From Limnochordia bacterium (GTDB taxonomy: Bacteria > Bacillota > Limnochordia > DTU080), in the NCBI GenBank assembly GCA_050951545.1, contig JBMNJG010000002.1, forward strand, positions 32,001-96,000: DNA of 64,000 nucleotides, written 5' to 3'. Below, in pieces: positions 1 to 64,000 of this stretch. Every line of letters starts with the position of its first letter. The first letter of the stretch is position 1. The position numbers and the translations under genes were made by a program. The notes beneath the pieces were generated by a model. The model was given only the letters and a program-made list of their open reading frames with translations, did not search any database and was not told the DNA's origin.

Positions 1-1
1 C

Positions 2-2791
2 GGTCTCACACCATAGTTCATCGACCAGGTGTGTGAGGCCCCGGATCAGCATCTCGGCGGCTCTTGCGTCTTGAGTTACCCTATGGTAATCACCCAAGCC
101 CCGAAGAATGATCGCCGTCATGAAGGGCTTTGTGGCGTTGGGCTGACTTTCAGCCTCATTGGCCGCGATCGTGTAGGTCCACTGACCGTCAGGCTGTTGC
201 TCCTCAGCAAGGATCTCAACCACTGCCTCGGCTGCCTTCAGATAGTATGGATCGCAGGTACTCTCGTAGGCTGCCACAAGCGCTACCAAGGCCCAGCCTG
301 CACTTCTGGTACCCACGTCGCGCTGCTGGTTCTGAAAGATCCTAGGGCGGTGGCGATCCGGCTTGACCAAAGCCAAATGGGCGAAAAAGTCACCTACTGC
401 AAGGGCTGCCTCTAAGCTACGCCGATCACCCGTCAAATGGTAGTAGTCAAGCAGGCCCTGATTCCATGTGTGGTGCTCGCCAGCGTATGATCGGTGAGAG
501 GCCGAATGGCTATGACCGCATCCGACCCAGACATCATTGTAAGCAGCCCAGACTAAATCGACATCCATCCAGTGCCTGGCAGCGCTTTCGGCAAGGTCGA
601 AGTAGCGCAAGTCTCCAGAGCGAGCAAACTGCTGGAAATAGACATAAGCCAAGTCATATTCACCGTTACCCCACCCGTCGGGGTCCCAGGTAGTGCTCCA
701 GTCGCCGAAATTGCGCCATCCATACTCGCCAAGACGATCACGGTTTTGAGCCAGTCTCACATAACCCTGCTCGACAAACGTCTCGTACATAGCGATAGAA
801 GGATTATACAGCGGCAAGTGCCCGTCCTCAATGAGAAGGAAGGGTCGCCCAAAACCATGGGTGCTCGAATACCATGATGGCGAAGCCACGGCCCGCAAAG
901 GATGCAGTAGCCCCGCAACAGCCGCAGCCCCCTGATCACTCAGGTCAAGATAGATCTCATGCCGTTTGGCCTCGCCTCCACCCATAATGAGAGGATCAGC
1001 GGATGCTGCCCAAAGCTGGACACGCAGATCGCCATCCTCATTAAGGACGATGCCTTTGGGAAAATGCTCCCAAAAATGGCGCACGCCTGCAGTTAGTGAC
1101 CGGTCTCCCTGGCGAAACTGTGCCCACCCGGGAGCTCGATCGCCCGCGGCTATCTGTCGACCATCCGAGATGATCTCATAGTTGCGTTCAGTAGTCTGCA
1201 GCAAAGCCACAGAAGCCGCCTGACCTGAGGATATCTGCTCCCTAGCAGTGGCTATGTCAAAGATGGCTTGGCTGCCTCTGAGCCAACCAGGGAAAGATAG
1301 CGATACATCGGTGATCTTCGCGTGCGAAACGGCTATCCGCGGCTCCCAACCCATAAGGTGCGTGATGGTGGGGTCTATTCTGACCCGTGTCGCGTTCCGG
1401 TAAAAATGAAAACGCATATCGTAGGCGAAGTTGAGCGTTTCGCCCCCTTCCATCTCGTGAAGCTCTCCTTTGACGAGCACGACAACTCGCTCAGGCCCTA
1501 CCTCTTCCACCATCAGCTGATAAGGGGCGCTCGAGGTGCTGATCACCAGGCCACCCGAGCCCTGCAACACGAGCTTGGGGGACTGAAGCCCCTCCCAGGG
1601 TACCCCGTCCACCTTAAGGCCACGGATCAGCTGGCTTTGCTTCCCGAAGGTCACCTCTAGGCGCCCTGTAGCCACCGTTACCGTATCATGGTCTTCCTCC
1701 ACGACTATACCCGCGTAAGGCGAGGCAGCCACCGTAGAACCATACTCAAGGACGTATTCGGCAGTCTCACCAGCGACCAGATCGGCCTGGAAATCCAGGA
1801 GCAACCAGCGAATACTACCGTCAGGCCAACGCGATAGAACGCTCGCCTGAAGGGGCACTTCCTGTCCATCGCGCAGCAAACGTGCTAAGGCAGGATTCCA
1901 GAGCTGACCCTCAGCGAGAGGCACGCCTGACGTGACTGGCTGGTTGATGCGAACCAGACCTTGATCTTCTGTGACGCGCAAGCTCACCTGGCGCTTGCCT
2001 GAGGAAGTAGATGGCCACGGAGGCAAACTGGGAGCCGGACGTTTTGGTCGATCACCCGTCCAAGTGGCATTGCGAACCGGGACCAGGTTCGGAGCTTCGT
2101 CATCCATCGCCCACACTCTGAACCCACCGTAGTACACATCCCCCGGCAGATCGTTATGTGTATGTTGGACAGTGAGCCGAGCGTCCTTCCACGTACTGAC
2201 GGGCTGGCGAAACGCCAGAGGACCTGCAACAGGCCTCTCCATATCATTTAGGTAAAGATAAGCTTCGTTCGTCTTACGATTGGCGATAATGCGCAAATGG
2301 TTCCAGCCATCCTTGAGGACCCCACAAGAGACGCCATAGCTAGAATCGCCCTTCGAGGCGCGAAACCCCAGTTGCCCCGTATCGGTGACGTACCAATTGA
2401 GGTTGGGCCCCGATTGGGAGACGTAGAGATTGACGCCCTTCCCCGCTACCCATCGCAGTTGATGCTCAACGGCGATGGTGACAGCTGCCGCAGACAAGGC
2501 CTGATCGAGAGGAGCTGTCATCCGAGTCTCCCTGCGATTCGGATCAGCCACAATGTGGACCGCCCTGCCTGAATCCAGCCCCGCATCACAAACTACCTCA
2601 ACAGACCCGGGCTCGCCCTCGACAAACCATCCCGCCGGAGTGCCTCCAATCTCGCTGGAGGAGAAGTCATCGGCGAAAAGCACAGGCGACTGCATTGCCC
2701 AAGAGGCATGGACCATAACTGCTAGCAGCGCTAGCACGCTGAGAAACAAAACACACGTCCTTCTGAATGCCTGAGCGGTGCGCGTAGTCAC
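2..2791 (-). CDS. Large secreted YetA/PcRGLX (PL26 exo-rhamnogalacturonan lyase)-like protein with N-terminal beta-sandwich; 3' end lies outside the window
   Basis: Not in the ORF track; translated by hand. AGGAG RBS, GTG at 2791, signal peptide (VLFLSVLALLAVMVHASWA). Contains QPVTSGVPLAEG, QASVLSRWPDGSIRWLLLDF, RHFWEHFPKG, YGWRNFGDW, WGNGEYD, AARHWMDVD and GLLDYYHLTGD. Frame stays open to the window edge. Confidence 0.8.
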   Translation of the reverse strand, partial: MTTRTAQAFRRTCVLFLSVLALLAVMVHASWAMQSPVLFADDFSSSEIGGTPAGWFVEGEPGSVEVVCDAGLDSGRAVHIVADPNRRETRMTAPLDQALSAAAVTIAVEHQLRWVAGKGVNLYVSQSGPNLNWYVTDTGQLGFRASKGDSSYGVSCGVLKDGWNHLRIIANRKTNEAYLYLNDMERPVAGPLAFRQPVSTWKDARLTVQHTHNDLPGDVYYGGFRVWAMDDEAPNLVPVRNATWTGDRPKRPAPSLPPWPSTSSGKRQVSLRVTEDQGLVRINQPVTSGVPLAEGQLWNPALARLLRDGQEVPLQASVLSRWPDGSIRWLLLDFQADLVAGETAEYVLEYGSTVAASPYAGIVVEEDHDTVTVATGRLEVTFGKQSQLIRGLKVDGVPWEGLQSPKLVLQGSGGLVISTSSAPYQLMVEEVGPERVVVLVKGELHEMEGGETLNFAYDMRFHFYRNATRVRIDPTITHLMGWEPRIAVSHAKITDVSLSFPGWLRGSQAIFDIATAREQISSGQAASVALLQTTERNYEIISDGRQIAAGDRAPGWAQFRQGDRSLTAGVRHFWEHFPKGIVLNEDGDLRVQLWAASADPLIMGGGEAKRHEIYLDLSDQGAAAVAGLLHPLRAVASPSWYSSTHGFGRPFLLIEDGHLPLYNPSIAMYETFVEQGYVRLAQNRDRLGEYGWRNFGDWSTTWDPDGWGNGEYDLAYVYFQQFARSGDLRYFDLAESAARHWMDVDLVWAAYNDVWVGCGHSHSASHRSYAGEHHTWNQGLLDYYHLTGDRRSLEAALAVGDFFAHLALVKPDRHRPRIFQNQQRDVGTRSAGWALVALVAAYESTCDPYYLKAAEAVVEILAEEQQPDGQWTYTIAANEAESQPNATKPFMTAIILRGLGDYHRVTQDARAAEMLIRGLTHLVDELWCET

Positions 2792-2809
2792 GGGAAAACA
2801 CTCCTAAGA

Positions 2810-2836
2810 ACCGCCCGGCTGTGTATGCCGGGCGGT
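2810..2836 (-). terminator. GC-rich stem-loop after the solute-binding protein gene (terminator or mRNA stabiliser)
   Basis: ACCGCCCGGC-7 nt-GCCGGGCGGT perfect 10-bp stem; only a weak U tract; lies just before the next RBS. Confidence 0.5.
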
Positions 2837-2858
2837 CCCCTTTATGTCGATCTCGTTC

Positions 2859-4121
2859 TTAGGGCTCAGCCGCCAAGAGCTTTTCCACGGCCGGACGTAT
2901 CTGCTCCATGGCTACTTTTGCCGAGACTTCTCCTGATAGAATTCGGACACAAGCTGCGCCCAGGTTCTCCTTCATGATAGCCGTCCACTGCACAAGCTGG
3001 GGCAATGCACGACCATGGTCTGAGGCCAACAGCAGTGTGACATCCCGAAGGCTGACTGGGTCCTCCCCAATCCTGTGGAACAGGTTCCAGTGATTGCGAT
3101 CGCGAGTCTGAGGTGGGAAACGCTTGTTCTCAAGATAGATCGAGTAGCCAGGCTCGTTCGGCACCAGAAGGAACTTGATGAACTCCCAAGCTTCCTCTTT
3201 ATAGACCGAACTGGGGCCGATGGTCATCACATTGCCTTTCCAGATGGAATACTGCCCGCCGGCGCCCCTCGGATGAATAGTTACATCCCACTCAAAGGGC
3301 CATTCCCTTCCCGTCACAGAAGGAAAGCCAGCCGGGTACATCGCTGTGATTGACGCAGTTTGCTTATCGAAATTGCCAGAACCCATCACCTCGCTGCTGC
3401 GTTGCTCAGCGAGCCAATCCAAGACTGTCAGTGCTGCAGGTTCGGTGAGCAGGAAGCGCTTGTTTTCCAGATCAAATAGGTCCCCGCCACCGGACCACAA
3501 CCAGGGCTCAAAATGGACCGCCGTCTTGCCTAGGTAATGCGACGTGCTCGCCCAACGTGTAACCCGTCCATCTACTCTGCGTACGAGTTTGCGTGCATAC
3601 TCGGTAAAAGTCGCTAGATCCCAGTGTACATCAGGCTTAGGTAGGCCCGCTTCATGCATATGAGTCAAGTTATACACCATGTAGTTGGGGGCTGAGATGT
3701 AGGGCAGTCCATAGATCTGGCCCTTGTACTGGATATCCGGCAATGAAGCCGGGAAATAGTCTTTCAGACTAAATGACTTGTCCTGCAGGACCAAATGGTT
3801 AAGGGGTTCGACCAATCCCGAACTAGCGAACTCTGCCAGGAACACACCGTCTACGGCAAAGACATCAGGTGCCAGACCACCTGCGGATAACACCTTCATC
3901 TTCGGATGGTGCACTCCCGTTCCTGACGAGAAGATGTACTCAATCTTGATGTCTGGATGCTCTCTCTCAAAGGCTTCTATTAGCTCTGTGTCGATTTTCT
4001 GTGGCCCCCACGTGGCCCAACGCAGAGTGATCGCTTTTGCAGGAACGTTTGCAGTACAAAGCAACAGCACCAAAAAGCTGAGGGCAACACTCTTGGCCAC
4101 AGGCAACAGGAATCGTCTCAT
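2859..4121 (-). CDS. ABC sugar-binding protein (SBP family 1)
   Basis: GGAGG RBS before MRRFLL; signal peptide; ITLRWATW, FEREHPDIKIE, APDVF, YGLPY, EEAWEFIKFL motifs. Confidence 0.9.
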   Translation of the reverse strand: MRRFLLPVAKSVALSFLVLLLCTANVPAKAITLRWATWGPQKIDTELIEAFEREHPDIKIEYIFSSGTGVHHPKMKVLSAGGLAPDVFAVDGVFLAEFASSGLVEPLNHLVLQDKSFSLKDYFPASLPDIQYKGQIYGLPYISAPNYMVYNLTHMHEAGLPKPDVHWDLATFTEYARKLVRRVDGRVTRWASTSHYLGKTAVHFEPWLWSGGGDLFDLENKRFLLTEPAALTVLDWLAEQRSSEVMGSGNFDKQTASITAMYPAGFPSVTGREWPFEWDVTIHPRGAGGQYSIWKGNVMTIGPSSVYKEEAWEFIKFLLVPNEPGYSIYLENKRFPPQTRDRNHWNLFHRIGEDPVSLRDVTLLLASDHGRALPQLVQWTAIMKENLGAACVRILSGEVSAKVAMEQIRPAVEKLLAAEP

Positions 4122-4216
4122 TTCATTTGCCTCCGCATTTAATGTTGTGCGACATAAACACAACTCTTTTCAACGCCTCCGGGTGTTGGCCTGCTTTATT
4201 TCTGTTTTCGGGGATC

Positions 4217-7138
4217 CTATTTGGTAATGGAGGCAAGCTCAAACCCAGTAAAGACTACCCCGCCAATTTGAACTGCCTCTTTGGGGAGAGCGTCAGACAA
4301 CGTCAGACGAAACCAGTGCTGGTCGGTTGCCTCGCTGAGATCAAGGGTGATCATCGCCCGCTGCCAGTCATCTGCATCGCCGTCTAGCTTTGCGGTGTAG
4401 GCTATGGGCTTCCACGCCTCTGGCGAGACAGCCACGGCCAGCTCAAGCCCTTCTTCTAAGCGGATCTCTGGACGGACGAACAGCGTTAAGGTAACCGTCT
4501 GTAACCGTGGTGTTTCCCAGACAAGATGCTCGGCAGTGTCTGTCCCCCGCAGCAAGCGATGTGGATCCCGGAAAAAGCGATCACTATCGCTGGTGTCGTA
4601 AACCCAGCCTTCAGAGCGGCTCGCGGTCTGCAGAAAGTCAATCGGAAACCATCCCTCCGTGACTGGTGGCGCCATGTTTTGCACAAGGGTCCAGCGATTG
4701 GCAACGTTGATGTCCAGCGTCTGACGGAACGCGCCGTAGGTATCATGCACTGTGGTCACAGTCAGCAAGCGATGTCCGTCGTCCAATCTCTCCGTATCGA
4801 TAAGTAGTTCATCAGGGCCCGGTAGTCTGGCCCCACGGTAGATATTCTCGCCATCTACATCAATGGTCACACTAACCAGATCCTCGGCGTGATGCGCATG
4901 CAACAGCTCGATGTTCAGCGGCAGGGTGCCAGTCACCCGACTACCATTCTCAAGCGACAGGAATCTCACCCTCACCGCCGGATAGTCAGGAAGGCTTTCG
5001 TAAAGGGCATCGTAGTAACCGCTGCGATGAGCCTGCTTGAGCAATTCCTCGGGCCACGTACCGTACCACGAGTAGTTGAGCTGTCGTTCAAGCTCAATTT
5101 CCGAGAAGTCGTAGCGCACAATGCCGTCTCGGCCAGCGAAAATGGCCCGGTCTGTGCCGATCTCATAAAAGAGCGCCCAACGGCCGTCTTCGAGGCGAAC
5201 TTTCTCTAACCACTCGAAGCCACTCAAGACGGCTCGCTTGACCTCCACGGATGGGTCTGGAATCGAATGCAGTAGTCTCAGAATGCCAGTCGATGAAGAG
5301 ATTGCAGTGGCGACGGGTTCGAATGATCGGGATGCCCGCGGCTCGTAGGTATCGGGATCATGGCGATGGCCCCAGCCTGTTAGGCGACCGTCAACCTCAA
5401 TCTGTGCCTTGACAATGTAGTCAATCCCTCTATCAAACGCCTGCGCGAGACGGGCCCTATACGCATCATCGACGAACTCAAATGGATGTCTCTCCAAGAC
5501 AACATCCTGGATAAGCGACATGACGCTGACCATCGCATCGGTATAAAACGTTACATGCCTGCTATAGGAGGTATAGCTTTCGGGGTCAGGATAGACATGC
5601 GGCCAGCCGCCCGAGGGGTACTGAGAGGCGAGGATGAAATCCAAGCTACGATAGAAAGCCTCTAGGAAACGTCGCTCGCCAGTAGCTGCATAAAGCCTGC
5701 CCAAGAAGCGGATCGGAGCAATCGTGCGCCCGCGGTTGAAGTCTGCGCGCTCGATCCCATCCCTGCATGACGGGGTCCGCGTCGGGTATTCCGGTGAGAA
5801 CGGAAAGTGAGCCATGCCCATGACCCAGCCCCATCCGCCAGTGGATGTCTGCCATGAGAGTAGATTGTCGCCGATGCGCTTCGCTTCTTCAGTTGTCCAC
5901 CAGGCTGGACTCTGGCCAGCATAGTCGGAGTACATGAAGCGCTTGGTGTGTTCTTTCGGCGGTATACGGCCAAGTGCTTCTTCGACTGCCGCCAGGTCAA
6001 TAGAAGCGACTATTCCTGTGTGAAACGGAGGTTCTTGCTCAAGAACAGCCTGTAGCAGCACCGGGATAGCAGTCCACGTGGACTTGGCGAAGAAGTCGTC
6101 ATGTAGGTCTCGATTCTTGTACCTGGGGTAGACCGTCGGCCAGCCACCACTGGGGAACTGCGCTTCAAGAAGAGTGTTCAAACCCTTGCTAAAGGCCTCT
6201 CGGTACTTTACCTCGCCAGTGATCGCATACATATGAGCCAACACACTGAGCTGTGTGGCCAGTATGCCATCCGGTACAGTTAACGTACCGATAAGGATGT
6301 CAATGGTGATCTCATCGGACTCCATTCTGCGCACAATGCGCTCTGCAAGAAACCGGGCCTCGTCTGTTTCCCACCATTCAGGGGGCCGCTGCGCGACATC
6401 GTTGTACTCGATCCAGATCGGAGTCGCCGCTTGCTCGGCCCTTTGGCGCGATTCCTCCTCAGAATTGGGCCCAAGGGTCCACACCTTGACATCCCCATAG
6501 AAGAACTCGCCCTTAATGTTTCGGTGTTGGGCGAGGATGAGCTCGGCACCAGCCCACGAGTCAACGGGTCTGCCAAAGGTCAATGGTTCACTAATCGGCA
6601 CTTGCATATCATTGAGATAAAAGACGACTTCCTGTCTTTCAATATCAGCCACAAGACGAATGCGGTTCCAGCCTTCTTGGAGTTTGCCAAGCCTGAGCGC
6701 ACTTTGCTTTGTGCCAACCCCTCGGTTGAAATACAAGTGGTCAGCAGCGACCCACCAATGCAGCCGGTGACTGCGCGCCTTGCTGATGTACATGTTGTTC
6801 TTTTCCTGTGAAGACCGAATGCGATGCTCGATCACGATGGTCTTGGCTTGTTCTGCTGGTGGATCCCACAAAGGAGCACTGATAGAGGTGTTTTCCAGGT
6901 TCGGATCAGATGTGATGCGGACTGCTCGCCCCGTATCCAGCTCAGCATCAGGGACGACACAAACGTATCCATCTCCTGCGTCAACCCTCCATCCCGCTAG
7001 TGGGTCTCCAAACTGATCCTCCGCAAAACTATCTGCGAACAGGAACTGCGCAGAATCCGCAAATGCACTATGGCCCAGCACACTGACTAACACGACAGCC
7101 AGGATGGTCGAGAAAACAGCCTTGTGAGTACCTGGCAT
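4217..7138 (-). CDS. Modular secreted PL10 (PelA/Pel-15E)-like pectate lyase
   Basis: Signal peptide; IGDNLLSWQTSTGGW, LDFILASQYPSGGWP, IVKAQIEVDGRLTGW, PRASRSFEP and ERQLNYSWYGTWP; partial upstream duplicate (LLEAQFPSGGWP); extra N- and C-terminal domains. Confidence 0.8.
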   Translation of the reverse strand: MPGTHKAVFSTILAVVLVSVLGHSAFADSAQFLFADSFAEDQFGDPLAGWRVDAGDGYVCVVPDAELDTGRAVRITSDPNLENTSISAPLWDPPAEQAKTIVIEHRIRSSQEKNNMYISKARSHRLHWWVAADHLYFNRGVGTKQSALRLGKLQEGWNRIRLVADIERQEVVFYLNDMQVPISEPLTFGRPVDSWAGAELILAQHRNIKGEFFYGDVKVWTLGPNSEEESRQRAEQAATPIWIEYNDVAQRPPEWWETDEARFLAERIVRRMESDEITIDILIGTLTVPDGILATQLSVLAHMYAITGEVKYREAFSKGLNTLLEAQFPSGGWPTVYPRYKNRDLHDDFFAKSTWTAIPVLLQAVLEQEPPFHTGIVASIDLAAVEEALGRIPPKEHTKRFMYSDYAGQSPAWWTTEEAKRIGDNLLSWQTSTGGWGWVMGMAHFPFSPEYPTRTPSCRDGIERADFNRGRTIAPIRFLGRLYAATGERRFLEAFYRSLDFILASQYPSGGWPHVYPDPESYTSYSRHVTFYTDAMVSVMSLIQDVVLERHPFEFVDDAYRARLAQAFDRGIDYIVKAQIEVDGRLTGWGHRHDPDTYEPRASRSFEPVATAISSSTGILRLLHSIPDPSVEVKRAVLSGFEWLEKVRLEDGRWALFYEIGTDRAIFAGRDGIVRYDFSEIELERQLNYSWYGTWPEELLKQAHRSGYYDALYESLPDYPAVRVRFLSLENGSRVTGTLPLNIELLHAHHAEDLVSVTIDVDGENIYRGARLPGPDELLIDTERLDDGHRLLTVTTVHDTYGAFRQTLDINVANRWTLVQNMAPPVTEGWFPIDFLQTASRSEGWVYDTSDSDRFFRDPHRLLRGTDTAEHLVWETPRLQTVTLTLFVRPEIRLEEGLELAVAVSPEAWKPIAYTAKLDGDADDWQRAMITLDLSEATDQHWFRLTLSDALPKEAVQIGGVVFTGFELASITK

Positions 7139-7199
7139 GGTTACACTCCCCTTCTGGTGTTGAGTGTTAAGACTGCGTACACGACACTGAAGCATTGGT

Positions 7200-7658
7200 C
7201 TACTCACCATCTTTGTAATGGTAGCCAGCCATCACGAGCCCACCAATCTGAACTGCGTCTTCGGGAAGAGCATCACCCAGCTCAAGCCCTTCTTCTAAGT
7301 CCAGAAGGCTTTCGTACAGCGCATCGAAGCGACTGTCGCGATAGGCCTGCTTAAGCAACTGCTCTGGCCACGTACCATACCAGGCGTAGCCGAGCTGCCG
7401 CTCAAGCTCCGAAACCGGGACATCAATATAGACTTTGCCCGTCTGCATACCGCGGATGATCCGTTCCCCAAGAGCCCTGGCTTCATCGGTGCCCCACCAC
7501 TCCAAAGGCTGGCTGACAACCTGCCCGTACTCCATCCACATGGTGGAGGTAGCCCCGAGGGCCGCCTGAGTACTAGCGGTCGCCATCGAGCAGACCAGTA
7601 TCCATAGCAGTATCAAGTGGAGCGAGGCCTTCGAAACCCGTTTCGCAGATCTCATCAT
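7200..7658 (-). CDS. Mini-paralogue of the PL10-like protein (signal peptide plus four in-frame fragments); may be a pseudogene
   Basis: EWWGTDEARALGERI, ELERQLGYAWYGTWPEQLLKQA, LEEGLEL and DALPEDAVQIGG match four distant segments of 4217-7138, in the same order. Confidence 0.7.
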   Translation of the reverse strand: MMRSAKRVSKASLHLILLWILVCSMATASTQAALGATSTMWMEYGQVVSQPLEWWGTDEARALGERIIRGMQTGKVYIDVPVSELERQLGYAWYGTWPEQLLKQAYRDSRFDALYESLLDLEEGLELGDALPEDAVQIGGLVMAGYHYKDGE

Positions 7659-7814
7659 TACAACGCCCTCTTCCTAGACTGAAGAAATCGCAGCATCCCC
7701 TAAGGACTCAGACCTGTCCTGAGGCTTTACAAAGCACTACGCGCAACAATTCCCGCCAGTAGAGTTTCGTTCGTTTTGCATATTCCCTACTCCTGCCCAT
7801 TGCATAGTTGGATA

Positions 7815-7984
7815 GCGCCAGTACTGTATGATGCAGCGCCAGCTTGCTTTCCCGTCCGGCAGCGCATCTGTGACAAGTGGGGAAACCTGTGACCATTGCT
7901 CTACCCTGGCATTCGTGGCGTACTATCTGTGGAAAAAGGAGACACGGATGCATGTGTCATTTCGGCATCTGCATGGGCGCGTGC
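7815..7984 (+). repeat. Copy 1 of an ~170-bp direct repeat (leader and first codons of the 13528 gene)
   Basis: Near-identical to 13394-13564, sharing TGTATGATGCAGC, TTGCTTTCCCGTCCGGCAGCGCAT and CTGTGACCATTGCTCTACCCTG; encodes MHVSFRHLHGRV versus MHLSSRHLYGRV. Confidence 0.9.
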
Positions 7985-8023
7985 GGAGCGCCGACGAGCT
8001 GCCCATCGCCAAGTCGCGGCTGC

Positions 8024-8052
8024 TTGACTCTTCATCGCAATGATGGTACTAT
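8024..8052 (+). promoter_or_regulatory. SigA-type promoter of the DEAD-box helicase gene
   Basis: TTGACT-17 bp-TACTAT with an extended -10 TG. Confidence 0.7.
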
Positions 8053-8325
8053 GCTAGAAGATGGCTAATACTTGTGGCCACGCGGACTCGCTCCGGTGGC
8101 CTTTCGCATTTGTGCCGTCTCTCACCCCTTGCGACATTTGGGTCCCCTCGGCTAGCACCGAAACCGAAATAGTACTCTTGGGGGCATCAACCCCTATCCA
8201 GCACAGGCGGTGGGAGCATTATTGCCCCAGCCAGGAGAGCTATGCCTCACCGTTGCTCTGACGGATCCTACTCAAGCATTGGGAAATACGAGTCACCCGG
8301 CGATGGCCGGAGAAGGACGGGTTTA

Positions 8326-9933
8326 ATGGAACATAATGGTCTAACGTTGTTCACTCAGCTAGCTATTAACGATCAGCTCCTGCGAGCTATTGACGATCTG
8401 GGTTTTGAGGAACCTTCTCCAATCCAGACACAGGCGATTCCGCCTGCATTGCGGGGCGAGGACCTCATAGGTCAGGCTCAGACGGGCACAGGCAAGACTG
8501 CCGCGTTCGCGATCCCCATCCTCCAGAATCTGTCGCCCGCGATGCGTAACCGACGTGGTCCGCTTGCACTCGTCGTAACTCCTACAAGGGAGTTGGCCAT
8601 TCAGGTCACAGAAGAGTTCCGCCGTCTTGCCCGGCATACGTCTTGCCAGGCCTTACCCATCTACGGTGGTCAACCGATCGGCCGTCAGATCAAGGGCCTG
8701 CGGCAGGGCGTCGATGTGGTTATCGGTACACCAGGAAGACTGCTTGACCACCTGTCCAGACGCACACTAACACTTCACAGCGTGAACACGGTGGTGCTCG
8801 ACGAAGCAGACGAAATGATGGCCATGGGGTTCATCGACGATATCGAGAGCATCTTGAAGATGACTCCCCCACAGCGCCAGACCCTCTTGTTCTCGGCGAC
8901 GATGCCCCCAGCGATCGCGCGCTTGGCGGTCAAGTACATGCGCAATCCGGTGCGCATCACAATCCAGCCTGAACACGTGGTGGCCCCCGACATTGAGCAG
9001 ATCTACTACGAGGTGCCGCCCCATGCCCGCTTTGAAGCACTCTATCGCATCATCGACAGCGAGGCTATTCAGCGGGCGATCATCTTCTGTCGCACAAAGC
9101 GAGGCGCCGACGAGCTAGCGGACCGGTTACGCGATCGTGGATACTTGGCCGATGCCCTCCATGGCGATCTGGAGCAGCGCCAACGCGACCGGGTGATGTA
9201 CGCTTTCCGTAACGGCGATATCGACCTATTGGTTGCCACGGACGTTGCGGCCCGCGGGCTAGACGTAGAGAACGTCACGCATGTGATCAACTACGATATC
9301 CCCACGGACCCCGAATCGTACGTCCATCGCATTGGCCGGACTGGCCGGGCTGGCCGATCGGGCATTGCTATGACTCTAATTCACCCCAAAGAACGTCGCA
9401 CACTATCGCTGATTGAGCGTCTGACTGGTGTTCGCATCAAGCGCCGCATCGTCCCTACCCCAGCGATTGTGGCAGAGCGGCAGCGAGAGATATGGCGTGA
9501 GCGCCTGGTCAAGACCCTCGACAGGGACAACTTGGCCACCTATCGGGGGATCATTGAGGAACTGCTTGACGAGTATGACTCTGTGGATGTTGGAGCTGCG
9601 GCCTTCAAGCTTCTTTTGGACGGCGCGAATGGGCAGACTCGCTCGGATCCAATGGGTCCGGCTACGGAATTCGGCAACACTGGTTCCGAGAGAGGAATGA
9701 CGCGTTTTTTCATCAACATCGGACGCAAAGAAGGAGTCACTCCTGCCAGTATCGTCCGTGGTGTCTCAGAGCAAGCCAGCATCTCAGGCGCAGTGATAGG
9801 CAAGATAGACATCCATGAGAGCTTCGCCTTTTTCGAGGTGCCTTTGGACTTGGCGTCCAGTGTCGCAGGGGCCATGCGACAGGGCGAGATTAAGGGCCGT
9901 GCGATTAACATCGAGCCAGCGCGCGTTCGGTAG
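8326..9933 (+). CDS. cshA: DEAD-box RNA helicase, CshA/DeaD type, with C-terminal DbpA RNA-binding domain
   Basis: Q motif (GFEEPSPIQ), AQTGTGKT, PTRELA, DEAD, SAT and HRIGRTGRAG; C-terminal RFFINIGRKEG...IGKIDI; AAGGA RBS before MEHNG. Confidence 0.92.
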   Translation: MEHNGLTLFTQLAINDQLLRAIDDLGFEEPSPIQTQAIPPALRGEDLIGQAQTGTGKTAAFAIPILQNLSPAMRNRRGPLALVVTPTRELAIQVTEEFRRLARHTSCQALPIYGGQPIGRQIKGLRQGVDVVIGTPGRLLDHLSRRTLTLHSVNTVVLDEADEMMAMGFIDDIESILKMTPPQRQTLLFSATMPPAIARLAVKYMRNPVRITIQPEHVVAPDIEQIYYEVPPHARFEALYRIIDSEAIQRAIIFCRTKRGADELADRLRDRGYLADALHGDLEQRQRDRVMYAFRNGDIDLLVATDVAARGLDVENVTHVINYDIPTDPESYVHRIGRTGRAGRSGIAMTLIHPKERRTLSLIERLTGVRIKRRIVPTPAIVAERQREIWRERLVKTLDRDNLATYRGIIEELLDEYDSVDVGAAAFKLLLDGANGQTRSDPMGPATEFGNTGSERGMTRFFINIGRKEGVTPASIVRGVSEQASISGAVIGKIDIHESFAFFEVPLDLASSVAGAMRQGEIKGRAINIEPARVR

Positions 9934-9962
9934 GCTCCCCCAACCCTATCGTGGGCGACTGC

Positions 9963-9995
9963 GCCGCCCACACCCAAGCGATGGGCGTGGGCGGC
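9963..9995 (+). terminator. Stem-loop after the helicase gene
   Basis: GCCGCCCACACCCA-AGCGA-TGGGCGTGGGCGGC (one mismatch); no U tract. Confidence 0.4.
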
Positions 9996-10127
9996 CGACG
10001 GTGCTCGCTGGGTTGATAAGATGATCACGGCCTTTGCAGTGCCTGTTGACGCCCTTTCCATACATGCAGCCAGGATAAGGGCTCTTTCAGACGAACCACA
10101 TAGGGCTCACAGGATTCCTGGTTTGGA

Positions 10128-13100
10128 GTGATGAAGCCCATGCGATTGTTTAGGACCCTCGTCAAATTGATGTCACTTAGCCTAACGGTCTCGTTGATCT
10201 GTCTTGCTTGTGTACAGATGGCAGTGGCCGACGCAGCATTCACAGCTTACCTCCGGCCCACTCCATCTGTTCTCAACACGAATAACGAGCATCACCTGAA
10301 GATCCCTTTCTACCAGGCTATTCCCTGCGCTGAGGGCGCACTGCAACCAAGTGCAGCCCGCAGTCTCAGGAGCGCAGAGGGAGTGCCCGTTCCGGCTCAG
10401 GTATCAACTGCCGCGCTATGGCCCGACGGCAGTGTTCGCTGGCTGGCCATCGACGGTGTATGGCCCTCTGAGTTACCTCTTTCAGAAGCTGTCAGGGTGC
10501 AAGTGAGCGACCTGCCCTACACTCCGGCTACCTTCTTGCCCGAGGCGGTTATTCACGCGGTCAGCGTCGACGATGATGAGATTCGCTTGCTTGACCAAAG
10601 CGAGCACACCGTAGCGGTACTTACCCCACAGGCTTCATACATCACGATATCGGAGCCAAAGCAGATCCTTCCCGACTCTCTTCCGGACGATGAGCGTCAG
10701 TACGCCTGGGCAGAGCCCTTGACCTCTCTCAATCCGACAGGCAAGAGCATTCCCCTCAACCTACGTATTCGTGACTGCATCATCGAAGCTGACAATGATC
10801 TCTTCACCGTATACCGTGTCCGAGGCAATGGCGGCGATCAGAATCCCGAGGCAGGACTGGAATGGCAGCTGCGAGTGCGCATCTACCACGTGGTACCTGT
10901 AGTGCGCCTGCAGATGAGTTGGTCATTGCACTGGGACCCCCAAAGCTACGCTCTAACCTCGGCCCAGTGGTCTGCCCGCTTCGTCGCCCCCTTCAATGAA
11001 GTGCACATTTCGGGTGTCAACTCGACCCTGGATGCCTCTCAGGGTAGTGTGCAGCTAGCCGCCGAACCACCTGGCCAGAGCCGACTCACCTATCAAGAGG
11101 CTGAGGTGGCCGAGCGCGATCTACCTGAGCCAGAGTGGCACAGCCTGGCTGCTCGGACAGGCGACAGGTATCTAGGCGTTGGCACTGTACACGCGACGCG
11201 GCTAGGTCCTAACCATGTTGCCGTGCATGATCGTACTATTGAACTGGCTTCGTGGAGCGCAGACCTAGGCTACGGTTTGGATCTGCGTTCAACAGCCTTA
11301 CCAGATGAGTTTGGCCTGGACGCGGTTGACGGAAGAGCCCTCGCCATCGGCGTCACGCGCACCATGGAAAGCAGCCTGGTTTGGGCCTCTAGCGCTGAAC
11401 AAGCTCAGAACCTCGCGGCTCTGGAGGCGAAGCGCGATAACCTGTGGCTCCCCAACAGCACCGATGTCACAGAAAGCCAGGTCTTTGGCCCCTGGAATGA
11501 TGGTACCTTCTTCTCCAACGACGCCTTCTTTGAGGGTTTGAGAGCTAATCTGCACTTTCTCGTGGACTCACGTGATCATTGGCGCTGGAATGGCTGGGCC
11601 AACTTTGGCGATATGCGTACCAACTTCTCCAGCTCTACGCAGACGGATCGAGGCCTATACGCAGAACGTTGGTCCCTGCACGGTCGCTATGGCTGGCGCC
11701 ACGGCTCTGCCGAGCCCTACTACGGTCTGTGGTTGAGTGGCCTAGCCCTGGATGATCGCGCCCTGTGTCTGGCCGCCATCGACTACGCCTTGCACGTCGC
11801 CGACGTAGACGTCTCGCATGCCTCGTTTTTCGATTCGTCTCTGCCTACGGATGGCGGGATGCACCGCAGAAACAAAGATCACTGGAGCGGTTCAGTGCAG
11901 ATGCAGTACACGCCCAGCAGCGGCCTCTACCTGACCCAGTGGCTCACGGGTCACGAACGCCTTCACGAGACTCTGGAGGAGGTGCGCGGCTATGCCACAC
12001 GCCAAGGACGCAGTGGCTCCGCTTTTGCTGCGCAAGCGTGGATAAACCGCTACATGGAGACCAACGACCCCGAAGACCTTCGTCAGGCCCGTGCCCTGTT
12101 GGTGGAGAGTGCCAACGTCTGGGCACGCAACAATCCGAAACCAGAGTTGCGTGACCTGGCGACGCTATACGTGGAAAACTTCAGGCGCACTCTGGACGGT
12201 ATTCCAGTGCTGATTCAGTTTCATGAAGCTACACAAGACCCGGCATATCTCGATGTCATCCTGGAGATGATCCGGGCGCATGGGCTTCCAGACAGTCGCG
12301 ATCCGGCTCTAGCCGAATACCACGGACTCGCTTATCTGCTGCTCAACGGCTTCACCGAAGAGCGCATTGGAGTGAGTCTGGTTAGGCAAGCTCGCCTGCA
12401 CGTGGCCCAGTTACTTTATCCGCAGCGCATTCCGCCTAAGGATCAGTGGAGCTACTTGAACCTGAAGGATTTCGTTCTTACTGGCCTGCAGCCAATCAGC
12501 AGCCCCAGCTACCGAGAGACGGCGGCGATAGGCTGGCGCGCCATCATGGCTCCTGTGGTGTTGCACGCCCTCGGCGTGGAACCCAAAGAGATGACCTTGG
12601 CCGGGCCGAAGACGCTCTACGTAGGACGTGGCGGCCCAACAGAGACCACCCTATCGATCACGCGCCTGCACGATCAAGAGGAGATGCAGGGATATCTCGA
12701 AACCAGGAACCTACCTGAGGGATTGCGCATCTCTCCACATGAGCTCTTCTATCACATCGAACCTGGCAGCAAGCAGATCTCCCTTCCGATAGTGCTGGAG
12801 GCAGCGTCAAGCGTGGCTCCGGAGGCCTATCGTATCTCTTTTGTCGATCCCGAGCGTAGCGAGCTGACGCTAGCTTTCCCAGTGGTAGTGCCGGGCTGGC
12901 GTGTCGTCGATGATTTCCGCCCACCCACGAAAGACTCGTGGTTCGGGAGCTTCAGTTTTGACGTATGCGAAGAGAAGTCAGAAGGCTGGCAGCACGACAC
13001 CACAGATCCCGACGGTGAGCTCTTTGATGACCTGGACCGTCTCTGCCGCGTCGAGCCTACCGCTGAGTATCTGATATACGGTACACCAGGCCTCTACGAT

Positions 13101-13364
13101 TTCACCCTAACGTTCTACGCCCCTGTGGCTACGATGGAGCAAGTGGCCAGTCAGATCGCGTTCGCAGTGACCACAGATGGAGACACTTGGCAGCCCATTC
13201 CAACCCTAATCACGTGGACGGTACAAGGTGAGTATGCCAACGGAACCCTCAGGCCCCAAGAACCAATGTTCCGCGGAGACGGAAAACTCAGGCTGAGCGT
13301 ATCCGCAGGTGGAGATGCCGCCTTTCCGCAGTTGGGGCATCTGGAGATCAGAGGCTGGCAATAG
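10128..13364 (+). CDS. Large secreted YetA/PcRGLX (PL26)-like protein with C-terminal accessory domains
   Basis: Signal peptide; VPAQVSTAALWPDGSVRWL, WRWNGWANFGDM, HVADVDVSH, GMHRRNKDHWSG and YLTQWLTGHER. Start could be 10128, 10131 or 10140. Confidence 0.75.
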   Translation: MMKPMRLFRTLVKLMSLSLTVSLICLACVQMAVADAAFTAYLRPTPSVLNTNNEHHLKIPFYQAIPCAEGALQPSAARSLRSAEGVPVPAQVSTAALWPDGSVRWLAIDGVWPSELPLSEAVRVQVSDLPYTPATFLPEAVIHAVSVDDDEIRLLDQSEHTVAVLTPQASYITISEPKQILPDSLPDDERQYAWAEPLTSLNPTGKSIPLNLRIRDCIIEADNDLFTVYRVRGNGGDQNPEAGLEWQLRVRIYHVVPVVRLQMSWSLHWDPQSYALTSAQWSARFVAPFNEVHISGVNSTLDASQGSVQLAAEPPGQSRLTYQEAEVAERDLPEPEWHSLAARTGDRYLGVGTVHATRLGPNHVAVHDRTIELASWSADLGYGLDLRSTALPDEFGLDAVDGRALAIGVTRTMESSLVWASSAEQAQNLAALEAKRDNLWLPNSTDVTESQVFGPWNDGTFFSNDAFFEGLRANLHFLVDSRDHWRWNGWANFGDMRTNFSSSTQTDRGLYAERWSLHGRYGWRHGSAEPYYGLWLSGLALDDRALCLAAIDYALHVADVDVSHASFFDSSLPTDGGMHRRNKDHWSGSVQMQYTPSSGLYLTQWLTGHERLHETLEEVRGYATRQGRSGSAFAAQAWINRYMETNDPEDLRQARALLVESANVWARNNPKPELRDLATLYVENFRRTLDGIPVLIQFHEATQDPAYLDVILEMIRAHGLPDSRDPALAEYHGLAYLLLNGFTEERIGVSLVRQARLHVAQLLYPQRIPPKDQWSYLNLKDFVLTGLQPISSPSYRETAAIGWRAIMAPVVLHALGVEPKEMTLAGPKTLYVGRGGPTETTLSITRLHDQEEMQGYLETRNLPEGLRISPHELFYHIEPGSKQISLPIVLEAASSVAPEAYRISFVDPERSELTLAFPVVVPGWRVVDDFRPPTKDSWFGSFSFDVCEEKSEGWQHDTTDPDGELFDDLDRLCRVEPTAEYLIYGTPGLYDFTLTFYAPVATMEQVASQIAFAVTTDGDTWQPIPTLITWTVQGEYANGTLRPQEPMFRGDGKLRLSVSAGGDAAFPQLGHLEIRGWQ

Positions 13365-13393
13365 AGCCAATAGCTCTTAGTAACAGCTAAGAC

Positions 13394-13564
13394 GCGCCGG
13401 TGCTGTATGATGCAGCACCGGTTTGCTTTCCCCGTCCGGCAGCGCATTTGTGCCAGATGCGGAAAACTGTGACCATTGCTCTACCCTGACATTCATGGTG
13501 TACTGCCTGTAGGAGGAGGATACACTTATGCATCTGTCATCTCGACATCTGTATGGGCGCGTGC
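13394..13564 (+). repeat. Copy 2 of the ~170-bp direct repeat
   Basis: Matches 7815-7984; here it leads into the intact gene via an AGGAGG RBS. Confidence 0.9.
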
Positions 13565-14514
13565 TAGCGCTCACCATGGCTGTCGTGCTGCTTCTTGCCG
13601 CGCAGTCGGCTGCCGCAAGCATGATCATTCACATGGGAAATGATGCGGCCCTGAAGTGGATCTGGACATCCAAACCAAGTCTGTCCGGAGCCCTCTATGA
13701 ACTCGTCACCAGTGCTGAGCAAGCACAGAAGGTCCTTGGGCGGTTGCCGAAGCATCTGCAGTCGGACGCTTTCAAAGGCATTGACTTTCAACGGCAAGCA
13801 GCCATTGTGGCCTATCTAGGCGAGGCCCCCAGAGGAGGCTACGCGGTAGACATCCATAGTGTACAGATCTCCGGGAGTCAAGTATGGATCAACATCACTC
13901 GGCGTGCACCTGGTGCTGACGAGATTACTACAATGGCCTTGACCTATCCTCTGGCAGTAAAGGCCATTCCCTTGACCGATCTACCAGCAAAGCCATATGA
14001 GGTCCGTTTTGTCGATCAAAACGATGTTCTTCTCGCTCAGGCCACAGTGGGCAATCGTGTACCAGCATCCACCACCTTAGTGCTAGGGAAGAAGAGCATG
14101 TTGCGTTGGCAGTGGACTCGTGACAAGGAGTTGCCCGGTGCGCTGTATGCACTCGTTACATCACGTAGCCAGGCCAACCGTGTGGCTAGCATGCTCCCCG
14201 AGAAGCTAGGCAAAGATGCGTTTCGCGACATCAACTTCAAAAAAGAAGTCGCTGTCGTAGCCTATCTGGGCAATACCTCTCGAAACGGGTACGCCGTGGG
14301 GATCCATAGCGTCGAAGTGACTGGGCAGCAGGTGCGCGTCACAGTTGGGCGACGCTCACGTAGCACGAGCAAGGCTGTAATGAAGAGTGCTCCACAGCTC
14401 TTTGAGGTGAAGTCATTCTCACGCACCGTTCTGCCTAAGGAAGCCTTTACAGTGCAGTTTGTGGACCAAAACAGCACGCCCCTTCCCCAAACGTGTTTCG
14501 TCACACTTCCTTGA
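13528..14514 (+). CDS. Secreted protein with two tandem PrcB C-terminal-like domains
   Basis: Signal peptide; IDFQRQAAIVAYLGEAPRGGYAVDIHSV repeated as INFKKEVAVVAYLGNTSRNGYAVGIHSV; TMALTYP. Confidence 0.8.
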   Translation: MHLSSRHLYGRVLALTMAVVLLLAAQSAAASMIIHMGNDAALKWIWTSKPSLSGALYELVTSAEQAQKVLGRLPKHLQSDAFKGIDFQRQAAIVAYLGEAPRGGYAVDIHSVQISGSQVWINITRRAPGADEITTMALTYPLAVKAIPLTDLPAKPYEVRFVDQNDVLLAQATVGNRVPASTTLVLGKKSMLRWQWTRDKELPGALYALVTSRSQANRVASMLPEKLGKDAFRDINFKKEVAVVAYLGNTSRNGYAVGIHSVEVTGQQVRVTVGRRSRSTSKAVMKSAPQLFEVKSFSRTVLPKEAFTVQFVDQNSTPLPQTCFVTLP

Positions 14515-14587
14515 AGACGATGTTTCGCGTGCGGGCATGTCGGCGGTCTCCGATTTCCGCTCAGTGTTCGCCGAACATGTCAGCAAC

Positions 14588-14619
14588 AGGCGGGGGCGCC
14601 AGTGGCCCCCGCCTCTTTT
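14588..14619 (+). terminator. Intrinsic terminator
   Basis: AGGCGGGGGC-7 nt-GCCCCCGCCT followed by CTTTT. Confidence 0.75.
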
Positions 14620-14687
14620 CGCCATTGCTGTGTGGCGACGCTGGGGCGATCAGGCTGACCACGGGTAACCGCCATCATGTCCACCTC

Positions 14688-14716
14688 TTGACATGCTAAT
14701 CACGCAAGCGTATGGT
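14688..14716 (+). promoter_or_regulatory. SigA promoter of SBP copy 1
   Basis: TTGACA-17 bp-TATGGT; conserved in front of the duplicate gene. Confidence 0.7.
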
Positions 14717-14788
14717 TAAATTGTCTCAATCGTAGTTATGTCACGAAGTCTGTTACGATACTACCTCGAAAAAGAAGGGTGATCCAGC

Positions 14789-16084
14789 ATGTCGAGACGG
14801 CTACTCCCATGGGAGCGCCAAGGGATTTTTATTGTTTTCAGCCTAACCATTCTTCTCTCGTCCTTTTCTTTGACTTTCGCCGCTCAGCAATCGATTGAGT
14901 TCATGTACCTCGCCGGGGAGTCTTGGCAGACTGCCTACAACGCACAAATCAGTGCCTTTGAGGCTGCCAATCCGGATATCAAGGTGGACAGGCTGTGGGT
15001 TCAAGATGGCTACGGCACCCGACTCGCCGCGCTCGTAGCAGCTGGTACAGTGCCCGATGTTATCGCTCTGGACATGCATGACATTATGAGCTTTGGCGAC
15101 GAACGCTTTCTCTACGACCTCAACCCCTTCATCCAGAAGACACCTGAGTACCAGTTCAAGAGGGTGGCCATGCCGCTCGTTGATATGTACACTGTGGACG
15201 GCAAGCTCTTCGCTGCCCCTAGCGTGGCTAATCCCTCCCTCTATGTGTACAATATTGATCTCTTTGATCGAGCTGGTCTAGCTCATCCGGTGGACCTGTA
15301 TAGGGCGGATGCCTGGGACTGGTCGGCCTTTCGTGACATGGCCCGCAAGGTTACGCGCAAAGAAGCCGACGGCCGCTTTTCTGTCGTCGGAGCCTCACTT
15401 CATCTGCCCCGTGTCTGGATTGCCGCGAATGGTGGTCGTGAGTTCGATGACTCTAAGCGCCCAACAGAGTGCTCTTACAATAGCCAAGCCAGCATTGAAG
15501 CCATCGAGTTCGTACATAGCCTGATCTGGCAGGACGAGGCCATGCTGCCCGCTGGCAGAATAGCGGGTCAAGTCGGTGCTAATGATGTCGTTGGCTTTGC
15601 ACAAGGCAAAGTGGGTATGTCGAGCCGCTGGATCTCCTACGTCCCACAGTTCACCCAAGGAGCCGCCGATGTGGGCCTGGTACCCTACCCCAAGGCACCG
15701 ACACCACAAGGGCGCTACGCTACCGACTTGGGCAGCTGGGGCATTGCCATCAGTCGGCAGACCAAGAACCTTGACGCAGCCTGGCGCTTCGTCTCTTTCA
15801 TCACCGGACCTGCTGGGTGTACCATTGACGCGAAGATGCCCGGGCGTACCCCTCCACGTCCCCTAAACTTAGCCTGGCTGCCTGCCCAGATAGAGAATCC
15901 GGAGATCTATCCTGACCTGCTGGTTAGCGGTATCGTGCGTGTCATCTCTCACGACCGGAAGAGCCTCCAGAGCATCATTGACCGCGGGATGAACATGGTG
16001 TGGAACAACACCGTGGAACCCAGATCGGCGGCAAGCGAGATCACTCGCCAAATTAACGCTTTCCTAAAGCAAACCCCCCAGTAA
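14789..16084 (+). CDS. ABC sugar-binding protein, tandem copy 1
   Basis: Signal peptide; FEAANPDIKV, GTVPDV, YNIDLFDRAG, AAWRFVSFI. Confidence 0.9.
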   Translation: MSRRLLPWERQGIFIVFSLTILLSSFSLTFAAQQSIEFMYLAGESWQTAYNAQISAFEAANPDIKVDRLWVQDGYGTRLAALVAAGTVPDVIALDMHDIMSFGDERFLYDLNPFIQKTPEYQFKRVAMPLVDMYTVDGKLFAAPSVANPSLYVYNIDLFDRAGLAHPVDLYRADAWDWSAFRDMARKVTRKEADGRFSVVGASLHLPRVWIAANGGREFDDSKRPTECSYNSQASIEAIEFVHSLIWQDEAMLPAGRIAGQVGANDVVGFAQGKVGMSSRWISYVPQFTQGAADVGLVPYPKAPTPQGRYATDLGSWGIAISRQTKNLDAAWRFVSFITGPAGCTIDAKMPGRTPPRPLNLAWLPAQIENPEIYPDLLVSGIVRVISHDRKSLQSIIDRGMNMVWNNTVEPRSAASEITRQINAFLKQTPQ

Positions 16085-16117
16085 GCCGTTCTTGATTTTC
16101 CACTACTTCGTATCTAC

Positions 16118-16151
16118 AGGGCCGATGCGCTATCTCATGCGCACCGGCCCT
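16118..16151 (+). terminator. Stem-loop after SBP copy 1
   Basis: AGGGCCGATGCGC-8 nt-GCGCACCGGCCCT (one mismatch). Confidence 0.55.
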
Positions 16152-16194
16152 TCGCTGTGACAGGATAGCCGTTGTAGCGCATCGTATCCATTTC

Positions 16195-16223
16195 TTGACA
16201 CGCTAATCATGCAGGCGTATGAT
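16195..16223 (+). promoter_or_regulatory. SigA promoter of SBP copy 2
   Basis: TTGACA-17 bp-TATGAT. Confidence 0.75.
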
Positions 16224-16289
16224 TAAATTGTTTCAATCGCAATCATGTCACGAAGTCTGTTACGATACTATCTCGAAAAAGAAGGGTGA

Positions 16290-17594
16290 TTGAACGTGTC
16301 GAGACGGCTACTCCCATGGGAGCGCCAAGGGATTCTTGTTGTTGTCAGCCTAACCATTCTTCTCTCGTCCTTTTCTTTGACCTTCGCCGCTGAAGAATCC
16401 ATCGAATTCATGTACCTCGCCGGGGGGGAATCTTGGGAAGAGGCCTATCGCACGCTGACTGACGCCTTTGAAGCGGCTAATCCGGATGTCAAGGTGAACA
16501 GATTGCGAGTCCAAGATGGCTACGGTACCCGTCTCGTCGCACTAATCGCCTCGGGGACAGTGCCGGACGTCCTAGCTCTGGACATGCACGACATCATGAG
16601 CTTTGGTGACGAACGCTTTCTGTACGACCTCAACCCCTTCATCCGGAAGACACCTGAGTACCAGATCAAAAGAGTAGCTCCACCGCTTCTTGATATGTAT
16701 ACCGTGGACGGCAAGCTTTTCGCGGCCCCTAGCTCAGCCAACCCCTCCCTCTATGTCTACAATATCGATCTCTTTGACAGAGCAGGCGTAGCTCATCCGG
16801 TGGATCTGTACAGAGCGGATGCCTGGGACTGGTCCGCCTTTCGCGACATGGCGCGCAAGGTTACGCGCAAAGAAGCCGATGGTCGCTTTTCTGTCGTTGG
16901 AGCTTCACTTCATCTGCCTCGTGTCTGGATTGCCGCAAACGGTGGTCGTGAATTCGATGACTCCAAACGACCCACACAGAGCTTCTATGATAGCCAAGCC
17001 AGCATCGAAGCCATCGAATTCATACATAGCATGATCTGGCAAGACGAGGCCATGCTGCCTGCCGGCAGAATAGCGGGTCAAGTCGGGGCCAATGATGTCG
17101 TTGGCTTTGCGCAAGGCAAAGTGGGTATGTCGAGTCGCTGGATCTCCTACGTCCCGCAGTTCACCCAGGGAGCCTCCGATGTGGGCCTGGTACCTTATCC
17201 TAAGGGACCAACACCACAAGGGCGCTACGCTACCGACTTGGGCAGCTGGGGTATTGCTATCAGTCAGCAGACCAAGCACCTTGACGCTGCCTGGCGCTAC
17301 GTCTCTTATATCACCGGACCCATCGGATGTGCTATTGACGCCAAGATGCCTGGAAAAACCCCTCCTCGTCCTATGCACCTAGGCTGGCTGCCTGCACAGA
17401 TAGAGAATCCGGAGATCTATCCTGACCTGCTAGTTAGCGGTATCGTGCGTGTCATCTCTCACGATCGGAAGAACCTCCAGAGCATCATTGACCGCGGGAT
17501 GAACATGGTTTGGGCCAACACCGTGGAACCCAAATCAGCGGCAAGCGAGATCACTCGCCAGATTAACGCTTTCCTAAAGCAAACCCCCCAGTGA
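16290..17594 (+). CDS. ABC sugar-binding protein, tandem copy 2
   Basis: Highly similar to 14789-16084 along its whole length; start may be the GTG at 16296. Confidence 0.9.
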   Translation: MNVSRRLLPWERQGILVVVSLTILLSSFSLTFAAEESIEFMYLAGGESWEEAYRTLTDAFEAANPDVKVNRLRVQDGYGTRLVALIASGTVPDVLALDMHDIMSFGDERFLYDLNPFIRKTPEYQIKRVAPPLLDMYTVDGKLFAAPSSANPSLYVYNIDLFDRAGVAHPVDLYRADAWDWSAFRDMARKVTRKEADGRFSVVGASLHLPRVWIAANGGREFDDSKRPTQSFYDSQASIEAIEFIHSMIWQDEAMLPAGRIAGQVGANDVVGFAQGKVGMSSRWISYVPQFTQGASDVGLVPYPKGPTPQGRYATDLGSWGIAISQQTKHLDAAWRYVSYITGPIGCAIDAKMPGKTPPRPMHLGWLPAQIENPEIYPDLLVSGIVRVISHDRKNLQSIIDRGMNMVWANTVEPKSAASEITRQINAFLKQTPQ

Positions 17595-17600
17595 AATGGC

Positions 17601-17644
17601 AAGGGCCGATATGCAGGAGACAGCACGTCGGCCTTTTCATTTCT
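17601..17644 (+). terminator. Intrinsic terminator after SBP copy 2
   Basis: AAGGGCCGATATGC...GCACGTCGGCCTTTT followed by CATTTCT; lies between convergent genes. Confidence 0.6.
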
Positions 17645-17697
17645 GGTCGGTTAGGGAGGGGCAGCAAAGCTGTCCCTCCTCGGTATTCCAGCTTACA

Positions 17698-19584
17698 CTA
17701 ACGCACCACCATCTGGCTTCCCGAGACAATGCGGCCCTGCACATAACAACCCACACCCATTCCTGGCCGACCGTTGAAGTACAGACGCTCCTCGTCAAGT
17801 TCTTCAATCTGAGACAATCGGCCATCGAGAAACATGCCTACCAGGGTTATGGCGCTGTCAATACGAGCAAGCAACGCGCCGTAGCGCATATCGAGTACAT
17901 CCCAGCCAAACGGCTTGTACAGGGCCAGCCACTGATCGCGATGGCAGTCTCGCAGGTTCTTGACGCGTGCGGCAAGCTCGGGCAACTCAGTATCTGCCAG
18001 ATGGCGTAGCGCCTCACGGTCGCCCGCCCGATAGGCTTGTGTGAGCCGCAGGCCCATCTCTGCTTTTGAGGATAATACGCGACTGACCCGAGACACGTAT
18101 TCGAAAAGCATGTTGTACTGCCCGTTTCGACCGCAGCCTGCCTGCAGCGTCTGGGTCAGTTGAGCATAGTGCTCCGACAAGGGTACGCCCTCTAGGTGTT
18201 TGTCAAAGAGGCCCATGAGGAGGTCTTGATACATCAGGAACTTACTGGCATTACCGCTGCCTGCGCCAGGGATCTCATCTAGATACTTGATGTTGATAAA
18301 GTCATCGTAACAAGCACCTGTACAGAACTCAAAGCGACGCTGCAATTTGTCTTGATCTAGGCCCTCGGCATAGCCGTGTTCTGCAAACAGCTGCATACCA
18401 AGCAGGGTGGCATAGATATGACACTCGCTGCCATAGCCGCCCCATGTGGTGGCGAATACTTCCCTGATGCCCTCCTGCTTGCAGGCATTGAGCGCAGCGT
18501 TGGTGGTCCGAAAACTGGCATTCCAGTTGACGGCAAAGCTAGTCCAGTTCCAGATGCCACCAGCGAAAATGGGATCTGAACCAAACTCGCGATGCCGCTT
18601 GATGTACTCACGATAGAACCCTTCATCATAGTGGTAGTAATCCCAGTAGACTAACTGCACACCAGCAGGCATGGCGGCAAGCACATGAGGAGGAATGGCG
18701 GCATCGAGATCATAATAACCGCCTGTTTTTGAGGCTGCCCGGAAGTACATATCACTCCAGATCATGGGCTTTAGGCCGTGCTTCTCCACAATCTGCAGCA
18801 CTCGGGCCAAATGCTCATTCATCAGATCAAACTTACTACGCAAGCCATGCTGCCGGAAATAGGCGCCCAGGCCCAAGCGCAAAGCCTCGTCCATGCCAAT
18901 GTGGATGCGCTTGCTACGAAAAGGCTCAGAGGCAGCTACGATTAGCCGCTCAATAAACTCGTAGACCTTCTCGTTTCCGACTAGCAATGTGGTATCGTCA
19001 TCTTTCATCGCGGCATAGGCTGGCCACTGTAACACAGTAGTAAGGTGAGCCAGTGTTTGCATGCAGGGAATCATCTCGATGCCAAAAAGGGCAGCGAAGT
19101 CGTCGCACTCTTTGAGTTCGTCAGCGGTATATCTGCCGCGCATGTAACCGAAGTAGGGTTCACCTTCCACCACGTAGTTGTCCTCGGTGTATAGCATGAA
19201 CATGTTGAGGCCCATCATGGCCATGCGCTTAAGGATGTTCTTGACAGTGGCCACCTGGGGTACAGCGTTGTTCTGAGAGACATCGAACATCGCTCCGTTG
19301 GTGGTAAACTGAGGCACTTCGGTGATCGATATCTCCTGACTACCAGCCCCTAGCTCCTCGAGTAGCAAACCAAGGCCACGGAAGAAATGCGCTCTCTCCG
19401 AGTAGCGAATCTCCGCCCGATCGCCTCGTTTGTTGACACAAATGGGCGAACCAGCGTGTTGCTCGACATGGACCAAGAGCCCATCAGGCGAAAGGTCGAA
19501 GTTGAAGTCGGGTGCAAGCAAGCGAACACCATCCATACAGTCTTGGATATCACCCTGCAGGTTTATGCGTTGGTAGGCATGCAT
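17698..19584 (-). CDS. GH20 beta-N-acetylhexosaminidase (GcnA/HexD-like, cytoplasmic)
   Basis: GAMFDVSQN, LYTED, PCMQTLAHL, catalytic HIGMDEA, IWSDMYF, VYWDYY; no signal peptide. Confidence 0.9.
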   Translation of the reverse strand: MHAYQRINLQGDIQDCMDGVRLLAPDFNFDLSPDGLLVHVEQHAGSPICVNKRGDRAEIRYSERAHFFRGLGLLLEELGAGSQEISITEVPQFTTNGAMFDVSQNNAVPQVATVKNILKRMAMMGLNMFMLYTEDNYVVEGEPYFGYMRGRYTADELKECDDFAALFGIEMIPCMQTLAHLTTVLQWPAYAAMKDDDTTLLVGNEKVYEFIERLIVAASEPFRSKRIHIGMDEALRLGLGAYFRQHGLRSKFDLMNEHLARVLQIVEKHGLKPMIWSDMYFRAASKTGGYYDLDAAIPPHVLAAMPAGVQLVYWDYYHYDEGFYREYIKRHREFGSDPIFAGGIWNWTSFAVNWNASFRTTNAALNACKQEGIREVFATTWGGYGSECHIYATLLGMQLFAEHGYAEGLDQDKLQRRFEFCTGACYDDFINIKYLDEIPGAGSGNASKFLMYQDLLMGLFDKHLEGVPLSEHYAQLTQTLQAGCGRNGQYNMLFEYVSRVSRVLSSKAEMGLRLTQAYRAGDREALRHLADTELPELAARVKNLRDCHRDQWLALYKPFGWDVLDMRYGALLARIDSAITLVGMFLDGRLSQIEELDEERLYFNGRPGMGVGCYVQGRIVSGSQMVVR

Positions 19585-19607
19585 CGAGCCCAGACCCCCC
19601 GTGAAAC

Positions 19608-21500
19608 TCATTGTCTGCTGACAGACGTAATGCGCTCTTGCCGAATGCAGGTCACGTTCAACCCGGATTGGCCATTGAAAGAGAGTCGCTCCTGTTCTAA
19701 CTCAGCGATACGGGACAGTCGACCATCCAGGTAGCGGCTAATCTGCTCGCTGGCGCTGTCGATGCGCGCTAGAAGAGCGCCATACCTCATGTCCATGATG
19801 TCCCAGCCAAATGCCTTGTACAGCATCAGCCACTGGTCGCGATGACAGGCCCGTAGATCCCGCACTCGTCGGGTGAGTTCCGACAACTCCGTATCCACTA
19901 AGCGCTGCAACTCTTGCCTGTGACCTGCTCGGTAGGCCCGAGTAATCCTGATACCCATGTCGGCCTTCAAGGCTAACACATGACTAACGCGGGAGAGATA
20001 CTCAAAGACCAGGCCATACTCTCCGTTGCGGTTGATCCCCTCTTGTAGCGTCTGAGTGAGCTCAGAGTAATGTTGGGCTAGCGGCAAGCCGACAATGTGG
20101 TAATCAAAAAGGCCTGTAAGGAGATCTTGCCACATCAGATATTTGCTGGGATTGCTGCGCTTCAAGTTGCCAGGTTCTGTGCCTGGCACTTCATCTAGAT
20201 AGGTGATGTTCACGAAATCCTCAAAGCAGCCCCCCGTACAGAACTCGAAACGGCGTTGTAGTTTCCCCATGGAGAGCTGGCGTGCGTAGCCATGCTCAGC
20301 ATAGAGCTGCATTCCTAGGAGCGTTGCATAGATGGTACACTCGGTGCCAAATCCGCCCCACATGGTGGTGAATACTTCCTTCAGACCTTCTTGCTTGCAG
20401 GCATTGAGTGCAGCGTTGGTGGTAGCCAACGTTTTGCCCCAATTGACAGTGAAGCTAATCCAGCTCCATACGCAGCCAGCAAACAATGGATCTGAGCCAA
20501 ACTGACGATGCCGCCTGATGTACTCACGGTAAGACGCCTCGTCGGTGTGGTTGTAATCCCAGTAGACCAGTTGCACACCTTGGGGCATGGCAGCGATCAC
20601 TTCCGCCGGAATGCTGGCGTTGAGATCATAGTAACTGCCCCAAGGTGAAGCCGCCCGGAAGTACATATCACTCCAGATCATGGGCTTTAGACCGTGTTTC
20701 TCCACAATCTGAAGCACTTCGGCCAAGTGCTCATTCATCAAGTCGAACTTGCTGCGCAGGCCTTGCTGTTGCAGAGTAGTACCCAATCCCAGCTTCCACG
20801 CTTCATCCATACCAATGTGGATACGCTTGCTGCGAAATGGGGCCGAAGCTGCCACAACCATGCGCTCGACGAATTCGTACACTTTGTCGCTGCCTACCAG
20901 AAGCGTGCTCTCATCTTCTCGCATGTCGGTATAAGGTGGCCATTTGAGCACGTTGGTGAGGTGAGCCAGCGTTTGCATGCAGGGAATCATCTCGATGCCA
21001 AACAGAGCAGCAAACTCGTCGCACTCTTTGAGTTCATCGAAGGTGTACTTGCTGCGGGCATAGCCGAAATACGGCTCGCCTTCAACGACATAGTTGTCTT
21101 CAGTGTAGAGCATGAACATATTGAGACCCATCACAGCCATACGCTTGAGGATGCTTTTCACCGTAGCGACACGGGGCACGGCGTTTCCTTGCGAAACATC
21201 GAACATGGCCCCGTTAGTAGCAAACTGTGGCTCTTCAGTAATGGATATCTCCTGGAACCCCGCCTGTAGTTGCTCAAGGAGCAACCCGAAAGCACGGAAA
21301 AAGTGCACCTTCTCTGCATAGCGAATGGCAGCCTGGTTGCCCTGCTTACTTACGACGATCGGGCTTCCATCGCGTTGCTCCACCTGTACACAGAGCCCGT
21401 CTGGGGCCAGCTCGAAGTAGTAGTCAGGAGCTAGATGCTGCAGGCCCTCCAAGCAGTCTTGGATATCACCTTGCAGGTTTAACCGACAGATTGGTTTCAT
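19608..21500 (-). CDS. GH20 beta-N-acetylhexosaminidase, tandem paralogue
   Basis: Same motifs (HIGMDEAW); GGAGG RBS before MKPICR. Confidence 0.9.
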   Translation of the reverse strand: MKPICRLNLQGDIQDCLEGLQHLAPDYYFELAPDGLCVQVEQRDGSPIVVSKQGNQAAIRYAEKVHFFRAFGLLLEQLQAGFQEISITEEPQFATNGAMFDVSQGNAVPRVATVKSILKRMAVMGLNMFMLYTEDNYVVEGEPYFGYARSKYTFDELKECDEFAALFGIEMIPCMQTLAHLTNVLKWPPYTDMREDESTLLVGSDKVYEFVERMVVAASAPFRSKRIHIGMDEAWKLGLGTTLQQQGLRSKFDLMNEHLAEVLQIVEKHGLKPMIWSDMYFRAASPWGSYYDLNASIPAEVIAAMPQGVQLVYWDYNHTDEASYREYIRRHRQFGSDPLFAGCVWSWISFTVNWGKTLATTNAALNACKQEGLKEVFTTMWGGFGTECTIYATLLGMQLYAEHGYARQLSMGKLQRRFEFCTGGCFEDFVNITYLDEVPGTEPGNLKRSNPSKYLMWQDLLTGLFDYHIVGLPLAQHYSELTQTLQEGINRNGEYGLVFEYLSRVSHVLALKADMGIRITRAYRAGHRQELQRLVDTELSELTRRVRDLRACHRDQWLMLYKAFGWDIMDMRYGALLARIDSASEQISRYLDGRLSRIAELEQERLSFNGQSGLNVTCIRQERITSVSRQ

Positions 21501-21593
21501 GGCTGGCAGACCTCCGTGGTTAACACTCATGTGACGCGAGATGCTTCTCCACGGAGAGCTGGGAATCCTATGGCAGCAAATCACAGGGACTGC

Positions 21594-21818
21594 AGATATC
21601 CCATCCCCTATGGCGCAGAAGGTCGTTAAGCAGGCCGTCATTCTGGCTCTGGTCTAGTTCCGGGTTCATGGAAACGAGGTTGTAGCGCACTGCCCGGCGA
21701 TCAAGGGCCAGGGGAACGAGTTGGTTAGCCAGTCCCCGGTTCGAGTGCGTTACTGCCGTTGAAACACAAGAGGATGGTCCACTTGCTCCGGGAACAGTTG
21801 ACCATCCTCACCACCACC
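21594..21818 (-). pseudogene. Internally deleted remnant of a clostripain-family paralogue
   Basis: Reads VVRMVNCSRSKWTILLCFNGSNALEP..stop, then QLVPLALDRRAVRYNLVSMNPELDQSQNDGLLNDLLRHRGWDI. These are the N- and C-termini of 23181-24410 with about 1 kb missing. Confidence 0.85.
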
Positions 21819-21837
21819 TAAGAGTCTTGTCGTGGCG

Positions 21838-22881
21838 TCATTGGCATTCTAACCACTTGATGCCTCGGCTACGACCGGGAACGGGAACAAAAACAGTGAT
21901 AAATGCAGACTCCCAGTAGTAGATCATCTGACTGCTATCCACGGCAGTGATGCTGAAAAGGTAGTCTCCCGGGGCTGTTCCCGAAGGCACCGTGATGGTG
22001 ATAGCAAATGGCGCATCCACTCCAGTTAGCCCACTATACGAGGATGGAACGCTGGTGAGCCAGGGTTCAAATCCGAAACTGGCCTCCAAGTGCAGATTAT
22101 CAATCGTCAGCTGGGTAAGGGCAGCCTTGATGGCGCCTACCACCTGATTAACGAAGTCTGCTGTGTTGAGTTGGAAGGCATGACCACCTGTAATGCCTGT
22201 CCAGTACCCCCAGTACTCTAGTGCCCCGCTCGACGCATGAGCTTCGATTAGTGTAATGCGGTTGCCTGCCATGGCAGCCAAGACCTGCTGCAGATCCAGA
22301 TCATCGGGGGTATCCTGCTTTTCATCTCGGCCCGGGTCACCCCCGGTCGACCATGGCGGATAGCCTTCGCGGCCTGGAACACCTTCGTTGAGATTGCAGT
22401 CGTGAGGAACACTATCGGCGAAATTGACCAGAATCCTTTTCGCAGAAGCACGCCAGCTGACGTTGGGATCGGCATAGCTCTCGTAGAATACGCGGGTGTA
22501 ACACTGGGGAGAATCCCCGCCGTTTCCCAGTGCGAGACCATTAATGGTGTTCGCCACCGCCTCTCTATCTGCTGTAACAGCTCGATCCACACGGTAGGGA
22601 TAGTCCCCGGCGCTCCCGTAGCATGCGCTGTACCCGCAATAGTCATCGTAGCAATGTGGGTAATCCATATAGGAAATAACACCATAGTTAATATCAATGC
22701 CCAAGGCATCAAGTTGGGCCATTAGTTCTGCAGCCTTGGACTTCGCCGTATCGATAACAGTCGTCATAGTACTAGCAAGGCCAAACGCAAAGACTACGTC
22801 GGCCATGGGCGAAAACAAAGGAATACCCACTACCCTATTTTCGCTGGTCGACATACCCGCCTGTAACGTAGCCTTTATCAT
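21838..22881 (-). CDS. vWA-domain protein copy B (degenerate MIDAS) with Ig-like C-terminal domain and SRGIKW tail
   Basis: Paralogue of 24421-25464; DVVFAFGLASTM in place of DVVFAFDLTGSM. Confidence 0.8.
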   Translation of the reverse strand: MIKATLQAGMSTSENRVVGIPLFSPMADVVFAFGLASTMTTVIDTAKSKAAELMAQLDALGIDINYGVISYMDYPHCYDDYCGYSACYGSAGDYPYRVDRAVTADREAVANTINGLALGNGGDSPQCYTRVFYESYADPNVSWRASAKRILVNFADSVPHDCNLNEGVPGREGYPPWSTGGDPGRDEKQDTPDDLDLQQVLAAMAGNRITLIEAHASSGALEYWGYWTGITGGHAFQLNTADFVNQVVGAIKAALTQLTIDNLHLEASFGFEPWLTSVPSSYSGLTGVDAPFAITITVPSGTAPGDYLFSITAVDSSQMIYYWESAFITVFVPVPGRSRGIKWLECQ

Positions 22882-23180
22882 AGGGCATACCTCTTTCTAC
22901 TAGCCTAGTGTACCGAAAAGCAGCTTCCCAAGTGGCGTTGGCACGCATCGCGTTCTTGCCAGTACATCCTACGCGCTGTGCGACAGACGTGAATGAGTAC
23001 GAAGGCCCAACCCCGCGATATTGATTGTCCAACGCGATGCCCAGTGATCACACAACTGCTGGGTACTGTGTCCGTCTGTTTGAGCAGGATTTGGGATCTG
23101 TGTAAGTCTCTGTGGAGCCCCCCACGCAAACCACGCTCCCATAGGTCTGTGGGCGAGTTCAGACCCATGCTGGTCGCATT

Positions 23181-24410
23181 CTATATATCCCATCCCTTAT
23201 GGCGCAGAAGTTCGTCAAGCAGGCTGTCAATCTGGCTCTCGTTCAGTGCCGGATTCATAGAAGCGAGATTGCTACGCACTACCCGGCGATCAAGGGCCAG
23301 GGGAAGGAGTTCGTGGTGAGCACTAGGTGCTGGGGGCGTGTATGTCGTGCCAGCCTTCCCCTGCAGCATCTCAAACCAGAGATTGGATTGGCCAAACGCC
23401 AGGCGGTGATAGAGCCTGACTTTGTCGGGGTCATCAAGAAGACTCACCGCCACAGTGATTGGCGCTGAGAGCTCGTCAGTAGCTTTGCAGCAGATAATCA
23501 GTGATGACAGACATTCCCGAAGCTCTGCAGCTACAGCGTACCACGGATCATCGCGGTGTGGGGTGTTCACCAGCCGCGACAATGGCGGCCCACTGCCCTG
23601 CCCACTATCTAGGTACATGGCGGCCAGATCACTGAAAAGCTGCTTGAGCGCGGGCGATCTGTGTCGGAGTCCAAACGGTAGGCAACCAGGTCTGCGGGAA
23701 ATGGCCTCGACAATCTGCCGGCAGGCATCCATCGGCCCATTCCCATATACGTTTTCCCTCATTACACGAATCAGTTGGGAGTAGGGCATCCCTCCTAGCG
23801 GTGCCTGGCCAGCATGAGTAATGACCGCTCTGGTGCAGCAACCCTCTCCGCCGATTTCATAGAGAACCTCAATGCAGTTACAGTAGCAGCTATCCAGAAC
23901 CAGTATGTCAATCTCCTTGCTCAGGCGCTGGCCAACCAGACGTAGACTAGCAGCCATCTCTGGGATCCCCAGGATATATGGCTTCTCCTGGCTGTAGTCC
24001 GTCATGATACCGACATACTGGTAGCCATGTCCGCTCAAGACCAGCATGTAGTGGTCAGCCGGATAAGCTTGCATACCCCAAGACAGGAAGTCGCAGAGTT
24101 GCCGTGGATCCGCCATATTGACCTTGTCGAGTTGCTGCACCAGTACTGGCTTTCCCCTTGCCAACTGATAGCGCCTTACTCCAAGCCACCTCGCAGCCTC
24201 GAGCGGAATACCATCGGATGGACGCATGAGTCTAGCCAGCCTCCGATCCTCCCTGCCTAACTGCAACACGACGCGGATATTAACGCCGGCATCAACTGAT
24301 GCTGCCAGTGCCTTCGCATTCCACATCTCCGGCTCGAGTTCGTTGTTGCCATTAAAGTACAAGAGGATGGTCCACTTGCTCTGGGAACAGTTGACCATCC
24401 TCAACACCAC
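23181..24410 (-). CDS. Clostripain-family (C11) cysteine peptidase with no signal peptide
   Basis: KWTILLYFNGNNELE, VNMADP, YPADHYMLVLSGHG (catalytic His-Gly), DILVLDSC (catalytic Cys), IEVLYE. Confidence 0.88.
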   Translation of the reverse strand: MVLRMVNCSQSKWTILLYFNGNNELEPEMWNAKALAASVDAGVNIRVVLQLGREDRRLARLMRPSDGIPLEAARWLGVRRYQLARGKPVLVQQLDKVNMADPRQLCDFLSWGMQAYPADHYMLVLSGHGYQYVGIMTDYSQEKPYILGIPEMAASLRLVGQRLSKEIDILVLDSCYCNCIEVLYEIGGEGCCTRAVITHAGQAPLGGMPYSQLIRVMRENVYGNGPMDACRQIVEAISRRPGCLPFGLRHRSPALKQLFSDLAAMYLDSGQGSGPPLSRLVNTPHRDDPWYAVAAELRECLSSLIICCKATDELSAPITVAVSLLDDPDKVRLYHRLAFGQSNLWFEMLQGKAGTTYTPPAPSAHHELLPLALDRRVVRSNLASMNPALNESQIDSLLDELLRHKGWDI

Positions 24411-24420
24411 CTTGGGGTTT

Positions 24421-25464
24421 CTACCACGTGATGCCTCGGCTACGACCGGGAACAGTAATGGTTACCAATTGCTCGCCGTAGCTCACTCCACTGCTATCCA
24501 CGGCAGTGATGGTGAAGCTGTAGACTCCCGGGGTGGTTCCCGGCGGCACCGTAATGGTGATAACAAACGGCACATCCAATCCAGTTGGCCCACTGTATGA
24601 GGGTGGAACCACACTGACTAGCCAGGATTCATATCCAGCACTCGCCTCCAAGTGCAGATCATCAACCGTCGGCTGTGTGAGAGCAGCTTGGATGGCGGCT
24701 ACCACCTGAGCAACGAAGTTGGCGGTGTCGAGTTGGAAGGTGTCACCACCTGTGATGCCTGTCCAATACTCCCAGTACTCCAGGGCAAAGTCTGACGCAT
24801 GGGCTTCGATTAGTATAACGCCGTTGGCTACCATGTCAGCCAAGACCTGCTGCAGATCCAGATCATCGGCGGTGTCCTGGAGTTCGTCTCGGCCCGGGTC
24901 ACCTCCGGTCGACCATGGCGGATCGCCTTCGTGGCCTGGAACACCTTCGTTCAGGCTGCAGTCGTGAGGAACGTTATCGGCGAAGTTGACCAGTATTCTC
25001 TTGGCACCGGGACGCCAGCTGACGTTGGGATCGGCATAGCTCTCGTAGAATATGCGGGTGTAATCCTGGGGGCTATCCTCGCCAAATCCCAGTACGAGAC
25101 CGTTAATGGTGTTCACCACTGCTGTTCTGTCTGCTGTAACAGCTTGATCCAGATTGTAGGCATAATCTCCCGCTGCTGCGTCACCGTAGCATGCGGTGTA
25201 CCCGCAGTAATCAGTGTAGCAATGTGGGTAATCCATATAGGAAATAACACCGTAGTTGATATCGATGCCAAGAGCATCCAGTTGGGTCATTAGTGCTTCG
25301 GCCTGGTTTTTGGCGGTATCGATAACATTCGTCATACTACCAGTAAGGTCAAACGCAAAGACCACGTCAGCCTGGGGCGGAAGCATGGGAACACCTACTA
25401 CCTTATCCTCGCTAATCGACATACCCGCCTGTAACGTAGCCATCAGTGTTGAGGGGGTTATCAT
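24421..25464 (-). CDS. vWA-domain protein copy A with Ig-like C-terminal domain and SRGITW tail
   Basis: DVVFAFDLTGSM MIDAS, GVISYMDY, WRPGAKRILVNFADNVPH; TITVPPGTTPGVYSFTITA Ig strand; no signal peptide. Confidence 0.85.
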   Translation of the reverse strand: MITPSTLMATLQAGMSISEDKVVGVPMLPPQADVVFAFDLTGSMTNVIDTAKNQAEALMTQLDALGIDINYGVISYMDYPHCYTDYCGYTACYGDAAAGDYAYNLDQAVTADRTAVVNTINGLVLGFGEDSPQDYTRIFYESYADPNVSWRPGAKRILVNFADNVPHDCSLNEGVPGHEGDPPWSTGGDPGRDELQDTADDLDLQQVLADMVANGVILIEAHASDFALEYWEYWTGITGGDTFQLDTANFVAQVVAAIQAALTQPTVDDLHLEASAGYESWLVSVVPPSYSGPTGLDVPFVITITVPPGTTPGVYSFTITAVDSSGVSYGEQLVTITVPGRSRGITW

Positions 25465-25680
25465 AGGGCATACCTCTTTCTATTGGTCCAGCATACCTAA
25501 CAACAGGTTCCCGAGTGGCACTGGCATGCATCGCGATCTTGCCGGTACATCCTACGCGCTGTGTGCCACAGGCGCATGAGTACGAAGGCTCAACTTTGCG
25601 ATATTGGTCCTTTGGTGGGATGCTACCCGGACCTGGGTAACGGCCCGCAGGAAAGCGTGGAACTAGCATACCTCTCAGCA

Positions 25681-25734
25681 AAGTGGCGGGGCCGGCGTGC
25701 ACGAAACAGCGCGTCGACCCTGTCATTTCAGGTC
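25681..25734 (+). repeat. Diverged copy of the 17594-17648 terminator segment
   Basis: AAGTGGCGGGGCCGGCGTGCACGAAACAGCGCGTCGACCCTGTCATTTCAGGTC versus AAATGGCAAGGGCCGATATGCAGGAGACAGCACGTCGGCCTTTTCATTTCTGGTC. Confidence 0.6.
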
Positions 25735-25840
25735 ACCCAATTATTTACCGTCCAATGCCAAATATCACTATACTATCATCAAGACCTTATTCCGGACAAG
25801 ATCCACCAATTGGTGTCTGACTAGACCACTGAGGAGGCAG

Positions 25841-27134
25841 ATGATGAACACAAACAAGACGATCTGCACTGCGGCTATAGCCTGCATGATGGTCATACTG
25901 TCGGCGCTGCCATGCATCTGGGCTGCGGAAACCACACTAGTTGTTGCCACTCGACACGCGCCAAGCGACCCCGATCTGTTGGCTCTCGCTGAAGCCTTCG
26001 AAAAGGGACACCCTAACGTGAAGATCGACTTTATCTGGGAAGCGTGCATGAGCGACCAAGTCACCCATCCTCATACAGCTAAGCTGATGACCATGGTAGC
26101 CGGAGGCATCCCACCTGATGTTTCCTACGTTGGGGGCCAGAACGTATCACAGTACGCGTTGCAGGGGCTCCTTCGGCCGCTTGATGAGTACATTCGCCGA
26201 TCCCAGCTACAACCTAGTGACTTCATTCCTCCCGCCTGGCGGCAGACACAGTGGAATGGCAAGACCTATGCGATGACCATCCAAGTGGATCCGAACTTCG
26301 CGCTAGTCTGGAACAAGCTCCTGTTTGGTGAAGCTGGTCTCGATACCGAGCGCGGTCCCGCCACGATTGCTGAGTACGAATCGTTCTTCCGCAAACTGAC
26401 CCGAACAGACTCAGGTGGTGTGACCTCTCACCTGGGTGCTGCACCGTGGGACTGCTACGGCAATTCGAACACCCTGTTTACCTGGGGTTGGGCTTTCGGC
26501 GGCCAGTTCTACGATGAGGCCACGAGAAAAGTAACCGCGGCACACCCACGCATCATCGAAAGCCTCGAGTGGATGCGTAGCTATCACCAGCGTTTTAACG
26601 GCTTCGCGATCGCCAACTTCCCCAACAATAGGCTGGCCATGCGCCCGGCTGTCTCAGCGAACTTCCGCACGTGGGTCACGCAACTTCCCTGACATCCCGC
26701 TCGGAATCGGACGCATGCCCTACAAAGAAGGCGTCGGCATCACCCACGCCGAATGGATTGGCGGTTGGGCCATTGGCATTTTGCCCCAAAGTACGGAGCC
26801 TGACGTGGCCTGGGAGTTTGTGCGCTATTTCACTGCTTCGGTGGAAGGCACAACCAACTATGCCCGCTCCTCTGGTTGGATCCCTGCGTACTTGCGCTCG
26901 CAGATCTTCCGTGAGTTCTCGCGAGACCCGGCTGTAGCAGTCTACCTGGATATCGCGCAATCGGCCACAAATATCCGGCCCCCGATGCCAGCGATTATTG
27001 ATTACTTCGAGGAGCTTGACATCTGCATGAAAGACGTGCTGGCTGGACAAATCCAGCCACCTGCTGCTCTACAACGGACGCAGGAGCGCGCACAGCGTCA
27101 TCTTGATGAGGCTCTGAGCTCTCTCGCCCACTGA
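25841..27134 (+). CDS. ABC sugar-binding protein split by a +1 frameshift at 26687-26692 (pseudogene, sequencing error or recoding)
   Basis: GAGGAGG RBS; N-terminal ORF ends CTT CCC TGA; the +1 frame continues PDIPLGIGRMPY...AWEFVRY, completing a normal SBP. Confidence 0.8.
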
Positions 27135-27224
27135 TGCCACTGAGATCAGACTCGTCTTCACGCAGTGCCCAGCGACCACACAGCTGCTGGGCACTACGCT
27201 CGTAACAGGGGGGGTACGCCTAAG

Positions 27225-29872
27225 ATGAGCATCACGTTAACCGATCTGCGTTGCGAATATCTGTCTAACCCGTTGGGCATCGACACGTTAGCGCCGCGAC
27301 TTAGCTGGAAGCTGCAGTCAGAGTCAGAGAGCCCAGCGAGCAGACTGCCTATCAGATTCTCGTGGCGAGCAACGCCGCTCTGCTTGCAGAAAATAGAGCC
27401 GACTTGTGGGATTCCGGCCGAGTGCGTTCTGAGCAATGCGTGCATGTGGAGTATGCTGGCCAGCCGCTATGCGCACGCCAGCGATGTTACTGGAAGATCC
27501 GCGTCTGGGATCAAGAAGGCCAGGTAAGCACCTATAGCGACGCGGCCCAGTGGGAGATGGGCTTGCTTCAAGCCGAAGACTGGATAGCCCACTGGATCAG
27601 CGGTCCGCAGTTCGGCCCGCGCTCGGTGGAGGGCGTCTGTCGAGCGCCTCTGCTACGCAAGCCATTTGCCCTTGACCGGGAGATCGACTCGGCACTGGTC
27701 TACATATGTGGACTTGGCTACTATGAGCTGTATGTGAACGGCCAGCGCATAGGCGATCGTCGTCTGGACCCAGCGTTTACCCGCTACGATCGGCGAGCTC
27801 TGTACACTACATATGATGTAACCGCCGCAGTGCGAAAAGGTACAAACGCCATCGGGGCCATCTTAGGAAACGGCTATTACAACCAACACCTGCCTGACTC
27901 CTGGGGTTTTGAGGCTGCGCCCTGGCGTGACTACCCCAAACTGATCCTGCAGTTGCACGTCAGCTTCCGCGACGGTTCAGAGACAGTGATTGCCACTGAT
28001 CCCTCATGGAGAGCGCACCCCAGCCCCATCATGTTTGACCAGCTTCGTAGCGGGGAAGTCTACGATGCTCGGGAAGAGCTTCCTGGCTGGAGTACTCCAG
28101 AATTCGACGATACGGAGTGGCAAACGACGCATGTAGTAGCCGGGCCTGGCGGTATTCTGGCCTCTCAGCTTGCACCTCCGATCAGGGTGACCAAGGACAT
28201 CACCCCGCTAGCAGTCAACGAAGTGGCCCCTGGCGTCTTCGTCTACGACATGGGTCAGAGCTTCTCGGGTTGGGTGCAACTGCGCGTATCTGGCGCTGCG
28301 GGAACCCAGGTGGCCATGCGTTACTCCGAGCTCCTCACCGATGACGGCCACATTGATCAGAAGAACATCAAAGCACACATCAAGGCCGAGCGTTTCCAGA
28401 CCGACATCTACACACTCAAAGGCCAGGGCGTCGAGGTATGGGAGCCTTGCTTCGCTTACCACGGTTTTCGCTACGTTGAGGTAACTGGCTTCCCAGGCCA
28501 GCCCGATCTCGATACACTGCGCGGCCGTTTCGTGCATACGGCCTTTGAACCCGCAGGCCAGTTCTCATGCTCCCATGAACTGCTCAACAGAATCCAGGAC
28601 TGCACGCTGCGCTCATATCTGAGCAATTTTGTCGGCATTCCTACAGATTGTCCTCATCGAGAGAAAAACGGTTGGACAGGAGACGCTCATATAGCTGCCG
28701 AGACAGGCCTCTTCAATTTCCTCGCCTCCACGGCTTATGCCAAGTGGATGCACGACTTCGCCGACGAGCAACGGCCCAGTGGGCAGCTTCCTGGCTATAT
28801 TCCCACGGCAGGAAAAGGCTACAACTGGGGCAGCGGTCCAGCCTGGGATAGCGCCTACATCCTTATCCCGTGGTATCTCTACCTATATTGCAGCGATAGG
28901 CGAGTGCTGGAGCAGCATTACGCTGGTATGAAGCGTTATGTGGATTTCATGACGACCATGGCCACCGACCACATTCTTCATTTTGGTCTCGGCGATTGGT
29001 GTCCTCCCGGCCGACCCTCTTCGGGCCACAAGACACCCACCAGTGTCACCTCGACCGCCTACTATTACGTGGATGCGCTTCTTCTATCGCGGATTGCTGC
29101 CCTATTGGGCCACCATACAGACGCAGTGACCTACCAGGAGTTGGCGCAGCAGATCAAAGCCGCCTTCAACGCCCACTTCTACGATCCGGCGAGTGGCCGC
29201 TACGCAGGAGAAGCCCAGACGTCTATGGCTTGTGCCCTCTACCAAGGACTGGTCGAGCCGGATGAGCGAGACAAAGTACTGGAGCAGCTACTGGCCTCCA
29301 TAGATGAACAGGATGGCCACATCGATTGCGGTATCCTCGGCACCAAATACGTCATGCACGCCCTGACGGAACACGGTCGGGCTGATGTCGCCTTCCGGAT
29401 CGCCACTCAAACGACCTATCCCAGTTGGGGTCACTGGATCGCGCAAGGGGCCACCACACTGTGGGAATCGTGGGATGGCATCAACTCACGCAACCACATC
29501 ATGTTTGGAGACGTCGGTGCTTGGTTCTACAAAGCCCTAGCCGGTATTAACCCTGATCCCGAGCATCCAGGCTTCAAGCACACGATTATCCGGCCGCAGC
29601 CAGTAGGCGATCTACGCTGGGCATCAGCGGAACACCGCTCCATGTATGGCACCATCCGCTCGTCGTGGAAGAAGGAGCACGGGCGCTTCACACTCCGTGT
29701 GGAGATCCCAGTTAACACTGACGCGACGGTTCACATTCCAGCCACTGGCCCTGAGACTGTACAAGAAAGTGACCGACTCGCCTCAAAGGCCGAAGGTGTC
29801 CGTTTCCTGCGCGTGGAAGATGGGCACTGCGTCTATGCGGTGGATTCTGGCAAGTATAGCTTTACCGTGTGA
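27225..29872 (+). CDS. GH78 alpha-L-rhamnosidase with a frameshift near 27320-27341
   Basis: N-terminal LRCEYLSNPLGID..PRLSWKL in one frame; QTAYQILVAS..DLWDSG, PTDCPHREKNGWTGDA, GDW, GATTLWE and SRNH in the other. Confidence 0.88.
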
Positions 29873-29938
29873 GGACCCAAAACAAGGGCAGCGAGCAGAG
29901 CTCCGCTCCTGCCCTTCTGAACTTGGAGGCCTGATGTC

Positions 29939-31687
29939 GTGCCACACGTTCTGTCGGTAGAGGGCGACCAGTTTGTAGTTGACGGCCAGCCTGCGCGTAT
30001 CTTGTCAGGGGCCATTCATTACTTCCGGGTGGTACCTGAGTACTGGTACGATCGGCTGGCCAAACTCAAAGCGTGCGGCCTGAACACCGTAGAGACATAT
30101 GTGCCCTGGAACATGCATGAGCCCCAACCCGGCAACTTCTGCTTCGAGGGCATGCTCGATATTGAACGCTTCATCCGTATCGCCGCCGAGCTAGAGCTCA
30201 TGGTGATTGTGCGTCCTGGCCCCTACATCTGCTCTGAGTGGGATCTGGGAGGGCTTCCACCATGGCTTCTGGCGGACCCGGGCATGAGAGTCCGCTGCAG
30301 TTACACGCCATATCTGCAAGCTGTCGATCGTTACTTGGATGCCCTTCTGGCACGCCTCGTGCCCCTCCAAGCTTCACATGGTGGTCCCATCATTGCCATG
30401 CAAGTGGAAAACGAGTACGGCAGCTATGGAAGCGACAAAGAATACTTGCGCTATCTTGAGCAGGCAATGCGCGCCAGAGGTATTGACGTGCTCTTGTTTA
30501 CCTCCGACGGCCCCAGTGACTCCATGCTCCAAGGGGGCACCCTGCCGCATCTGTTGAAGACAGCCAACTTCGGCTCCAATGCCAAAGGGGCGTTTGCGAA
30601 ACTGCGTGAGCATCAGCCCACTGGCCCCCTGATGTGTTGTGAGTTTTGGAACGGCTGGTTCGATCATTGGGGAGAAAAGCATCACACTCGAGACGCTCAA
30701 GACGCGGCTAAGGCTTTGGACAACATCCTGGCCCTAGGTGGCTCGGTCAATCTGTACATGTTCCATGGCGGTACCAATTTCGGCTTCATGAATGGAGCCA
30801 ATCATTCCGGAAGCAGGTATCAGCCAGACGTCACCAGTTACGACTACGATGCGGCCTTGGATGAAACGGGCGAGCCTACGGCGAAGTTCTTTGCCTTCCG
30901 TGATGTGATAGGCAAGTACGCCCCACTGCCCGATCTGGAACTGCCCCCACCCACGCCAAGAAAAGCCTATGGCGAGGTGCAACTCAGCGAAGAGGCACCG
31001 CTTTTCGCGTCACTCGAGAATTTGTCCCTTCCCAAGCGACGGCCTACGCCCGAGCCCATGGAGATGCTCGGCCAGAACTACGGCTTTGTCCTCTACCGTA
31101 CGCAGGTTGCTGGTCCCCGTGAGGAGAGTTCGTTGATCGTGCAACATCTGCGGGACCGGGCACAGGTTTTCGTAGACGGTAAGTATGTAGGTCTGCTTGA
31201 GCGCGACACCCAGCAGGCTCCGATTAAGCTGGCGTTCGGTCCTGGTTCTCACACGCTCGAGATCCTGGTGGAAAACATGGGCCGTATCAACTACGGTCCC
31301 CTGCTCCACGACCGCAAGGGCATCACCGAAGGTGTGCGGCTAGGCAATCAGTTTTTGCACACGTGGACCATCTATCCCCTGCCTCTCGATGATCTGTCTC
31401 GCCTGCGCTATGGCCCTCTGGATTTGCTACAAGGCCCTGCCTTCTACCGGGGTCATTTCGCGGTCGATGCTCCAGCAGATACCTTTTTAGCGTTGCCTGG
31501 GTGGACCAAGGGCGTCTGCTTCGTCAACGGCCTTAACCTCGGTCGCTATTGGGATACCGGTCCACAGCGTACACTCTACATCCCTGGCCCATTGCTGCGC
31601 GCAGGGGTCAACGAACTGACCATATTCGAACTGCATCAGGCGAAGCGCCCTGTCGTGGAGCTAGTCGATGCTCCCTGTTTGGGTTGA
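29939..31687 (+). CDS. GH35 beta-galactosidase
   Basis: SGAIHYFR, GLNTVETYVPWN, RPGPYICSEW, QVENEYG, EFWNGWFDHWG, YMFHGGTNFG, TSYDYDA. Confidence 0.95.
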   Translation: MPHVLSVEGDQFVVDGQPARILSGAIHYFRVVPEYWYDRLAKLKACGLNTVETYVPWNMHEPQPGNFCFEGMLDIERFIRIAAELELMVIVRPGPYICSEWDLGGLPPWLLADPGMRVRCSYTPYLQAVDRYLDALLARLVPLQASHGGPIIAMQVENEYGSYGSDKEYLRYLEQAMRARGIDVLLFTSDGPSDSMLQGGTLPHLLKTANFGSNAKGAFAKLREHQPTGPLMCCEFWNGWFDHWGEKHHTRDAQDAAKALDNILALGGSVNLYMFHGGTNFGFMNGANHSGSRYQPDVTSYDYDAALDETGEPTAKFFAFRDVIGKYAPLPDLELPPPTPRKAYGEVQLSEEAPLFASLENLSLPKRRPTPEPMEMLGQNYGFVLYRTQVAGPREESSLIVQHLRDRAQVFVDGKYVGLLERDTQQAPIKLAFGPGSHTLEILVENMGRINYGPLLHDRKGITEGVRLGNQFLHTWTIYPLPLDDLSRLRYGPLDLLQGPAFYRGHFAVDAPADTFLALPGWTKGVCFVNGLNLGRYWDTGPQRTLYIPGPLLRAGVNELTIFELHQAKRPVVELVDAPCLG

Positions 31688-31742
31688 GGTTCTGGCACAA
31701 CATGACGCGCGAAAACAATATCGCCACAGGAGGTCTATTGGC

Positions 31743-33911
31743 GTGAAGCAACTGGCGTGGACGCTCTTCATATTCATACTCGCATCCTGTATGGTGCACG
31801 CTACCGAGATACCAGAGCACACCTTGGTAACGCTTGATGACAAAGAGTGGCAAGGTCCTTTTCAGCTTATGGCAGAGGGTTGCCCAGACGACGGCCCTTG
31901 CCTAAGAGCCGATGTTACGGGTGGGCAGAGTCTCCAGTCGAGACTGCTCCCAGTACAAGCAGGCGAGTTCTACGAAGCCTCTGTCTGGGTGCGCACCGAA
32001 AACGTCATACGCCATCCTTCGTCAAGGTACAACCGAGGCGCAGTGCTCTTCGCCCAGTGGCGAGGCCATGCCCGAGAACATGTCTCCGGAGGCACCTTCC
32101 CTACAGGCCTCTTTGGCACAAATGAGTGGACTCAGATCACCGTGCCCTTTACCTACCGCATTCCGGAGAACGTAGGCTACGTGGAGATACTGCTGGGCAT
32201 CGAAGGCTCCGGTACTGCGTGGTTCCGTGACCTTGTTGTCAGTAAGATCACTGAGTGGGATGGCTATGAACTACTGATTCCGGCAGACGATCAGGTCATA
32301 AGCAGCGCTCTTCCTACGTTCCTCTGGCGATCGCCCGCCTCGTTTGCCCGATACGAGGTTGAGATCAGTTCCTCGCCCGACTTCCCTGAAGAGCAGACCA
32401 CCATACTGCATGCTTCCGGCACAACGGCCCAACCGACTCAGCCGCTATCACCCGGCACGTGGTACTGGCGGGTACGCGGCTTTGCCAGCAATAACCGCAT
32501 TGGCCCCCCTAGCAAGACCAGCGCCTTCCGTGTGCCACTCACAGTGCCCCCACAGATCATGCCCGGTTGGGGCCATTCTAGCGAGGCTCGCCCGCACCTA
32601 GAGGTATCCATCTTCCCACCCGGCGCCGCTCAGCAGATGACTGCTTCTATTAGCGGTGTCCCAGCTGAGCTGATCATTCTGGAAAAAGGAAAGGCGATCT
32701 TTGCCCCTACCGCGGATTTGCCACCTGGGATTCATGAGGTGGAGATAAAGGCCCACGGTTTCGGTGACCAGGTGACGACAACTCGAGATATTCTCGTCAC
32801 GAAAAGTCCCGGAAGCCACGTCTCCATGCGCCGCGATGGCCTACTGCTCGTGGATGGCCAGCCCTTCTTCCCGATAGGAGCCTATCGCGATCCGAGTGAT
32901 TCGTTAACTGATTTCTCTGGCCTCAAAGAGGCTGGCTTCAACATGGCGCATGCCTACGTATTCGAGGAGCAGTGGACCTCTCCTTCGATGGCTAACGCCT
33001 ACTTGGATGCCGCCTGTCAGAACAACCTGCGCGTCTTCTTAGGACTGAACCGTGAGCAGGTCAAGGGGAATCTGGTCCTCGCCACAAAGCGCTGGGCTGC
33101 GGAACTCATGGACAGGCCAGCACTACTAACTTGGTACCTCTACGACGAACCCGAAATCCGAGACGTATCGCCCGACACCATACGGCAGCACGCCGCGGCT
33201 GTTCGCGCCGCCGATCCGTTCCACCCCACATCCGTTGTCATCTCCAGACCTGTGGCGTACGAACTCTATGCACCGAGCGCAGACATTCTCTGGGTCGATC
33301 CATATCCAGTGCCTACCCGAGCACTCACATTGGTAGAGGAGAATGTGCAGCTGGCACGAACAGCTGCACCAGACCAGCCTGTATGGGCAGTGATACAGGC
33401 GTTTGACAACGAAGTCTGGAGAGACAAGCAGCTTCAACAAGAGGCAAGGCAGGGCCTACGGGCCCCAAGTCGACCGACCCCGGAGGAGATTCGCAACATG
33501 GCTTTCCAAGCATTGGCCGCCGGGGCGAAGGGTATTGTCTTTTACTGGACACCCAACACTGCCTATCACATTCAAAAGCACGCCCCAGTGACTTGGCAAG
33601 GCGTTGTGGATACGGTACAGACCCTCAACCGACTGATGCCCTTCTTGATAGCCGAAGAGACAGAAGCTGATGCCCTCCGTGTGGTTCAGCCCTTGCGCTC
33701 TTGGTCTAGAAACGTGGATGGCCAGCGCGTCGTGGTCCTTATCAACACCACAGAGGACACGATCACCGCACGAGTGGATCTCAATCAGTTTGCGGCGAGT
33801 CGCATCTACGATGACTCTGATGGTTCACCGATCGCCTTAGAAGCAGGGCAGCTACGCACAGAGTTCGCTCCCTATGAAGTGAAAGTGTATCGGCTGGACC
33901 CTGTGCAGTGA
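31743..33911 (+). CDS. Secreted modular putative glycoside hydrolase (CBM4/9-like, Ig/Fn3 and TIM-barrel domains)
   Basis: AGGAGG RBS then GTG; signal peptide; YEASVWVRTENV..GTAWFRD; LSPGTWYWRVRG; LLVDGQPFFPIGAY, EAGFN, WYLYDEP, PVWAVIQAF, ALAAGAKGIVFY. Confidence 0.7.
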   Translation: MKQLAWTLFIFILASCMVHATEIPEHTLVTLDDKEWQGPFQLMAEGCPDDGPCLRADVTGGQSLQSRLLPVQAGEFYEASVWVRTENVIRHPSSRYNRGAVLFAQWRGHAREHVSGGTFPTGLFGTNEWTQITVPFTYRIPENVGYVEILLGIEGSGTAWFRDLVVSKITEWDGYELLIPADDQVISSALPTFLWRSPASFARYEVEISSSPDFPEEQTTILHASGTTAQPTQPLSPGTWYWRVRGFASNNRIGPPSKTSAFRVPLTVPPQIMPGWGHSSEARPHLEVSIFPPGAAQQMTASISGVPAELIILEKGKAIFAPTADLPPGIHEVEIKAHGFGDQVTTTRDILVTKSPGSHVSMRRDGLLLVDGQPFFPIGAYRDPSDSLTDFSGLKEAGFNMAHAYVFEEQWTSPSMANAYLDAACQNNLRVFLGLNREQVKGNLVLATKRWAAELMDRPALLTWYLYDEPEIRDVSPDTIRQHAAAVRAADPFHPTSVVISRPVAYELYAPSADILWVDPYPVPTRALTLVEENVQLARTAAPDQPVWAVIQAFDNEVWRDKQLQQEARQGLRAPSRPTPEEIRNMAFQALAAGAKGIVFYWTPNTAYHIQKHAPVTWQGVVDTVQTLNRLMPFLIAEETEADALRVVQPLRSWSRNVDGQRVVVLINTTEDTITARVDLNQFAASRIYDDSDGSPIALEAGQLRTEFAPYEVKVYRLDPVQ

Positions 33912-34038
33912 CACTACGCGACCGATCAAACCCTCTAGGCTATAGGAACAGGCTTTCCCTGAAAGCTTTAGCGGTCTATTGGCCGCCGCCAAAGGCGATT
34001 GCTGGCCAGAGTTCATCAAGGAAGACGGTGCAAAAACC

Positions 34039-36036
34039 ATGCCACATGTCTTAGGTTCTTCAGTGGGAACATCCTTTCAGACGTGGCTCCGTGGACACGT
34101 GCGGAACCGCGGTGAAGTACCGAAGTTTCCCGAAACCGAATCCGAAATTGCTACCCACAAGCAGGCGGTCAGAGCAATTCTGCAAAAGGCAGCCGGACCA
34201 ATTCCGACATATGAACCACTGGCCGCTGAGATTCACCAAGTACATAAAAGGGACGGGTACCGCATTGAGGCTGTGAGTTTCCCGACATTTGCCGGATTGC
34301 GCATGACTGCCAACGCCTACGTTCCGGATGTCAATGAACCCGTTCCGGGTATCCTTGCTGTTCACGGGCACTCGGCCCATGCCCGTCGGGATACGCAGAC
34401 GCAACAACGGTGCACTGCACTTGCGAAATTAGGCTACTTCGTGTTAGCAGTGGACGCCATAGGAAACGGTGAACGAAGTACTGAGTTACCCGGCTCCTAC
34501 CATGGCGGCAATGAAGCTGCCGCTCTCCTCCTGACCGGTTACTCCGTCTTTGGAATTCAGCTGTACGAAAACTATCGGGCATGCGATTATTTGATATCCC
34601 GACCGGAAGTGGATGCGAGTCGCTTGGCCATCTCAGGCGCATCGGGCGGGGGAAATCAGAGTTTCTATTCCGGAGCTTGGGACGATCGCTTTACCGCAGT
34701 TGTCCCTGTCTGTTCCACGGGCGCTTACCGTAAGATGATCGGCACGCACAACTGCATGTGCGAAACGCCATTTGGGGTTGCCGGTAACCTTGAGCAATAT
34801 GACATCATGGCCACGATTGCCCCGCGAGCACTATTGGTGATTAGCGCCCGGGTTGACAACTTCAGCTTCCGCTTTGAGGATGCTCAGGCCACCATGACTC
34901 AAGCGGCAAGAGTGTGGGGTCTTATCGGATGTCCCGAAAAGGTAGCATTTGAGGGCCTCCCGATACAACACGGCTATCCGCCCGTCGCTAGGGAAGTGGC
35001 TTTGGGCTGGTTCAGCCGTTGGCTTAAAGGCGCCGAAGACGCCACGCCCGTTATTGAGCCTGCTGTTCAGATTGAGGATTATGCAACAATCTCATGTTAC
35101 CCTTTGGCGACCTCGCCTCAGGTGATGACACTTCCTACACTCTTTACCCAGAAACGAAAAGCGGTTACGCCAGAAGGCTCGGAGCCAGGAATAGACGATG
35201 TGCGAGAGCTTTTCGGCACGCCCTCTGTGACAACACTTGAGGTCGAGCCAATCACCCGGCTACCCGGACTGACCCCTGGCTCCACAGGCGTAAGTTACGT
35301 ATTTCAAGCTGACAACGGGATGGTCATCCCATCCATCACCTACTGGCCAGACTACTCACATTCCGCCCAAAGTACCCTCTTGATGGTCGGAGACTCTAAG
35401 GATGACCTCACGAAGAACCCTTTGGCCAGGCAAGCCTTGCTGGCTGGCAGTTCGGTCTGGATCGTTGATCTTCCAGGATTGGGAGAAAGTAGGCTACCAG
35501 GGGAAATAGGGGAGTACATTCAACGAGTCCTCAGCATACGCGGCTCGGTAAGCGCCTTTCGCGCCTGCCACCTTCTGGGTCTGAGCTTAGGCGGCCTGTG
35601 GATCGGGACCGTGCAGTCGTTGTTCGCCCAGTTATCCAAGACGACGCCGACGGTCTCTCTTGCCGTAGCCGGAGGACCCGCTACTATCTTCCTCGCAGGG
35701 GCTGGACTTTTTGACGGATTTGAGCGATTGACGATCTTCAATCCGTTGGGCTCGTACCGCCTCGGGGAGCGGTTTTTCGATCTCCCCTACGAATCGTTCA
35801 TTCCCAGGCTCCTTAGAGTCGGGGACATCCCGGACCTAGCGGCGCTGGCAGCCCCCAACCCTCTTACCGTTGTGGCACCTGTCGCCCAGGACGGCACGCC
35901 TTTGGCAGTCGATGAAGCCGCGCGGGTTTTCACACCCGTCAGGAAGCGATATGAAGCCTACGGCAAACCACAGGCGTTCCATCTTGTCGGTGCAGCAGAA
36001 GCGACCTCACTTGTGCTGTCGGAGTTGACCACTTAG
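34039..36036 (+). CDS. Alpha/beta-hydrolase (carbohydrate esterase-like) with a second, probably inactive hydrolase-like domain
   Basis: ANAYVP, AVHGH, DYLISRPEVDASRLAISGASGGG (GxSxG), IAPRALL, HGY; C-terminal GDIPDLAALAAPNPL with no GxSxG. Confidence 0.8.
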   Translation: MPHVLGSSVGTSFQTWLRGHVRNRGEVPKFPETESEIATHKQAVRAILQKAAGPIPTYEPLAAEIHQVHKRDGYRIEAVSFPTFAGLRMTANAYVPDVNEPVPGILAVHGHSAHARRDTQTQQRCTALAKLGYFVLAVDAIGNGERSTELPGSYHGGNEAAALLLTGYSVFGIQLYENYRACDYLISRPEVDASRLAISGASGGGNQSFYSGAWDDRFTAVVPVCSTGAYRKMIGTHNCMCETPFGVAGNLEQYDIMATIAPRALLVISARVDNFSFRFEDAQATMTQAARVWGLIGCPEKVAFEGLPIQHGYPPVAREVALGWFSRWLKGAEDATPVIEPAVQIEDYATISCYPLATSPQVMTLPTLFTQKRKAVTPEGSEPGIDDVRELFGTPSVTTLEVEPITRLPGLTPGSTGVSYVFQADNGMVIPSITYWPDYSHSAQSTLLMVGDSKDDLTKNPLARQALLAGSSVWIVDLPGLGESRLPGEIGEYIQRVLSIRGSVSAFRACHLLGLSLGGLWIGTVQSLFAQLSKTTPTVSLAVAGGPATIFLAGAGLFDGFERLTIFNPLGSYRLGERFFDLPYESFIPRLLRVGDIPDLAALAAPNPLTVVAPVAQDGTPLAVDEAARVFTPVRKRYEAYGKPQAFHLVGAAEATSLVLSELTT

Positions 36037-36080
36037 CGAAGGAAGAGCAAGTCGGCAAGAGAAAAGCCTTCCGCTCACGG

Positions 36081-36122
36081 CCACCCCCTATATGAGCGCT
36101 CAGACGCTCATATAGGGGGTGG
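36081..36122. terminator. Perfect 18-bp hairpin
   Basis: CCACCCCCTATATGAGCG-CTCAGA-CGCTCATATAGGGGGTGG. Confidence 0.6.
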
Positions 36123-36871
36123 AGTGCGCAAACCAGTTGTTAGCGTACTCGAAACTTGCAGAAGCCCTCTTTCTACACGCTCGAACTCAATCGCCTGTCG
36201 CAATGAAGCTCGACAGATCTCCGGGTCAACCAACTCGATTTTGAACTCTCCGCTCACATCAGAACCGCAGCCACGGCGCGGCAGAACCGACGCGGGGGAA
36301 CTCCCCAGACAGCAATATCGATTTCTGACCATTGAGTAAGGCGATGCGAACCCACCAAAGACCCAAACGCTAACGAGGGTGAATTGGTGCCAGGGCGCCG
36401 TTATCCGTCTGCTGTTGGCGAGAACGATGTCAAAGTAGCCCCACACTCGCTTGCCTTGACCCGTACTGTCTAACCACGAGCCGCAGAGCCTGGGGCTGGA
36501 GAAGCACCCCAGGGTGCCTATATACTTGCGGGTAACGTAGCCGAGCACAGCCCAGCCAAGTCTGGTTGAGCTGGCCGTAGCCCGCAGGCTACAGCCTGTG
36601 GCGCAATCCCGCAAGCCACGGAGGGCTGAGGAGAGTGCGTCAAGTCAAGCGCTCAACAAGATCCCTCAACCATGGAGAACGCCCCATCGACGTTGCCTAA
36701 AGGACTGCTTCGATACTCTTCGGCGGAGCCTGGGAATTATGAAAGGCGCCAGTCGGAGGGTGCACACAGGAAATCGCGATGAGCAGTAGGGCACAGATGA
36801 GGCCCTCTAGGGCCGCTCATTATTCAAGAAAGAGTGTGTGATAGAGAGAGCCATTGCCTGGCCCAAGGCCA

Positions 36872-37936
36872 TTACGTGTTCTGTGTGTCGGCCAGCTCAG
36901 GTGTGGATTCCTTGGTGGGCGCCCAGCCACGCTCTGCCCTCTCACGATAGCTCTCGCAGCGTCTCTCCAGGTAGTTGATCAACACGCGATTGCAGCGTAC
37001 GCCGCGCCGCAGCGGTAGCCGTTTGCCGATCTCTTGCAGCAAGGTCTGCCAGCCCAGTTCCTCGCCCCGGACTTCTATCAGCGTGACCCCTTTTTCCTTA
37101 GACATCTCTCGCTTCATTTGGTCACGCTCCTTTTGCGCAGCCACTACCTCTTCATCAAACCAGTTCGTGACGCTGTAGTGCTGCTGCCCATTGAACTCAA
37201 AGGCCACCCAGTGGTGGTAATAGAAGCGGTCGTACTCGAGTGACTCGTCCGTAAGGGGGTTTGTCAAGATGTCCGGTGTCGAACCATCGTGATAGGATCT
37301 GGAAGCCACAAGGGCTGATAGCATGGCCTGCATCAAGGCCTCCCCATAGTAGGGCACCCCCATGAGGCGATCTCGCACTTTCAGCACTTCGGTGATGTGC
37401 TTGGCTTTGACGGGATTGCGGAGGTGAAAACGAATCGGGGCATGCTTGTTCGCTTGCTCTAGCTCTAGCCAACGCAATTCCGCCAAGTGACAGACAGCAC
37501 GCTTGACCGTCTTGGCGTTGAGATTCATCATCTCAGCCAGCGAGGCGTATGTGAAAGTGCATTCCGAAGTACTGTCCTTGGGGAGCGACCCCAATACACC
37601 ATAGACTATCTTGGCCTGAGCTTTTACGTTGGTTGACATGATCAGCTCAGCAGGTATGACTGCCGTTTGACCGGATAGCTGCCAGCGCACACGCTTCCTC
37701 TTCGCTTTCGGTGGGGTATACCAGCCGTCGGCAATGAGTTTCGCTCTCGCTCTGCGGATGGTGGGGCGAGACAACCCGGTGCGCCTGGCCAGGCGAGTAG
37801 GCGAGAATAGGAACTTCCGATTCAAATGGGCATCTAGCTGTAGGGCCAGCCAAATCACCTTATCGGTCGCCTGTAGCTCACTGGAGGTCAACAGAGAAAC
37901 AGGCACGTACACCTTTTCAGCCGCTTCCATATACAA
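36872..37936 (-). CDS. Tandem HTH plus C-terminal Vsr/DUF559-like PD-(D/E)xK endonuclease protein
   Basis: GGAGGT RBS then TTG 37936 or ATG 37930. HTH1 SPTRLARRTGLSRPTIRRARAKL; HTH2 TYASLAEMMNLNAKTVKRAVCHL; nuclease LEYDRFY...VAFEFNGQQHY...QKERDQMK...GVTLIEV. The ORF track's N-terminal extension runs through the repeat. Confidence 0.75.
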   Translation of the reverse strand: MYMEAAEKVYVPVSLLTSSELQATDKVIWLALQLDAHLNRKFLFSPTRLARRTGLSRPTIRRARAKLIADGWYTPPKAKRKRVRWQLSGQTAVIPAELIMSTNVKAQAKIVYGVLGSLPKDSTSECTFTYASLAEMMNLNAKTVKRAVCHLAELRWLELEQANKHAPIRFHLRNPVKAKHITEVLKVRDRLMGVPYYGEALMQAMLSALVASRSYHDGSTPDILTNPLTDESLEYDRFYYHHWVAFEFNGQQHYSVTNWFDEEVVAAQKERDQMKREMSKEKGVTLIEVRGEELGWQTLLQEIGKRLPLRRGVRCNRVLINYLERRCESYRERAERGWAPTKESTPELADTQNT

Positions 37937-38059
37937 GAGGCCCACCTCCCATAGCCGGAATGTCTGTTCCCAGGAACTAGTGTTCGACTCGCTGCAGCGG
38001 AATCCTTCCAGGTAATAGACAGACCGCTGCAAGAGCCGCCTCGCACAAGGCATGCCGCC

Positions 38060-38377
38060 TGAACGCGACAAACCGTGTCGGATTCGGTCCATTTCTGTTG
38101 CCCCAGACGGGCAATCAAACGGGCCAGCAGGGTTTTTCGCGGTTTTTGACTGTACAAGTGAGCTCTTGGGAGCGTTTACAGACGGAAACGAAAACCGAAA
38201 CCGACCTCTTTTGCCAGCCCTCCAGCCTGCCCCAAGCACTTGAGACGGATACCAGCGAACGCCTCCGCGCCGGGGGGATACCCAGGCAGACCCCATTGGC
38301 AAGATACAGGAGTGAGGAATAATGGATGTTTCTGGTAGGGGCTGTGGAGTCTGTGGGCATCTCGCAGAGTTGTCCAT
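38060..38377. repeat. Non-coding unit copy 1 (terminal hairpin truncated)
   Basis: Shares GTGTCGG.TTCGGTCC, CAAGTGAGCTCT, CGACCTCTTTTGCCAGC and GGTAGGGGCTGTGG.GTCTGTGGGCA.CTCGCAGAGTTGTCCAT with copy 2. Confidence 0.9.
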
Positions 38378-38510
38378 GGAAACGCTACGTTCTGAGTCAG
38401 CCAAAATGGCCTAGTATCCTCATCAGAAAGTAAGCCAGCCGGAAGACGAGATGCTCTCGAAAAACCAGCCGCGCCATTGCTGGTTCCTTTTTTTCCCGTG
38501 GAAAGGATGT

Positions 38511-38567
38511 GGGCTGTGGATTCTGATGGGTAACCCTCTGGGTTACCGACAGACTCCACCGCCCCTA
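38511..38567 (-). repeat. Inverted stand-alone copy of the unit's terminal hairpin
   Basis: Reverse complement TAGGGGCGGTGGAGTCTGTCGGTAACCCAGAGGGTTACCCATCAGAATCCACAGCCC aligns with 38997-39053. Confidence 0.85.
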
Positions 38568-38705
38568 GAATCGATCGATCTATGCTAGAGGGGTACAGCC
38601 GGTCATTCGCGATGCCCACACAGGCCCAGAAAATGCGATTGGGGCAGCGATGTCGGGTGCACCTCATGCGCAGTGTTCTCACGCATGTCCCCGCCTCAGC
38701 ACAGG

Positions 38706-39058
38706 TGACACGGCAAACGGTGTCGGTTTCGGTCCGTTTGTGTTACTCTAGAAGGCCAATCGGACGGGCCGGTGCCACCTTTTCGTGGTTTCTGGGTGTG
38801 CAAGTGAGCTCTGGCGGCGGTTATGGACCGAAGCAAAGACCGAAGACGACCTCTTTTGCCAGCCCTTCAGCCTACCTCAGCCTGCCGCAAACGCAGCATC
38901 TGCAATGCAGGCCGCCGCGTCCCTCTCCGGGGGGCGCGGCCGAGAGTGACCCCATAGGGGCAAGACACAGGAATAGGGGATAATCGATGTTCTTGGTAGG
39001 GGCTGTGGGGTCTGTGGGCAACTCGCAGAGTTGTCCATCAGAATCCACAGCCCTTTTT
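38706..39058. repeat. Non-coding unit copy 2 (complete, ends in hairpin plus TTTTT)
   Basis: Starts TGACACGGCAAACGGTGTCGGTTTCGGTCCGTTTGTGTTACTCTAGAAGGC; ends GGGCTGTGG...CCACAGCCCTTTTT. Confidence 0.9.
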
Positions 39059-39146
39059 CTTGAGGTAGCGTCAAGAGCGTAGCCAGAGCGGGAGCCTGCG
39101 CTCGTCGACGCCGCGATCAGAAGAGACTCAGTGGTGGAATGCCGCT

Positions 39147-39302
39147 TGACACGGCAAACGGTGTCGGTTTCGGTCCGTTTGTGTTACTCTAGAAGGCAGA
39201 TCGGACGAGCCAGTGGAGTTTTCGCGGCTTCTGAGTGTGCAAGTGAGCTCTGGCGGCGGTTACAGAGGGTAGCAACAACCAGAGCCGACCTCTTTTGCCA
39301 GC
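39147..39302. repeat. Non-coding unit copy 3 (left half only)
   Basis: First ~50 bp identical to copy 2; match ends at CGACCTCTTTTGCCAGC; a perfect 11-bp hairpin follows at 39326-39351. Confidence 0.9.
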
Positions 39303-39587
39303 GATCTGTACCTCAATCGTGAACTCGCCGACCGATAGGGATCGGTCGGCGCTCAGACTGCTATGAGTAGTCGAGGAGAGAACGGGGAACCTAGACTGGA
39401 ACGCAGGGTAACTGTGGTTGTTCTGTGTGCGGTCCCCGGCCAACCGCTTGCCTTTCGTATCTACCTGGAGGATACCTGTGCTGGCTAGCGAATCAATTGT
39501 AGTTGCACCATCAGACTTTCTAGCCCACTACGTATGCGCAGAGGGCTGTTCGTCTACGATATTGTGCAGATACGTAGAGGTGATCGG

Positions 39588-40082
39588 ATGCTTAAGAGTA
39601 AGCAGGCCCACATAGTACGCTCAGTGGGGCTGGTGCTGGCATGTGTGCTTGTCGGTTACGGGTTTGCTCGTGTGCTGCCTTTTCCCGGGCGACGCTCAGC
39701 ACCCCCGCCCGCTGCCGAGGCAAATGTCGTTGCCGAGCTGATATTAGAGCCCCGGACGCCAACCGAAGCTGGCACCGTGCATGGCGCATTCTCTGTGACG
39801 GCGCGTCTGGTCAATAGTGGGCAAGAGGACTTGCGCGACCTCGTGGTCATTGCGGATCAAGTTCACGCCCTGGCTGGCTACTCCGGTGTACTACCTAAGA
39901 GTGAACGCAAGATGCAGTATATCGCCTTGTTACCAGCTGGCAAACAGGTGTCGTTGCGGTTCACGGGATTTGAGACATTTCACCCAGAGGAAAAGCAAGA
40001 GGTCATCGTCAGTGTCCTTGGGCATCCCGGGGTGCGCAAGACCGTCTACCGAGCTGTCTTTGCGCCAGGCAGCAACGACTGA
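39588..40082 (+). CDS. Small membrane-anchored protein with an Ig/CARDB-like domain
   Basis: GAGGTGA RBS; N-terminal hydrophobic helix; FSVTARLVNSG..DL..V and LPAGKQVSLRF pattern. Confidence 0.65.
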   Translation: MLKSKQAHIVRSVGLVLACVLVGYGFARVLPFPGRRSAPPPAAEANVVAELILEPRTPTEAGTVHGAFSVTARLVNSGQEDLRDLVVIADQVHALAGYSGVLPKSERKMQYIALLPAGKQVSLRFTGFETFHPEEKQEVIVSVLGHPGVRKTVYRAVFAPGSND

Positions 40083-40097
40083 CTATCGTGTGCTTGC

Positions 40098-41210
40098 TCA
40101 GACATTGAAGCGAAACAGCACAACGTCCCCATCCTGGATCAGGTAGTCACGCCCCTCAACGCGGACGCGGCCTTGCTCACGGGCACGAACGAAAGAGCCG
40201 ATGCTTACCAGCTCCTCCCAGTGGACGACCTCTGCGCGGATGAAGCCGCGCTCCATGTCGCTATGGATCATTCCCGCTGCCTGCGGCGCTGCCGTCCCAG
40301 CCACCAAGGGCCAAGCGCGAGTCTGGGGTCCCTTTACCGTGTAGAACGTGATCAGCCCCAACTGAGTGTACATCGCTCGAGCTAGTCGAAATAGACCGAG
40401 TTCGGAAAGCCCCAACTCCTCCAGGAAGGCTTCGGCTTCATCGCGAGATAACTCAGCGAGCTCGGCCTCCAACTGAGCGGACATCGCGACGTAGCCCGCC
40501 TCCTGTTGCGCCGCAAACTCTTCGACTTGGCGAGCAGCAGGACCCTCGCCAGTTAGGTCATCCTCGGCGACATTCGCACAATAGACTACAGGTTTGGCAG
40601 TGAGCAGCCCGAGTTCGCGCCACAGCCATTCCTCTTCGCTGGACGCTACGTTGGGTAGGCGGCCCACCAGTGAGCGGGCCGCCTTTCCCCGCTGCAACCC
40701 ATCCTTGATGAACTGCAGCGCCTCCATCTCTTCTTTGAACCGTGCCTCGCCAGTTTTGAGGTCCCGTGCCAGACGCTCGACTCTCTTAGTCACGGTCTGC
40801 AGATCGGCGAGCATCAGCTCGGTCTCCACGATCTCGATGTCTGCCAGGGGATCAACAGCCCCCGTCACGTGTGCCACGTTATCGTCTTCAAAGCAGCGCA
40901 CCACATGCGCCACGGCATCGACTTGCCGTATGTGCCCGAGAAACTGATTGCCCAGCCCTTCGCCCTGGCTGGCGCCTCGGACCAGTCCTGCTATGTCCAC
41001 GAATTGGAGAGCCGCCCCCACCACCTCTTCAGGTCCAATTACGCGCACAATAGCGTCGAGGCGAGGATCCGACAAGACAGCGACCCCTACGTTAGGCTCA
41101 ATTGTGCAGAACGGATAGTTCGCCACATTGGCGCCCGCAGCAGTGAGAGCGTTAAACAACGTCGACTTGCCCACGTTAGGTAGGCCTACAAGTCCCGCTT
41201 GTACAGACAT
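40098..41210 (-). CDS. ychF: Redox-regulated ATPase YchF
   Basis: GLVGLPNVGKSTLFNALT, ANYPFCTIEPN, DIAGLV, GEGLGNQFL, APQAAGMIHSDMERGFIRAE, DGDVVLFRFNV. Confidence 0.97.
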   Translation of the reverse strand: MSVQAGLVGLPNVGKSTLFNALTAAGANVANYPFCTIEPNVGVAVLSDPRLDAIVRVIGPEEVVGAALQFVDIAGLVRGASQGEGLGNQFLGHIRQVDAVAHVVRCFEDDNVAHVTGAVDPLADIEIVETELMLADLQTVTKRVERLARDLKTGEARFKEEMEALQFIKDGLQRGKAARSLVGRLPNVASSEEEWLWRELGLLTAKPVVYCANVAEDDLTGEGPAARQVEEFAAQQEAGYVAMSAQLEAELAELSRDEAEAFLEELGLSELGLFRLARAMYTQLGLITFYTVKGPQTRAWPLVAGTAAPQAAGMIHSDMERGFIRAEVVHWEELVSIGSFVRAREQGRVRVEGRDYLIQDGDVVLFRFNV

Positions 41211-41234
41211 CAGCGCATCACCTTCTTGGCCCTT

Positions 41235-42371
41235 TTACCAAGCGATGGGGGGTATATCGACAGGCATGCCTCCGTTGCGCAGCGAGTCAGTCGCAGCACA
41301 TCCTACGGCCACGCTCATCCTTCCTGCCTCAGGCGTGGCTAGCGGCTGCTTGCCGTCAAGGATCATCTCTACGAAGTCGGCACAGATCAGCGGATCGGCA
41401 CCACCGTGTCCGCCTGAAGTACCCTTGACCTGATAGACGCGATTGGCGTACTCACGCCACGTATTGGAGCGACGCGTCTTGACCTCCACAGTGCCGTTGT
41501 CTAGGCACTCCATACGCCCCTCTGTACCAATAAAGACGTAGTTACGGTAGTAATCGGGCGTATAGTGACACTGCAAGTAGGTCGCCTTGATGCCGCCTTC
41601 CATATCCATTAGGACCATGCTATGGTCTTCAACGTCGATCTCTTGGCGGAAAGCGCACTGCTTTCTGCGACTGTGAGGCTGTGCTTCAACGCACGTGTCC
41701 ACTTCTGGACATGCATCGCAGGTGAGATCATTTGGTTTGTCTCCGCCGAAGTAATCAAGGCTGCCAATGGCGACAACACGCTTCGTGTACTGCCCTGCAA
41801 TCCAGTGCATCATGTCCAGGTCGTGCGAACCTTTCTGCAGGAGCAGTCCGGTCGCGTTTTCGCGGGTGCCGTGCCAATCATGGTAGTAGAAATCTCCACC
41901 AGACCCTACGAAATGGCGGACCCAGACGGCCTTCAGTTCCCCGAGCGTGCCGGAATCCACGATCTCTTTCATCACCCGAAATACGGGCATGTAGCGCATG
42001 TTGAAGCCTACCATCAGCTGCTTGCCGGAGGACTTCCAGGTCCGCAAGATGCGGTCGCAGCCCTCAATGGTAATGGCCAACGGCTTTTCACAGAAAACGT
42101 GTTTGCCGGCCTCCAGAGCTGCCACTGCATGCTCTTCATGCACGAAATCTGGTGAGGTCACTGCCACGGCATCTATGTCAGCGCGCTCCAGCATCTGACG
42201 ATAATCCGTAGTGACGAAAGCATCCGCGTTGATATCGTCAAGAAAAGCCTTTAGGTTAGCTTCGCTTACATCAGCCCCGGCTACAACAGTGGCTCGCTTT
42301 GACGCTTGCCAGTGCCGAGCGATGGCCCCTCGTCCCCTGACACCGATCATGCCAATTCGCAGCTTATCCAT
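41235..42371 (-). CDS. Gfo/Idh/MocA family oxidoreductase
   Basis: IGMIGVRGRG, AGKHVFCEKPLA, VGFNMRY, GSHDLD. Confidence 0.92.
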   Translation of the reverse strand: MDKLRIGMIGVRGRGAIARHWQASKRATVVAGADVSEANLKAFLDDINADAFVTTDYRQMLERADIDAVAVTSPDFVHEEHAVAALEAGKHVFCEKPLAITIEGCDRILRTWKSSGKQLMVGFNMRYMPVFRVMKEIVDSGTLGELKAVWVRHFVGSGGDFYYHDWHGTRENATGLLLQKGSHDLDMMHWIAGQYTKRVVAIGSLDYFGGDKPNDLTCDACPEVDTCVEAQPHSRRKQCAFRQEIDVEDHSMVLMDMEGGIKATYLQCHYTPDYYRNYVFIGTEGRMECLDNGTVEVKTRRSNTWREYANRVYQVKGTSGGHGGADPLICADFVEMILDGKQPLATPEAGRMSVAVGCAATDSLRNGGMPVDIPPIAW

Positions 42372-42526
42372 GGGTGTCTCCCTTCACTTGCGCCGTTTGT
42401 ACTGCGCTCTACGCCATATCTCTTTAGACCGTAGAGCTCAAACTCCTGCATAGCACGAAGCGGCGCTTCACCTATGCGCCGCTTTGTTGGGAGTCCTTAG
42501 ATATCCCTTACCGTCGCTTGTCGTCC

Positions 42527-43927
42527 CTAGGGAGTCTTTTTTCGCTGTAACACTGCTGAAAGGCTGCCGTTGCCGAAATACTCCGGTAGGTACCGCTCAG
42601 CAGCTGCTAACATCTCCTCTTCGGATAGGCTAGTAGTTCGACCATCCTTAAACTGCTCTTGCACCCACCGGGCCATCAACGCCACTCCATCGTGACGCTT
42701 ATCGATGCGCTCATCACCATGCAGATCTAGCATCCTGTTCAGCCAGAAGGCTACGCCCGATGCACCAGCCTTATCCGTCACGTTCACGCCCAGAGGGCGA
42801 TTCAGCAGTGTAGCCGTATCGAAGATGTTATAGATCTCCTCGTTCTTGATCAGTCCGTCCGCATGCACGCCTGCAGAGGTCACGTTGAACTGACAACCTA
42901 TCAATGGCGTCATAGGCGGGATCTCGTAGTTGAGCTTATCTCGGAAGTAGTCGGCAATCTCTGTGATGACCAGCGTGTCGACTGAATCGTCACCAGTGAG
43001 ACTCATGTACTCAACCACCAGCGCCTCTATCGGCGTGTTACCCGTCCTCTCGCCAAAGCCCAACAGCGTGCCGTTGATCGCTGCACACCCGTAGAGCCAG
43101 GCTGTGGTCGCATTGATTAGACCCTTGTGGAAGTCGTTATGGCCGTGCCACTCAAGTCTGTCTCCCGGGACCCCGGCCTCATGGATCAGAGCGTGAACCA
43201 GGCGAGGTACGCTGCGGGGCAGCGTGGCGCCCGGATATGTGACTCCATAGCCCATGGTATCGCAGAGACGAATCTTGATCGGAATACCGCTCTCCTGACT
43301 CATGGCCATTACTGTCTGAGCAAAGGGAATGACAAAGCCATAGATATCCGCGCGCGTGACATCCTCTAGGTGACAACGAGGCCGAATACCAGCCTCCAAA
43401 CTGGCTGCAACCACATCGACGTACTGCATCATCGCTCGCTGACGGTCTAGCCCCAGCTTCGTGTAAATGTGGTAGTCAGAACACGAGGCAAGAATCCCGG
43501 TTTCCGCGATCCCCATTTCCTTGACCAGCTGAAAATCCTTCCTCGTCGCCCGAATCCAGGCAGTGATCTCTGGAAACTCATAACCGCGTTCTTGACAACG
43601 TCTGACGGCCTCTCGGTCCTTCTCGCTATAGACGAAGAACTCCGACTGCCGAATAAGACCTCGTGGACCACTCAAACGATGGAGGAGATCGAAAACCTCC
43701 ACAATCTGCTCCACCGTGTACGGCGTACGCGCCTGCTGACCGTCACGGAAAGTCGTATCAGTAATTACCATCTCGGCAGCCGGATTGAGGGGGACCTGCA
43801 CACCGTCAAACGTGATGCGCGGCGGAGCGGAATACGGAAATTGCTCACGCATCAGATCTGGTTCGATGCGATTGACCAGGGTGTAAGGCCGTGCCGAAAG
43901 CTGAAGCATCCAGTCTTTCTTCTTCAA
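42527..43927 (-). CDS. Re-citrate synthase (DRE-TIM, isopropylmalate synthase family)
   Basis: DTTFRDGQQAR, SEFFVYSEKDR, SDYHI, CHLED, LCDTMG, EWHGHNDF, GERTGN, AGVHADGLIKNEEIYNIFD; GGAGG RBS then TTG. Confidence 0.8.
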   Translation of the reverse strand: MKKKDWMLQLSARPYTLVNRIEPDLMREQFPYSAPPRITFDGVQVPLNPAAEMVITDTTFRDGQQARTPYTVEQIVEVFDLLHRLSGPRGLIRQSEFFVYSEKDREAVRRCQERGYEFPEITAWIRATRKDFQLVKEMGIAETGILASCSDYHIYTKLGLDRQRAMMQYVDVVAASLEAGIRPRCHLEDVTRADIYGFVIPFAQTVMAMSQESGIPIKIRLCDTMGYGVTYPGATLPRSVPRLVHALIHEAGVPGDRLEWHGHNDFHKGLINATTAWLYGCAAINGTLLGFGERTGNTPIEALVVEYMSLTGDDSVDTLVITEIADYFRDKLNYEIPPMTPLIGCQFNVTSAGVHADGLIKNEEIYNIFDTATLLNRPLGVNVTDKAGASGVAFWLNRMLDLHGDERIDKRHDGVALMARWVQEQFKDGRTTSLSEEEMLAAAERYLPEYFGNGSLSAVLQRKKTP

Positions 43928-44061
43928 AGTGTTCCCCTCCAAAATCCGCCTGATCGCCATGGAGCCACAGAATGACAGATACACGCAATCGCTCCATAGC
44001 GGATAGTCATATCCTAGCATGGCTTAACACAAAAGGGAAGTTGGTTCATACCGTTGAATCA

Positions 44062-44076
44062 ATCAGTAAATCTAAT
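44062..44076. promoter_or_regulatory. Candidate LysR T-N11-A box
   Basis: ATCAGTAAATCTAAT in the divergent intergenic region. Confidence 0.4.
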
Positions 44077-44132
44077 GGATCGCCCTATGGCATGCAATAG
44101 GTCCCATGAGGGCCTGTGAAGGAGGCATTACA

Positions 44133-45056
44133 TTGGACCTCAGGTTACTGCGCACCTTTCAAGTGGCGGCACGCCACCTCAACTTTAGCCAGACCGCTGA
44201 AGCCCTGTATCTGTCGCAACCTACAGTAAGCAACCACATTAAGCAGCTCGAAAACGAACTAGGATGCGAGTTGTTCGAGCGTTCGGGCCGCACCTTACGT
44301 CTGACACCCGCTGGCGAGCATTTTACCGTCTACGCCAGCCGCCTCCTCGAACATGCTGATACAGCCATGCAGGAGTTCACCGCCTGGGTCGCGGGTCGAG
44401 AGCAACGCTTGAACGTAGCCGCCTCACCTATGGTGGCTCGCTCTGTCCTGCCATGGATCATGCGCACCTACAGAGAGCGCATGCCCACTGTCGAGACTGT
44501 CATCTCGGTTCTCGTTTCCGAAGAGATTCCAGCCGTCGTGGCCAGCGGTGAAGCGGAGATCGGCTTCTCCCGCATCGAACCCGACGATCCCCGACTCAGC
44601 GGTGAGATGCTCTACCCAGACCCTGTGATCTTCGTCGCTCCTCCTCACGCGTACAACGAGAACGCCGCGCCGTATAACGACTGGCAGGAAGCGGTACAGC
44701 GCTTCCCACTGATTACGCACAATCATCCCGGCTACTGGGACGATCTGCTGCTGGCCGTACGCCAGACCCTACCACGCATCTTCACGATGGTCGTCACCCA
44801 GGTAGATATCACCAAGCGGTTGGTCGAGGAGGGCCTGGGAACCTCGTTCTTGCCACGATCGGCTGTGCACCCAGAGATCCAGGCAGGACGCATGGTAGAG
44901 CTTCCTGTGCCGGAACTCGTCCTACCGGTTTCCGCTTCCTGGCTAGTCTGGAGAGCTGACAAACCTATGACAGCAGGGGCGAAATCGTTCGTGGAGCTGG
45001 CCAGGAATCTGCGCGACGAGCTGGTCTCCAAGGATTTCGATGAGATCCTCGGGTAG
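44133..45056 (+). CDS. citR: LysR-family regulator, CitR-like
   Basis: LysR HTH (NFSQTAEALYLSQPTVSNHIKQLE); THNHPGYWDDLL and TQVDITKRLVEEGLG, as recalled for Bacillus CitR; AAGGAGG RBS then TTG. Confidence 0.75.
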   Translation: MDLRLLRTFQVAARHLNFSQTAEALYLSQPTVSNHIKQLENELGCELFERSGRTLRLTPAGEHFTVYASRLLEHADTAMQEFTAWVAGREQRLNVAASPMVARSVLPWIMRTYRERMPTVETVISVLVSEEIPAVVASGEAEIGFSRIEPDDPRLSGEMLYPDPVIFVAPPHAYNENAAPYNDWQEAVQRFPLITHNHPGYWDDLLLAVRQTLPRIFTMVVTQVDITKRLVEEGLGTSFLPRSAVHPEIQAGRMVELPVPELVLPVSASWLVWRADKPMTAGAKSFVELARNLRDELVSKDFDEILG

Positions 45057-45096
45057 CGGGGTACACTATAGGCAAATCGTTCTGGGAGGTAGTAGC

Positions 45097-45282
45097 GTGG
45101 CCGATCGATTCCCTCGCCAACCACTGTGGACAGCAGAACGGCACAATCGACTGATAGAGATGCTCCGAGCCAGGCACACAATGGAAGAGATAGCCCGAGA
45201 GCTGAGCCTACCCCTCGACGAAATCGAGGCCCAGATCGAGCGTCTCACCCAAGAGGAGCACTCGCCACACCCCTACGATTGA
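45097..45282 (+). CDS. Small HTH protein (61 aa)
   Basis: GGGAGG RBS then GTG; WTAERHNRLIEMLRARHTMEEIARELSLPLDEIEAQIERL. Confidence 0.6.
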   Translation: MADRFPRQPLWTAERHNRLIEMLRARHTMEEIARELSLPLDEIEAQIERLTQEEHSPHPYD

Positions 45283-45497
45283 TCGTCCTCGGCTGTGCGG
45301 GGTGGTTCATTTCGACGGACGAACCCCTTCATGCCCCGTTCGACTTGCGGGCGGGGCAGCATCACCACCCTGCCACAGCCCTGGCATTTGAGGCGGATGT
45401 CCATACCAGTACGCAGAATCTCCCACTGATCTGACCCGCACGGATGCGCCTTGCGCAGTTGGATTACATCGCCCAGCTCAAAACGAATAGGCATCAA
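45273..45497 (-). CDS. DUF951 (YyzM-like) protein
   Basis: LGDVIQLRKAHPCGSDQWEILRTGMDIRLKCQGCGRVVMLPR. Confidence 0.92.
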   Translation of the reverse strand: MMPIRFELGDVIQLRKAHPCGSDQWEILRTGMDIRLKCQGCGRVVMLPRPQVERGMKGFVRRNEPPRTAEDDQS

Positions 45498-45682
45498 TTA
45501 GGCTCACCCCCCTCTGTCTATCCCGCTCTCGCTCCAATGGCCCATGCACCGACTCCCTTTATTGTACCCGTAATGATGGGTGGACAGGAAGAGCTGAAGA
45601 GCCAATGTCCAGAAGGAGATCACTCCCATAGTGCTGAAGACTAGAAATTCAGACATTGTGCCTGATCTGAGGGGGTCAACTA

Positions 45683-46900
45683 ATGTACAGCACAGCTGGG
45701 AACAAGCACTCGCGCGTCGCGTTGGGTGTCTGGCTGGGCATCATGATTATCGCCTTTGTGGCAGCAACACTGGCACCTGATTTTCTCAAGTTACCTTCGG
45801 GGATCGCCACCTTCACTGTCTTGGGGCTGATCGCTGGTGTGGTAGCTGGGTCTGAGCTGTTCAGCCTGATCACGGACTGGCTGTTGGTACGGCGGAAGAA
45901 GCCGGCCAGTGAGAGCGCCATGATCAGTCGACTCTACCGCCTGGCGGCCTTCTTGGCCGTCGTCATGATCGTGGCCTATGGCTTTGGAGCGCTAGCCTCA
46001 TTTACGTCCTTCTTTACACTCTTCGGGGGTATGCTTCTGGGCTGGTCGCTGCAAGCGCCTGTCAGCGGTTTTGCAGCCTTTTTGCTCGTCTTGCTTAAGC
46101 GGCCTTTCCGTCCGGGTGATCGTATACAGTTCCCCAACCTGGGCCTTACCGGAGACGTGCACGAAGTCGGTCCCATGTATACCGTGCTTAACCAGGTCGG
46201 CGGCAGCATCGGCAGTGAGGAAGCGGTCGGTCGCTACATCTTGGTTCCTAACGCCATGCTCTTTAGTCAGGTGCTCATCAACTACACCGTGACCCAAGAA
46301 GCAGCCTTCATCCTCGATGAAGTGACTATCAGGATCACCTACGACTCCGATTGGGGTCTGGCAGAACGCTTGCTCTTGGCCGCTGCCAATGATGTCACCC
46401 CCGACATTATTGCCGCCACCGGAGTGAAACCCTATATTCGCTCTGACCTCTACGATTATGGTGTCTACCTGCGCCTGCGGTACATGACGCGGGTCAAAGA
46501 CCGCCCCGCCATTGCCTATGAGATCACCAAGCGGGTTTTTGATTCTTTTCAGCATGAGACCTCTGTGGACTTTGCCATTCCCTACGTCTACTCTTATCGC
46601 GCGGGTGCTGGCCGAAAAGACGATGAGCTGCTTCATGACGCAGAGTCACGCCATGTGCGCCAGATCGAAGTGAGACTTATCGAGCCAACCTACCAACCAC
46701 GGGTTGACGAACATGACATTGAAATGCTTATGGACAGCATCGCTGAGCGGGGGCTTCTGCAGCCCATCGTCGTCGTCAAGGATCCGCACAGTGACCTCTA
46801 CGACATTGTAGCCGGGCACATGCGCTTTGAAGCGGTCAAGCGACTGGGTTGGAAAACCATTCCGGCCGTCGTCCGTGGCGAGCACACACAAACAGCGTAG
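45683..46900 (+). CDS. MscS mechanosensitive channel fused to a C-terminal ParB/Srx domain
   Basis: TM helices, KRPFRPGDRI, GDVHEVG, VPNAMLF..INY; tail QPR...LMDSIAERGLLQPIVV...YDIVAGHMRFEAVKRLGWKTIPAVV. Confidence 0.85.
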   Translation: MYSTAGNKHSRVALGVWLGIMIIAFVAATLAPDFLKLPSGIATFTVLGLIAGVVAGSELFSLITDWLLVRRKKPASESAMISRLYRLAAFLAVVMIVAYGFGALASFTSFFTLFGGMLLGWSLQAPVSGFAAFLLVLLKRPFRPGDRIQFPNLGLTGDVHEVGPMYTVLNQVGGSIGSEEAVGRYILVPNAMLFSQVLINYTVTQEAAFILDEVTIRITYDSDWGLAERLLLAAANDVTPDIIAATGVKPYIRSDLYDYGVYLRLRYMTRVKDRPAIAYEITKRVFDSFQHETSVDFAIPYVYSYRAGAGRKDDELLHDAESRHVRQIEVRLIEPTYQPRVDEHDIEMLMDSIAERGLLQPIVVVKDPHSDLYDIVAGHMRFEAVKRLGWKTIPAVVRGEHTQTA

Positions 46901-46981
46901 GTCCAGCGTCGATTATTGCTCCCAACGGGTACGCTACCGTTGTGCAAATAGCGTGCCACGGCATTATCTGGGAGTCAAGCT

Positions 46982-49144
46982 GTGAAGCTATGGCGATTCG
47001 TATCTGTCAGCGCGATCCTGACTGCTATCACGACCTGTGCCGCGGTAAGCTTGGCTACTGTCGGTCTTGCAGCACCTCGTCTTTGTCTGGTGGTCACAGA
47101 CAGCCTGGACCTCATGGAGATAGCGACGGATGCCAGTTGGCAGCAACTGGTTAGTCAGGGCAGCATTGGTCTGATTAACACCCGTACCGCTGGGCGGGTC
47201 CATGCCGCAGCCACACATCTAAGCATCGGTGCCAGCTTTCGCGCCGATGCGCCCACTGGTGCCGTCCTTGCTCTGGACGCGAGCGAACTATTTCAGGGTC
47301 TGGAGGCTGGTGCGGCCTTCACTGCACTCACTCAACAGGCACCTGTGCAGGATGGGGTAATGGTACTCAGCCTGCCTCAACTGCAGCGGGCCAACACCTT
47401 CGCTACTTCCGAAGCAGGGGTGGGTTGGCTCGGCCGTCAGTTACGGGAAAAGGGTCTCTCGGTTGCTCTTGTGGGCAACTCTGACACGCTAGACAACACG
47501 CGCCGCCCCTCCGCTCTCATCGCTATGGACGAGGAAGGACGAATACCTCTGGGCAACGTCAGCAAGGAGCTTTTCCGCACAGACCCGGAGTGGCCATTTG
47601 GCAGACGTACCGACTACGAAGCGCTGTCTGAAACACTTTCGCGCTACCGTCATGTGGATCTGCTCGCCATCGAGCTCGGCGATCTGGCTCGCCTGGATGC
47701 CTATCGGGATCGCATCAGTGAGCAGCAGTGGCAGCGTTGGCGCAGACGAGCGGTACAAGAGATGGGGGAGTTCATCACCAAACTGCTGCAGAAGTGGAAA
47801 ACCCCACTTCTGGTCGTTGCCCCGACCCCACGCGCTGACCGACTTACTGCCGGACATTGGCTGGCACCTGCGCTGCTTGTTGAACCAAGGACCCAGCCAG
47901 GCCTTCTCAGTTCCCGCAACACCCGACGAGCGGGCATCGCAGTCAATATAGAACTGGCTGCCGTGGTGCTAGCCCTTGTCGAGGGTAACCCCCCGGAGCC
48001 GTGGTTTTCGCAGCCCCACCCCAACGCCATGGCCATACTGGCTAGCGACTACCAACACATCACAAGTACCCATGACCAGCGAAAACCCGTGCTGCAGAGC
48101 TATGTGATCTTGTGCATCATCGTCTTTTCCGTCTCGATGTTGATCATCTGGGCTACGACTTATGGCGGGCTGCGGCGTCCCGCAGTATGGCATATCACCT
48201 TGCTAAGCATTGCCGCCTTTCCATTGGCCCTGCTTATCTTGCCGCTAGTCGTTCCGTCTTCCGCTACCGAGGCGCTGGTAGTCGCTGGCGCGATCGCCAT
48301 TGCGCTGGCGTTGGGCGGGTGGTATCTAGGAAGACGCTCACTACACAGCTATCTCATCGTGCTCAGCACCACGAGTGCTGCTCTGTGCCTCGATCTTATG
48401 TGTCGCACGAACTTGATTCAACGGTCGATTCTAGGATACGATTGCATTGGCGGTGCGCGCTATTACGGCATCGGCAACGAATACGTGGGTGTGCTTCTCA
48501 CGTCAAGCGTGATGGTTGCTGGCATGCTGCTACAGACCTATGCGCACCGCCTTGCGCGCCCCATAGCCATTTTGTTTCTAGGGTTGGTCGCATTAGTAGT
48601 TGGTGCCCCCTGGTGGGGGGCCAATAACGGCGGTGCCCTAGCCGCCTTTGTCGGCTTCTCGCTAACCATACTTCTGATCACAGAGGCGCCTATCACCTGG
48701 CGCCAGCTCTTGCGCATAGCCCTCGGCATTGCTGTGGCAGCTGGTGCCGCGATCGCTGTTGACCTGTTCATGTGGCCGCAAAGCCCCTCGCATCTGGGCC
48801 TCCTAGCCCGCAGGGTCGCTACAGAAGGCTTGGAGCCCCTGGTGACTACGGCAAGCCGCAAGATCGCCATGAATCTGCGTTTATTCAGGTACACGATCTG
48901 GACAAGAGTTCTGGTTGTTTCCCTGGCAATCACCCTGTGGCTGCTTCACAGGCCAGCGGCCTGGGTGCGGCAGCTCTTGAAACGTTTCCCCGTGGTCTTG
49001 GCCGCCACAAAAGGGGCCCTTATCACAGCGGTCGTGGCGCTGTTAGTCAATGACTCTGGAGTGGTAGCGGCAGCCACTGCCATGATTCCAGTGACGACAG
49101 TCCTTCTTTTTCTTGCCATAGCACCCGTCTCGCAACAGGAGTAG
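46982..49144 (+). CDS. Conserved membrane protein: alkaline-phosphatase/mutase-like extracellular domain plus multi-TM C-terminus
   Basis: GSIGLINTRT, GRRTDY, NTRRAG, GARYYGIGNEYVG, GANNGG, SHLG, NDSGVVAAA. Confidence 0.75.
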   Translation: MKLWRFVSVSAILTAITTCAAVSLATVGLAAPRLCLVVTDSLDLMEIATDASWQQLVSQGSIGLINTRTAGRVHAAATHLSIGASFRADAPTGAVLALDASELFQGLEAGAAFTALTQQAPVQDGVMVLSLPQLQRANTFATSEAGVGWLGRQLREKGLSVALVGNSDTLDNTRRPSALIAMDEEGRIPLGNVSKELFRTDPEWPFGRRTDYEALSETLSRYRHVDLLAIELGDLARLDAYRDRISEQQWQRWRRRAVQEMGEFITKLLQKWKTPLLVVAPTPRADRLTAGHWLAPALLVEPRTQPGLLSSRNTRRAGIAVNIELAAVVLALVEGNPPEPWFSQPHPNAMAILASDYQHITSTHDQRKPVLQSYVILCIIVFSVSMLIIWATTYGGLRRPAVWHITLLSIAAFPLALLILPLVVPSSATEALVVAGAIAIALALGGWYLGRRSLHSYLIVLSTTSAALCLDLMCRTNLIQRSILGYDCIGGARYYGIGNEYVGVLLTSSVMVAGMLLQTYAHRLARPIAILFLGLVALVVGAPWWGANNGGALAAFVGFSLTILLITEAPITWRQLLRIALGIAVAAGAAIAVDLFMWPQSPSHLGLLARRVATEGLEPLVTTASRKIAMNLRLFRYTIWTRVLVVSLAITLWLLHRPAAWVRQLLKRFPVVLAATKGALITAVVALLVNDSGVVAAATAMIPVTTVLLFLAIAPVSQQE

Positions 49145-49204
49145 TGCGCTTTGTGGGAAATAAGACAAAGGCGGTTCGTAATTTGCACGGGGGTGTTGTA
49201 AAGC

Positions 49205-50875
49205 ATGCTATCAGATGTTGAAATCGCACAGTCGACCATCTTGCGTCCCATTGCGGGCATTGCACAGGATCTCGGGTTACACGAAGATGAACTTGAACTC
49301 TACGGCACACACAAAGCGAAGCTCTCTTTGTCCATCTTGCAGCGTCTGAAGAACGCTCCAGACGGCAAACTGATCTACACCACAGCCATTACCGCCACCC
49401 CAGCCGGAGAGGGAAAGACTACTACAGCCATTGGACTTACCCAGGGACTTGCCAGCCTTGACAAACGGGCTATGGTCGCATTGCGAGAGCCTTCACTGGG
49501 CCCGGTCTTTGGCATCAAAGGGGGTGCCACTGGCGGAGGCTATGCCCAGGTAGTGCCTATGGAAGATATCAACCTGCACTTCACGGGCGACATCCATGCC
49601 GTAGGAGCGGCTCACAACCTGCTCGCCGCTGCCATCGATAACCATATCTACCAGGGCAATCGCCTCAACATCAATCCCCGCCGTGTGCTGTGGCGTCGCG
49701 TCATGGATATGAACGATCGACAGTTACGCAACATCGTGGTGGGACTAGGCGGCCCGCTCAGCGGAGTACCCCGCGAGACTGGTTTCGATATCACTGTCGC
49801 CTCTGAGGTCATGGCCATTCTCTGCTTAGCCTCCAGCCCTGCTGACCTGAAAGAGCGACTGAAACGTATGCTCGTCGGTTTCACCATGGACAACCAACCC
49901 GTCTACGCTGCCGATTTGGGCGTCGCGGGTTCCATGGCCGTCTTGCTCAAGGATGCGCTCAAGCCCAACCTGGTACAGACCCTAGAAGGCCAGCCCGCCT
50001 TGATTCATGGAGGCCCCTTTGCCAACATCGCTCACGGCAACAACTCCATCTTGGCTACACGCATGGCCCTCAAACTGGTGGACTACGTGATCACAGAGGG
50101 TGGATTTGCCGCAGATCTGGGCGCTGAGAAGTTCTTTGATATTGTCCATGGCTACTCCGGCCTGACGCCGGATCTGGCTGTATTGGTGGCTTCTGTCAGG
50201 GCGTTGAACATGCATGGTGGAGTGGAGCGCGACCGCGTGGCCGAAGAGAACCTGCCAGCACTAGAAGCGGGTCTTGCCAATTTAGGGCGACACATTGAAA
50301 GCTTGGGCAAGTTTGGGTTGCCAGTTGTGGTAGCCATCAATCGCTTTCCGACAGACACCGATGCCGAGTTACAGCTAGTCCAAGAGTATTGCTCGAAGAG
50401 GGGCATCCGCTCAGCTATCTCCGATGTAGTCGCCAAAGGCGGTGAGGGCGGTCGAGAACTCGCTCAGGTTGTACTAGAGACACTAGAGAGTCAGCCAGCG
50501 AGCTTCCGTTCCTTGTACGATTGGTCTTTGCCCATTAAAGAGAAGCTAGAGACAGTAGCCCAGGAGGTCTACGGTGCTGACGGCGTCGTCTACACAGCAA
50601 ACGCGGAGAAAGACATCGCCCTGTGCACGCAACTAGGACTGACCGACCTACCTGTCTGCATAGCCAAAACACAACACTCTATTACAGATGACCCTGCCAT
50701 CAAGGGTGCCCCCACGGGCTTTTCGATCACCGTAAGAGAGGTGCGTCCAGCACCAGGGGCCGGGTTCTTGGTCTGCCTAACCGGTGACGTCATGACCATG
50801 CCCGGGCTGCCCAGGCAGCCAGCCGCTGAGATTATTGATTTGACTGAGGATGGCGTGATTACTGGCTTGCGCTAG
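49205..50875 (+). CDS. fhs: Formate--tetrahydrofolate ligase
   Basis: TPAGEGKTT, LREPSLGP, GIKGGATGGGYAQVVPM, HGGPFANIAHG, MTMPGLP. Confidence 0.97.
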   Translation: MLSDVEIAQSTILRPIAGIAQDLGLHEDELELYGTHKAKLSLSILQRLKNAPDGKLIYTTAITATPAGEGKTTTAIGLTQGLASLDKRAMVALREPSLGPVFGIKGGATGGGYAQVVPMEDINLHFTGDIHAVGAAHNLLAAAIDNHIYQGNRLNINPRRVLWRRVMDMNDRQLRNIVVGLGGPLSGVPRETGFDITVASEVMAILCLASSPADLKERLKRMLVGFTMDNQPVYAADLGVAGSMAVLLKDALKPNLVQTLEGQPALIHGGPFANIAHGNNSILATRMALKLVDYVITEGGFAADLGAEKFFDIVHGYSGLTPDLAVLVASVRALNMHGGVERDRVAEENLPALEAGLANLGRHIESLGKFGLPVVVAINRFPTDTDAELQLVQEYCSKRGIRSAISDVVAKGGEGGRELAQVVLETLESQPASFRSLYDWSLPIKEKLETVAQEVYGADGVVYTANAEKDIALCTQLGLTDLPVCIAKTQHSITDDPAIKGAPTGFSITVREVRPAPGAGFLVCLTGDVMTMPGLPRQPAAEIIDLTEDGVITGLR

Positions 50876-51713
50876 AAGCATCCCTGGGGTACGAGCCCAA
50901 CACACGTACGAACGAGCAATGGTGGCGCAGGCCCTCGAGGGCCTGCGCCACGCCCGTATCATCGACATGCCCCTCCATGTCCACCAGGAAGATGTACTCG
51001 CCCAGGTGGCGCCGAGCGGGCCGTGACTCTAGCTTACTCAAGTTGATGTCCCGACAAGCGAACTCGTACAGAGCCCGATAAAGATGGCCGGGTCGGTCAT
51101 CTGGAAAAGCAAAGGAAATGGAGGTTCTGTCATACCCAGTCGCTTCAGGTAGCGCATCAGCGACTACAAAAAAGCGGGTGGCATTGCCCTCTTCATCCTG
51201 CAGATCGCGAGCCATTACCTCCAGGCTGTAGAGCTCGGCGGCCAGCTCCGTGCCCACTGCTGCCAAACGCAGGTCGGCCTTGTCACGCACGATCTTCGCC
51301 GCCTCAGCCGTACTACTGGAGGGACACAGCTCGGCCCCAGGTAGCATCTCACTCAGATGGCGCCTGCATTGTGCTAACGCGTGCGGATGCGAGTACACAG
51401 CGACGACCGCTGTGGGATCAGCGCCTGGCAGCGCCAATAGGCTATGGCGTACAGTGATGATCACCTCTCCAACGATGGGCACCTCTACCTCGTGCACGAG
51501 ATAGTCTAGGGTGAGCACTACAGACCCCTCGATGGAATTCTCGGCAGGTACTACACCCAGCTGCAGTTCACCAGCCTCAACCGCCAACAAGACATCGGCT
51601 ATTGTCCGGTGGGCCACCAATACCGGATTGACAATGCCCTGTCTGGCGACATACGCCCGTACGGCTTGCTCCGTGAAGGTACCGCGGGGTCCCAAATAGC
51701 CTATTCGTGTCAC
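50859..51713 (-). CDS. pheA: Prephenate dehydratase
   Basis: YLGPRGTFTE, PAENSIEGSV, SHPHALAQC, NATRF, INLSKLESRP, LGSYP. Confidence 0.95.
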   Translation of the reverse strand: MTRIGYLGPRGTFTEQAVRAYVARQGIVNPVLVAHRTIADVLLAVEAGELQLGVVPAENSIEGSVVLTLDYLVHEVEVPIVGEVIITVRHSLLALPGADPTAVVAVYSHPHALAQCRRHLSEMLPGAELCPSSSTAEAAKIVRDKADLRLAAVGTELAAELYSLEVMARDLQDEEGNATRFFVVADALPEATGYDRTSISFAFPDDRPGHLYRALYEFACRDINLSKLESRPARRHLGEYIFLVDMEGHVDDTGVAQALEGLRHHCSFVRVLGSYPRDASSASQ

Positions 51714-52558
51714 GGGCGCGTGCTCCCCTCATGTCGCCTGGCAATCCAGGCCTGACTGCGGTGCTTAACCTCAAGGGCTTGCGTCATCTTATGCTCATCC
51801 GGGGAAAGAGAGCTAACAGATGTTTTCACCCTCAGCGCCTCTTCGAAACCGCTTATCAGCGCTGAGACCCCCTCGTCGAAACTGACGGAACGGCCGATCA
51901 GTTGAGCCAACCCCGCCGCACTCGTACCGAGCTTTTTAGCGGCTCGTTCGCGATTTTGCTCGCTACGAAACCGAAGCACTCCGTACAGACGCTCCGGCTC
52001 CAACCACAAAGGTACAGAACCGTGCTGCAAGAGCGCACCCTTGCGGCGGACCTGAGCACTGCCTACCACCTTGTGACCAGCCACCACAAGCTCATACCAT
52101 GAAGGGGCATCAAAACAGGCAGCTGCCACGCCAGCCTCACTGCGGTGAGCATGCGCGCGCCCCTGGCTTGAAACGGGTTTCTTCGCCAGCTCAGCGCGCA
52201 GTCCCAACAAAGCCAGGCCTCGCAGCAAACCACGACTCAAATAGCGATAGGACTCCGCAACACCGACGTCGGTTAGCGGGTGTTGCGGAGGTAGGGCAAT
52301 CGAGTAGGTGACCTCTTGAGCATGCAGGATCGCCCGGCCACCTGTTGGGCGACGCACCACGTCTATGCCTTCGCTAGCACAGACGGCGAAGTCAACTGTT
52401 TGCGCATCCTGAAAGTAACCCAAAGATAGTGCATAGGGTTGCCAGCTGTAGAAGCGCAGAGTCGGCTGCTGAACAGAATCCAGCAAGGCTTCATCCACAG
52501 CCATGTTATGCGCACCAGTGGCTGCGCCGTCTAGTAGCAGTCTCCACTCTTCAGTCAC
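51710..52558 (-). CDS. lipM: Octanoyltransferase LipM / lipoate-protein ligase family
   Basis: [43 protein letters not shown]. Confidence 0.85.
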
Positions 52559-54023
52559 GAGCAGGCGGACGCCAGGCCAGATCCGGCTGTCGGGCAGCTC
52601 GAGTCTCGTCCAAGCGACCGACGACAGTGTTATGTGGCGCCCCCTTCACCACCTCAGGATCACTGATGGCTTCATCAGCAATGGAGATCATCGCTTCCGC
52701 GAATGCATCCAGAACCTCTAACGGCTCTGTCTCCGTTGGTTCGATCATGATGGCCTCATCAACAATGAGTGGGAAGTAGACAGTCGGCGCATGAATCCCA
52801 TGGTCGAGAAGACGCTTGGCCATGTCGATCGTACGCACGCCATGCTCCTTCTGCCGATTCCCCGACAGTACAAACTCATGTTTGCACGCCCGCTGATAGG
52901 GAACGTCAAAGTATGGTGCCAGCCTATGCATGAGATAGTTCGCATGCAGTACCGCGATCTCACTGACCCGCCGCAACCCATCGGGACCCATGGCCCGAAT
53001 ATAGGCGTACGCCTTGACTAGAACACCGAAACTGCCATAGAACGAGCGCACTCGCCCGATCGAATCGGGGCGATCGTAATCAAGTGCATAGCGCTCATCT
53101 TTCTTGACGACGACAGGGCGTGGCAAAAACGGAGCCAGCGCCTCTGTGACCGCCACCGGACCAGCGCCTGGCCCCCCACCACCATGTGGTGTAGAGAAGG
53201 TCTTGTGCAGGTTGTAGTGAACCACGTCAAAGCCCATGTCGCCAGCCCGAGAGATCCCTAAGATGGCATTGGCGTTAGCCCCATCGTAGTAGAGCAGGCC
53301 TCCTGCGGCATGCACAATGTCGCAAATCTCCTTGATATTCTCATCGAAAAGCCCTAACGTATTGGGGTTAGTAAGCATCAGTGCCGCCGTCTTGGCGCTG
53401 ACGTGCTCGCGCAACGCCGCTACATCCATACCCCCACGGGCATCCGAAGGCACAGTGACCACGTGGCAACCGCACATGGCAGCTGAAGCTGGGTTGGTGC
53501 CGTGACCAGCATCGGGTATCAGAACCTCAGTACGCTGTTCCCCTTCTCCGCGCGCCTTATGGTACGCCCTGATCATCATAAGGCCAGTCAGCTCACCGTG
53601 AGCACCGGCTGCAGGCTGCAAACTAGCGTACGGCAGCCCGGAGATCTCGCACAGGTACTGCTGTAGTAACCACATCATCTCTAAAGCGCCCTGAACACAC
53701 GACTCAGGTTGGTACGGATGGATGCGGGCGAAACCAGGCAAACGTGCAGCCAACTCATTGACCTTTGGATTATACTTCATCGTACACGAACCCAATGGAT
53801 AGAAGCCCACATCGACCGCATGGTTGCGTCTACTTAAGTTCACGTAGTGACGCACTACCTCAAGCTCAGACATCTCCGGTAGAGTCGGATCCTCCTGACG
53901 CAAGAGATCAGCCGGAACGAGACTCTCTATCGGCTCTGCGGGCACATCCAGCGGAGGTAACGTGTATCCTGGCCTCCCAGGTGCGCCTTTCTCGAACAGG
54001 AGCGGTACTCCTTGCTGCATCAT
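52551..54023 (-). CDS. gcvPB: Glycine dehydrogenase subunit 2
   Basis: [42 protein letters not shown]. Confidence 0.96.
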
Positions 54024-55375
54024 CTGAGTTCCCCCCTCCGCAAACGCCGTAGGGTGGCTGCCAGTGTGTCGATCTCTTCCCGTGTGCGGGCTTCGGTAAC
54101 GCAGAACAACGCCCAGTTTGCGTAGCGGGAGTCAAAGCGACCCAGAGGTAGTCCACCGATGATCTTCTCTTCCAGCAAGAGCTCATTCAGCTTTTCTACA
54201 TCGTGGTCTACAGCCAATGTGAACTCCTGAAAAAACGGAGCATCAAACGCTGGCTCAAAGCCCGGCAGTTCGCATAGACGCGCCCGTGCATAGTGCGCTT
54301 TCTGCAGACTCTGAGTGGCGATGTCTTTCAGCCCCTGACGCCCTACCAGCGCCAAATAAACAGCGGCCGTTAAGGCGTTTAGAGCCTGGTTACTACAGAT
54401 GTTGGAGGTGGCGCGTTCACGGCGAATGTGTTGCTCACGGGCCTGTAGAGTGAGCACAAAGCCGCGGCGGCCCGCCTGATCTACAGTAGCCCCGACGATG
54501 CGCCCTGGCAGACGACGTATCAACTCTTGCTTAGTCGCCATAAAGCCAACGTATGGCCCACCAAAGCTGACAGCATTGCCGAGTGGTTGGCCCTCACCAA
54601 CGGCAATGTCGGCACCATACTCGCCCGGTGATTTGAGGACGGCCAAAGAGACTGGGTCTACACACGCAACGTAGAGGCCCCCGGCTTCATGTACCGCCTG
54701 ACCTATCTCATCAACGGCCTCCAAGCAGCCAAAGAAGTTCGGTTGCTGGACCACCAAGCCAGCTGTGTCATTTCCCAATAGGTCGCGTAGAGCCTCCATA
54801 TCTATCAGGCCCTCGCGCATAGCTACCATCACCGTGGCCAGCCCTTGCTGCCTCAGATAGGTCTCCATCACCTGTCGATACTCTGGATGAAGCCCCTCTG
54901 CCACCAAGACCGTATTCCTCTTTGTGTGTGCACAGGCCATGATAGCAGCTTCGGCACAGGCGGTCGCTCCATCGTAGACAGAGGCATTCGCCACATCGAG
55001 CCCTGTTAAGAGACAGATGAGACTCTGGAACTCGTAGATACTCTGCAGCACACCCTGGCTCACTTCTGCCTGATAGGGCGTGTAGGTGGTCACAAACTCT
55101 GCACGGCCGACGAGCTCAGCGAGTGCGGCTGGTACCAGCCGGTCATAGACGCCACCGCCCATGAAGCAGGTGTAGGTATCTAAGTCGGCGTTGCGATCAG
55201 CCAACTCCCTCAGATGCGCCACTAGCTGAGCCTCGCTTAAGGCCTCTGGAAGCTGTAGCCTACCCTGGAAACGCACATCCTCAGATATGTCCTCGAACAG
55301 CTCCGCCACGGAGCCGATACCTATCTCTGCCAGCATCTTGGCTTCTTCTTCGCGTGTAGTCGGGATGAAGTTCAA
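54020..55375 (-). CDS. gcvPA: Glycine dehydrogenase subunit 1
   Basis: [38 protein letters not shown]; GAGGAGG RBS then TTG. Confidence 0.96.
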
Positions 55376-55419
55376 GCAGCTGCACCTCCTCACGACGGGT
55401 AAGTCGTAGCTACCCAAAT

Positions 55420-55800
55420 CTACTCTCCAATGAGCTCCTCGTACTGCGTCGCTGTGAGAAGAGCATCGGCTTCTGCCGCATCCGTCACTTCAATGATGGC
55501 AATCCAGCCCTCACCGTACGGATCCTCATTGATAAGCTCAGGCCTGTCGGCCAGTGCGTCGTTCACTTCGGCCACCTTGCCCGACACCGGTGCGTAGATA
55601 TCCGAGACAGCCTTTACCGACTCCACTACCGCAAAATCGTCGCCAGCGGCCACTGTAGCTCCTACTTCGGGTAGCTCAACGAATACGACGTCACCGAGTT
55701 CTTTTTGGGCAAATTCGGTAATGCCGATCTTGGCTCGATTGCCCTCTTCCAGCTTCAGCCATTCATGTTCCTCGCTGTATTTCAGATCCGCTGGATACAT
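55420..55800 (-). CDS. gcvH: Glycine cleavage H protein
   Basis: [26 protein letters not shown], lipoyl-Lys motif [19 protein letters not shown]. Confidence 0.96.
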
Positions 55801-55831
55801 TAGAACCACCCTTTCTTCTACGTTTTCGGGG

Positions 55832-56935
55832 TTACGACGGGCGTCGCCGAGTATGCCCCTGCACAAACCGACCCTTGATGATCTCAGCCGGGCGAGCCTT
55901 CCCTCGCACATCGATGAAGATGCGAGAGCCCGCTTTCGCCAGACTCGTTTCCACATAGCCCATGCCAATATCCTTCTCCATTGTGGGAGAGAATGAGCCA
56001 CTGGTCACGGTGCCAATCGGTGTCCCCTGCTCATCACAGATGGAGTACCCATGCCTGGGAATTCCTCGACCTTCAACTACGAAGGCCACCAAACGCCTTG
56101 ACACCCCTGCTTCCTTCTGGGCAAGCAGAGCCTCGCGTCCTATGAAATCAGGCTTATCGAGCTTGACGAAGAAGCCAAGCCCCGCCTCAAGCGGCGTAGT
56201 CTCTTCATCGATGTCGTTGCCATAGAGCGTCAGCCTGGCCTCCAGACGCAAGGTGTCCCTGGCACCCAATCCGACAGGCACCATGCCCAAAGGTGTCCCC
56301 ACACTCATCAGCGCTTCCCAAACGCCTGCGGCCTCGTCTGCAGGGAAGTACAGCTCAAAGCCGTCTTCACCAGTGTAGCCCGTGCGTGAGATGATGCTGG
56401 GAACACTGGCTACGCTTCCATTCATCCATTCGAAGCTGTACAACTCACTCAGACTGGCAGATGTAACTGATTGCAGGATCTGCTCTGCCAATGGGCCTTG
56501 AAGCGCGATCAGTGCAGTCTGTTCACTGCGGTCTTCCAGACGTACCTCGCCCTTCAGATGCTCCTGCAGCCAAGCAATGTCCTTCTCAGTGTTGGCCGCA
56601 TTGACCACCAACAGGTAACCCTCCGCCACTCGATAGACGAGGATGTCGTCAAGAATGCCACCGCTGGGCACGCAAAGCATGGTATACTGCGCCTGCCCAG
56701 CCCCCAGGGTTGACAAATCGTTTGTGGTAACTGTCTGCAACGCGTGAAGTGCATCGGGGCCGCTAACAAGAAGCTCTCCCATGTGCGACAGGTCGAACAT
56801 ACCAGCCTTCGTGCGCACCGTGCGATGTTCGGCTAGAACACCGCTGTACTGCACTGGCATGTCCCATCCCCCGAACTCAACCATCCTTGCTCCAGCCGCC
56901 CTATGGATTTCGTTCAGTGGTGTGCGCCTGAGCAT
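55832..56935 (-). CDS. gcvT: Aminomethyltransferase (T protein)
   Basis: [39 protein letters not shown]. Confidence 0.96.
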
Positions 56936-57214
56936 AGTCCGCCCCCTTTTTTCTATTGCCGCTTCCTACCCGTACCCTTAGGCCTATTGGCTCATATAAT
57001 GCAGGGCTAAGGCACGCCAAGAAACCGCTTTCGGGCGGGCAGGAGGCTGACAATGCTGATACGATTGCTGGCTACCATTCTGACGCCAATTCTTAACCCA
57101 ATCTTGCGCCGCAGCAAACATACGATGGTACTGGTGATTCGTCGCAAAGCCTAGACTTGGATGAGACGCCCCGCCTGCCGGGCGTCTGCATCCGCGTCTT
57201 GGCCCCGTCTGTCA

Positions 57215-58129
57215 CTACTTGAAGACTGGCGTGCACCATTTGCGAAATTCGGGGTGCTTTCCTCGGACAACATCAAAGTAGAGTGTCTGAATTTGCTTCA
57301 CCACAGGACCGATCTGGCCATCGCCTACGGGTCGATGGTCGATCTCCGTAATCGGGGAGACCTGCGCTCCGGTACCGACCACGAAAAGCTCGTCGGCTAT
57401 GTAGAGCTCCGTACGGTCGATGGGGCGTTCCACTGTTTCTATGCCCACATGGGCGGCCACCTGCAGAAGGCTGTCTCGGGTGATTCCTTCGAGAATATCA
57501 GCGGTAGTGGGCGGAGTGATTAGTTTCCCTCCACGCACCATAAAGACGTTCTCGGCGCTGCCCTCAGACACATGCCCATCGTTCGTGAGAAAGATGGCCT
57601 CATCGTAGCCGTCATCTAGTGCTTCCGTCTTGGCCAACGCGGCATTTACGTAGGCTCCGTTTACCTTGGCCCGCATGGGAATCGCGTTGTCATCAAGGTG
57701 ACGCCATGAAGAAACCCGGGCCCGCAAGCCGCGCGACATGTCTAGGTAATCGCCAAAGGGCAGAGCAAACAGTAAAAATGCATCGTCAAGCCCAGTCAGC
57801 TTCACACCGATGGCTTCCGTAGACTTATAGAAGACAGGCCTAATGTAGACGTCGGTTCGATCGCCGTTCTTGCTCAGCAGCGTCTTGGTGATGTCACAGA
57901 GATCATCCGCAGTATATTCTGACTCCATGCGCAAGATCCTGCAGGAATTCAGCAGGCGTTCGTAGTGCTCTTTTGCCCGAAAGATAAGTAGATCCTGCTC
58001 ATCCTCGGCCCAGTAGGCCCGAATGCCTTCAAAACAGGCTGTCCCATACAGGAAGGCGTGGGTGCGAATGCCGATTTTGGCCTCATCCAGAGGCACGTAA
58101 CGACCCTCAAAGAACGCATACCTCGTCAT
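57215..58129 (-). CDS. ilvE: Branched-chain amino acid aminotransferase
   Basis: YGTACFEGIRAY, AKVNGAY, EGSAENVF, LEGITR, GTGAQVSPI. Confidence 0.93.
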   Translation of the reverse strand: MTRYAFFEGRYVPLDEAKIGIRTHAFLYGTACFEGIRAYWAEDEQDLLIFRAKEHYERLLNSCRILRMESEYTADDLCDITKTLLSKNGDRTDVYIRPVFYKSTEAIGVKLTGLDDAFLLFALPFGDYLDMSRGLRARVSSWRHLDDNAIPMRAKVNGAYVNAALAKTEALDDGYDEAIFLTNDGHVSEGSAENVFMVRGGKLITPPTTADILEGITRDSLLQVAAHVGIETVERPIDRTELYIADELFVVGTGAQVSPITEIDHRPVGDGQIGPVVKQIQTLYFDVVRGKHPEFRKWCTPVFK

Positions 58130-58222
58130 AGTTCTCTCCTCACTTGTCTTTTGAAGTGGCTTCCCTGCTGCAGGAGGTATTCCTCCCACGGTGGGCTGCA
58201 AAACGCTCGAAGGATGCGCCAG

Positions 58223-59650
58223 CTACCCCTGTGAGTTGCCGCCTGGCGCGTCGACTGTCCGTGCGGCTGCTTCCTGAGCTGTATCAGCCCCAACTGCCGC
58301 GCCCGTGCCGACACGTGTGATCTGCTCGCGCGCCTTGTATGTGGACCGCGAGACCAACTCCCATTTCTCTCCACTGGCTGCATTGCGCACTCGCCATACG
58401 GAGACGGTGTAGCCCTTGCTTCCCTTTTGGGCAACAACGGTCTTGCCTGCGGGCAGAGCAGGATCACGAATCTGCTGGACAGGCATCGACTTGACGCTCT
58501 CCACTTTGGAGACGAGACGCGCCAAATCTGCCGGCGCAGCGCCCAAGAGCGCTACGATAAGCCTGTTACCGGATGTTGTGGCATGGACGTACAGATGATT
58601 CTCGGTGTTATTGATGAAGCGGAAATCGATGTAGTCATAGGCTACCGCAGCATCGAGTCCGAGCGGCACGTATGTTGAAGGAATGGAGTGCGGGCTGCGA
58701 GATCGAATCCTCAGACCACCAAGAAGCACTGCATTGTACAGGGTGCTCGATACCTGGCAGACACCACCACCGATGTCAGGGACAAGCTCGCCACCGACAA
58801 CCACTGGCGCCTCTTTGTAGCCGTTTTTCGACAAACGTGGACCTACTCGCTGATTGAAGGAGAAGACCTCATGCGGTGCCAACACCGCCCCGTCAAGGGC
58901 CTCAGCGGCCAGCCTAAGATTATGGGCACGGTTAGAGTCTCCGGTGTTGAAGCGCGTTTCGGCACGGGCCACCACATGCTTGATTCCCCAGGTACGAGCC
59001 TGAGCCGTGGCATATACAGGCTGTGTAACTTGCATGGGAGCGACAACCTCTCTGTCAAGCTCAAGCAAGGTAGCAAGCACCGCTTTGCGTAGTGCTGGTA
59101 GATCAATCTCAAGGCCATCCCGACTAGGCATGAGCTTGATGGTGCCATCCGAGAGAAGAGAGAAGCCTGCGTCTTTGGCCGGGCGGTTTATACTTCGCCC
59201 CAGATCCTCCAGAAGGCGATCGAAACGGGAACTTGCCGTCACTTGCAGCGGAATATCCACACCCTTTATTGCTGCCCTGTAACGATCCCGGCTACGATGC
59301 AGCACGTTGCCAGAACGCCCCACAGCTAGCGCCTCTTTGACCATCGCTTCGAGATCGGCAGTGATACCATCTTCGGCAGGATAGATGAAGTGCTCTCCCC
59401 CATTCCACACAATGTGAATGGGACGCTCGACTTTCGCCTGGAGCCCCTTTCTTACGAATGCAACGGCCTCGCTGGAACGCAAGCCCCCTACTGGGATGCC
59501 CGCAATTGAGACCCTAGGTATGATGAGGTCTGCTTTCTCCGAGGAGCCAAAGGCCAGGTACATGCCTAGAAGCCATGAGAAGAAGGCTACCAAGACTAGG
59601 CCCGTCAGACGGACCCGAGTGCGTTGGTGTGTTGAGGCCATGGCTATCAC
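58223..59650 (-). CDS. VanW-family protein with PG-binding_4 and G5 domains
   Basis: N-terminal TM; NRAHNLRLAA, FSFNQRVGPR, GGGVCQVSSTLYNAVL, GLDAAV, DFRFIN; G5-like tail ending RVGT. Confidence 0.9.
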   Translation of the reverse strand: MIAMASTHQRTRVRLTGLVLVAFFSWLLGMYLAFGSSEKADLIIPRVSIAGIPVGGLRSSEAVAFVRKGLQAKVERPIHIVWNGGEHFIYPAEDGITADLEAMVKEALAVGRSGNVLHRSRDRYRAAIKGVDIPLQVTASSRFDRLLEDLGRSINRPAKDAGFSLLSDGTIKLMPSRDGLEIDLPALRKAVLATLLELDREVVAPMQVTQPVYATAQARTWGIKHVVARAETRFNTGDSNRAHNLRLAAEALDGAVLAPHEVFSFNQRVGPRLSKNGYKEAPVVVGGELVPDIGGGVCQVSSTLYNAVLLGGLRIRSRSPHSIPSTYVPLGLDAAVAYDYIDFRFINNTENHLYVHATTSGNRLIVALLGAAPADLARLVSKVESVKSMPVQQIRDPALPAGKTVVAQKGSKGYTVSVWRVRNAASGEKWELVSRSTYKAREQITRVGTGAAVGADTAQEAAARTVDAPGGNSQG

Positions 59651-59798
59651 GCTCCCGTGTTGCTGTAGTTCGAGTTATTTCCACGCGTTTCGAGGATGCT
59701 CCTCTTTCCTATTCTACATATTAGGCCGATAGCCTGGCAGCAGAGATGGTATAGGCAGGGCTGAGTGCGTCATATACTGATGTGGGCTTGTATCTCTT

Positions 59799-60476
59799 GT
59801 GTCCGAGGTGGTCTCTTTGTGGCAAGCGCTTACATCGCCTCTGGTTGCCGATCTTGAACTGAACCATCCTAACCGGGTACACATGGAGCACGAGTCAGCA
59901 GCCAAGACTCTGGCGCTATCCTTGAACGAGCATCTGGCGCTTGTCGCCACACCAGGCACTCCTCCCGTGGTGGTCTGCGTTGGCACAGATCGCTCAACGG
60001 GCGATTCACTGGGGCCTCTCATCGGCACTGCTCTACAAGAGCGCATGCTACCAGCCCCAGTCTATGGTACGCTCGAGGACCCCGTGCATGCCGCCAACCT
60101 AGCTGACGCCTTGGAGAACATCCAAGGCAACCAACCCGAGCAACCCGTTTTGGCCGTCGATGCCTGTTTGGGGCGAGCAGAGAACGTCGGATTTGTGTCT
60201 GTGAGACGAGGAGCTCTGCGCCCGGGAACCGGGGTGAACAAGCGATTGCCTGCTGTGGGGCACCTTCATGTGGTAGGTGTCGTTAACGTCGGCGGATTCA
60301 TGGAGTACCTCGTGCTGCAAAACACGCGGCTTAGTCTGGTCATACGCATGGCCAGTCTTATTGCTGAGGCGATCGAAGTCTGTCTGTGTGAGCTCTGGCT
60401 CTCACAGGCAACTGCATCTCTAAGCGAGGCGAAGCGGATCCCGCGCAGTCGGGTGGCACTGCCTCTTCGACAGTGA
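59799..60476 (+). CDS. yyaC: Spore protease YyaC
   Basis: VCVGTDRSTGDSLGPLIG, YGTLEDPVHAANL, AVDACLG, LQNTRLSLV. Confidence 0.93.
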   Translation: MSEVVSLWQALTSPLVADLELNHPNRVHMEHESAAKTLALSLNEHLALVATPGTPPVVVCVGTDRSTGDSLGPLIGTALQERMLPAPVYGTLEDPVHAANLADALENIQGNQPEQPVLAVDACLGRAENVGFVSVRRGALRPGTGVNKRLPAVGHLHVVGVVNVGGFMEYLVLQNTRLSLVIRMASLIAEAIEVCLCELWLSQATASLSEAKRIPRSRVALPLRQ

Positions 60477-60498
60477 GCAGGCACCACAAAAGGGGGTC

Positions 60499-61716
60499 TC
60501 AGGGAGTCTGCAATCGGGCATAGGCTGCAACCTTTGCCCGATCATACACTAGTTTGAGTGGTAGATCGGTGGCTTGGGCTGTGCGCTGGCAATCGTCGTA
60601 CTCAGGGGCGACGTTGACCACCTCCTGATGCCACCGCCCAAGCTTCACTCGGACCGGGTTTCCTTCTACCTGCACATCCATCCAGTCCCGACGGAGCTTG
60701 TGCCGACGAGCTCCAAGACACCGTACGCCCAGTGTCGTCGTTTCACGCAGAGTTGTCGCTACGCAGGCCTCAACCCCGGTAGGGGCCGATAGCACAGTGA
60801 GCTTGAGGGCTGGCCGACCTTTTTTCATCACGATCGGAGTGAAGTAAGCATCTAGGGCCCCGGCAGACAACAGCTGGTCAATCACATGTTGGCTACACTC
60901 AGGGTTCATATCATCGATATCAGCTTCGAGAACCTCTACATGGTCTTCGTCAAGCCCATCGATCTCGTGCTCGTGACTATGGGCGTCCCTGTGATCGTCA
61001 GCTACGGTGCCGATGGCCAAACGCAGAACGTTGGGAATGGGGAAATGCTTGGTGCCGAGGCCATAGCCTATGGTCTCGACAGTCATTGCGGGCCAAGGAC
61101 CGTAGCCAGTTGCCACGGTGCGCAAGATAGCTGCCCCGGTTGGCGTCGTCAGCTCACCGCGAATTCCAGTGGAATAGACGGGTACTCCACGCAGAATCTC
61201 TAGAGTAGCCGGAGCTGGAACGGGAATCCTGCCGTGAGCGGCCTTCACAAAGCCGCTTCCTAGATGGATTGGCGACACATAGATGGCATCAAGATCGAGA
61301 TGGGCCAGACCCGAGATCGCGCCAACGACATCCACAATGGCGTCGATGGCCCCAACCTCGTGGAAATGTACTTCGGTAGCGGGCACTCCATGGATATGGC
61401 CTTCTGCTTTGGCGATGATCTCAAAAACACGCATCGCTGTCTTCTGCGTCTTCTCAGACAGACTAGACGCCGTGACAATGCTCTCGATATCTTGTATCGA
61501 GCGGTGGACATGCTCACTCGTGGTCTGAGCAACTTCAACGTGCGTACCCGTGATAGCCTCACGGCTTTCCTTCGTTACCTTCAGCTGCCAGCCAGGGAGG
61601 TTAAGGCGATGAAGGTCTTCCTCGAGCGCAGCCACAGGAACTCCGGCATCGACCAGCGCTCCAAGGATCATGTTTCCACTGGCACCAGAAAAGCAATCAA
61701 AGTAGGCGATGCGCAT
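60499..61716 (-). CDS. larC: Nickel insertase LarC
   Basis: YFDCFSGASGNMILGAL, HFHEVGAIDAIVD, ELTTPTGAA, IDDMNPE, MKKGRP, PEYDD. Confidence 0.94.
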   Translation of the reverse strand: MRIAYFDCFSGASGNMILGALVDAGVPVAALEEDLHRLNLPGWQLKVTKESREAITGTHVEVAQTTSEHVHRSIQDIESIVTASSLSEKTQKTAMRVFEIIAKAEGHIHGVPATEVHFHEVGAIDAIVDVVGAISGLAHLDLDAIYVSPIHLGSGFVKAAHGRIPVPAPATLEILRGVPVYSTGIRGELTTPTGAAILRTVATGYGPWPAMTVETIGYGLGTKHFPIPNVLRLAIGTVADDHRDAHSHEHEIDGLDEDHVEVLEADIDDMNPECSQHVIDQLLSAGALDAYFTPIVMKKGRPALKLTVLSAPTGVEACVATTLRETTTLGVRCLGARRHKLRRDWMDVQVEGNPVRVKLGRWHQEVVNVAPEYDDCQRTAQATDLPLKLVYDRAKVAAYARLQTP

Positions 61717-61790
61717 TTGGGGTGTACTCCTCTCTGAACTAGCTGCATCATTTGCATAGGCACCGTGCAAGCTGGCCACCTGCGCGCCGC

Positions 61791-62567
61791 TTACAGTGAC
61801 TGGGGACAACAGGTAGCGATAAGCCGGTTGATGGTGGCGGCCGCGTAGCCTGCGCCAAAGCCGTTGTCTATGTTGACCACGCTTACACCGCTGGCGCAGG
61901 AATTAAGCATTGTAAGCAAAGGCGCGAGGCCAGCGAAATTAGCGCCATAGCCTGTGCTGGTCGGAACAGCGATAACAGGGCGGTCAGTAAGCCCGGCCAC
62001 GACACTTGCCAAGGCTCCCTCCATGCCCGCTACAGCGATGATGACATGAGAATGATCAATGATCGCCTGTTGAGCGAGCAGGCGATGAATGCCAGCCACC
62101 CCCACATCATACACCCGTTCGACCACATGACCCATGGCAAGGAGCGTAACCGCCGCCTCCTCGGCGACTGGAACATCCGATGTGCCTCCAGTCAGAATGG
62201 CTATGTAGCCTGGATAGAGTGGATCTAGTGGGCCCCGACTGATGGTGATCGCTCTGGCGAGTTCGTGATATTGAGCCTCAGGCAAAACCGCTTGTACAGC
62301 CGCAAACGTCCCCGTATCAGCGCGAGTCGCCAAGACTCGGTCATTGCGGGCAAACAGACGGGAGGCTATCTGTTGCACCTGCACTGGCGTCTTCCCAGCA
62401 CAGTAGATGACTTCGGGAAAGCCCTGGCGCTTGGCGCGGTGATGATCGACCTTGGCAAAGCCCAACTCTTCATATGCAGCTCCCGATAGTACGTCTAGTG
62501 CTGCCTCAATATCCGTGCGTCCTGCTTGCAGGTCTTCAAGAAGTCTGCGAATAGCACGCTGATCCAA
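61791..62567 (-). CDS. larB: NPN cofactor biosynthesis carboxylase/hydrolase LarB
   Basis: AKVDHHR, PEVIYCAGK, GTSDVPVAEEA, DVGVAGIHRL, AGMEGAL, VVNIDNGFGAG; GGAGG RBS then TTG. Confidence 0.94.
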   Translation of the reverse strand: MDQRAIRRLLEDLQAGRTDIEAALDVLSGAAYEELGFAKVDHHRAKRQGFPEVIYCAGKTPVQVQQIASRLFARNDRVLATRADTGTFAAVQAVLPEAQYHELARAITISRGPLDPLYPGYIAILTGGTSDVPVAEEAAVTLLAMGHVVERVYDVGVAGIHRLLAQQAIIDHSHVIIAVAGMEGALASVVAGLTDRPVIAVPTSTGYGANFAGLAPLLTMLNSCASGVSVVNIDNGFGAGYAAATINRLIATCCPQSL

Positions 62568-62647
62568 TACAAGTCCTCCCTGGAATCGTGTTCCGCGGTG
62601 CGGGCATGTCGGCGGCCAGCCACGCGTACTCCCCGGCTGCTCAGAAG

Positions 62648-62663
62648 TGTTCCACGTGGAACA
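62648..62663. promoter_or_regulatory. parS centromere site
   Basis: Perfect palindrome TGTTCCACGTGGAACA. Confidence 0.92.
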
Positions 62664-62704
62664 CTTTCTCGTCGAGAGCCACATAGCGATCCAGCGGCAT
62701 CCAA

Positions 62705-62720
62705 TGTTCCACGTGGAACA
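62705..62720. promoter_or_regulatory. parS centromere site
   Basis: Perfect palindrome TGTTCCACGTGGAACA. Confidence 0.92.
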
Positions 62721-62758
62721 TTCCTGCACTGGCTTAACCGCTGCCCCTTTCAGTCTTG

Positions 62759-63901
62759 CTACCCAGACAGTGACCGTAGACGGCGCAAGAAACCACGCGC
62801 CCCTCCCTCTTCCTCCGGAACAGGACGCTGATGCTCAAGCCCCAATAGCCGACTAGCTATTTCCCGAAAATCCTGTGATGCCTGCGCCCTTGGATACTGC
62901 AAGACCACGGCTACCTGTTCGCGCACCGCTCGCCCCACATGCTCATCCTCGCTAATGTACCCAAGCGCCTGTAGCTCGTACTGTAGAAACCGTCTGGCCG
63001 CGAAAACCATCTTATCCGCCACGTCTATACCCTCTTGTGGGGATTGTACCCGATTGACCACAAGCTTGATTGGCAGAACGTAGCCAGCTCGAGAAAGCAC
63101 TTTCACCAATGCGTAGGCATCGGTGATGGCTGGTGGCTCTGGAGTAGTGATCAAAACCGCTTCGTTTGCGGCCACAATGAAGTTCGTGACACTGCGTGAA
63201 AGCCCGCTGGCCGTGTCGATAAGTATCAGGTCAGTGTAGCGTTCCAGGACCCGGAACTGGCGAATCAGATTGGCGAAACTCTCCTCATCAAGCTCGGTCA
63301 GCTCCTGCAATCCCGAGCCTCCAGGCAACACGATAACGCCCCGCGGTCCCTCAACGAGGACTTCAAGAATGTGCCGTCGCCCACTGATGACGTCGGTCAG
63401 AGTGTAATGAGGGGCTAGGTTCAACACCACATCGATATTGGCAGTGCCCAAGTCGCCATCGATAATGCAAACACGCCTGCCGAGATCCGATAGGGCAATG
63501 GCCAAGTTAACAACCGCTGTCGTCTTCCCTACGCCGCCCTTGCCACTAGTCACAGCCCATACCGGAACCTGCAGTTCCTCGCTGCCAATCTTAGGGTCCT
63601 CCGCAAGTGTCTCCAAGACAAGGTAGCGTGCCGACCCAGTCCGCCGCTCACATACCCTGGTGCGAAAATGACGTTCTCCTTCCACGGTGAGAGCCTCTAG
63701 CACCACTGGGGTGCCAACTGGCAGCAGAATCAGCTTGCCCTGCTCCATAGGAACCGCTACTCGAATACCCGCTTCTTCCTCGCCAAGCACAGTGCTCTCA
63801 TAGGGACCGCGGTAGATCGGCGACCCTGGACGAAGAAGCACATTTTGACCCGGTTCGAGGCGCCGCAACCCCTTCGGTCCGCTCGCTTGCACGATGGCCA
63901 T
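62759..63901 (-). CDS. FlhG/FleN-type MinD-like ATPase with an N-terminal flagellar-brake (YcgR-N-like) domain
   Basis: SGKGGVGKT, DGDLGTANID, PGGSG, TTPEPPAITDAYALVK, amphipathic tail GFLRRLRSL; N-terminal YESTVLG..IRVAVPMEQGKLILLPVGTPV..HFRTRV. Confidence 0.8.
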   Translation of the reverse strand: MAIVQASGPKGLRRLEPGQNVLLRPGSPIYRGPYESTVLGEEEAGIRVAVPMEQGKLILLPVGTPVVLEALTVEGERHFRTRVCERRTGSARYLVLETLAEDPKIGSEELQVPVWAVTSGKGGVGKTTAVVNLAIALSDLGRRVCIIDGDLGTANIDVVLNLAPHYTLTDVISGRRHILEVLVEGPRGVIVLPGGSGLQELTELDEESFANLIRQFRVLERYTDLILIDTASGLSRSVTNFIVAANEAVLITTPEPPAITDAYALVKVLSRAGYVLPIKLVVNRVQSPQEGIDVADKMVFAARRFLQYELQALGYISEDEHVGRAVREQVAVVLQYPRAQASQDFREIASRLLGLEHQRPVPEEEGGARGFLRRLRSLSG

Positions 63902-64000
63902 GCCCTCCATTCCATGAAACCGTATCCGCGCAGGCCGAACCCGATACGCGCACCTGCTACTGGCCGACAATCAGCTCATAGATCCGGGTAATGTCTTCTT

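Follow-up and report, generated by a model that had tools for sequence, protein, structure and literature searches.

Sortase/LPXTG, exosortase/PEP-CTERM, archaeosortase/PGF-CTERM, rhombosortase/GlyGly-CTERM and myxosortase/MYXO-CTERM are the closest described analogues of the system reported here. In these systems, as far as the available parts of the sources go, a short C-terminal motif is carried by many unrelated surface proteins, which are served many-to-one by a dedicated enzyme that is often encoded adjacent to them (PMC3237569, PMC1569441, 10.1101/2023.06.07.544157). The sortase-type signal is tripartite (motif, transmembrane helix and basic cluster), and its substrates are exported by Sec, to be processed by membrane enzymes in extracytoplasmic compartments.

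Soluble peptidases offer a second set of comparisons. C11 peptidases of Bacteroides, including fragipain, activate co-encoded protoxins; they share a fold family with the enzyme described below and likewise act on specific proteins of their own bacterium, but there enzyme and substrate are both exported, cleavage takes off an N-terminal prodomain, and the available text mentions no shared C-terminal tag (PMC8406203). YabG, a sporulation-specific clan CD cysteine protease, works in the mother-cell cytoplasm and processes outer-layer spore proteins, while the accessible parts of both reports describe neither a common C-terminal tag nor adjacency to its substrates (PMC10681294, PMC12445089). YabG belongs to a different family and to the universal sporulation gene set, whereas the C11 subfamily considered here is rare. 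The C11 fold is also related to that of the clan CD transpeptidases, namely the plant AEP ligases, the GPI transamidase and PorU of type IX secretion. AEP tails have small or hydrophobic P1'-P2' residues, and PorU is the C-terminal-signal transpeptidase of its pathway. In the sections available, AEP ligases are described as recognising a short C-terminal sequence and as capable of acyl transfer in place of hydrolysis (PMC8209628). These transpeptidases differ from C11 enzymes in P1 specificity (Asn/Asp or others), in family (C13/C25) and in their extracytoplasmic compartments. To our knowledge, ligase activity has been reported for no C11 enzyme.

The window analysed here, a 64,000-nucleotide stretch of the genome of a Limnochordia bacterium, contains a C-terminal tag on proteins whose genes adjoin a single C11 subfamily. 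Like the sortase systems, this pairing joins a short C-terminal motif on unrelated proteins to one enzyme family. Unlike them, its motif does not lead into a transmembrane helix and basic cluster, only 3-15 residues without a hydrophobic helix coming after RG; its tagged (cargo) proteins lack the N-terminal signal peptide expected of sortase substrates (a hydrophobic N-terminal segment is found in 0 of 40); and its enzyme is a soluble clan CD peptidase (a signal peptide is found in 0 of 25 subfamily members). The literature searched and NCBIfam yielded no earlier description of the pairing, and the system apparently has not been described previously.

As the initial annotation stated, the window encodes two vWA+Ig proteins that lack signal peptides and carry VPGRSRGI(T/K)W at their C-terminal ends; an intact C11 gene accompanies the first and an internally deleted copy the second. 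The first protein, vWA-A (24421-25464, minus strand), has 347 residues and carries the tail VPGRSRGITW (24424-24453, minus strand) at its extreme C-terminus, with R|G as the proposed cut. The C11 peptidase gene (23181-24410, minus strand) is a 409-codon ORF without a signal peptide, whose likely start is the ATG at 24398, 22 nt past the vWA-A stop. Its paralog vWA-B (21838-22881, minus strand; 347 residues) ends in VPGRSRGIKWLECQ followed by the stop; here VPGRSRGIKW (21853-21882, minus strand) is extended by LECQ, which arose from one T inserted into the old stop codon, and a B-like relative, P0002, terminates in RSRGIKW. The remnant of a second C11 gene (21595-21814, minus strand) fuses residues 2-28 (21734-21814) to residues 363-409 (21595-21735), the middle being deleted; the two pieces match with E 3.4e-7 and 2.2e-13.

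The two units form a duplication that is 76% identical overall, the vWA-A and vWA-B proteins being 73% identical. The 25-bp identity at the tail that was noted earlier does exist (24429-24453) and falls in the least conserved 60-nt stretch, but the longest identical runs are 41, 36, 33, 26 and 25 bp; as only the fifth longest, it is by itself nothing exceptional in a duplication of this identity. Four public runs, drawn from four studies, have contigs that contain both vWA copies, both tails and the C11 remnant. The contigs of all four runs also have one base fewer at three places in 23646-23699 (minus strand), where the frame of the C11 gene switches relative to the 92%-identical P0121. The three surplus bases garble C11 residues ~238-256 and are probably an assembly error. 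The metal-ion motif D-x-S/T-x-S is present as DLTGS in the MIDAS-type site of vWA-A and is replaced by GLAST in vWA-B, which, judging by this loss, is probably decaying. With that motif gone and the second peptidase copy deleted, the local system as a whole may be in decay. As to expression, none of the 24 runs listed with the locus was an RNA data set.

vWA-A is an integrin beta-type head, with similarity across both of its domains by fold and by profile. It comprises hybrid-domain strands, a betaI/vWA domain and an Ig-like part; its AF2 model (pLDDT 95.9) retrieves integrin beta chains from the PDB as all of the top 50 matches (E about 1e-18), and positions 24-348 of the vWA profile align with residues 79-422 of integrin beta-3 (E 2e-11). 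At the MIDAS-type site, D39, T41 and S43 hardly vary within the family. Both copies have the Cys/Tyr-rich and acidic loops noted earlier; throughout the wider vWA family the loops keep their Tyr, Gly, Pro and Asp positions without exception, and the loop Cys residues are lineage-specific. An N-terminal hydrophobic segment is found in 89 of 120 vWA homologs, as against none of the 40 cargo proteins, and in neither window protein, which bears out their description as lacking signal peptides. The modelled fold stops at residue 338, family matches end at query residues 338-341, and the last 10-residue block has a pLDDT of 65. The tail thus lies past the folded module, in a low-confidence part of the model, and would be free to bind.

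The window C11 protein belongs to peptidase family C11 (clan CD) by its score against PF03415 (59.1 bits, cut-off 25.8). It falls short of the NCBIfam clostripain equivalog (18.5 bits versus 550); NCBIfam at E up to 1 offered no model for the tail or for the subfamily, the ESM Atlas returned nothing beyond generic 'clostripain-related' clusters, and a cluster look-up of the host's proteins returned no names. H128, C175 and D173 (409-aa ORF numbering) are invariant in 26 subfamily sequences. The available text on PmC11 gives His133/Cys179 as its catalytic dyad and proposes Asp177 as the S1 residue for basic substrates; D173, two residues before the catalytic Cys, is the counterpart of that Asp177 and of clostripain Asp229 (PMC4850288). 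Judged from these residues, both the dyad and the S1 apparatus are intact. The structural model (pLDDT 87.4) has the alpha/beta fold of clan CD with a C-terminal domain; its best match is clostripain (9cip, E 2.5e-14, TM 0.63), six more C11 chains match at E below 1e-11, and legumain, AEP ligases and GPI transamidase are also among the fold matches. The subfamily is rare, occurring in 4 of 399 Clostridia genomes, where the three new matches are loci already among those studied rather than an independent sample, and in 3 of the 112 genomes of the class to which genome G064 belongs.

Complex prediction, which the initial annotation had proposed, scored 0.60 for the peptidase with vWA-A residues 255-347, against 0.02 for the best of three controls. 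Of 157 solved complexes 116 attain the pass mark, compared with 2 of 215 mismatched pairs, and the pass is a weak one, as only 18 of the 157 solved complexes passed with 0.60 or less, together with both mismatches. The runs share at least 71% of contacts with a partner pLDDT of at least 72, and no interface was given. The predicted complex thus lends weak support to the pairing.

The comparative data carry most of the argument. The initial annotation held that its proposal would fail if the tail were not conserved beside C11 genes; after inspection of flanks, a tail-bearing ORF lies near the C11 gene at 37 of 46 other loci with this subfamily, and a further locus, found later in genome G960, has one as well. 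Of the nine loci without a tail, two carry orthologs of tailed cargo that are disrupted by frameshifts, a third is truncated where its contig stops, and the other six show no tail at all. The form SRGIxW given originally was too narrow, the 42 non-redundant tails following P-x-R-G-[I/L]-x-[F/L/I/W], with 3-15 residues between RG and the end and with hydrophobic residues that alternate in a beta-strand-like manner. A loose version of the pattern, sought in the last 25 residues, matches 19 of 46 genes that stand at -1 relative to C11, 6 of 45 at +1 and 8 of 408 at least four positions away, most of these eight looking real. Two short ORFs (L028:5450-5644 and L043:9277-9492) fit this loose pattern but are doubtful and were dropped from the tail set.

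The search pattern with which the tails were gathered preset R and G, but RGI was recovered independently of it: in a motif-free comparison of the 2-3-mers within 20 residues of the C-terminus, for genes at +-1 of C11, RGI was the most enriched (18 of 91 versus 8 of 408, p 5e-9, a value overstated by kinship among the loci, namely L006-L009, L030/L031, L032/L033, L046/L047 and four paralogs in L040), while KGI was found in 0 of 91. The strict form occurs in 34 of 41 cargo proteins and in 3 of 3701 ORFs of the window's own genome, two of the three being the vWA proteins beside that genome's only C11 gene of this type. Another ORF of the same genome (C5:256539-258206, ending in RVRGLKFFL) was judged a chance match, since it has a membrane anchor and departs from the strict motif. 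No third conserved gene, whether transporter, acceptor or ligase, was found among 87 neighbouring proteins.

The pairing of the tail with a dedicated C11 peptidase outlasted the link to vWA proteins with which it had been proposed. vWA was rejected as the defining cargo, the module being missing at all 46 other C11 loci and in all five C11 genomes; 60 of 60 relatives also lack it, 2 of 400 genomes of the phylum carry it, and a metagenome scan with vWA-A gave five loci with a C11 match at none. The cargo proteins span at least 10 unrelated Pfam families with surface-type domains, represented outside the window by ice-binding-like, DUF11, FG-GAP, RCC1, BNR, beta-propeller and discoidin domains and by unnamed small Cys-rich proteins.

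The ice-binding family contrasts the tag with conventional export. The tail is present in 36 of 120 homologs, and tail and hydrophobic N-terminus are nearly exclusive: tailed homologs without and with such a segment number 35 and 1, against 30 and 54 among those lacking the tail. Genome G064 encodes two paralogs of this domain family, one without a signal peptide that terminates in RGISLW and adjoins a C11 gene, the other with a signal peptide and an LPKTS-type anchor. Across the class of G064 (112 genomes) the tail occurs on 1 of 26 ice-binding ORFs, in the sole genome with a full-length member of the C11 subfamily.

Several observations point to sporulation. By their record titles, 45 of the 46 C11 loci come from endospore-forming Bacillota lineages, and the host genome encodes SpoIVA, SpoIIR and YyaC, the last, as noted initially, by a DUF1256 gene at ~59877-60368 of the window. 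Of the cargo genes, 12 of 34 are preceded by a sigmaK-type -10 box, versus 27 of 417 other genes at the same loci (p 4.5e-6, likewise overstated by the kinship of loci); the box is not enriched upstream of C11 genes (5 of 36). DUF11 domains are found in a clostridial spore-appendage anchor, according to the available text of a preprint (bioRxiv 10.1101/2025.02.11.637640). The SigE/SigK-like leader element reported for the window found no support: the vWA-A leader (25465-25605, minus strand) and the vWA-B leader (22882-23030, minus strand) belong to the two copies of the duplicated unit, are 77-83% identical like the rest of it, with similarity beginning near 25605, and contain neither a SigmaK/SigE consensus nor the sigmaK -10 box (CATA...TA), also when one mismatch is tolerated. 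Sigma-70 promoters and terminators are no more frequent than in shuffles, and an Rfam scan of 21400-26000 at E up to 1 gave one chance-level snoRNA match (E 0.42), and thus no riboswitch in the leaders. The C11/cargo pair probably operates in the mother cell of sporulating bacteria, although this timing and the spore link itself are drawn from genomic context.

These observations suggest, with somewhat better than even confidence, that the C11 peptidase is a dedicated cytoplasmic processing enzyme for a small C-terminal tag on signal-less surface-type proteins. The soluble peptidase would bind the disordered tail of its cargo, accommodate the tail's invariant Arg in the acidic pocket at S1 (Asp173) and cut the Arg-Gly bond, removing the hydrophobic end; we infer this site from the preference of the C11 family for basic P1 residues. 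The cut would either mature the cargo or, less likely, transfer it to an acceptor. Peptidase and cargo would most likely act in the mother cell during sporulation, and for that reason the cargo may be destined for the outer spore layers. With no third partner among the 87 neighbouring proteins, this would be a sorting step without visible destination machinery. A bolder version, in which the enzyme is a sortase analogue for spores that forms an acyl-enzyme on the tag Arg and transfers the cargo covalently to coat, exosporium or appendages, is rather doubtful. The cargo of such an enzyme would be adhesin-like (integrin-beta-like, integrin-alpha-like FG-GAP, ice-binding-like and lectin-like).

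It is unlikely that the tail is instead an uncleaved docking hook, a hydrophobic strand inserted into a spore partner or another subunit, with the peptidase co-encoded for another reason. The alternating, beta-strand-like residues and the absence of a visible acceptor or third partner would fit such a hook, as would the N-terminal hook motifs that dock endospore-appendage subunits in the available text of the preprint cited above (10.1101/2025.02.11.637640), yet 3-15 residues after RG are odd for a fixed strand, and an invariant Arg that Lys does not replace (KGI, 0 of 91) suits the clostripain-type S1 pocket, which is invariant as well. A peptidase co-encoded with such a hook might, for example, trim other parts of the same assemblies.

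Hydrophobic C-terminal tails also act as degrons in bacteria, and signal peptides are missing from both peptidase and cargo, as would be expected if the tail were a quality-control tag by which C11 destroys or limits the cargo in the cytoplasm until the right time. Cutting at a lone Arg-Gly site so near the C-terminus would trim the cargo rather than degrade it, however, and tight one-to-one gene pairing with diverse cargo, as seen at 37 of 46 loci, is a hallmark of maturation or sorting rather than of general proteolysis, so that degradation is improbable. Signals of Bacillota include short C-terminal peptides cut from precursors (Phr-type), and the released G-I-x-hydrophobic peptide could in principle be the product and the large protein its carrier; this is very improbable, as the piece has 4-16 residues and is poorly conserved past G-I-x-hydrophobic, large folded domains from many different families serve as carriers, and no conserved receptor or exporter lies nearby. 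The modest rank of the 25-bp run would suit mere coincidence, in which a recent duplication accounts for the shared tail and the peptidase gene, unrelated to it, simply lies nearby. The chance of this is close to negligible, and it is already contradicted by the comparative data, since the same tail stands on unrelated proteins beside the same C11 subfamily at 37 of 46 other loci, while the host genome has one spurious tail ORF in 3699. Processing of the tag by the adjacent C11 peptidase thus remains the preferred reading.

In the literature searched, every C-terminal sorting tag acts on exported proteins at a membrane. If the preferred reading is true, recognition of a tag on non-Sec proteins by a caspase-like peptidase in soluble form would be a new route of protein addressing. 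Were C11 to ligate rather than hydrolyse, biotechnology would gain a new peptide ligase, specific for Arg and directed by a five-residue tail, of practical interest beside sortase and butelase, and the sortase-analogue version would allow programmable decoration of the spore surface in endospore formers without secretion. With the tag comes, moreover, a simple sequence rule by which candidate spore-surface proteins can be sought among uncultured Clostridia, Negativicutes and Peptococcia. Processing of this kind would explain why some spore formers encode extracellular domains, such as integrin-like heads, lectins, beta-propellers and ice-binding domains, without signal peptides.

The duplicated unit opens on the minus strand with a leader (25605-25465), followed by the gene for the vWA+Ig protein vWA-A (25464-24421; 347 aa, ending TVPGRSRGITW) and, 3' of it, by the gene of a clostripain-family (C11) cysteine peptidase (24410-23181). 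The peptidase probably starts at the ATG at 24398, which lies 22 nt past the vWA-A stop, is preceded by an AAGGTGG ribosome-binding site and is the first codon also in an ESM Atlas entry and an NCBI cluster member. On the same strand, a second leader between the C11 gene and vWA-B precedes vWA-B itself (22881-21838; ending VPGRSRGIKWLECQ), where a single T inserted into the old stop codon has added four residues, and a C11 remnant (21814-21595) in which residues 2-28 are fused to 363-409. The two units form a tandem duplication with 76% DNA identity (73% identity between the vWA proteins), and neither gene has a further copy elsewhere in the host genome. Over the tail, the 25-bp stretch of identity singled out in the initial annotation ranks only fifth in length among the identical runs of this duplication, so that selection on the tail is not provable from the window alone. 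Both vWA copies, both tails and the remnant recur in contigs from four public runs, each belonging to a different study. Directly downstream of the unit are two tandem GH20 (beta-N-acetylhexosaminidase-type) genes (17698-21641); because the longest ORF of the first begins within the C11 remnant, its true start is probably a later Met (MKPICRLNLQGDI...).

Compared with a 92%-identical relative, the 409-aa C11 ORF contains three frame switches across residues 238-256, and at three places in 23646-23699 the contigs of all four public runs have one base fewer. Thus, this garbled stretch most likely stems from an error in the assembly, the gene itself being intact. Indel errors are possible elsewhere in the window assembly too.

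Within the window pair, only the peptidase is named by Pfam (PF03415, 59.1 bits). The vWA proteins are part of a large family, for which 412 representative clusters were matched at E below 1e-30. The majority of its members are archaeal and bacterial surface proteins with a signal peptide and further C-terminal domains; relatives P0004-P0278 are mostly of this signal-peptide type and carry PEF-CTERM-like or other anchors. The conserved vWA module stops at query residues 338-341, immediately before the tail. The family profile matches integrin beta-3 over the betaI and hybrid domains (E 2e-11), and integrin beta chains account for all of the top 50 fold matches of the vWA-A model (pLDDT 95.9). 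These profile and model matches indicate that the vWA cargo is an integrin-beta-like head, and that the vWA+Ig module of archaea and bacteria is homologous to the integrin beta headpiece, its betaI domain lying within a hybrid domain. The Tyr-rich and acidic loops noted at first are present but are features of the vWA family rather than peculiar to the window pair. The metal-site motif DLTGS is retained in vWA-A and replaced by GLAST in vWA-B, which is probably decaying. Variant tails occur on two other minimal signal-less members of the family from other lineages, P0040 (...VPCRGCQLIYLD) and P0169 (...PSTRGFHPASLRDATA).

A scan for the window enzyme's own C11 subfamily, with one genome per species, yielded 46 loci besides the window, 45 of them in endospore-forming Bacillota lineages (as given in the records). 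The vWA module is rejected as the defining cargo: it was found within 8 kb of C11 at none of the 46 loci and nowhere in five C11-bearing genomes, and the tail is present regardless. Neighbours of C11 end in LRGISLW, QRGIPLW, KRGIKF or PTRGIIL, or carry VRGISFF shortly before the end. A loose tail pattern, applied to the last 25 residues of each gene product, matched 19/46 genes at position -1 of C11, 6/45 at +1, 9/165 at positions 2 and 3 on either side combined, and 8/408 four or more genes away. A motif-free test on the last 20 residues of neighbours ranked RGI top among all short words (18/91 versus 8/408), and KGI did not occur there among the C11 neighbours. After inspection, a tail-bearing ORF is present at 37 of the 46 loci, which bears out the initial proposal that the tail is conserved and adjacent to this C11 subfamily; of the nine loci that lack one, two encode orthologs of tailed cargo that are frameshifted, a contig end truncates one, and six have no tail at all. 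Cultivable carriers include Clostridium drakei, C. sulfidigenes, Pelosinus baikalensis and Vallitalea maricola; ice-binding cargo with its own C11 occurs in Dehalobacter and Pelosinus. No third conserved gene was found near C11 among 87 neighbouring proteins. In genome G960, a small protein with the tail is encoded 1.5 kb from a more distant C11. At one of the 37 loci (L044, a Brevibacillus record; 7860-9821), the tail is on the 653-aa peptidase itself, which ends in PPPPRGVIL; such an enzyme might thus act on itself or accompany its cargo.

The consensus of 42 non-redundant tails is P (25/42), S/T/V, R, G, I (33/42), any residue, then F/L/I/W, with R, G and the +4 class fixed beforehand by the collecting pattern; 3-15 residues separate the motif from the C-terminus. 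The strict tail matches 34 of 41 cargo proteins. Across the 3701 ORFs of the host genome it matches only 3, and the vWA proteins account for two of them.

Cargo domains comprise ice-binding-like, DUF11, FG-GAP, RCC1, BNR, lactonase-type propeller, discoidin, DUF6923 and PMP repeat types along with small unnamed Cys-rich proteins, all typical of extracellular proteins. An N-terminal hydrophobic segment is nevertheless found in 0/40 cargo proteins versus 89/120 vWA homologs, and in 0/25 C11 peptidases. The tail is present on 36 of the 120 nearest ice-binding homologs, and the ratio of signal-less proteins to those with a hydrophobic N-terminus is 35:1 with the tail and 30:54 without it, a near exclusion. 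In one Dehalobacter genome, a signal-less ice-binding paralog ending in RGISLW adjoins the C11 gene, and a second paralog combines a signal peptide with an LPKTS anchor. Across 112 genomes of that class, only 1 of 26 ice-binding ORFs is tailed, and it sits in the sole genome with a full-length member of the C11 subfamily. The tag behaves like an address label.

One unnamed family, of small signal-less Cys-rich proteins of 165-190 aa with CGPxC shortly before the tag (L035, L042, L043, L045, L010, L014, L036, L038 and L104), recurs as cargo and has no Pfam or NCBIfam match. Members of a second unnamed family, about 175 aa long and starting with MGFC, are encoded downstream of C11 in L010, L036 and L038. 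Among ice-binding homologs P0314-P0398, mostly Actinomycetota by source names, many of those with a signal peptide end exactly in P-x-F-T-G or V-T-G, with no residue beyond; this unusual C-terminus might likewise mark proteins for sorting or processing.

His128, Cys175 and Asp173 are invariant across the C11 subfamily, and the window enzyme is modelled with a clostripain fold. Its Asp173 is the equivalent of PmC11 Asp177, described in a report on PmC11 as the proposed S1 residue for basic substrates and as aligning with the residue that determines specificity in clostripain, an Arg-specific enzyme (PMC4850288). The tag has an invariant Arg, never Lys, followed by Gly, on a tail that is disordered in the vWA-A model; this agrees with a cut by C11 at R|G, as initially proposed. 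The predicted complex of C11 with the C-terminal 93 residues of vWA-A scored 0.60 versus 0.02 for the best of three controls, with contact agreement between runs of at least 71% and partner pLDDT of at least 72, and gives no interface. The prediction lends weak support: the mark was reached by 116/157 solved complexes and 2/215 mismatches, but just 18 of the 157 complexes reached it with a score of 0.60 or less, as did both mismatches. C11 might either clip the tail only or transfer the protein. Fold matches of the C11 model include legumain-type ligases and GPI transamidase, clan CD relatives of a kind described as performing transfer (PMC8209628). The peptidase C-terminus itself is conserved in the alignment, with Y-[K/R]-x-W a few residues from the end and W407 nearly invariant; this end might serve as a pseudo-substrate or contribute to the S' site. 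Some members have a faintly tag-like RGW or KGW there.

The link of the pair to spores is circumstantial. The host has YyaC, as initially annotated, along with SpoIVA and SpoIIR. A sigmaK-type -10 box lies upstream of 12/34 cargo genes versus 27/417 other genes of the same loci (p 4.5e-6, overstated because the cargo genes are kin); the SigE/SigK-like element first suggested for the window leaders fails to match the consensus in both. DUF11 domains are reported to form part of a clostridial spore-appendage anchor (10.1101/2025.02.11.637640). As a separate observation, a collagen-like G-x-y repeat protein (L019:8523-9902), an architecture typical of exosporium nap proteins, is encoded directly downstream of C11 in a Desulfotomaculaceae MAG.

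Among 60 relatives, the vWA part of the cassette was found in none and the C11 part in two, both weak or partial matches; thus, the cassette was probably acquired. Searches of the open-access literature turned up no description of the C11 subfamily, the tail or their pairing, and neither the tail nor the subfamily is modelled in NCBIfam release 20.0. The pair shares its logic with sortase-like systems, whose defining features include a signal peptide on the substrates and a motif that is followed by a transmembrane segment; the cargo lacks the former and the tag the latter. Thus, the tag and C11 are best classed with the pairs of a C-terminal tag and a dedicated protease, outside every named system.
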